Shown in pieces: positions 1 to 64,000 of a stretch of 64,000 nucleotides of DNA. The first letter of the stretch is position 1. Every line of letters begins with the position of its first letter. The DNA is from the human T2T-CHM13v2.0 reference genome, Homo sapiens: the NCBI RefSeq assembly GCF_009914755.1, contig NC_060937.1; one strand, given 5' to 3'. A program made the position numbers and the translations under genes. The notes beneath the pieces are model-generated. The model was not told the origin of the DNA. It saw only the letters and a list, made by a program, of their open reading frames with translations, and did no database searches.

Positions 1-1345
1 CTGTATCAACATTCACTACATTTAATGGTGCAAAAGTAATGGCTAGGAAAAGTCCCAGCACTATAGCACAAGCCAAGAGACTTGGGCCCAATTTTTACTA
101 GTAACCACTGCATTTGTCACATGGATAAAACTGTAGTTTAAAATTTTAAACTATGAATACCTGGAGGAAGCAGTCAAAGTTAATTTTATTAAATCTCTAT
201 CCATGGGTACATGCTTTTTTCATGTTCTTCACAATAAAACAGGATTTGTCCACAAAGTACATCTGCTGCATTCTGAAGTAGGATGGTTATTTTAAGAAAA
301 AGCATTCATAATTGAGGTGCATGTTGAATGAAATACTTTTTTCACAGAACAAGGTTTTTATAAGAGACACTATAATTATTGGCTTGAGTATTTGGCGGAT
401 ATTTTCTATGAGATCAATATGAAGACATGTAACTTCTTTTTAATTTTGTAAAATAAATACATTAGCATTTTGGATAATCTGCTTAGGCCAATGCATCAGT
501 ATTTTTCTTCTGATTGGTACATAACACTAAAAAATCATGCATGGGTAAAAAATCCATTCAAAATTCAAAGCAGCCCAGCGGATTTCTTTTTTTTTTTTTT
601 TTTCCTTTGTCAGTCTCACTCTGTTGCCCAGGCTGGGGTGCAATGGCGTGATCTCAACTCATGCAGCCTCTGACTCCCAGATTCAAGCAATCCTCCTGCC
701 TCAGCCTCAAGGGTAGCTGGAACTATAGGCAGATACCATCACGCCCAGATAATTTTTGTGTTTTTTGTAGAAATGGGGTTTTACCATGTTACTTGGGATG
801 GTCTTGAACTCCTGAGCTCAAGTGATCCACCTGCCTCAACCCCCCAAAGTGCTGTGATTACAGGTGTGAGCCACCATGCCCAGCCAACCCAATTAATTTC
901 GATGTAAGAGTACTTTTAAGTTTTACAGTAGTATCAAAAAAATCCACAATTATCTTTAAAGGTTATTAACATACTCCTCCCTTATCACTTCTCCGTATAA
1001 AGTCAGGTCTTCTTTGATGCGTTTTAATTAAAAAGCTTTCTGCAATAGATGGACTGCAAAAGCAAACGTGGGAAGCCAACCATTTTTTATAGAGCAAAAC
1101 AAATTTACAAAACATAAAACAACACCATTCTTCCCACTACACTAAAGGGAACATTAAAAGACATTTGCAAAAATGTACAAGAAAGCGACTCTTAACTCTG
1201 TAACGTTTTCTTTAAAACCTCGCTTTGGCTTATAATATGGTAAATATTGATATAATTCTTTAGCAGGACTTTGGCGCCCTCAATAATTTTTAATAGTGAT
1301 ATGGAAAATTAAAGAAATATGGAAGCCAAAAGGTTTGAGAAGCAA
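1..1345. mobile_element. hAT-Charlie (Charlie1-like) DNA transposon fossil, interrupted by an antisense Alu at ~582-885
   Basis: Charlie1-like segments such as GAAGCAGTCAAAGTTAATTTTATTAAATCTC, TTGAGTATTTGGCGGATATTTTCT and AAAAAATCATGCATGGGTAAAAAATCCATTCAAA. Confidence 0.7.
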
Positions 1346-1537
1346 TATTTTTAAAATCGCAGTCAGTTTTCTTTCATGAAAATATAGAACAGGAAGCTTG
1401 CACTAAGTAAGGTAAATTAACCTAACAAATATTTTCCAAAGTGGCATGGTAAACATGCCACTACTGGCACATGGCACTTTTTGTGCAGAACATGGATATT
1501 TTTCCTTTAATATTTAGTACTTGGGCTATCATGAAAC

Positions 1538-2325
<788 letters not shown>

Positions 2326-3513
2326 CGTATATTTTGTGGGTGTATATGTGTGTGTGTATTACCAATAACCTAATTTAAAGGAATGACTTAACACAGTACT
2401 CAGGTAAAGCTAAAGTGTAGTATGACCACCTAAACTTGGGGATACACTCACTGAACTAAATAAAAACTGCTTTAACTGTGTCAACTGGAACACCATTTAA
2501 TGATCAATGACGAGAGGTATTCATCTAACACTTTATCAATATAACTCTTGTTTGAGTGAATGCAATCTTAATGGGCACAATCAATACTCTTTTTTAGGTC
2601 ACAGTCAAAATTCTTTATTGATAAAGACCTCTCATGTTTATCTCAAAAAAAGCTTTAAGAATTGTCCAGGAATCACCACATGCTATTTAGGTTCTATGTC
2701 TCAAAAAACGAAAATGCTAAAATAATGTAGAACATTTAAATCCACTAAAAAATATATAATTCTAGAGAAAAATATAGTAAGTTCTGACAACAGGATTCAG
2801 CCTTTTTAATCAATTAGGAATATCTAAATATTCCTAAAAATAAATTCCCTAAAAAAAACTATATTTAGCAATTGAAAATATTTTAGTGTGAGCAAACTAT
2901 ATTCTATTACCTTTTCCTTCACTAAAGAAGGTTACATAACAGAACAATAAGGTTATAACCAATTAAACTTTCATGAGAAAGATTAAATAAGAACTGTTGG
3001 CCAGGCGCGGTGGCTCACTCCTGTAACCTCAGCACTTTGGGGGGCTGAGGCAGGCAGATCACCTGAGGTCAGGGGATCGAGACCAGCCTGGCCATGATGG
3101 TGAAACCCCATCTCTATGAAAAGCTTGGCGACACAGCAAGACTGCATCTCAAAAAAAACAAAAAAGAAAATCGTTAGGAGCCAGAAATATTAGATAACAA
3201 ATTGTAGACACAAAGAATGAAGCAAAAATCACTTACATGAAATATTCATGGGTATTTTTAAAAACCTCAAGATATTAGGCCTCTTTGCCAAGAAAGTATT
3301 AACTCATGAAAAAAGTATTAAGATACTGAACAATATACATCAGCAAATGAATCTTTTCTAATAAAAGTAAACTGGGCCGGACATGGTGGCTCACACTTGT
3401 AATCCCAGCACTATGGGAGGCTGAGGCAGGCAGATCACTTGAGGTCAGGAGTTAGGGACCAGCCTGGCCAACATGGTGAAACCCCATAAATACTAAAAAT
3501 ACAAAAGAAATTA

Positions 3514-3858
<345 letters not shown>

Positions 3859-4459
3859 CTACTTAGAAGGCTGAGACAGGAGAATCACTTGATCAGGAGA
3901 CAGAGTTTGCAGTGAGCTGAGATCGTGCCACTGCACTCCAGCGTGGGCGACAGAGGGAGACTCCACTTTAAAAAAAAAAAAAGTAAATAAGGGTCAGGCA
4001 TGGTGTCCAGTGCCTGTAATCTCAGGGTTTTGGGGGACCAACGCAGGAGGATCCCTTGAGGTCAGGAATTAGAGGTATGGTGACCTATGATTGCGTCACT
4101 GCACTCCAGCCTGGGTGACAGAATGAGACCTCACTCCAAAAAAATTTTTAAACGTTTTAAAATGAAAAGGAAAAAAATATACGTTTCTATTGATACAACT
4201 CAATAGCATGTAAACTTTCCAACCTAATCAATAGTGAATGCTTGGAAAACTTAACATTTGAAATTCAGGCAATTAAAAACAACAATTTCCAATATATGTT
4301 ATTCGCTGCTAGTTAGTGAGGGGTAGTTTAAAAAATATAAGACAATCTCTTTATATATATATACCCAAGTTTTCTCCCCTCAATACATGCATTCCTAAAT
4401 ATCTTCACCCATGAATATCTGGGAAAATATTCTTCAGATATATGATTGTTAAAATGAAA

Positions 4460-5390
4460 CTTTACATCGTATGCCATTGATAGAATTGCAAATTACATTG
4501 ACGGAACTGCAAATTAAAATGAGACAGCACTACAAAACCTACTAGAATGGTGACAATCCGAAACACTGACAAAAACAAATGCTGGCCAAGATGCGATGCA
4601 ACAAGAACTTCAACGTATTGCTGAAGGGAATACAAACAGGTGTAACCATTTTGCAAGACAGTCTGGCAGTTTCTGATAAAATTAAACATACTCTTACCAT
4701 CTGATACAGCAATATCACTCTTTGCATTTTACCCCAAGGAGGTGCAAACTTATGTCTACACAAAAACCTACACATGAATGTTTATAGCAGCTTGATTCAT
4801 AATTGCTAAAACCTGGAAGCAACTAAGATGTCCTTTAGTATATGAATGGGTGAACTGTGGTACAACCAAAATATTATTCAGTGCTAAAAAGAAATGAGCT
4901 ATCAACCCATGAAAAGACATAGAGGAAATTTAAATGCACATTGCCAGGTGACTAGAAGCCAATCTGAAGAGGCTGTATACTGTATGATTCCAACTATATG
5001 ACATTCTGGAAAAAACTAAACTATGGAGACGATAGAAGGATCAGTGGTTGCCAAGGGTTAGGTGGAAGGGATAGAGAAGCAGAGCACAGATTTTTAAGGA
5101 GGTGAAAATACTCTGTATGATACTATAATCATAGGTTCATGTCATAGATTTGTCAAAACCCTCAGAATGTACACCCAGAGCAAATCTAAAGGTAAACTAT
5201 AGACTTTGGTTGATAAGCACGTGTCAATGTAGCTTCAGCAATTGTTATAAGTGTATCATTCTGGTAAAACATTTTGATAGCAGGAGAAGCTGTAGGCATG
5301 TGGCACGGGGTAGACGGGAAATCTCTGTACCTTCCACATAATCTTGCTGTGGACCTAAAGCTCTTTTGAAAAAGGCTACTAAAATATTGA
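4460..5390 (+). mobile_element. Old L1M (L1MC/L1MB-like) 3' portion
   Basis: L1 3' motifs: GGCAGTTTCT..AAATTAAACATACTCTTACCAT, ACTGTATGATTCCAACTATATGACATTCTGGAAAA, GGAAATCTCTGTACCTTCC. Confidence 0.85.
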
Positions 5391-6946
5391 AACTTTAAAA
5401 TGAATCCTTTTGAATAATCAATTACATTAAAAATAATAATAATAAATCAAGATGAGTCTCACTATGTTGCCCAGGCTGGACTTATACTCACTGGGCTCAA
5501 CGGATCCTCCTGCCTCAGGCTCCCTAGTAGCTGGAACTACAGTCATGCCACCGCACCCAGCTAATTACATCTTAATTTATACTGCAAGGTTTAGTCACGA
5601 AACAAAAAGTAGTTGTTACTTGTTAAATACTAAATCAGAAATGGAGGCAACGACAAATAGAAGTAGGGAAATTTACTGTGTTCATTAACTTGACATGTGC
5701 CTCTTAAACCAAATACATTCAACAATGTATTTTGAAAGCCTCGGTCAGGTAATTGAGTGAATAGATTGCTCTGATATTACTGTCAAATTCAACTGAATGT
5801 GTAGCAAAATTAATGGCTGTTTTTTAATACATAGGGTGGCTTTCTAACCGAAGATCAATTAAATGTAAACACAATCTAGCACACATCAAGGGACAGAAGG
5901 AAATAAGTATTTTACATAAATTGTTAAAGAAGCTTCTATTTGGCTGAGATTTTAAGAGACGGGCCTCTCACTATGTTGCCCGAGCTGGCCTTGAATTCCT
6001 GAGCTCAATTGATCCTCCCACCTCAGCCTCCCAAGTAGCTGGGACTACAAGGCACACAACACTGCTCCTAAGAATTTTATTTGTAATGCATACACCTGAG
6101 AGCATTTTCAAGATTACCAGTTTCAATTGTCAGGTGTAAACTCACTCTGAAGAGGTGCTTTTAAAACCTAAAATTGATTAATAGTATTTAATTATTCTTC
6201 AAATTTAGTTATTTTACCCAGAACTCCTAAAAAAAACAATGAGCAAGGATATCAGCTGTAAGACAAACAATACTAGCAATAAAATCTTACCAAAGTTCAC
6301 ATAATACTGGTGACTGGTTTGCACTTCTTGATCCAAAACCTCTTTCTTATCCAGTGCATTTCCTTACCAAAGTAAAACCATCATAACTGGCCAGGTCAAG
6401 GTATGAAAGGTGAAAGAAAAGAACAAATATAAACTGCACAAGCAGCAGTTCCAAATTGGTCCCGTCAACAGAAAAAAGCAGAAAAGAGGAAAACAAGGCA
6501 TAGATGGCCAACGTATGAGTTAAGTACACATTTTATACAGGAGAGTATCCATTTCTGTTTGTGATAGTCGGCATTAGATAAATCATCTTAATAATTTACC
6601 AGAGGCCTTGAAATTGTGATGTTAGTACATATTTTCTTCTAAGTAACTAACTCAAAGCTACAGGTTTAAATACATAGTCATTTTTTACACATCTAAGTGG
6701 TACCAAAATAAAAATCAAAGTTATTTAAAATTTGCCATTATAAAACAAACTACTGTAACAATCATATCAATTGGTTAAAATCATATATAGAAAAAACAAG
6801 AATAAATCAAATGAAGAAGTTATCTTAAGAAAACTATGGTAAAACAACCAGAAAAGCCAGGGTTTGACACATAGTGCACAATATAGTATAAGATACCATT
6901 AAGAAAAGAAACAAACTTACCCATAAACTTTCAGTTACTTTGAATT

Positions 6947-7046
6947 GTAAAAGTCTTTGAAAGTTTGTAATTATAATTATCAATCTAACTCAAATAAGTA
7001 AAAGCCTTTGAAAGTTTATAATTATAATAATTACCAATCTAACTCA
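6947..7046. repeat. Two-copy ~51-bp tandem duplication
   Basis: GTAAAAG(T/C)CTTTGAAAGTTT(G/A)TAATTATAAT...CAATCTAACTCA starting at 6947 and at 6998. Confidence 0.9.
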
Positions 7047-8774
7047 TAACTGCATCTCATCAGATGCTTACAAACCAGAGTTCCTACAGCCTACATCTCA
7101 CTAGTTGTTACTTAATACTGAACATAGACATTATAATTTTTTAGTTTTAGTACAAAATTCTAACATTTTAGATGATACTACAGAGATACTATCCTCAATA
7201 TGAAGTATAGAAGATCTTAGATACTGACTAGCCTAAAATATAATTTACCGTCACTATGTAGAACAAGCACTGTAAGGTGGCTCCAAATACATTAAACAAG
7301 TCACAAAGCAGAAGTAACAAGTTAAATTTTTATGCCTTCTGAGGATCTTCTGTTACTAATTCAAACTAATAATTAAAATTATTATTAGTTATATTATACA
7401 CTAGACAATGCACAAGATATGTTTACATTAGTTAACCATGTCTATTTGCCGGTCTTGACTCTCCTCTTCTCCGATTGCTCAAAAAAGAGTTAACATTAGC
7501 TAAAAAATCTTACCATTCTGAACCAAAAATTATTAGAACTTACCATTTCAAATGAAAAGACATGAGGTATACCTACAACACAGCAGGAATAATAAACAAA
7601 TCACATCATTTTATAAACACAGACATATACACACACAAAAGTACCAAGACTATTTAATGACACTCTCAGTAGAGAATTTCATTTTCTAAATTCTCAGAAC
7701 GTTTGAGCTGTTTCTTTTAACATTACTCTGTATAAGTACTCAGCACCTAAAGTCCTCTAACATCCTCTGTATCCTCCACAGTGCTCAGCACTATGTTTTG
7801 AATACAGGAAACAGTGAACAAATTTTTCTTCCAAAATGGAAACCTCCCAGACGACCTGTAAGTCTAATACTCTGAAGTAAAAAGTTAGGTGTGTTGAAAA
7901 CCAAGCAAAAAAAAATTGTTTCTTTGGCTGCTTTTAAAAATACTCTTCATTACTTAATCACGTATGAAGTCTATAAAAATGTATCAGCAGTTGTACCTCA
8001 ATGCCACCTATGTTTTCCAAAGTGCCAAATGTGTAATATCTGAGGCATTAATATTCAATAAATGCCAAGGTCTAGTGATCCATACAGACTGAAAACCATA
8101 ACTGAGCTGCATTGGCATTTGAAAAACAAGACTTCAAACAGCTACTTAATTCTCTCAGTTTACATCTAAGTAACTATAATATGACAAACATAAAATTCGT
8201 GACCTCGAAAAATTCAGAGAACACAATTAGTAGACAACAAAGTCAGAAAAAAATTAGAATACAACTTGGTAAATATAAAGAATAAACTATATTGAACATA
8301 AAAAGGACCAGGTGCAGTGGCTCACACCTGTAATCCCAGCACTTTGGGAGGCAGAGGCAGGAGGATTGCTTTAGCCCAGGAGTTTGAGATCAACCTAGGG
8401 AACACAGTGAGACTCCAACTCTACAAAAAAAATGTTTTTAATTAGGAGGGGCTGGTGTCACACACCTGCAGTCCCAACTACATGGGAGGCTGAGGCAGGA
8501 GGATCACTTAAGCTGAGGAGTTCAAGGTCACAGGGCGCTATGATCGTGCCACTGAACTCCAGTCTGGGTGACACAGCGAGAGCCTGTCTTAAAAAAATTT
8601 TCGGCCAGGTGTAGTGGCTCACTCCTGTAATCCCAACACTTTGGGAGGCTGAGGTAGGTGGATCACCTGAGGACAGGGGTTCGAGACCAGCCTGGCCAAC
8701 ACGGTGAAACCCCGTCTCTACCAAAAATACAAAAATTAGCTGGGCATGGTGGCGGGTGCCTGTCATCCCAGCTA

Positions 8775-9200
<426 letters not shown>

Positions 9201-10827
9201 TTAAAAACAATTTTTAATTTTAAATTATTTTAATGAAAAAGATGACAGCTGGGGTGAGGAATCAGAAGAAACACATGACCTGAGTCTGAACAGATATTCT
9301 CCAAAAGGAAAAAAGAAAACATGATAATTTTTCTGGATTATGAACCTCTCTGAAACTCTAACAGAAGTTAAGATCAAAAAAATGTTAATCAATACAATTA
9401 AGTGTCCTCTGATGAAGTGTGTACACAGTATGAGATTCAGTCATCATTTCCAAGTAGTCATTCAAAAAAGATTTACAAATATGAATGATAAAACACAGAA
9501 AACCATTACTAATAATCATAGCATATGATTAGGCTAACTATACCTCCTGGTTCACCTAAGAAAGCCCATTTTATGCCTATTGTAGGAAGTATTTTAATAG
9601 TATGCATGTTCATTTGTCCCAGTTTGTATGAAAAATTCTACGGTTTCCCACACATCATTAGATATTATTGAAACTATTAAATAATCTTTGGAGGAGTGAT
9701 CAAATAACTCAACACCTGGTTAAAACTGACACATACCTTCAACCAATTATCCCAAATCAGCAAAATCCTACAAATCAATTCTAAGAATATGTGTAAACAT
9801 TACAAACTTATATATATGTTTGTTTTTATTTGATCACAAAAGTCTAAGTTAAGTTACAATTATGTACCGTGCCAAATATTGAGAAAAATCCTTGGCTTGT
9901 AATAAATTATTTTAATGAATAAGTAAAAACATTAACAACCGAAACTAGTCACAACTAGAACATTACATATGAGACCATTGCAATGTCTGTTATTATCCAT
10001 TTTGATTTTCACCAACATGTCCAAACCACTGGGACTAGGCCATCATTATACCATAAATAAGCCTACCAGTCCAGCAGGTCACACTTAAATCTGACATCAA
10101 ATCCTTCAGCAAATAATTCTTTAGTTATTTCCATAACTTAATGAAGAGGCCATAAAAATCCCTTGTAAAATGTGTCTTTTGTTTGAATGCTTCAGAAGTT
10201 TAGACTTCAAAAAACAAATCTTCTTAAGCAACATAAATTCCTCATTAGAGCTTTAAAAACTGTAGAAAAAGAGGGACAGCCATGTGGAAACCACAAAACT
10301 GTAACTTCTGCTCTGGAATCTTCACAAACCATTTCAGAAAATAAATTTGTATCTATTCATTAGTAAATAACAACAGGATCACTCTTCTCTGACAGCATAA
10401 ATTAATGGAATTTTTTTTTTTACCAGATAGAGTTTCTGTTTTTCAGTTTTACACGTGCCACATCAGGGAAAGTTAGGTTATGATTAAAGCAAGAGATGAT
10501 AGATGAACAAACAAAGAAACAACAACAAAAAGCCCATGCAAGAGGCAGGAAAAGAGGCTGACTGGTTAAAGAACAGGCCAGATTGGACAATACTGATCAA
10601 GAGGGGTTCACATTTGAAAGAACAGTGCTTTATTCCTCTACTGACTAGAACTAAAGGGATTTTGGCCGGGTACGGTGGCTCACACCTGTAATCCCAACAC
10701 TCTGGGAAGCCAAGGTGGGCGGGTCACGAGGTCAGGAGTTCGAGACCAGCCTGACCAACATGGTGAAACCCCATCTCTACCAAAAATACAAAAACTTTGC
10801 CGAGCGTGGGCCGGGCGTGGTGGCTCA

Positions 10828-11338
<511 letters not shown>

Positions 11339-11564
11339 TTAACTTTTGCTCTGGTTTATAACCATGACTACCAATGAACCTTCTGGATACTAATTTGGAT
11401 TCCTCAGGAATCCTTGGATCTGGAATATGAGGTACTGTGCTCAGTGAGCCTTCTAAAAACACTGGAAAAGAATATATAAATGAATAGATTTGCATTATTC
11501 TTCACAAGCTCTACAAGTTTGGTAATATGAGCCACTTTTATAGATTCCCTTCAACTCTCGGATT

Positions 11565-11790
11565 CAGAGGTCAGCAAACATTTCAGGTAAAGGGTCAGGT
11601 GTAAATATTTTTTAGGCTTGGCAGGCCATGTAGTCTCAATACAGTCTCACATAGTTGTGTCACAACTACTCAAATCAGTTTTTGTAGGGCAAAATAAACA
11701 AAACAAAACAAAACAAACAAAAAAAGTGTTACAAAAATAGGCAGCATGTGAACTGAGCCTGGTCTGTTCTAGTCTGTCAACCCCTCGACT
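11565..11790. mobile_element. MER58-like hAT MITE
   Basis: Termini CAGAGGTCAGCAAAC ... GTCTGTCAACCCCT with internal GTAAATATTTTTTAGGCTTGGCAGGCCAT. Confidence 0.65.
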
Positions 11791-13170
11791 GGATGAGACA
11801 ATTAAAATTATTAGAACTATGCACGCAAAATTAATGCATAGTTTGAGATAATATGTCCTGCACATATAGTCTGAAAGCCCAAATCAAGGTTGCCACACCC
11901 AAATTCTGCAGGGTACTATTCACGTAGAATGTCATACTGTTTGAACCGTGTTCTAAAGATGGATATATAACCATATGCAGTGGTAGGCAACTGTAGTCCC
12001 ACTATTCAGGAGACTGAGACAGGAGGATAGCTTCAGGAGGTCAAGACCAGCCTGGGTAACACAGGGAGACCCAATCAAAAGAAAGAAAAAAATGAAGAAA
12101 GATGGGTACAGCAGCATGCCTACTCTCCCAGCTACTTGGGAGGCTGAGGCAGGAAGATTCACTTAAGCCCAGGAGTTTGAGGCTGTAGTGTGCTATAATC
12201 ACACTTGTCAATAGCCACTGCACTCCAGCCTGGGCAACACAGCAAGATACCATCAATAAATAAATAAATTGCATCCTATATAAATCTTACACCATGTTGA
12301 ACCACATCAAGCATGCCTTCCACTAACACTCCCAGGATCCATGAAAAATTCAACTATTTTCATTTCAGTATGTCTCATTTCAATACAAGGCCAGTAGTTT
12401 TGAATCTTCGCTACCAAAAAGAAATAAGCAAGGTGTAGAGTTTTCTTTAACACGTATATCTCCTGGTACCAACCTAGACACACTGAATCAAAATACTTGG
12501 AGGACTGAATCTCAGGCATTTTTCCTTAAGTTCCACAAATATATTGCAAGGTTGAAAACTACTGGATTTAGCAAAAAAATGTGATCAAAGATCAATGTAT
12601 TACAATCTACCTGGATCACAAAACAAATCAATTATTAGTAGTATGATCTAAGAACCCACATTTTTTAAAAGCTCCTTGAGTGTTTATTACGTACATTGGA
12701 AAAACACTGTTCTGCTGGGCACAGTGGCATGTGCTTGTTGTCTCAGCCACTCAGGAGGATGAGGAAAGAGGACTGCTTGAGCCCAGCCTGGGCAACATAT
12801 CAAGACCCCATCTCTAAAAGAAAAAAAATGTTTTACATTGTCCTTGGAAGAAGCACTACACTGCTAGCCTCTGCCAACATTCCCTTAATCATTCTGGCCT
12901 CACAGTCCCTCGGGTGCTACAATGGAATGCCTCTGACAAGCAAAGAAATACAACTGAGTCAAACTGTTGCCTTAGCATACAACATACCTTTATTCTCAAG
13001 TTTATTATGTGTGTTGAATAAACTGTGTTGAAACACCTAGGGCTATTCCCAACTACTCAAATGGGACTAATAAGCTTTAATAGTAAGTCAGGTATATATT
13101 TAGTTCAATGCAGGAAACCTGAAAAGGGTATGAAGAATTATTCTTTTCTTTATTGAAAAGGCAAACATTA

Positions 13171-13543
<373 letters not shown>

Positions 13544-14454
13544 TTAAACATCACCCCAATTTTCCTAACCCAAATATTTCATAACTACATGATACAATAA
13601 CTAAAGCTAAAATAAGATGGACGTTTGGATATTTTTATGACATTAACATTTTCCCAAGAAGCAATGTTTACTCCAAGAAACTGCATCAACCAAATGCTAG
13701 AACTAAAATCTGTCATTTAGTCCAATGCAGATTTTTCCCATAAAGACTGGTAAGTACTGAAGTGTTTAAACTACTTAATCTACAGTTGGTGGAGTAACCT
13801 AATATGAAAACAATCACAAGACAATTATAAAAAACAATCTCATAAAATTCTCATTGCTTCCAGAATAATAGCTTTTAATGTGTCCAAAAATTGTGATAAG
13901 TAGAAAATTTCCACTTAGTAAATACTGCCTGGAAAAAAATTGAATACACTCTATATTATGGTAAAGACAAACCTAAATGCAATTAAGACATATTATTAAA
14001 ATGTATACATTCTTAAGGCAGTTGAATGTTATCCTAAATGAGTAAAAAATGTTGTTTAATTTATAGTTACAACAGTAATTATCAAAAAGTTTGTCTTCTA
14101 AGGAAAAATCAAGTATTAAATAAAACTGACAACTGATATTGATGAAGTACTGGCTTACATCCTTGAAACTCTTAAAAATATATTCCCATGTGTCATAAAA
14201 TTATGATCAAGTTGAAGGCTGACAAACAAAAAGATGACCAGATATGACAAGTGTTTTCACTCTTTCTTTGTTACATGAAATTATTATTTAAAATGTGAAA
14301 TATGTAAATCAATATTTATTTTATACTTAAAAGTCCCATAACTCTTAGTTTTGTTGGAATATTTCTATTAGGAAGGCAAGAAGAGAGAGGTGGCATCTTA
14401 AAATTAACAAAGAAAATCAACTTTACTCATTACTTGGACAAGTTGAACACTTAC

Positions 14455-14475
14455 CATTTGATTCCTCCCTTTAAA
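14455..14475 (-). other. Candidate 21-nt in-frame microexon (FKGRNQM) in PSPC1 intron 6
   Basis: TGTGCTTTCTCTTTATTTCACTGTTCAG|TTTAAAGGGAGGAATCAAATG|GTAAGT: good polypyrimidine tract, consensus donor, phase 0-0, no stop. Confidence 0.5.
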
Positions 14476-14527
14476 CTGAACAGTGAAATAAAGAGAAAGC
14501 ACATAAGAGGGCCTAATTTCAAAGCTT

Positions 14528-14530
<3 letters not shown>

Positions 14531-14584
<54 letters not shown>
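14531..14584. repeat. (CA)27 microsatellite, read as (UG)27 in the PSPC1 pre-mRNA
   Basis: Perfect dinucleotide repeat seen directly. Confidence 0.98.
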
Positions 14585-14585
<1 letters not shown>

Positions 14586-15339
14586 CATTAAAATTGTTTA
14601 ACAATTTTCTCCAAAGACAGTTTTCAAAGTAAATGAAGAACAACTGCCAGAATGGCCTCAATGCATTCTTAATACAATGCTTTCCTATTAATATACTCCC
14701 ATTAACACAAAATATTTGAGATAGGTAGAGCTTTCATTCATATTGCTTTTAGTGCTTAAGTTTGCAGTAGTAAGAGGCACTGTGAAGCTTGGAACCAAAT
14801 AAAACTGACACCAAAATAATGAAAAACTTGTGTAGATTCATATCACTTCTAATCACAAATAAACTTATAGAACACTAGTCAGTGTTACACAATTATCATA
14901 CCTCATTTACATACTATTTGAAATACGGATACCCCAAAAAGTTAAGAGCATAGTAACTTTGTGGTCTATCTACCATAAATACTAATTTTAAAATTTTTTA
15001 AAAAACATAAATATTCCAGCCCAGGTTTCCACAGACACTATAAAAAGGTCAGAAAAAAATATTTTAAGTTATTGCGAGTCACAAATCATTTCTAATATTC
15101 TTCTTTCTTTTGCAATAACCCTTTAAAAACAGAAGCACCATCAGTATCTCTGTGGTGGAGTAATAAAAACCAGGCAGTAGTCCCAGGCTAGAGCTTGCCA
15201 ACTTACACTCTAGCCAAATTAATTTTATCATGATGCTTCAAGTATGCGATACATACTTTAAGTAACTACTAGAAAAGAAGGTATATTGTCACCTAATGCT
15301 TTTCTATAAGCATAATCTTATGAAACAATAGATGATCTA

Positions 15340-15717
<378 letters not shown>

Positions 15718-16336
15718 TCAAAGAAACCAAATGTTTAAAAAAAAAAAAATTAAGACCTGTGCAAATCTGGGCTTTAATTAGTTAAGATGAAAGAGCTGAC
15801 CATTTTTAAAATATGATAAAGATTTTTTTAAAAAGTCCTCATCTTTTAGAGATACATACTGAAAATAAAATTATATGAAATCAGGTATTTCAAATAACAT
15901 AAATTGGGAAATAAAGTGGTTATACTTAAAGATGTAAAAGATTGGCCATATGTTTATAAGTGTTCACTACAATTCTTCTGTACATGTCTGAAATCTTCCA
16001 AAATAGAGATGTTTCAATATTAGTATGTGGTGAAAATCAGTCAAGTGGAAATGATGTATATATCAAGATTTCTAACTTAATAGCATATGTTTTTTTAAAG
16101 ATCAACCAAAATAATAGGAAAAAATATAACATCCACTTCATAAAACATAGATATCTTCAGAAACTAATTTTACTTTACCACCTATGAGAGGTTAAGAAAA
16201 TCACTAATTTATCAAACATGATGAATTTAGAAAGATTAGAAAAGACTACTGTATAAACCAAAATCTAAAGCATTCTAAATATGCATCATAAACCTGAAAA
16301 TATAAAATCATTTTAGTTAACTAGTAGTTTACTTAC

Positions 16337-16442
16337 ATTTTCCATGTAGTTTGGCTTAAAGCCCTCTTGCTGTCGCCTCAGTTCCTCCTGTTCTCTGTGT
16401 CGGATCATTTCTTCCTCACGCCGCCGATGCTCCTCTTCATGT
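16337..16442 (-). CDS. PSPC1: PSPC1 coding exon (106 nt, probably exon 6): [35 protein letters not shown]
   Basis: Acceptor ATTTTCAG|ACATGAA, donor GAAAAT|GTAAGT (phase 0). I found no next canonical exon (REQEMRM...) in 1-16336, so it should lie left of the window. Confidence 0.97.
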
Positions 16443-17433
16443 CTGAAAATTTTTCAAATAAAAATTTCAGCATCATAACATGTGGGCTGCCATTGGACAT
16501 TTTACTTCATGTAAAATGAAATCATTTATGCAATCATATTATGCCAAACCTGTAATCACGACTGACCACGGCATCCTAAATTTACCTTCCTTCTATGTCA
16601 CTCCAAGCCTTTAATAAATCAAAAAAGCCAAAGAAATAAAGTAACTTAGCTAAGGTAAACCAGAAAAACAAAGTAAAATCATAACTAGGATAGTTATTTG
16701 CGTATATTCAAGAAATTGAGAGTCAAAAAAAGCTGAAACATGTACTCTCTTACTATAGAAAGGAAAAAATCTCAGCCAGCCATGGTGGCTCACACCTGTA
16801 ATCCCAGCACTTTGGGAGGTTGAGGCGAGTACATCACCTGAGGTCGGGAATTCAAGACCTGCCTGGCCAACATGGTGAAACCCCATCTCTACTAAAAATA
16901 CAAAAATTAGCCAGGTGTGTTATAATCCCAGCTACTCGAGAGGCTGAGGCACCAGAATAGGTTGAACTCAGGAGGCAGAGGTTGCAGTGAGCGGAGATCG
17001 CGCCCCTGCACTCCAGACTGGGCAACAGTGAGACCCTGTCTCAGAAAAAAAAAAAAACAAAAAACAAAAAACAAAAAAAAAACAGAAAAAGTCTGAGATC
17101 TACTGATCTATCACTGGCACTGCACAGTTCTTAAAGCCACTCAGAACATATCCAGAGATAAGCCACCTCAAAAAACCACAATGCCTAGACAAAAATCCTA
17201 TTTCCAAAAGGAAGCCTTACCAACTCCTCCCTCCCCATATTCATCAACCCACTGAAAGAAATCCCCTGAAGCAGGTGTCAGTCCACAATCTGCTTTTAGA
17301 AATTACGTGTTATAGCATAAACATTTACATTACTGTCTATGGTTACTTTTAAGAGGAAAAATCTATATAGTAATATTGAAGTAACAGACTCACATTATAT
17401 TGGCATTTAAACCAATGCAAATTCAAATATACA

Positions 17434-17980
17434 CAGGTTGAGTTTCCCTAAACCAAAAATCTGAAAGCATTCTTGAATCTTTCTAAACCTGAAATGCTCC
17501 AAAATCTGGATTTGTTGTTGTTGTTGTTGTTGTTGAGACAGGGTCTTACTCTGTCACCCATGCTGGAGTGTCCCAATCTCAGCTCAGCTCACTGCAGCCT
17601 TGACCTCCCAGGCTCAAGCAATCCTCCAATCTTAGCCTCCCAAGTAGCTGGGACTACGGGCACGTGCCACTATGTCCAGATAATGTTTTGTACTTTTGTA
17701 GAGACAGGGTCTTGCCATGTTGCCCAGACTGGTCTTAAACTCCTGGGCTCAAGTGGTCTGCCTGCCTCAATCTCCCAAAGTGCTGGGATTACAGGCGTGA
17801 GCCCCAACACCCCGGCTGGAACTTCCTGATAGCCAACATGATGTTTAAAAAAATGCTCACTGGGGCATTTCAGATTTAGGATGCTCACCTGGTAAACACA
17901 ATGCAAATACTGAAAATGTGAAAAAATCCAAAATACTTATTCTGGTGTTAAACACGTCCCATAATGGATACTCAAGGTGT
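17434..17980. mobile_element. Tigger4a/MER46A-like MITE with an internal antisense Alu (~17512-17818)
   Basis: Terminal inverted repeat CAGGTTGAGTTTCCC ... GGATACTCAAG; AAATGCTCCAAAATCTG. Confidence 0.7.
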
Positions 17981-18767
17981 ATGCCCTCCACCAATAAAAC
18001 TGCAAAAGTAATTTATATAGTGAAGGCTATATAAAGCTGATGCCCCATTATTAGGTCTCGTTTTCCAGATTACTCTTATAACGTACTTTTCCTACATTTA
18101 GAATTGCAAATCCTCAAATTTCAAGATACCTTGTTCTTGTTTGTTGCACAACACTCCCGCTAAATCTGAGTCCACTAATTCAAAGATATGGTGATTTCTT
18201 CTATTACCAGAGAAAAAACTCAGAACTTCATGTCAGACAACATGAACAAAAATGTTCCTAAGGGATTTCACGCAAAATCTGGACTATTTTAAGATTGTTG
18301 TCTTACTCTCTATACAACTCTTAGTATAATCCTTAAAAATAATCTTTAAGTAAACTGGTTAATCCATTTCCTGGATATTAACACATTTCATATATTTTAC
18401 TGTGAAGAAAGTACTTCACATTCATGGGTGTGGGTGGCGATGGGAAGATCCAATAAAGGTCAAATGTGTTGAAATTCAGTTTTTCTCATTTTAAAAAGGG
18501 TCAATATACTCATAATATACCAATACTACTTATAAAAAGAGTCAATATACTAATAATATACTTATATGCTCAGTGGGATCTGGGGCAGCACCCCATAATC
18601 AACCACATTAATATTTCTGCAGTAAGATAAAACATTCACACTCTGGAGGTAATAAAGGTTTCACATAACAGGAGTTCAGATCAACTTTTGCCATCAAATG
18701 GATTCACGTCAGATTGCCACCTGAATGAGGATACATAGAAAAACTTTTGGCAGGGCGCGGTGGCTCA

Positions 18768-19259
<492 letters not shown>

Positions 19260-19535
19260 TCAAGGACACATTAATCAGTTATAAATGGGAGACAAGGTTC
19301 ACTGACACCTTGGGAGACAAGAAACACATCTGTTACAGAGGTGGATTACTATCTACTGGCATGAAAGAATGTCTGCGATGCAAATGTCAGGAAAAAGGGC
19401 AAGTAAAAGAATGGTATTGCTATTACTGCTTTTAAAAACCATTTTTATGGCCGAATTTGGTGGCTCACACCTGTAATCCCAGGATTACTGGGATTACTTT
19501 GGGAGGTGGAGGCAGAAGCGAAGGTGGGAGGATCA

Positions 19536-20128
<593 letters not shown>

Positions 20129-21930
20129 TTAGGGGAACAGGAGCATTGCCCTTACGATTATACCACACAGAAGATTCTATAATCTAAATTTAATGACAGC
20201 ATACAGAAACATTCCTGTTGTCCATATATGTTTGCTTTCAATTATTTCTACTCCACAAATGCTTTAATGACCACCTTTATAATTATACAAATTACCTCTT
20301 CAGGTCAAGGATTGCTTTCTAGGTTATATTCACAAATGGAACTACTAAGGAGAGGAGAACTAGTAATTATGACAAATTTTAAACCTTCACGTTACATTTA
20401 ATTGAAAACTAATAAAATTTCAATTTTACAATTTGTTTTATTTTGAGGCCCATTAATTATTTACAGGTCTCAAATATTCTTGCAGGATTCTGAAAGACGC
20501 CTACTGGATGAAACCTCCTTGCTGTTATTGTTCAGCACTATGGCTCCACATCCAACACAGAGCCCAAGACAGAAGAAGGGCTTTATAATAATTCGCTAAA
20601 TGACTTAAGAAAGGAAGTGGGGGCCAGGCGCACTGGCTCACGCCTGTAATCCCAGCACTTTGGGAGGCCAAGGCCGGCAGATCACCTGAGGTCAGGAGTT
20701 CGAGACGAGCCTGGCCAACATGGTGAAACCCTGTCTCTACTACAACTACAAAAACTAGCCTGGCGTGGTGGCAGGTGCCTGTAATCCCAGTTACTTGGGA
20801 GGCTAAGGCAGCAGAATCTCTTGAACCCGGGAGGCAGAGGTTACAGTGAGTCAAGATTGCACCACTGTACTCCAGCCTGGGCGAAAGAGCAAGATTCCTT
20901 CTCAAAAAAAAAATAAGAAGAATATAAAAATTAGCCGGGCGTGGTGGCGTGCACTTTTAATTCCAGCTACTCAGGAGGCCGAGGCAGGAGAATCACTTGA
21001 ACCTGGGAAGTGGAGGTTGCCGTGAGCCGAGATCACACCACTGCATTACAGCCTGAGCGACAGAGCGAGACTCCGTCTCAAAAAATCAAACAAACAAACA
21101 AACAAAAAAAACAAAGAAAGGAAGGAAGTGGGGCCGGGTGCGGTGGCTCATGCTTGCAATCCCAGCGCTTTGGGAGGACAAGGTGGGCTGATCATCTGAG
21201 GTCAAGGGTTTGCGACCAGCTTGGCCAACATGGTAAAACCACGTCTCGACTAAAAATACAAAAATTAGCCAGGCAGGGTGGTGGGCGCCTATAATCCCAG
21301 CTACTCGGGAGGCTGAGGCAGGAGAATCACTTGAACCGAAGAGGCAGAGGTTGCAGCGACCGAGATCGCGCCACCGCACTCCAGCCTGGGCGACAAGAAC
21401 GAAACTCTGTCTCAAAAAACAAACCAAAGAAACGAAGTGGGTAGGTGAGTAAATGGGTGGAAAGAGAAGGAATGAAGGAATAAGTGAACAAACAAAACAA
21501 AGGAATAACTACTAAGTGGTCAAGTCACAGACTGAACCAGTTCATGTAAGCCCCTCATCCTGGTCTTCCTTTGGTACCTGCCACAACCTCTGAAGAATTA
21601 AGTTACCTATGAAAAACTAAATAATTTATTTATAGCATTGAAAGTAAAACCAGAAACTTGTGTACTCCAAATACATTTCTCCCAAAATGTACTGTCCTAG
21701 GCCAGTTTTTCTATCTTCCAACTAAAGTAAAGCACAAAGGCAGAATTCAGACTATTTGGCTTGTTAACAAATAAAGCTATCTTACTTGGCAGCAGCCTCA
21801 GCCAGATAAATCTCTTCAGTTTAATTGTGACAATTTTCTTCATTTGCTCCATCTTGCAAATATATATGAGTTCCCAGACATAATCTTTTTTTCTTTCCTT
21901 TATACATACTGCAAAACTACTCAAAAAAAA

Positions 21931-22221
21931 AATTTTTTTTTTGAGACGCAGTCCCCTCTGTCACCCAGGCTGGAGTGCAGTGGCGCCATCTCTGCTCACT
22001 GCAAGCTACGCCTCCTGGGTTCAAGCCATTCTCCTGCCTCAGACTCCGAGTAGCTGGGACTACAGGCGCCCGCCACCACGTCCGGCTAATTTTTTGTATT
22101 TTTAGTAAAGACAGGGTTTCACCGTGTTAGCTAGGATGGTCTCGATCTCCTGACCTTGTGATCCGCCTGCCTCGGCCTCCCAAAGTGCTGGGATTACAGG
22201 CATGAGCCACCGTGCCCGGCC
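21931..22221 (-). mobile_element. Full-length AluY-type element
   Basis: Diagnostic CACTGCAAGCT, CCATTCTCCTG and CCGTGTTAG; TSD AAAACTACTCAA. Confidence 0.9.
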
Positions 22222-22503
22222 AAAAACTACTCAATTTTAAGGCAAGTTGTTCACACTTCTTAAATCAAGATTCTTACAGCTAATTTCAAAAGAAACTCCC
22301 CAGCCACCAGGAAAAACTAAGATTGTAACAGATTTATTACTGCCTGTATTTACTAGAATTTGGTCAAACATAAAGGTTACCCGTCAAATTATCACCTTAT
22401 ATTGAGATATTTTCAGTTAATTGAATTTTAGATTAAATCTGATGCCCCTGTATACTGAGATTACATAATAAAAAAAATCACGCAATAAAAAATTACATCT
22501 TCA

Positions 22504-22855
<352 letters not shown>

Positions 22856-22859
22856 TCAG

Positions 22860-23820
22860 CAACGTATCCTCTATGTGCCTCACGAGCTTCCCCTAATATT
22901 AACCCCTTGTATAACCATAGTACAAAATTATGAAAACCAGGAATGAATACTGGCACAATATTATAATTAACTATAGACATTACTAAAATTTCACCAGTTT
23001 CCTCACTAATTTTTTTTTAAAGAGATAGGGTCTTCCTATGTTTTTTGTTTGTTTGCTTGCTTGTTTATTTGTTTTAAGAGACAGGGTCTTGCTATGTTTC
23101 TGAGGCTGGAGTGCAGTGGCTATTCACAGGCGCTATCCCACTACTAATCAGCACGGGAGTTTTTACCTACTCCATTTCTGACTTGGGCCAGTTCACCCCT
23201 CTTTAGGTAACCTGGTAGTCCCCTGCTCCCAGAAGGTCACCATATTGATGCCAAACTTAATGCGGACATCCAATCGACATAGTGCATTACAGCCCAGAAC
23301 TCCTGGGTTCAAGCAATCCGCCCACCTCAGCCTCCTAAGTAGCTGGGACCACAGGCCCACTAACACCTTTCTTCTGTTCCAATACCTTATCCAGAATCCC
23401 ACATTGCATTTAGTCGTTATTTCTCCTTAGTCTCCAACAGTCTGTAACAGTTCAGTCTTTCTATCTTTCATGAACCTGACACTATTAAAGAGAACTGATT
23501 ATTTTGTAGAATGTCCTTGAATTTGGGTTTGTTTTTTCTCATAACTGGAATGATTATGCATATCTGGTAAGAATATCACAGAAATAATGTTATATCCCAT
23601 TCAGTGAATCATATCAAGGGGCTCCTGATGTTAACTGTCTTATTACAGGTGATATGAAATTTAGTGTTTGGTTATGGTGGTGTCTACTGGGTTTCTCCCT
23701 TTAAATTTAATATTTTTTCCATTTGTATACAAATTTGAGACTATGCAAAAACCCTGTTTCTCAAGTTTTGCCCACCAACTTTGGTATCCATCAAAAAAGC
23801 TTGTCTGTAGCAATTATTAT
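22860..23820 (-). mobile_element. Old L1MC/L1ME-like fragment hosting the 7SL pseudogene
   Basis: CCCACATTGCATTTAGTCGTTATTTCTCCTTAG, ATTTTGTAGAATGTCC and TTTGAGACTATGCAAA are typical of antisense L1M 3' ends. Confidence 0.6.
23077..23356 (-). pseudogene. 7SL (SRP) RNA pseudogene, slightly 5'-truncated, RN7SL-type
   Basis: The reverse complement contains the 7SL S-domain (GGCATCAATATGGTGACCTTCTGGGAGCAGGGGACTACCAGGTTACCTAAAGAGGGGTGAAC), which Alu lacks, flanked by Alu-domain ends and an A-rich tail. Confidence 0.93.
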
Positions 23821-24402
23821 TAAAGATCGAGGCACCAGTTATGTTCATTGTTACTGAAGCTTCTAGGGCCTCTCAGTAGAAAAAGCCATAAAATACAGCA
23901 TATGGGGCAGGCATGGTGGCACATGCCTGTAATATCAGCGCTTTCGGAGGCTGAGGCAGGAAAGATCACTTGAGGCCAGGAGTTTGATACCAGCCTAAGC
24001 AACATAGCATAATCCCATCTCTATAAAAAAATAAAAATTAAAAAATTAGCTGGGTGTGGTGGTAAACACCTATAGTCCCAGCTACTTGGGAGGCTAAGGC
24101 AGGATTGTTTGAGCTCAGGAGTTCGAGGTTACAGTCAGCTATGATTGAGACACTGCACTTCAGCCTGAGTGACAGGGCAAGACCTTGTCTCTTAAATAAT
24201 TTTTTTAAATTAAAAATAAAATACAGTATATGTATACATATTAACCCATACATAAACACACATCTATATTTCTGCATGTATTTGTCAATATTAAACACCA
24301 CAGAGTTCATACCTCTGATTCAAATCACACTCACACAGGATTTTAAGTTTAGCCGTTCATCTTTCTCTAATGATGAGAAATTTGAGTCTCATTATCCACA
24401 AT

Positions 24403-25143
24403 ATACAGTCATACCTTGGTATGTGCAGGGGATTGGTTCCAGAACCTCCCCCAGATACCAGAATCCACTGATGCTCAACTCCCTGACATATGGTGTAGTA
24501 TTCGCATATAACCTATGCACATCCTCCTACACACTTAAAAGCATCTCTACTTATAATACCTAATACAATGTAAAGACTATGTAAACAGCACTGTTTACAG
24601 AGAACGACAAGTAACAAAAAGTCCTCCTACACACTTAAAAGCATCTCTAGATTACTTATAATACCTAACACAATATAAAGGCTATGTAAATAGTTGTTAT
24701 ACTGCACGGTTTAGAGAATGACAAGTTAGCCGGGTGCAGTGGCTCACGCCTGTAATCCCAGCACTTTGGGAGGCTGAGGCGGGAGGATCACGAGGTCACG
24801 AGTTCGAGACCATCCTGGCTAACACGGTGAAACCCCGTCTCTACTAAAAATACAAAAAAATAGCCAGGCATGGTGGCACGCGTCTATAGTCCCAGCTACT
24901 TGGGAGGCTGAGGCAGGAGAATGGCGTGAACTCGGAGGCGAAGCTTGCAGTGAGCCGAGATTGCGCCACTGCACTCCAGCCTGGGCGACAGAGCGAGACT
25001 CCATCTCAAAAAAAAAAAAAAAAGAGAATGACAAGTTTAAAAAGTCTGTTAATGTTAGTATATACACAATTTTTCCCCAGATATTATCAATCCACAGTTG
25101 GCTGAATCCATAGATGTAGAACCCACAGATACAAAAGACTGTA
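24403..25143. mobile_element. MER2 (Tigger) with an internal ~100-bp tandem duplication and an AluY insertion (24728-25022)
   Basis: TACAGTCATACCTTGGTATGTGCAGGGGATTGGTTCCAG ... GAACCCACAGATACAAAAGACTGTA; AluY TSD AGAGAATGACAAGTT. Confidence 0.85.
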
Positions 25144-25738
25144 GGTACTAATCTGTTCATGTAACGTATACACACAAAGTGGTTTCAGAACTACTAGCCC
25201 ATATGCCTAACTAGCTTACAGAATTTATGTATGGTTCTTATCATTAGTATTATGATATCCAGTCAACACACTATTTTCCAGTTATTTAGGTTCCTTGTTT
25301 TCTTCCCTACCCCCTTTCAATGTGATGATGTTATTCATTTGTAAGACAATTAGGTTAATTTCTTGTATTTTTGTATCCTATTTTGGAATCCACCCCTCAT
25401 ATTGTTTGGTTTTAATGATTTATTTTTTGCTTACATGAGGGGTAGGTATAATTTCAAAAAGCCTAGCTGTCATCTCTAAGTTTTAAGAGGAAAAAGCTAG
25501 ATTCAGGTAAGCCTTTATGTTAGGGGAGAGGAGGTTTCGTTGTCTTTGTTAAAAATAGAAAAGATCTGGCCGGGCGTGGTGGCTCACACCTGTAATCCCA
25601 GCACTTTGGGAGGCCGAGGCAGGTAGATCACCTGAGGACGGGAGTTCAAGACCAGCCTGGCCAACATGGTGAAGCCCCATCTCTACTAAAAATACAAAAT
25701 AAGGTGGGCATGGTGGCGCAAGCCTGTAATCCCAGCTA

Positions 25739-25888
<150 letters not shown>

Positions 25889-25983
25889 CTATATAAAAAG
25901 GAAAAAAGAAAAGTTTTAAAAAAGGTTCCTGAGGAAGGCACATTCATGATGTTGAGAGTTGTTTAAAAAAAAAAAAAAAAAAA

Positions 25984-26552
<569 letters not shown>

Positions 26553-26937
26553 TCACCTATCTGTAGACCAGAGAAGCTTCAAATTTGTTCACGGTTTTTC
26601 ACTTTTTTCTTTACTTTTACTTCCCCATGAACACCTTATTTTCTTATCACAAGCACCTTACATTTTTAAAGCAAATACTATTTTCAAAAACAGATTTCTA
26701 CATTTGCTTTAACTATCATAGCTTTGTTTATAATATTTCCTAACTAGTATGATTTTTGAACCTTTGAAGAGTAATGTTTATACCATTATATTTTGCAATT
26801 AAACACCACAGGCACAAGGTGAGCTATCAATGTGGGTTTATATATCTTGAATTAACCACTCTCTCAAACATCCTTACTTAAACCTAAAAGATTTCAAGCT
26901 GACCATCACGATTGTCTATTATGTACTGAGATTTTAA

Positions 26938-27354
<417 letters not shown>

Positions 27355-27666
27355 TAAATAAGAGCAACGCAAATATATCCATCTCTGGAAAAATGGATAT
27401 TCACAGCATATTCTTATAATAAATTACATATAATAATACCTAAAACCCTTGTTTAACTTCAAAGTTTAGCATTCAAAGTGCCCTTAACCAGCTAAAAACC
27501 AGCAAAGAATTATGCTACATTATGAAGTAATTCACTGTATGTGGTTAAAATGGGCAATTTTTCTATTTTTCCTGTGATACTCAACTTATACAACTTGTAA
27601 CAGGTTGTGGGGAGTTTTTATTAATAAGACATACAATTCATGTTTCTTAAAATGATCTTCTTTTAC

Positions 27667-27751
27667 CTTAGTTGTATTTGCTTCCGTTTTTGCAACTCTT
27701 GGTTTCTGAGTTCTTCCAAGCGTCTGAGTTCTTCTTGACGCCTCATTAGAT
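27667..27751 (-). CDS. PSPC1: PSPC1 coding exon (85 nt, probably exon 5): [29 protein letters not shown], coiled-coil
   Basis: Acceptor ATTTTATAG|ATCTAATG, donor CTAAG|GTAAAA; DBHS motif [11 protein letters not shown]. Confidence 0.97.
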
Positions 27752-28127
27752 CTATAAAATAATGACTGCACATTAATATTTTTAGTTTCCCTTTCCATAT
27801 TTTTATACCAATAAGCATAGAAGTTCTCTATCACTGGCAATATATTGGTATATTACTCATTTTATAATAATGTAAGCTGGGTAATTAAATAAATATCCTT
27901 TCTGAGCACGTTTCTTCACGTATATAAAAAAGAGTATTCAAGTTCATTCTTGGCCAGGTGCGGTGGCCCACGCCTACAATCCCAGTAATTTGGGAGGCCA
28001 AGGCAGGCGTATCACTCGAGGCCAGGAGTTTGAGACCAGCCTGGCCAACAAGGCAAAACCCCAACTCTACCAAAACTACAAAAATTAGCTGGGCATGGTG
28101 GCGCGCGCCTGTAGTCCCAGCTACTCA

Positions 28128-28412
<285 letters not shown>

Positions 28413-28557
28413 TCAAGAAATTAAAATAGGTAGGCTGGCTTGTGCCTGTAATCCCAGCACTTTGGGAGGCCGAGGCAGGCGGATCACTTCGGCCGAGGAG
28501 TTCGAGACCAGCCTGAGTAACACAGTGAAACCCTGTCTACAAAAAATACAAAAATCA

Positions 28558-28923
<366 letters not shown>

Positions 28924-30115
28924 TTAAGAACCAGACCAAACAGGAATCATGACATAAAACCCAAGGAACCTCCCTCGCAACACGATTAGCATGAAATTCC
29001 TCCCTAACTAAGCCAATGTCTTACGAAGAAGAGGAGTGAGGAGACAATTCTTCAAAGAAGAAAGCAAAGATAAATGCTGATATAAACAAGACTTTTCAAC
29101 AACAAAAAAGCATTTCCACTATCACCAATCCCTGCCATATCAAGAATGGGGGGGTTCCAGAGTAAGATAATGAAAAGTACATTTGTATTGCACATCTAAG
29201 AAGTAGTGTATAAACTTTCCACGTTAAAAATCTCCAAAGCTAAAAATCTTTGTGTGTGATTTTGTATAAAATTATGTATGTATATATGCATATATTTTAA
29301 AATAATAAAATGTTAAAATACTCTGGATGGCACAATTGCTGGTTGCTTTTATTTTCCTTTTCTCTTTATATCTGAAATGTCTAAAGTGAACAAATTACCT
29401 CAACTGAATGTTTCTTAATAAACACCTGTACTCAAGAGTTGACTCATATAATACTACAGCTAAAGTTAATCTAAGGTACCAATAACCCAAACTTCATAAC
29501 AATAGCAAGACAGGCATCATAACCATAACAAGGTAAATATTGTTCTCCCCATTTTACAGATTAAAAACAGACATTTATAAATTATGCAAAAAAAAAGGAT
29601 TCAGACAGATTATAAAGTTGCTCCAGCTATTACATGATTCAACTGGGATGCCAGGCCAAACCTCTCCTTATTCCAAAGCTCTTTCAAAAAAGTATGCCAA
29701 ACCTAGTTGATCAGACTCAATTGGAAAACTTAAAAATATGCATTTGGGGATGTTGCTAAGAAAAGTCTGTTTTGGTATATGAGACAGGGCCCAGGTAGTT
29801 CTCATAATAGGCCCATAGAGAAAACACTTGATTATCTGAAAAATGTTAAACATGACCGCAATTATTTCGAACCTTTATAACATAATTCTCAACCTTAAAT
29901 ACTCATTAGAATTACTTAAATACCTGACCAGTATTTAAGTAATGGCTCACACCTGTAATCCCAGCACTTTGGGAGGCTGAGGCAGGCGGATCACCTGAGG
30001 TCGGGAGTTGGAGGCCAGCCTGACCAACATGGAGAAACCCCGTCTCTACTAAAAACACAAAAATTAGCCAGGCGTGGTGGCGCATGCCTGTAATCAGAGC
30101 TACTCAGGAGGCTTA

Positions 30116-30211
<96 letters not shown>

Positions 30212-30234
30212 TCAAAAACAAAAAAATTACTTAA

Positions 30235-30378
<144 letters not shown>

Positions 30379-30612
30379 TGACAGGCTTTTAACCTCTCAG
30401 ATCTTATCACCTTACTTGTAACACTGGTATAATTAGCTCAAAGGCTCCAACAATGAAATTATCAAATAAGCACAATTACCTAATACTTAAAAGAACTATA
30501 AACTTAAAACTACCATTTTATGTTGACTAAATTATATATTTTTTAAAGTTCCTAATACCCAAAGTTCCTGATATTTCACTAAAGCTTATACATCTGTACA
30601 CTGCCATGATAA

Positions 30613-30904
<292 letters not shown>

Positions 30905-31724
30905 TGATCCACCCGCCTTGGCCTTCCAAAGTGCTGGGATTAAAGGCGTGAGCCACCGCGCCCGGCCCAACTAGAGATGTCTTTATCTTTTGATCCAGGA
31001 AATTACACTCAGGAATTTTTCTTAATAAAATAAAGCCATCTACAGTCATGAAGGCATCATCTACCGTATTACTTATTACTTACTAAACCAAATGACACTT
31101 TGAAATGCTTTCCTGGCTGGGCACAGTGGCTTACCAAAGTGGGAGGCTGCCTCGGCCTCCGAAAGTAATCCCAGCACTTTGGGAGGCTGAGGCGGGTGGA
31201 TCACTTGAGGTCAGGAGTTTGAGACCTGCCTGGCCAACATGGCAAAATACTGTCTCTATTAAAACTACAAAAATAAGCCGGGCATGGTGGCACACGCCTG
31301 TAGTCCCAGCTACTCAAGGAGGATGAGGCAGAAGAATCACTTGAACCTGGGAGGCACAGGTTGCAGTGAGCAGAGATTATGCCAACGCAGTCCAGCCTGG
31401 GTGACACAGCAAGACTGTCTCAAATTAATTAATTAATTAAAATGCTGTCCTAACAAATTTAATGATAAAATTACATGAAATTATATGCTATAATTTCAAT
31501 GTATCATAAATACAGGTACAGAAAAAAGGAATATAAACAAACTAAAATTTTGATTTGCTAGACTGTAAGACAGTGTTTTCTCAATTTAAAATTGCACAAG
31601 TCATGAAAACTGAATGTATAACTTCTGATCTAACAATTTTATTTTCTAAAAATACTAGTCTCTTTATTTTTCTTTCAGTTTTTATTTTACCGCTGATCTG
31701 TCCAGATTTATGACACTGAATTAA

Positions 31725-31929
<205 letters not shown>

Positions 31930-32078
31930 TAGCCAGGATGGTCTCGATCTCCTGTCGGCATTAATGTTCTTTAATCATAAACCTCACATGTATTTAAATC
32001 CTAATATCTCAAGTAGGTTCAGGCATGACTGTTCTGTTCTTCACTTATGTGATGTTTATCCTCTGTTGATTTCTTTAA

Positions 32079-32273
<195 letters not shown>

Positions 32274-34998
32274 TGAGGTGGGCGGATCACGAGGTCAGGA
32301 GTTCAAGATCAGCCTGACCAACATGGTGAAACCCCATCTCTACTACTAATACAAAAATTAGCCGACTGTGGTGGCATGCACCTGTAATCCAGGCTACTCA
32401 AGAGGCTGAGGCAGGAGAATCACTTGAAACACAGAGGCAGAGGTTGCAGCAAGCCGAGATTGCGCCACTGCACTCCAGCCTGGGCAACAGAGCGAGACTC
32501 CGTCTCTAAATAAATAAATAAATGTTAAAAAAAAATAAATGTAATGGAGCCAGGCGCAGTGGCTCACGCCTGTAATCCTGACACTTTGGGAGGCTGAGGC
32601 GGGCAGATCACTTGAGGCCAGGAGTTTGAGGCCAGCCTGGCCAACATGGCAAAGCCCTGTCTCTACCAAAAATACAAAAATTAGCCGGGTATGGTGGCTC
32701 ATGCCTGAGGGAGGAGAATCACTTGAACCCGGGAACCGGAGGTTGTAGTGAGCTGAGATTGTGCCACTGAACACCAGCCTGGGCAACAGAGTGAGACTCC
32801 ATCTCAAAAAAAAATTTTTTTTTAATGTAATGGGAGTTGAATCTAGAAAGGACTAAATAATTATCAGTAAAGTATAAATCAAACAATTATTATTGTAAGG
32901 TACCCATGTGTTCAATAAGAATCAACATTTACGGCTGGGTGTGGTGGCTCACGCCTGTAACCCCAACACCTTGGGAGGCTGAGGCGGATGGATCACTTGA
33001 GGTCAGGAGTTCGAGACCAGCCTGACCAACATGGAGAAACCCCATCTCTACTAAAATACAAAATTAGCCAGGCGTGGTGGCGCATGCCTGTAATCCCAGC
33101 TACTCAAGAGGCTGAGGCAGGAGACTCGCTTGAACCCAGGAGGTGGAGGTTGCAGTATGCCGAGATGGCGCCATTTCACTCCAGCCTGGGCAACAAGAGT
33201 GAAACTCCGTCTCAAAAAAATAAAAAAAAATCAACATTTACAAAAATTTTCTGATACATGCATATATATTCTTTGCAGCACTGCTTTTAAAAACAAACTG
33301 AAAAGAGAAATTGTTATCGAAAGAGGATGAACTAAACTAATTGTACCCATATAAAAGAATATCATACAACCATTAAAAATATAAGGCGGATATTTACATA
33401 TATATTCATGTAGAAAGTAAAAAAGGTACAGAAAAGGTAAACAGCTTTTTTTTAGAGACAGAGTCTCGTTCTGTCATCCAGGCTGGAGTACAGTGGCATA
33501 ATTACAGCTCACTACAGCCTCAAGCTCCCAGGCTCAAGTGATCCTCCCACCTAAGCCTTCCCAAGTAGCTGCAACTACAGACACATGCCACCATGCCCAG
33601 CTAATTTCTGTACTTTTGGTAGAGACGGGGTCTCACTGTGTTACTGAGGTTAGTCTTGAACTGCTGGACTCAAGCAATCCTCCCACCTCAGCTTCCCAGT
33701 GCTAGAATTACAGGCATGAGCCACTACACCCAGCCAGTTTGTTTTGTTGTTACGATTTTTGGGTTTTTTGCTTACAAATACACAAAAACATCTAATGACA
33801 TATGCAAATTTTTTTTCATTAAAGAATACAAAAGAGACTTAAAATACAAAAAGTGATTCCTACAAAAAAGCAGAAGGTAGTAAATAGGGGGACAATTTTT
33901 CTGTATTGTTTGAGATTTCTCCTTCCATGATATGTCATGATACATGTTTCTGCGGAACCACACAACTAAGATTAATTACAGTCTCTCCTCAACCTGAATA
34001 CATCCTTAGAAATGCTGGATGAAATACAAAATTGTAGGCCGGGTACAGTGGCTTATGCCTGTAATCCCAGCACTGTGGGAGGTCAAGGCAGGTAGATCAC
34101 TTGAGGTCAGGAGTTCGAAACCAGCTTGACCAACATGATGAAACCCCATCTCTACTAAAAATACAAAATTAGCTGGGCGTGGTGGTGTACACCTGTAATC
34201 CTAGCTACTTGGGATGCTGAGGCAGGAGAATCGCTTGAACTCAGAAGGCAAGAGGTAGGTCTACAATGAGCTGAAGTTGCACCACTGCACTCCAGCTTGG
34301 GCGAAGAGCAAGAGTCTGTCTCAAAAAAAGAAAAAAAAAAAGAAATACAAAATTGTAGAACAAATGGGAGAAAGTTGTAACTTTTTAAATTTTTAAACAA
34401 ACTACAACTGAAATTTACCAATTGCAGACTTTGGATCAAATAAGTACAAGTACTTCGGCACAAGTGAACCCAGAAGCAGGGAGTAGGATTCAACAAGCAA
34501 TGTGATTTTCTAATATTATAAACTAAGATATTGTTAACAGAGGCTTTAAATGAACACACACGATAAACAACAAAAAAACTCATGGGAAATAACTGCAAAA
34601 TTACTCTACTTCAAACATCAAAATACCTTCAGGCAAAGTTTTCTAAGAGCTCAAGAAAAAACTGAAGTCTAAGGAAATGTTCTTTGCCATCAATATATCC
34701 TCAGTACCTCAGACATGTCTCCCATAACTGACATTAAAGATGTGCTAAATTAGTGAATGTTATACCACTGTTCGTAGCATCAACACAAATCTTTAGTACA
34801 GATGCTTCCACATCTAATCAACATTGTTATCTAACTAGGGCACAACTGTAGGTAGGTGGGAAACAAAATGGCAGAGAAGTGCCTAGCAGGCTAAGAGAAA
34901 ACAATTCATATTGAACAGAAGGGCTAGGGTAACCACAGAGCCCAGGAAACGAAATTTCAAAAATTTCCAAGATGATTCTAATGGGTAATAAAATTTCA

Positions 34999-35229
<231 letters not shown>

Positions 35230-35346
35230 TCACCTGAGGTCAGGAGTTCAAGAGCAGCCTGGCCAACATGGTAAAACCCCATCTCTACTAAAAATACAAA
35301 AAATTAGCCGAGTGTAGAGGCATACACTTGTAATCCCAGCCACTTA

Positions 35347-35451
<105 letters not shown>

Positions 35452-36313
35452 TCAAATTTTAAAAAAGCAAAAAAATTAGCTGGGCGTGGTAGCACGCACC
35501 TGTAGTCCCAGGGAGGGTGTACTAGGGAGGGTGAGGCACGAGAATTGCCTCAACATGGGAGGCGGAAGTTGCAGTGTGCCGAGATCATGCCACTGCACTC
35601 CAGGCTGGGCGACAGAGTGAGATTCTGTCTCAAAAAAAAAAAAAAAAATCTCTCTTCCAGATCTAACAGCTAATGAATGATTCAGTACCTTTATCTCAAA
35701 TAACAACTTGCACATTTTCCACAAAATAAAAGACAGTTTATCTTTTTTTTTTTTTTTGAAATGGAGTCTCGCTCTGTCTGTCGCCCAGGCTGGAGTGCAG
35801 TGGCGTGATCTCGGCTTACCGCAACCTCCACCTCCTGGGTTCAAGTAATTCCCTGCCTCCCAAGTAGCTGGGATTACAGGCGCCCGCCACCACATCTGGC
35901 TAATGACAGTTTACCTTTAAATCTACTCTAAGATATAAATGAATTCAATTTTGTTAGAAAAGTGAACTTATAGAACTACCAAGCTTAGGGTCCAAATTAA
36001 ACCAAAACACCTAACTAGTTTCTATGGTTTGCTGGGCTCGATTTTGTTTTAACGTATGTGGCATCAGCACAGTTACTCAATGACTTCATCATAAGTGCTC
36101 AATAAACATTTACTGAATAGTGATGTACGAAATACTAGAACACACATAACAAAAAAACCTACACTTCATTCTAAAGCAAGTGAGAATTTACCCAAAAGGA
36201 TTTAGAGAAGAATGATCAAAATTTCACCTGCTAAGAAAAATACTGAATCTAGTACACAGAACGGTTTAAAGAAAGCCAAGATTAGATGGCAGAAACGTTC
36301 AGCAGGAATGCTA

Positions 36314-36593
<280 letters not shown>

Positions 36594-36877
36594 TTACTAA
36601 CTTTTCCTAAATCCCCATATCAATGTGTACAAATGAATCTTTTTCATCTCTACCAGATTATCCATCTGTACTCTTTCAAACATGTAATAATAATCTTAAA
36701 TAGCCAGCATTTGTCCAAATTCTTCTCATCAAACAAAAAATCCTGTATGTGCCATGTCTACCTACCAAAATTTGCCTGCTATGTTTCTGTTTGCCAAGAG
36801 AATCATGTATTTGATACTGGCACAATTTAATACCCGCAAATTACCTCCAACACTACTGCTTGCATAAGTAAAACTAA

Positions 36878-37056
<179 letters not shown>

Positions 37057-37379
37057 TAGTAGAGATGGGGTTTCTCCAGGTTGGTCAGGCAGGTCTCGAA
37101 CTCCCGACCTCAGGTGATCCATCTGCCTTGGCCCCCCAAAGTGCTGGGATTACAGGCGTGAGCCACCGCGCCCGTCAAGTAAAACTAACTTTTAGTAAGT
37201 TGTGTTTTTTTTTTTAAGGGAAGTTATCTGGGAAAAGGGAGATTTTCACACCTAATATGTTGAGTTCCAACTTTACCTCTAAACTCCTAAATGGCACTTT
37301 ACACAGTAGTACATGAATGGTACACACACTTAAGGGAAAAAAAAAATCATACCACATGTACATGAAAATCCATATTTAC

Positions 37380-37576
37380 CTTGCCTCATTAGCATTAATT
37401 GGTGTTCATGCCTAGCTGCTTCCATTTCTGCCTCCAGTTTCTCTTTGGCTTCTCTGATGTTTCTATCAACCTGCTCACGCTGCTGCTTTTCCATTTCATC
37501 AAGAGCCTTCCATCGAGATGCATACTCAAATTCAAATGTCCCAGGTTGAGCAAAACGTGGTGGTTGTTCTCTTTCC
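37380..37576 (-). CDS. PSPC1: PSPC1 coding exon (197 nt, probably exon 4): [36 protein letters not shown]...[14 protein letters not shown] and coiled-coil
   Basis: Acceptor TTTAG|GGAAAGA, donor CAAG|GTAAAT; NOPS motif [11 protein letters not shown]; frame is consistent with both neighbours. Confidence 0.97.
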
Positions 37577-37884
37577 CTAAATTAACATTAAAACATACAG
37601 AAATGTATGCTTAAAAGGTAAAACAACAACAAATGAGAACAACAAGCACTTACAATGTCCAAGACACCGTGTGAGACACCGTGTCTACATGAATTACCTC
37701 GTGACAATATTGTGATTACAGGCCTGAGTTTAAGAACTGCCCAAGAATGTTCAACTAATAATGGAACAATAATTCAAACTTACACAATCTGATGCCACAA
37801 CCTGCATTCTCCTAATTATTACCTGCAAAATTTCTGCTTTTGGAGGTTTCATTTTCTGGTTTTCAGTCAACAAAATACTTTACA

Positions 37885-38216
<332 letters not shown>

Positions 38217-38557
38217 TTAACTGTCTGGATCAGATGTTTTTCTAGTAAAACCAGCTAGATTTTACTGAGCGTTATGTGCCAATTAATTGGGTAGGCCCCA
38301 AAAATCAAGGCCTAACTTACTACCATTGTAGTTAATTATTTAATACCTCTTTCTCTTGATAGACTTTAAACTCAATTGACGACATCAAATGTGGCTGTTA
38401 AATGCTGTACCACCACCTCAAGTACCTAGAGTGCAGTATATACATTTAATATACATTTCTTGAATAAATTAACGAATTACCAAATAAAGGGCTATGAATA
38501 TATTTGAAAGTCTTCATTTTTTTCATATATACATATATATGTAAATATTTATTTTAG

Positions 38558-38875
<318 letters not shown>

Positions 38876-39172
38876 TAGTAGAGACGGGGTTTCACTATGT
38901 TGGCCAGGCTGGTCTTGAACTCCTGACCCTGTGATCCACCCATCTCGGTCTCCCAAAGTTCTGGGATTACAGGCGTGAGCCACCGTGCCCAGCCTTTCTT
39001 TTCACTTTTAAGAATTTTTGTTGTTGGAGGTGTTGCTTTGGGTTTTTCTGAGATAGGGTCTTGCTCAGTTTCACAGGAGTGTAGTGGCACAATTAAGACT
39101 CACTGCCGAGACTGGGCACGGTAGGTCACACTTGTAATCCCAGCCCTTTGGGAGGCTGAGACAGGCGGATCA

Positions 39173-39415
<243 letters not shown>

Positions 39416-40233
39416 TCACTTGCCAAATCAACCTCCCAGGCTCAAGCAGTCCTCCCACCTGAGGCTACAGAGCACCTAGAACTACAGAGGCATGCCACCA
39501 TGACCAGCTAATTTTTGTATTTTTTGTAGAGATGAGGTACCACTACGTTTGTTGCCCAGGCTGGTCTCAAACTCCTGGAAGCAATGCTTCTGCCTCCCAA
39601 AGTGCTGGGATTACAGGTGGGAGCCACCACACCCAGCCAACTTTCAAGAAATTTCTGCATAAATATCTTCAATTAGTCTCGCCTATAACAGCCTGTATTT
39701 AAAAGTACTCATGGGAAAACAATTCCCACTCCATGAATAAAAGCATAGATACCTTGCTATAAATGTAAATTTTAACTTTTATTTTGGGGTAGGGAGGTGA
39801 GGAGGGGTGGGTATGACAAATCTAGGAGAGAAGAAGGCTGTCACAGAGGGAAAGATGTAATAACAAGAGAGGGAAAGATATTCAGAAGCATGTGAAGAAA
39901 AATCAAAGACAGCCATGATCCTAGGGACTCTATATCTGAAAACCCTACTTGGATTTTTTTCTTTTTAAAGCACTGACTGGAAAGTGGGAAAGATTGGGAG
40001 AATCTACCAACCACTAATTTTTCTAAAAGAATTGTTTACTGGTCAGCAGTTCCAAAGTCAAAGACTGACTATATTTTTAAATTATTTATTTTCTTTCAAA
40101 GGAAAAAAAAACCACTGAAATAACATGATTTTTTGAAGGTGCAAGTGAATTTGAATTTTGGCTTTTTTGCTTTGTGAGCATTTTCTTTTTCTTTCTTTCT
40201 TTTTTTTTTCCTGAAACAGTTTCATTCTTGTAG

Positions 40234-40513
<280 letters not shown>

Positions 40514-40558
40514 TGAATAAATCTAAATCTTTAGTAATAAAAGTGGGAATATAACTAA

Positions 40559-40849
<291 letters not shown>

Positions 40850-41344
40850 TAACTAGCTCTTAAGTTTTGCTGATATCATTAACTATATAAACAAATATTG
40901 CCTATAAAGTCTATTCTTGTTAACAACCTTGTACTTCTAGTTCTCTAACTCCCAAATCCAAACGTATGCTTTATTTCAAATTTGTAATGGTGACCTATAA
41001 CAAGGAAAAAGTTAAGTGAAGAGGAAATCACAGGAACCCTTTAAAAAAAATGGCATTGTGGCCAGGTGCAGTGCCTCACACCTGTAAACCCAACACTTTG
41101 AGAGGCCAATGCAGGCAGATCGCTTGAGCCCAGGAGTTCGAGACCACGCTGAGCAACATGACAAAACTCTGTCTTTACAAAATAATTAAAAAATGAGACG
41201 GGCATGGTGGCCCACATCTGTAGTCCCAGCTACTTGGGGGGTGCTGAGGTGGAAGGATCACTTGAGACCAGGAGGTAGAGGCTGCAGTGAGCCATGACCA
41301 TGCCATTGCACTGCAGTCTGGGCAACAGGGCCAGACCCTGTCTC

Positions 41345-41375
<31 letters not shown>

Positions 41376-41480
41376 GAGAAATAGCATTGCAAAGGAAATA
41401 AGAATAGATATTAATTAGGCTGGGCATGGTGGCTCACGCCTGTAATCCCAGCACTTTGGGAGGCTGACGCAGGCAGATCA

Positions 41481-41725
<245 letters not shown>

Positions 41726-41739
41726 TTATAATCAACGCT

Positions 41740-42060
41740 AATGCTAATGCTTCCTCCCTGAAATACTCTCCTCCCTTGCTTCCAGGACACAGTCTGATGG
41801 TTCTTCCCCCTATTCCAATGAATGAATGCTCCCTTCTCAGTCGTTATTGATTCCTTCTGATCTTCCCAATCTCTACACACTGAAGAACTCCAAGGTTCAA
41901 GGTTTGGTCCTTTGACTTTAAAATATCATGTTCATAAATCCAGCCAGGACAGTTGCTCTAAATCCTAGTTATAAATCCAACTACCTGCTTGACTACACTG
42001 CTAGCACCTAGAACAGTGGCTAACACAAAGGCACTCCAAGTTTTATTTATCTAATAAACA
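41740..42060 (+). mobile_element. L2 fragment
   Basis: CCAACTACCTGCTTGAC and CTAGCACCTAGAACAGTGGCTAACACA, L2 3'-end motifs. Confidence 0.55.
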
Positions 42061-42361
42061 AGTGGGCCGGGCGCAGTGGCTCACATCTGTAATCCCAGCA
42101 CCTTGGGAGGCCAAGGTGGGTGGATCACCCAAGGTCAGGAGTTCGAGTCCAGCCTGGCCATTATGGTAAAACCCCGTCTCTACTAAAAATACAAAAATTA
42201 GCTGGGTGTGGTGGTGCACGCCTGTAATCCCAGCTACTCAGGGAGGGTGAGGGACAAGAATCACTTGAACTCGGGAGGTGGAGGTTGCAGTGAGCTGAGA
42301 CTGCACCACTGCACTCCAGCCTGGATGACAAAGTGAGACTGTCTCAAAAAATAAATAAGTA

Positions 42362-43895
<1,534 letters not shown>

Positions 43896-44142
43896 AAAAA
43901 ATAAATAAGTAAGTGACTGGTTTTTAAAAATATAATAAGCTCTGCAAAAGTAATTGGAGAGGAAAGGGAGGTGGGACAGGCAGAGAACAGAACTGGAGGC
44001 AGTCCATCTAGGGAATGGGACTGTGAGGCCATACTTGTGAAACATCTGGACTGCTATTCTAGGACTTTTATTTGATGTGTTCGTTGCACAGCTGTTTGAA
44101 ATGTTTAATAAAGCTTTATAAACTTAAAAAAAAAATGCACTC

Positions 44143-44472
<330 letters not shown>

Positions 44473-44713
44473 TTATTCTAAGTGAAAAGGGAAAAGAATA
44501 AACATACATTTTGAAAATGAGCTATTTTTTGCAACCTCTAAGAGTTTTTCCGCTGTGCCAGGTTATTTAACTAGGAATACCCTGCTCTACCCTGGCACAC
44601 CAAAAATCTCCTTTTAACCTACAATAGACTTGAAGCACAAAATAAAACTTAAGAAGTATTTCCAGCTGGGCGTGGTGGCTCACACCTGTAATCCTAGCAC
44701 TTTGGGAGGCCTA

Positions 44714-44989
<276 letters not shown>

Positions 44990-45435
44990 TCATCGTTTTT
45001 CTGGCATGAATATTATTGACAGTGTCCTCCTAGTACCCTCCCTGCCCCAGTTATAAAAGTAGACATTTCTAAAAAAAATTAGTATGTTTTACCCATATAA
45101 AAAAAGAAAACTATTAGCTGGGCATGGTGGTGCGTGCCTGTAATCCCAGCTACTCAGGAGTCTGAGGCACGAGAATCACTTGAACGTGGGAGGTAGAGAT
45201 TACAGGGAGCCAAGATCACACCACTGCACTCCAGCCTGGGCGACAGAGCAAGATACTATCTCAAAAAAAACAAAAAGAAAGAAAGAAAAGAAAACTAGCA
45301 TTCCATGTAGACTAGACCACTCTATTACCCAGATTATATAAATAAACAGAACACCTCATAATCCAATATTTGAAAACAAATGTAATGAACACCCTTAATA
45401 GTACAGACACAAATTATCTATTAATAAAATCTTAC

Positions 45436-45531
45436 TTATGATATTGTTGAGTTTTCTGCATCAGCTTCTCTGGCAAGCCATCTTCATCATCAAACTGCTC
45501 CATGGGTTCCACAATGACTGGACGAGGGGTC
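45436..45531 (-). CDS. PSPC1: PSPC1 coding exon (96 nt, probably exon 3): [32 protein letters not shown], start of NOPS
   Basis: Acceptor CCTATCCAG|GACCCCT, donor CATAA|GTAAGA; phase 2-2; DBHS motif DDEDGLPEK. Confidence 0.97.
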
Positions 45532-45611
45532 CTGGATAGGTATAAAAGCATTCATAAAAATTAACACAGTGCCAAGAATTAATACCGTCTTAAAAGAAAT
45601 GTTTTATAATA

Positions 45612-46260
<649 letters not shown>

Positions 46261-46422
46261 CATCAACATGTCCCACCACCTCAACCCACCCATCTGTACC
46301 CACCACCCAGTTTCCCTGTATCTATCAGTATTGTTCAGAAAGTTCTTAAAAATGTTGGCCAGCAGGAACAGTGGCTCACATCTGTAATCCCAGCACTTTG
46401 GAAGGCCAAGGCAGGCGGACTA

Positions 46423-46677
<255 letters not shown>

Positions 46678-46939
46678 CTAAAACATTTCGGCGAAGTGGC
46701 TCAAACCTGTAATTCTAGAGCTTTGGGAAGCAGAGGCGGGGAAGATGGCTTGAGCCCAGAAATTCAAGATCAGCCTGGGAAAGATGACGAGATCCTGTCT
46801 CTATAAAAAATTTTAAAATTAGCCGGGCACAGTGGCTCACGCCTGTAATCCCAGCACTTTGGTAGGCTGAGGCGGGTGGATCACAAGATCAGGAGTTTGA
46901 GACCAGCCTGACCAACATGGTGAAACCTCGTCTCTACTA

Positions 46940-47121
<182 letters not shown>

Positions 47122-48408
47122 TTAAAATTAGCCAGGTAGCATACACTACTCAGGAGGCTGAGGTGGGAAGATCACTTGAGCCCAGGAATTTGAGGCTGCA
47201 GTGAGCTATGATAGAGCCACTGCACTCTAACCTGGGCAATAAGGCAAGATGTCATCTCTAAATAAAAATAAAAATAAAAGATGTTAGCCAGACAAAAAGG
47301 GAAAAAGGGAAGGCAGAAGACACCAGACATTCAAGGAGAAAAGCTGGGATAAGGAAATGACAAGAGTGGGTAATGAAAGATATGACTAGAGGCCCTCCTT
47401 CTTTACTGTTTTCTTCAGTAAAATAGGAGAAAAGGAGAGTTCATGGAGGGGAAGAGGAATAAGCAGAATGGATGGCACACTGATATTAAAATTTCCTTTG
47501 AGATCGGCTCTTCACCATGCAAGGGGCATTAAAATCTATTTATACTACCTTCAAAACAGTGATGCTTCAGAGAGAAAAAACTAAGCTAGAGAGATGAAGG
47601 GTTTTTGGACTCCAAAAGCTTCTCTTACACATAATACCAGAGATTAACACAGACTTTAGATCCTAAATGTAAGAAAAGATACAAAATAACTTTTCAAAAT
47701 TATTACTGAGTTAGTGAAGACATTTTAAGGAAACAGTTAAAGCAGGTATGGAATATCATGGAGTGGTGGAATGAGATTATAGAAACCTCAGATAAACTGA
47801 ATAGGAACCCAAAGGTAAAGAGACTTAAGATGTGGTACTTCTAAAAGTACCCAAAAAGGCCCAGGGCCAAAATGAAGATGATGCATTTTATGGACCATTC
47901 ATCCGCTGGAAGCTATGGCAGGGCCACAAACATAGAACAGTAACAGAATCAGATAAAAGGTGCACCTGAGCAGAGGCCAACAAAGAAACAAGCAAACCCC
48001 TCCAGTAACACAAGACCATCCCCCTTCAGAGAAACTTCAGAAACAGAATTAAGAGGGAAAAATGAACTAAGCAGATGATATGTCATTCATCAGAAATGAC
48101 AAAAGTATATGAAGCCAAGGGAAACCGTAATCAGAATTAAGGGAAAACTCTGACATCTCTGTACTCTCAAATATGTTAGAGATTTTAACAAATTGTAAAC
48201 TTTTCACATGTAAGTTTGGACCACTAGACAACTCTTACACAGTGCGGGAGAGGAGAAGTACAGATTTCTAAGAGGGAACTTAATCGATACAAACAAGTTT
48301 ATAAAGTCTCCCTCTACCACTCTATATATCATCTTGCTCCTACAATTCCACTTCTGAAGAAACATAAACCAGTGAGCAAAGATCAATCAGGCTGGGCGTG
48401 GTGGCTCA

Positions 48409-48688
<280 letters not shown>

Positions 48689-48942
48689 TCACAACCACAT
48701 TCATCTAATTACACAACATAAAAAGACCAAGGAACATGGGTACGTATTGTGTACAAGGGAATTACTTAAGGGACTGTGTCTTATTTTTATTTATTGGAAC
48801 ACATGCTAAAATGTGTTTCTATCTATGGTTTCATTGTACATACACCACTCCCTATAGAAGCTCCCTTTGTCCATTTTCTGACTCATCTTGTTTATTTCAC
48901 TTTCATCTTTAGGTATAACCAAAATTTGTTAAACTCAACCTA

Positions 48943-49232
<290 letters not shown>

Positions 49233-49314
49233 TCAACTTAAATTCTGTTTACCATAGGTATAATAACTACATTTATTCTTTTTTCTTGAGACAGTGTCTC
49301 ACTCTGTTGTCTAG

Positions 49315-49419
<105 letters not shown>

Positions 49420-49822
49420 TGACTACGTCTGTCCAGGTTACTCTTTTTGCAAATATAAGTATATAATAAGTACAAAACAGATCAAAAAGAAACAAATCAA
49501 GGTGTTCAACCATAATGTTAAATCTGAAGTTACTGCTTGGGTTTTTGTTTTTCTCCCCATTTTACCACCAAGTCAATCATTAGTTTGGTTATAAACTTGA
49601 AGGACTGAGAGAGAGAGGCTTCGGGACTGAGGCCCTGGGGTTTACAGCAGGTTATGAGCTGCATAGCCTTTGGCTAGGAGGTTCCTGCGCTAGCTGAAGT
49701 TTTCTCTGAAGTTTTCTCATCGGTAAAATGGGATATCAGTGCATCATAGGGTTGTTATGATAACGAAAGAAGAAAGGTAGGGCACTTAGCACAGTTCTTG
49801 GTAAAGAGAGTTCATTAAATCA

Positions 49823-50170
<348 letters not shown>

Positions 50171-50798
50171 TCAGTGTTCTTTCAGGCTTGAAAATACTAA
50201 AATTTAAAGTGTTAATTTATTTACAAAAAAACTTGAAAAATGTTTCATTGTGAAAAAACTTAAATAGCAAGTATTGCAGAAGAAACAAGGCCCCTGAAAT
50301 CCTAACATATGGAGAGGAGCTCTGATCACATTTTTGTGAAAACCACTTAAGACTTGCCTTTCTGTTGGATATATGCATAAGTTTACATAAAATGAATTAC
50401 CTATACATGCTTTTTTTCAGATATCCAATGTACTCAATGTAAAATGGCACCATTTTACGCACTGCATGCATGCACAATAATTTTTTTAACCATACCAACT
50501 GGTATACATCTGGGGTTTTCATGTTTTCTGTAATTATATATAACATCAACTACGTATTTGTGACTGATCTTTCCTCATTGTGGCTGATCTTTTCTTAGAA
50601 CTGTGGAAACAAGGTAAAATATACAGTACTAAAAAAAACATGGTGACTTAAGGGCTGGGCAAGGTGGCTTTTGCCTGTAATCCCAGCACTCTGGCAGACT
50701 GAAGTGGGAGGATCATTTGAGGCCAGGAATTCCAGGTTACAATGAGCTATGATCGTGCCACTGCACTCCAACCTGGGTAAGAGCAGAACTTGCCTTAA

Positions 50799-51011
<213 letters not shown>

Positions 51012-51443
51012 TAGCTAATTTTTTTATTTTTTTTTTGTAGAGATAGGGTTTTGCCATGTTGCCCAAGCTACACATAATTTTTAAAACGAAGAATGTGTAA
51101 TGATGATGACAATTTATTTCTGCACTGAATCACCCTTATAGACATGTACCATTTTGTGATGGTTTTTCATTTTAGCTCAGTTGCATATTTATAAGCATGG
51201 TTGAGAATAGTTGAATAGTAATGATAAAATAATTATCAGGATGCAGCCACGACAAACATGGTGAAACCCTGTCTCCAGTAAAAATTCAAAAGTTAGCTGG
51301 GTGTGGTGGTGCGCACCTGTAATCACAGCTACTCAGGAGGTTGAGGCACAGGAATCACTTGAACCCAGAAGGCAGAGGTTGCAGTGAGCCAAGATCATGC
51401 CATGCACTCCACCCTGGGTGACAGAATGAGAGCCCATCTCAAA

Positions 51444-51484
51444 AATAATAATAATAATAATTATTATTATTATTATTATTATTA
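51444..51484. repeat. (AAT)n(TAT)n palindromic microsatellite in an Alu tail
   Basis: AATAATAATAATAATAATTATTATTATTATTATTATTATTA. Confidence 0.9.
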
Positions 51485-51793
51485 CCAGGATGACGATATT
51501 AATAAAATATTTTATGATGGAGAAAAAATAAAATCACTAGGATCTGATAATGATATCTTAGATTTACAAAATGACACAATAGATCCATGTGGTAATTTTA
51601 AGAAAAGGGATCTAATTTTTTTTTTTTTTTTTTGAGAGATGGGTCTCACGACGTTGCTCAGGCTAGTCTCGAACTCCCGGGCTCAAGCAAACCTCAGCCT
51701 TCAGAGTAGCTGGGACTACAGGTGCCTACTACTACACTCAGCTTGTTTTAATTTTTTTAATTTTTCTTTTTGTTCTTTTGAAGACCTCTAAGA

Positions 51794-51850
51794 AATAAGG
51801 AAGTATCAGTCTTTACAAATAACAAATAAGGAAATATCAATCTTTACAAA
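51794..51850. repeat. Two-copy ~31-bp tandem duplication
   Basis: AAATAAGGAA(G/A)TATCA(G/A)TCTTTACAAA occurs twice. Confidence 0.85.
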
Positions 51851-52811
51851 AAAAAGAAAGCAAAAAACTAAAACTGGATCCAATTAGCACTGATAGTATA
51901 TCAAGGGTTAATGTTGCTTTCCTAAAAAGTTAAGTAGCAATTTATACTTATCAGCAGGTTTTCCTAGATAACTCATTATTTTCAACAGGCAATGGAAATA
52001 TTATAATGTTTTTCTTAAAGAATTTTTTTTGTCTAAAAGTAATCTCATTTAATGGAAAGATATGATAAAGCAAATAAAATGTTGGAAAAAGTAATCCCTT
52101 TCAAATATAAATATAAAATAGGAAAAGTACAAAATTATTTTTGTACTCTTCTGCACAGGAAAAGTGTGCAGAAAAGAGTTTTAAAAAGCAAGCCTGCAGC
52201 TGGGCGCAGTGGCTCACGCCTGTAATCCCAGGACTTTGGGAGGCTGAGGCAGGCGGATGACTTATGGTCAGGAGTTCGAGACCAGCCTGGTCAACATAGT
52301 GAAACCCCGTCTCTACTAAAAATACAAAAATTAGCCAGGTGTGGTGGTGAACATCTGTAATCCCAGCTATTCAGGCAGCTGAGGCACATGAATCGCTTGA
52401 ATCCAAGAGGCAGAGGTTGCAGTGAGCCAAGAACATGCCACAGAACTGCACCCTGAGTGACAGAGTGAGACCCTGTCTCAAATCAATCTATCAATCAATC
52501 AATCAATCAATCCTACCAGCCAAGAGCGGTGGCTTGTGTCTGTAATCCTAGCACTTTGGGAGGCCAAAACGAGCAGATCACTTGAGCCCAAGAGTTCAAG
52601 GCCAGCCTGGGCCACATGGCGAAAATACAAAAAGTAAAAAAATTAGCCAAGTCTGGTGGCACATGCCTGTGGTCCCAGCTACTCGGAAGGCTGAGGTGGG
52701 AGGATCATGTGAGCCTGAGGAGGCTGAGGGCATAGTGACCTATGATCGCATTCAGCCTGGGTGAGAGTAAGACCTTATCTCCAAAAAAAAGCTATCAATA
52801 AGAAATCGTTA

Positions 52812-53171
<360 letters not shown>

Positions 53172-53589
53172 CTAGGAGGCTGAGGCAGGCACATCACCTA
53201 AGGCCAAGAGTTCAAGACCAGCCTAGCCAACATGGTGAAACCCCAGCTCTATTAAAAATACGAAAAAAAATAAAAAATTAAAAAATAAAAATAAAATGGA
53301 AAAGCAAGATCTATGACAATCTGAAGAAAGAGCATTCTCTAAGGAAAGAGAATAAGAGCACAATCTCTGACAAGATTGTGTTGTAAAACAGCAGATATAG
53401 CACGAATTTCAGTTTTAGTATCAATGCTTAATAGTCGAAAGTAAGTTTTAAAATGCTTACAAATCAGCAACTAAGTTCCATAGAGCCAGGAAACAAAATT
53501 TTTTAAATTTTAGGGATCAATTCCCTAAACCCTAAATTCCCTAAACCCTAAAACATCTGAATGATCCCAACCAATAGCTGACAGCACCA

Positions 53590-56480
<2,891 letters not shown>

Positions 56481-56603
56481 AGCTCAGCCGGGTGAAGTGG
56501 CTCACACCTGTAATCCCAGCACTTTGGGAGGCTCAGGCAGGTGGATTACTTGAGGTCAGGAGTTCGAGACCAGCCTGGCCAACATGGTGAAACCCCGTCT
56601 CTA

Positions 56604-56834
<231 letters not shown>

Positions 56835-58348
56835 TCAAAAGAAAAAAATACAAAAGATTAGCCAGGCATGGTGGTGCACACCTGTAATCCCAGCTGCTCA
56901 AGTGGCTGAGGAAGGAGAATTGCTTGAACCTGGGAGGCAGAGGTTACAGTGAGTCAAGATCGCCACTGCACTGCAGCCTGGGCGACAGAGTGAGACTCGT
57001 CTCCAAAAAAAAAAACAAACAAAAAAAACACCTCATTGAGCTCTACAACAGAATGTCTTTTATTATTTTATTATTATTTTTAATTTTCTTTTTAAATAGA
57101 GACAGGGTCTCACTGCAACTTTGACCTCCTGAGCTCAAGTGATCCTCCCATCTCAGCCTCCTGAGTAGCTGGGACTACAGCGCAAATAGCTGAGACTACT
57201 GTGCACTCCACCACGCTGCCCCCAAGATGTTTTTATGTTGTTGTTGTTTTTGGTTTTGTTTTTTAGGCAGAGTCTCGCTCTGTCGCCCAGTCTGGAGTGC
57301 AGTGGCACAATCTGGACTCACTGCAACCTCCGCCCCCCGGGTTCAACCGATTCTGGTGACTCACCCTCCCAAGTAGCTGGGATTACAGGCACGCAGCACC
57401 AAGCCCGGCTAATTCCTCATATTTTTAGTAGAGACAGGGTTTCGCCATTTGCCCAGGCTGGTCTCGAACTCCTGAGCTCAGGCAATCCACCCGCCTGGGC
57501 CTCCCAGAGTGCTGGGATTACAGGCATAAGCCACCGCGCCTGGCCCAAGGTACTATTTTTTTTGAGACAAGGTCACTCGGTCACCTAGGCTGGAGTAGAG
57601 TGGCATGATCTGGGATCACTGCAACCTCTGCCTCCAGGGTTCAAGCAATTATCATGCCTCAGCCTCCTGAGTAGGTGGGATTACAGGGATGTGTCACCAC
57701 GCCCAATTAATTTTTGTATTTTTAGAAGAGATGAGGTTTTGTTTTTTTTTTGAGACAGAGTCTGTCACCCAGGCTGGAGTGCAGTGGCATGATCTCGGCT
57801 CACTGCAACCTCCGACTCCCGGAGTCAAGTGATTCTTGAGCCTCAGCCTCCCCAGTAGCTGGGACTACAGGCATGCACCACCACGCCCGGCTAATTTTTG
57901 TATTTTTAGTAGAGATGGGGTTTCATGCCATGTTGGCCAGGCTGGTCATGAACTCCTGACCTGAGGTGATCCGCGCACTGAAAGTCTGGGGCTTGAGCCA
58001 CTGCACCCCTGAGGTGCTTTTTATTAATGTAAATTAGGTGTCAATAAAGCTGATTACAATTTCTGAAAGGATTACCTTAAGTTTATAGGTTTTACTTTGT
58101 ATATATGTTCATTAAGTTAAATGAAATAATACAAAACACTGCAGAGATTTAAACTCTGAAGTTTGAAGAAAGTACATGACTCTTGACTCCTACCAGTACA
58201 CGAAAATTTCTTATTTATATTCACTGAATATTTACTCAACACCTACTTACCATATGCTAGTATGAACTGCAATGAAAGACAGAATTCCAAAACAGAGAGA
58301 AGCCCATATGTAACTGGATAGAAGAAGGACAAGATATTTAAAACTTAC

Positions 58349-58650
58349 GTTGTTAGCAAGAATGCCCCATCACCACATCTTTCCAGAGCCTTTCGTGCAG
58401 GAGGTTTTGCTGCAAACTCTACAAAACCTTTTCCTGTAGCTCTACCGCGATCATCCACAACCACAACAGCTTTCTCTACTGGACCAAACTGAGAAAATGC
58501 TTGCTCTAGCAGCTCATTGGAAACAACTGGAGAAAGGTTCTTGACAGTCAAGGCTGCTCCATGTGTAGCGAAGCGAATCCGTAGAGGTCTGCTCTTGAGA
58601 ATGGTGCCGTCCAGCTCTGCTTTTGCAATTTCAGCCAGGGTTCTGGATTC
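58349..58650 (-). CDS. PSPC1: PSPC1 coding exon (302 nt, probably exon 2): end of RRM1 plus RRM2, [15 protein letters not shown]...GDGAFLLTT
   Basis: Translation matches the PSPC1 DBHS RRM sequence. Acceptor TTCTTCCTAAAAAG|GAATCC, donor ACAAC|GTAAGT; joins the next exon in frame (AC|G). Confidence 0.97.
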
Positions 58651-59302
58651 CTTTTTAGGAAGAAAAAACATTTTTAAAAGATGACAGTAACAGAAAAAAT
58701 TCAAAACAGTGTTTGGCTTCTAGGGAGAACTAGGTATCTTTAGCAAATGGCTGACAGGGTCAATTTGATTTTGTATCTTTTAACTTTGGTATCACATGGT
58801 TTTTAACTATTCAATGATCATTTTAAACATTTTAATTAAAAGGTCCCAACTCCATTGTTTTGTTAAAAGTAATCATTTAAAGATTAGCTCTTCATAAGGC
58901 CAGTTACCAACTATTAAATATTCAAAGCAATATAGTTTTAAAATCTCCTACATATATTAAGAACACATATTAACAACTTGACTAGAGGCTGGGCACAGTG
59001 GTTCACCCCTGTAATCCCAGCACTTTGAGAGGCTGAGGCGGGCGGATCACCTGAGGTCAGGAGTTTGAGACCAGCCTGGCCAACAGGGTGAAATCCCACC
59101 TCTACTAAAAATACAAAAATTAGCTGGGCGTGGTGGCGGGTGCCTTAATCCCAACTACCTGGGAGGCTTAGGCAAGAGATCTCTTGAACCTAGGAGGCAG
59201 AGGTTGCAGTGAGCTGAGATGGCGCTACTGCACTCCAGCCTGGTGAACAGAGCAAGACTCTGTCTCGGAAAAAATAAAAATAAAAAAACAATAATAACTT
59301 GA

Positions 59303-59734
<432 letters not shown>

Positions 59735-59737
59735 TAA

Positions 59738-60043
<306 letters not shown>

Positions 60044-60569
60044 TGAGCCATCTTGCCCTAGCCAATGTCTTCTTAATGACTTCTCCTGAAATACTGGCAT
60101 GGGTTACACATTTCTCACTATTACATGAAGAGAAACAAAGGCAACATTCACGAGCTATAATAGTTCTCGCCATTATATAAAGTGTACATATACACTTACT
60201 ATAAACTAAAAAATATGCTCATTGCTGAAACTACAAGGTAAGAGAACTTCCTTCTACTGGGAGAATTCAAAGTTGGTGTAGAATATGGGCAGCACCTAAA
60301 ACAATAAATAAGGAACTGGTAAATTTAACAGAAGTATGTCTTTTTCATTGTGTTATGGGAACTCTCCAAGGACAACTGAAGAGGCTTTATATGTATATGT
60401 AAGAAGAATACAAACATACTGTCTTATGAAAATTGTCTTAAGGTCACAAGAGCTCTTTATTCAATCCCTAAAATGTTCATGACAGCTTGAAATTATTGCC
60501 CTTTATTGCAAAAATCTACCTATAGAATTATTTTTACAAAAACAAATGAAGTTACCCTTTTTAGAGATA

Positions 60570-61708
<1,139 letters not shown>

Positions 61709-61876
61709 TCTAAACAGTCGTTTTGTTTATTGCTTTTAACTCACTAGTAACAGTAGTAGCAGCAAGCACTTAATAAACACCTAAAAAGAGATGGGTACTT
61801 TCTTACCTAATACATCATATAATCCAACAACTCTTAAGAGGTAGACTTTAGAAACAGTTTTGAAAGTGAGAATAGG

Positions 61877-62913
<1,037 letters not shown>

Positions 62914-63317
62914 TACTATATGTAAATTTTTAAAACCCTAAAAAATAATATGCCGGGCATGGTGGCTCATGCCTGTAATCCCAGCACTTTGGGAGGCCGA
63001 GACAGGTGGATCACCTGAGGTCAGGAGTTCAAGACCAGCCTGGCCAACATGGTGAAACCCTATCTCTACTAAAAATACAAAAATCAGCCTGGGCTGGTGT
63101 CATGCCTGTAATTCCAGCTATTCAGGAGGCTGAGGAGTGAGAATCGCTTGAACCTGGGGAGGCAAGGCTGCAGTGAGCCCAGTGTGCCACTGCACTCCAG
63201 CCTGGGTGACAGCGAGGCTCCATCTAAAAAAAAAAAAAAAAAAAGAGGCCAGGCACAGTGGCTCACACCTGTACACCTGTAATCCCAGCACTTTGGGAGG
63301 CTGAGGCGGGTGGATCA

Positions 63318-63566
<249 letters not shown>

Positions 63567-64000
63567 TTACATAAAAATTTTCACCAAATGGCGAGCTGTC
63601 TCTGATGTCCAAAAAATAAATAAATGCATTTATAATGTTCAAAATGTAATGATTATTTAACCTGAATTTTAAGGAAATTTCCATATTTCATTATTATTAA
63701 TAGTTTGCGAATATTTACCCTTCTCTTGAAGCCACTTACATGTTGAAGTGTTTGCCCTAAAAAATAGTCTCACCAGGCACAGTGGCTCACGCCTGTAATC
63801 CCAGCACTTTGGGAGGCCAAGGCAGGCGGATCACAAGGTGAGGAGTTTCAGACCAGCCTGACCAGCATGATGAAACCCCATCTCTACTAAAAATACAAAA
63901 ATTAGCCAGGCCTGGTGGCACACACCTGTAGTCCCAGCTACTCAGGAGGCTGAGGCAGGAGAATCGCTTGAACCAGGGAGGCAGAGGTTGCAGTGAGTCG

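What the first reader, a model, noticed from the sequence alone, without database searches (positions are those of the whole stretch)
14449..14584. Candidate 21-nt in-frame microexon (FKGRNQM) just downstream of a (UG)27 tract in PSPC1 intron 6
Seen: on the transcribed strand, (UG)27 is followed by ~55 nt ending in TGC-TTTCTCTTTATTTCACTGTTCAG, then 21 nt (TTT AAA GGG AGG AAT CAA ATG) and a consensus ATG|GTAAGT donor. Exon 6 ends in phase 0, so inclusion gives ...NYMEN-FKGRNQM-(next exon) with no stop. Established: TDP-43 binds UG repeats and represses adjacent cryptic exons; SRRM3/4-dependent microexons are 3-27 nt, frame-preserving, with UGC near the 3' splice site (here about -25, a little far). 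Inference: a TDP-43- or CELF-gated, or neural, microexon inserting 7 aa between the coiled-coil and the low-complexity tail. It would link TDP-43 state to a core paraspeckle protein, and repeat length could tune inclusion.
Basis: partly seen in the sequence, partly recalled or inferred. Interest (0 to 1): 0.85.

Follow-up and report, generated by a model that had tools for sequence, protein, structure and literature searches.

The report
Start of known PSPC1 alternative exon
The proposed 21-base microexon is the first 21 bases of an already annotated alternative end-exon of the human PSPC1 gene, and nothing available here shows that its internal splice donor is ever used.

Summary
A pure (UG)27.5 tract sits at 14530-14584. 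It is followed by 54 nt ending in a strong pyrimidine tract and CAG, then 21 nt (14475-14455, FKGRNQM), then GTAAGT (14454-14449). Exon 6 ends in phase 0.

The hub's RefSeq table lists an exon 12742-14475 in other PSPC1 transcripts. Read through, that exon adds 23 codons and a stop. By my count this gives a 409-aa PSPC1 without the C-terminal low-complexity tail.

The "microexon" is therefore the start of that exon plus an unannotated internal consensus donor. None of the 17 RefSeq transcripts has an exon 14455-14475.

- **TDP-43 data:** PSPC1 is absent from the held supplement of a compendium of 3,905 TDP-43-loss cryptic splicing events, with a working positive control. None of the 7 PSPC1 rows in a cryptic-polyadenylation table lies in this window.
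- **Neural-microexon motifs:** they are weak. There is no GCAUG, and the only UGC lies at -26.

Conservation and RNA-seq junctions could not be tested. Verdict: the acceptor is real and known; the microexon and TDP-43 gating are unproven. Low interest.

The parts
14530..14584 (-). (UG)27.5 tract in the pre-mRNA. It is a candidate binding platform for TDP-43 or other GU-binding proteins, 54 nt upstream of the acceptor.
   Evidence: Tandem Repeats Finder: period 2, 27.5 copies, 100% matches. It is the only (TG)n run of 6 or more units on the transcribed strand of the window. Protein binding is inferred from established knowledge and was not tested.
14476..14529 (-). 54-nt spacer. It holds a branch-point-like CUUAU (A at -29, window 14504), a pyrimidine tract, and the CAG acceptor (AG at 14477-14476).
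   Evidence: Pyrimidine fraction at -23..-4 is 0.85, the highest of the 8 annotated acceptors in the window (the others are 0.55-0.70).
14455..14475 (-). The 21 nt proposed as a microexon (FKGRNQM). They are the first 21 nt of the annotated alternative exon.
   Evidence: plus the hub RefSeq table (exon 12742-14475). No exon 14455-14475 is annotated.
14449..14454 (-). Internal consensus 5' splice site, ATG|GTAAGT. It is unannotated.
   Evidence: It matches 7 of 9 positions of CAG|GTAAGT, equal to the best annotated donors in the window. Its 11-nt context AAATG|GTAAGT is identical to the donor of the annotated 29-nt exon 7544-7572. 3 of the 15 GTAAGT sites on this strand are annotated donors.
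14404..14475 (-). Read-through coding part of the alternative exon: 23 codons (FKGRNQMVSVQLVQVMSKVDFLC), then TAA at 14406-14404.
   Evidence: Together with 124 aa from exon 1 and 262 aa from exons 2-6 this gives 409 aa.
12742..14475 (-). Annotated RefSeq exon of other PSPC1 transcripts. It behaves as an alternative 3'-terminal exon inside intron 6.
   Evidence: Hub gene table. There is no GT after 12742 (GAG|ACAACA). Poly(A) signal hexamers lie at +155, +415, +596, +1321, +1394, +1469 and +1481 nt from the acceptor. None lies 10-30 nt before the annotated end.
14315..14320 (-). First AATAAA in the alternative exon, about 135 nt downstream of the internal GTAAGT.
16337..16442 (-). PSPC1 exon 6, the upstream exon. 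It ends ...NYMEN in phase 0, with donor AAT|GTAAGT.
   Evidence: plus the hub table.

Best explanation
The feature is the 5' end of a known alternative 3'-terminal exon of PSPC1, lying inside intron 6 (RefSeq exon 12742-14475).

**Main product (shown from sequence and annotation).** Exon 6 splices to the acceptor at 14475. Translation then runs 23 codons to a TAA. The result is a C-terminally truncated PSPC1, 409 aa by my count. It keeps everything encoded through exon 6 and loses the Gly/Pro/Met-rich tail that ends ...NKRRRY.

**The 21-nt 'microexon'.** It is simply the first 21 nt of this exon, up to an internal GTAAGT that no annotation uses.

**What the GTAAGT most likely does (inferred).** I think it is either incidental or acts as a U1 snRNP docking site. 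As a docking site it could help define the unusually strong acceptor. It could also hold back the nearest poly(A) signal, about 135 nt downstream. Actual splicing from it would be at most a minor event.

**The (UG)27 tract (inferred).** It sits 25 nt upstream of the likely branch point and may dampen use of this acceptor through TDP-43 or another GU-binding protein. The available TDP-43-loss catalogues show no event here.
For: - **Acceptor is annotated.** The hub table lists exon 12742-14475 in other RefSeq transcripts.
- **Terminal-exon character.** There is no GT at the annotated 3' end (GAG|ACAACA). An in-frame stop follows after 23 codons. Several AATAAA/ATTAAA hexamers lie inside the exon.
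- **Protein arithmetic.** The exon 1 ORF is 124 aa up to a GTGAGT donor and exons 2-6 are 262 aa, so exon 6 ends at residue 386. The canonical tail exons, ending ...NKRRRY, lie downstream of the window.
- **No microexon in annotation.** No exon 14455-14475 appears among the exons the hub lists for 17 RefSeq transcripts.
- **No TDP-43-dependent event reported.** PSPC1 has 0 occurrences in the compendium supplement, against STMN2 9 and UNC13A 49. That compendium covers 3,905 events in 2,684 genes. All 7 PSPC1 rows of the cryptic-polyadenylation tables concern the canonical stop-codon exon or more distal 3' ends (mapped).
- **Precedent for short forms.** A shorter mouse PSPC1 isoform of 391 aa lacking the C-terminal NLS is reported (Myojin 2004, as cited in PMC4395133; passage seen). 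The paralogue SFPQ has an alternative isoform lacking its NLS, with 7 unique residues (PMC12372870; passages seen).
Against: - The donor is as good as any used donor in the window (7 of 9, full GTAAGT). Its 11-nt context is identical to that of the annotated 29-nt exon's donor. Some use is therefore plausible.
- A strong donor within 27 nt of one given real acceptor is uncommon. From the counts, about 25 x 44/64000 = 1.7% for any length. The juxtaposition may therefore be functional.
- RefSeq models and short-read aligners can miss 21-nt exons.
- The cryptic-splicing compendium lists only junctions that are unannotated in GENCODE v40, are under 5% in controls, and rise by more than 10 points on knockdown. 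A constitutive low-level or tissue-specific microexon would not appear in it.
- I could not see which RefSeq transcript carries exon 12742-14475, whether it is coding, or how much it is expressed.
- The annotated 3' end at 12742 has no poly(A) signal hexamer 10-30 nt upstream. The true 3' end is therefore uncertain.
Confidence: 0.7

Rival explanations
1. One reading: a genuine, regulated, frame-preserving 21-nt microexon. Exon 6 joins 14475-14455, which then joins canonical exon 7. This inserts FKGRNQM after residue 386, between the coiled-coil and the low-complexity tail. Inclusion is gated by TDP-43 or CELF on the (UG)27 tract, or by neural SRRM3/4.
For: - 21 nt, stop-free and phase-preserving.
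- The acceptor is proven by annotation (hub table).
- The donor is a full GTAAGT, with a context identical to a used donor in the same intron.
- It is the only in-frame acceptor-donor pair at strict thresholds in 64 kb.
- The only long UG tract in the window lies 54 nt upstream.
- PTB-like CUCUCU motifs lie both upstream (-21, -35) and downstream (+85 to +89). This fits exons repressed outside neurons; that link is inferred.
Against: - Not among the exons of 17 RefSeq transcripts (hub table).
- PSPC1 is absent from the TDP-43 cryptic-splicing compendium supplement and from the cryptic last-exon table.
- No GCAUG within 325 nt on either side; the single UGC is at -26..-24.
- 0 papers contain the junction or tail peptides.
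- Exons this short are poorly recognised without dedicated enhancers (established knowledge).
- Conservation was not testable here.
Confidence: 0.1
2. The GTAAGT is used, but the 21-nt exon is joined to the other alternative exons of the intron rather than to exon 7. The candidates are the antisense-Alu exon starting at 12813 and the 29-nt frameshifting exon 7544-7572. The products would be further truncated or NMD-prone transcripts that lower PSPC1 output. No 7-aa insertion protein would result.
For: - Both downstream acceptors are annotated (hub table).
- Joining to 12813 would read on in frame into Alu sequence, to a stop after about 20 codons (my reading).
- The 29-nt exon shifts the frame, since 29 is not a multiple of 3.
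- The paralogue SFPQ uses an unstable, NMD-sensitive alternative isoform for autoregulation (PMC12372870; passages seen).
Against: From the listed exons, RefSeq appears to join those acceptors directly to exon 6, because no exon 14455-14475 is listed. There are no expression data. No paper in my searches describes poison-exon control of PSPC1 (listing only).
Confidence: 0.1
3. Pure coincidence. The GTAAGT and the UG repeat have no role. The alternative exon itself is low-level transcriptional noise of a long AT-rich intron that happens to be catalogued.
For: - About 1 acceptor-donor pair is expected by chance in the window and 3 are seen.
- 11 of the 15 GTAAGT sites on this strand are neither annotated donors nor this candidate.
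- The annotated 3' end has no nearby poly(A) signal hexamer.
- There is no significant RNA structure (z +1.71 and +0.25).
- The TDP-43 datasets show nothing here.
Against: The acceptor has the best pyrimidine tract of all annotated acceptors in the window. The annotated acceptor being one of only 3 paired sites among 59 has a chance of about 0.05. The only UG tract in 64 kb lying within 60 nt of an annotated acceptor is also unlikely by position alone.
Confidence: 0.2

Closest known systems
CFTR exon 9 (UG)m(U)n tract bound by TDP-43 (recalled established knowledge; no call)
   Same: A polymorphic-type UG repeat lies just upstream of a 3' splice site. TDP-43 bound there would be expected to inhibit use of that site.
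   Different: In CFTR the repeat abuts the pyrimidine tract of a constitutive-type internal exon. Here it lies 54 nt upstream, beyond the likely branch point, and the exon is an alternative terminal exon. No binding or knockdown effect is shown for PSPC1.
TDP-43-repressed cryptic last exons such as STMN2 exon 2a (listed in PMC12586162 Supplementary Table 2, seen)
   Same: An intronic acceptor is followed by premature polyadenylation and truncates the protein. A GU-rich TDP-43 site lies close by.
   Different: The PSPC1 exon is annotated, not cryptic. PSPC1 is absent from that paper's cryptic-event table; all 7 PSPC1 rows are in Table 3 and lie elsewhere in the gene.
altSFPQ, the alternative isoform of the paralogue SFPQ (PMC12372870; passages seen)
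   Same: A DBHS-family protein is cut short at its C-terminal low-complexity region by an alternative 3' exon choice and gains a few unique residues. In SFPQ this also removes the NLS. The same family logic may apply to PSPC1's short forms.
   Different: altSFPQ arises from exon 9-to-11 splicing, is NMD-sensitive, and has been shown to be translated and autoregulatory. None of this has been tested for the PSPC1 exon.
SRRM3/4-dependent neural microexons (recalled established knowledge; no call)
   Same: 3-27 nt long and frame-preserving. A strong donor compensates for the short length.
   Different: The only UGC sits at -26..-24, upstream of the pyrimidine tract rather than next to the AG, and there is no GCAUG. 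There is no junction evidence and no conservation data.
U1 snRNP inhibition of nearby poly(A) sites: 5' splice-site-like elements in terminal exons, telescripting (recalled established knowledge; no call)
   Same: A consensus U1 site lies inside a terminal exon, about 135 nt upstream of the first AATAAA. The annotated exon runs on past that signal for 1.7 kb.
   Different: This is purely positional inference. No 3'-end data were available, and the annotated end itself is not a mapped poly(A) site.

Membership tests
Annotated alternative 3'-terminal exon of PSPC1 | The acceptor coincides with an annotated exon boundary | tested here: met
   The hub RefSeq table lists exon 12742-14475. The AG at 14477-14476 directly precedes 14475.
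Annotated alternative 3'-terminal exon of PSPC1 | No splice donor at its 3' end; an in-frame stop and poly(A) signals lie inside | tested here: met
   The 3' end reads GAG|ACAACA. TAA follows after 23 codons. There are seven AATAAA/ATTAAA hexamers inside the exon. However, none lies 10-30 nt before 12742, so the real cleavage site is unknown.
Annotated alternative 3'-terminal exon of PSPC1 | Transcript and protein evidence for the isoform | not testable with these tools
   No RNA-seq, EST or proteomics resource was available. 0 papers contain the tail peptides.
SRRM3/4-type neural microexon | 3-27 nt, a multiple of 3, no stop | tested here: met
   21 nt encoding FKGRNQM, with phase 0 on both sides.
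SRRM3/4-type neural microexon | Both junctions used (the donor at 14454 splices onward) | not testable with these tools
   Not among the exons listed for 17 RefSeq transcripts (hub table). No junction database was available.
SRRM3/4-type neural microexon | UGC-containing enhancer close to the 3' splice site, or other microexon enhancers such as GCAUG | tested here: inconclusive
   There is one UGC at -26..-24 and none closer. No GCAUG lies within 325 nt on either side. The expected motif position is recalled, not taken from a call.
SRRM3/4-type neural microexon | Deep conservation of the exon and flanking intron | not testable with these tools
   No other vertebrate genome is held. The protein database search returned nothing.
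TDP-43-repressed cryptic exon | UG-rich TDP-43 site in or next to the exon | tested here: met
   (UG)27.5 lies 54 nt upstream of the acceptor. Binding itself was not tested.
TDP-43-repressed cryptic exon | Unannotated in normal transcripts | tested here: not met
   The acceptor is annotated in RefSeq (hub table). Only the donor is unannotated.
TDP-43-repressed cryptic exon | Appears on TDP-43 loss | tested here: not met
   PSPC1 has 0 occurrences in the compendium supplement, against STMN2 9 and UNC13A 49. None of the 7 PSPC1 rows in PMC12586162 lies in the window. Caveats: stored files may be cut, and short-read pipelines can miss 21-nt exons.
U1-site control of a terminal exon's poly(A) site | Consensus 5' splice site inside the terminal exon, upstream of a poly(A) signal | tested here: met
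   GTAAGT at 14454-14449 and AATAAA at 14320-14315.
U1-site control of a terminal exon's poly(A) site | The proximal poly(A) site is suppressed in a U1-dependent way | not testable with these tools
   This needs 3'-end sequencing with and without a U1 antisense oligonucleotide.

The most novel reading that the evidence does not exclude
Intron 6 of PSPC1 holds a three-way switch set by occupancy of the (UG)27 tract and by U1 at the internal GTAAGT.

1. Acceptor blocked: full-length PSPC1.
2. Acceptor used and donor spliced: a 7-aa insertion (FKGRNQM) at the junction of coiled-coil and low-complexity region.
3. Acceptor used and donor not spliced: polyadenylation, giving a 409-aa protein without the C-terminal tail.

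Repeat length and TDP-43 state would then tune the make-up of a core paraspeckle protein.
Probability: 0.08. Interest if true: 0.6.

Novelty: already known. Interest (0 to 1): 0.22.

Why it matters
If the microexon or a TDP-43-sensitive switch were real, it would tie TDP-43 state and a polymorphic repeat to the C-terminal domain of a core paraspeckle protein. That would interest ALS/FTD research.

As it stands, the solid part is already in RefSeq: an alternative exon starting at 14475 that truncates PSPC1 after the coiled-coil. The novel part, use of the internal donor and gating by the repeat, has no support in the data I could reach.

The useful outcome is a precise and cheap test: two junctions to look up. 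There is also a caution. A consensus donor just inside an annotated terminal exon is not evidence of a microexon.

Tried and rejected
1. **Retrocopies as a fossil record of splice isoforms.** I searched the window's own genome with exon 6. As DNA it returned 1 match, itself. As protein it returned 2 matches: itself and a 67%-identical hit on contig C23, presumably the paralogue. There is no retrocopy to read.
2. **Conservation of the 23-aa tail in the protein database.** I re-sent it as a 40-codon contiguous window reference that includes 17 intronic codons. It gave 1 candidate, and none was scored. The database is uninformative for mammalian isoforms.
3. **Identity with the classical short isoform.** I first assumed the exon encodes the 393-aa human short form (a recalled length). 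Counting residues gives 386 + 23 = 409, so I dropped that. 393 = 386 + 7 fits read-through of the exon-6 donor (VSKLLVN then stop). It would also fit FKGRNQM followed by an immediate stop. I could not decide between these, and 0 papers contain VSKLLVN.
4. **Coordinate phrase searches in two supplements.** Both returned nothing, but the positive control also returned nothing. These three calls are void.
5. **RNA structure.** Folding 14430-14600 gave z = +1.71, with 194 of 200 shuffles folding at least as well. A local stem pairing the pyrimidine tract with the purine-rich exon start is no better than shuffles: z = +0.25, 119 of 200. Rejected.
6. **Repeat-element origin.** The stretch 14250-14529 is unique in the genome at the sensitivity used.
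7. **Recursive splicing.** The exon-6 end joined to TTTAAA does not rebuild a donor (my reading). Rejected.
8. **Literature.** Nine searches found no paper describing a PSPC1 microexon, a PSPC1 cryptic exon, or this alternative exon. In the passages I opened, PSPC1 appears only as a protein, a marker or a reference, or in remarks on its protein isoforms. Fox 2005 (PMC1266428) is not held. Fox 2002 and Myojin 2004 were not available.

Full report
**1. What is in the sequence**

- A perfect dinucleotide array lies at 14530-14584: period 2, 27.5 copies, 100% matches.
- It is followed by 54 nt that end in TGCTTTCTCTTTATTTCACTGTTCAG.
- Then come TTTAAAGGGAGGAATCAAATG (14475-14455) and GTAAGT (14454-14449).
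- Exon 6 (16337-16442) ends ...NYMEN on a complete codon. Exons 2-6 of the window, concatenated, read open in one frame only.
- The 21 nt encode FKGRNQM with no stop.

**2. The decisive point: the acceptor is already annotated**

It lists among the "exons of other transcripts" an exon 12742-14475.
- There is no GT at its other end (GAG|ACAACA).
- It contains an in-frame stop after 23 codons: FKGRNQMVSVQLVQVMSKVDFLC, then TAA at 14406-14404.
- It carries seven AATAAA/ATTAAA hexamers, the first 155 nt from the acceptor.

It therefore behaves as an alternative 3'-terminal exon inside intron 6. No exon 14455-14475 is among the exons the hub lists for the 17 RefSeq transcripts.

**3. What the alternative exon would encode**

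I fetched the region upstream of the window from the same genome. The first coding exon is an ORF of 124 residues running into a GTGAGT donor. Exons 2-6 add 262 residues, so exon 6 ends at residue 386. The alternative exon would give 409 residues.

Downstream of the window I found the canonical tail exons. They are Gly/Pro/Met-rich and the last ends ...NKRRRY before the stop. The alternative exon thus removes the whole low-complexity tail.

[quoted passage not shown] It cites Myojin 2004 (PMC4395133; passage seen).

I had recalled a human short form of 393 aa. 393 = 386 + 7 does not fit this exon. It does fit read-through of the exon-6 donor, which gives seven codons and then TAA (sequence). 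I could not settle which event makes that isoform; that needs the UniProt or RefSeq records.

**4. Quality of the sites, and chance**
- *Acceptor:* its pyrimidine fraction at -23..-4 is 0.85, against 0.55-0.70 for the other 7 annotated acceptors in the window.
- *Donor:* it matches 7 of 9 consensus positions, equal to the best annotated donors. Its 11-nt context AAATG|GTAAGT is identical to the donor of the annotated 29-nt exon 7544-7572.
- *GTAAGT sites:* of 15 on this strand, 3 are annotated donors.
- *Pairs:* at strict thresholds the strand has 59 acceptor-like and 44 donor-like sites. 3 pairs lie 3-27 nt apart, against about 1 expected by my arithmetic. Only this one is in frame and stop-free.
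- *Coincidence with annotation:* the annotated acceptor being one of those 3 among 59 has a chance of about 0.05.

So the juxtaposition is suggestive but not compelling. A functional link between acceptor and donor, through exon definition or U1 docking, is plausible.

**5. The UG tract**

It is the only (TG)n run of 6 or more units on the transcribed strand of the window. It ends 25 nt upstream of a branch-point-like CUUAU, whose A is at -29. From established knowledge (recalled), TDP-43 binds UG repeats and inhibits nearby 3' splice sites, as at CFTR exon 9. Repression of this acceptor is therefore a fair hypothesis.

**6. Tests against TDP-43-loss data**
- *(a) Cryptic-splicing compendium.* A preprint collates TDP-43 knockdown datasets and defines 3,905 cryptic splicing events in 2,684 genes at a liberal threshold (PMC12667841; main-text passages seen). 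Its held supplementary file has 0 occurrences of PSPC1. The positive controls are found: STMN2 9 and UNC13A 49.
- *(b) Cryptic polyadenylation.* The study PMC12586162 has 7 PSPC1 rows, all in its Table 3 and none in the cryptic Table 2. I mapped them with the tail exon found, giving an hg38-minus-T2T offset of about 803.9 kb. They concern the canonical stop-codon exon, its extension, and the distal 3' end. All lie about 25 kb or more downstream of 14475.
- *(c) Second polyadenylation study.* PMC12586192 has 3 PSPC1 occurrences. The two I saw are poly(A) sites at the same canonical and distal positions. The third row was not seen.

My attempt to search these supplements by coordinate failed its positive control and is void.

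Caveats apply. Stored files may be cut. The compendium excludes junctions annotated in GENCODE v40. Short-read aligners can miss 21-nt exons.

**7. Neural-microexon features**

The only UGC in the last 100 nt before the acceptor is at -26..-24, upstream of the pyrimidine tract. There is no GCAUG within 325 nt on either side. PTB-like CUCU motifs flank the segment at -35, -21 and +85 to +89. This is compatible with, but no evidence for, repression outside neurons.

**8. Other checks**
- RNA folding shows nothing beyond shuffles (z +1.71 and +0.25).
- The segment 14250-14529 is single-copy in the genome at the sensitivity used.
- No retrocopy of the exon-6 region exists to record past splice forms.
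- The protein database gave no relatives of the tail.
- Nine literature searches found no description of a PSPC1 microexon, cryptic exon or this alternative exon.

**9. Mechanism I commit to**

*Shown:* there is an annotated acceptor. An in-frame stop follows 23 codons later. An internal consensus donor lies at +21, and the first AATAAA is about 135 nt beyond it.

*Inferred:*
- Most transcripts that use this acceptor end in this exon and encode a tail-less PSPC1. The logic is analogous to the NLS-less alternative isoform of the paralogue SFPQ (PMC12372870; passages seen).
- The GTAAGT is either incidental or binds U1. Bound U1 would help define the acceptor and disfavour the nearest poly(A) signal.
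- Splicing from the GTAAGT is at most minor.
- The UG tract may reduce acceptor use through GU-binding proteins, but the available knockdown catalogues show no event here.

My odds are as follows.
- About 0.7 for this overall reading.
- About 0.1 for a genuine regulated in-frame microexon.
- About 0.1 for donor use feeding only truncated or NMD-prone forms.
- About one in three that at least trace junction reads from 14455 exist somewhere.

**10. Novelty and verdict**

The real feature, the acceptor and its exon, is already annotated. The proposed novelty, the microexon and TDP-43 gating, is untested by direct data and unsupported by the indirect data I could reach. Conservation and RNA-seq junction evidence are the two decisive tests, and neither could be run here. 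Interest is low unless a junction look-up shows the 14455 donor in use.

Noticed in passing
window 16313-16336 (minus strand, directly after exon 6): Read-through of the exon-6 donor gives seven codons (VSKLLVN) and then TAA. The result would be 386 + 7 = 393 aa, which equals the length I recall for the human short PSPC1 isoform. The only AATAAA/ATTAAA hexamer between exon 6 and the UG repeat is an ATTAAA at 15778, 558 nt downstream of the exon-6 end.
   Followed up: partly
window 7544-7572 (minus strand): This annotated 29-nt alternative exon is not a multiple of 3, so it shifts the frame if spliced between exons 6 and 7. Its donor context AAATG|GTAAGT is identical over 11 nt to the candidate donor at 14454. 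It may be a poison exon.
   Followed up: partly
window 12813 (minus strand), start of annotated exon 9166-12813: The acceptor TTTTTTTTCTTTTAG|AGATGGGGTCTTG... looks like the classic antisense-Alu exonisation site (family recalled, not tested). The exon overlaps the 3' end of exon 12742-14475 by 72 nt.
   Followed up: no
outside the window; hg38 chr13:19,674,755 and 19,702,870 as given in the papers' tables: PSPC1 3'-end usage shifts modestly with TDP-43 loss. In TDP-43-negative neuronal nuclei the site at 19,702,870 goes from 0.21 to 0.14 and the distal site from 0.47 to 0.55. In one SH-SY5Y dataset the canonical stop-codon exon goes from 0.68 to 0.80. These changes are small and are not at the finding.
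   Followed up: partly
window 14385-14390 and 14424-14432 (minus strand): Downstream of the GTAAGT there is a CUCUCU-type pyrimidine run at +85 to +89. There are also two further GTAA-containing words, AGTAATG and AGTAAAG. These are possible extra PTB and U1-like sites, and in AT-rich intron they are probably chance.
   Followed up: no
window 12742 and 9166 (annotated 3' ends): Exon 12742-14475 has no AATAAA/ATTAAA hexamer 10-30 nt upstream of its annotated 3' end. The annotated end of exon 9166-12813 lies inside Alu-like sequence (my reading). Both may be model or cDNA ends rather than mapped cleavage sites.
   Followed up: no
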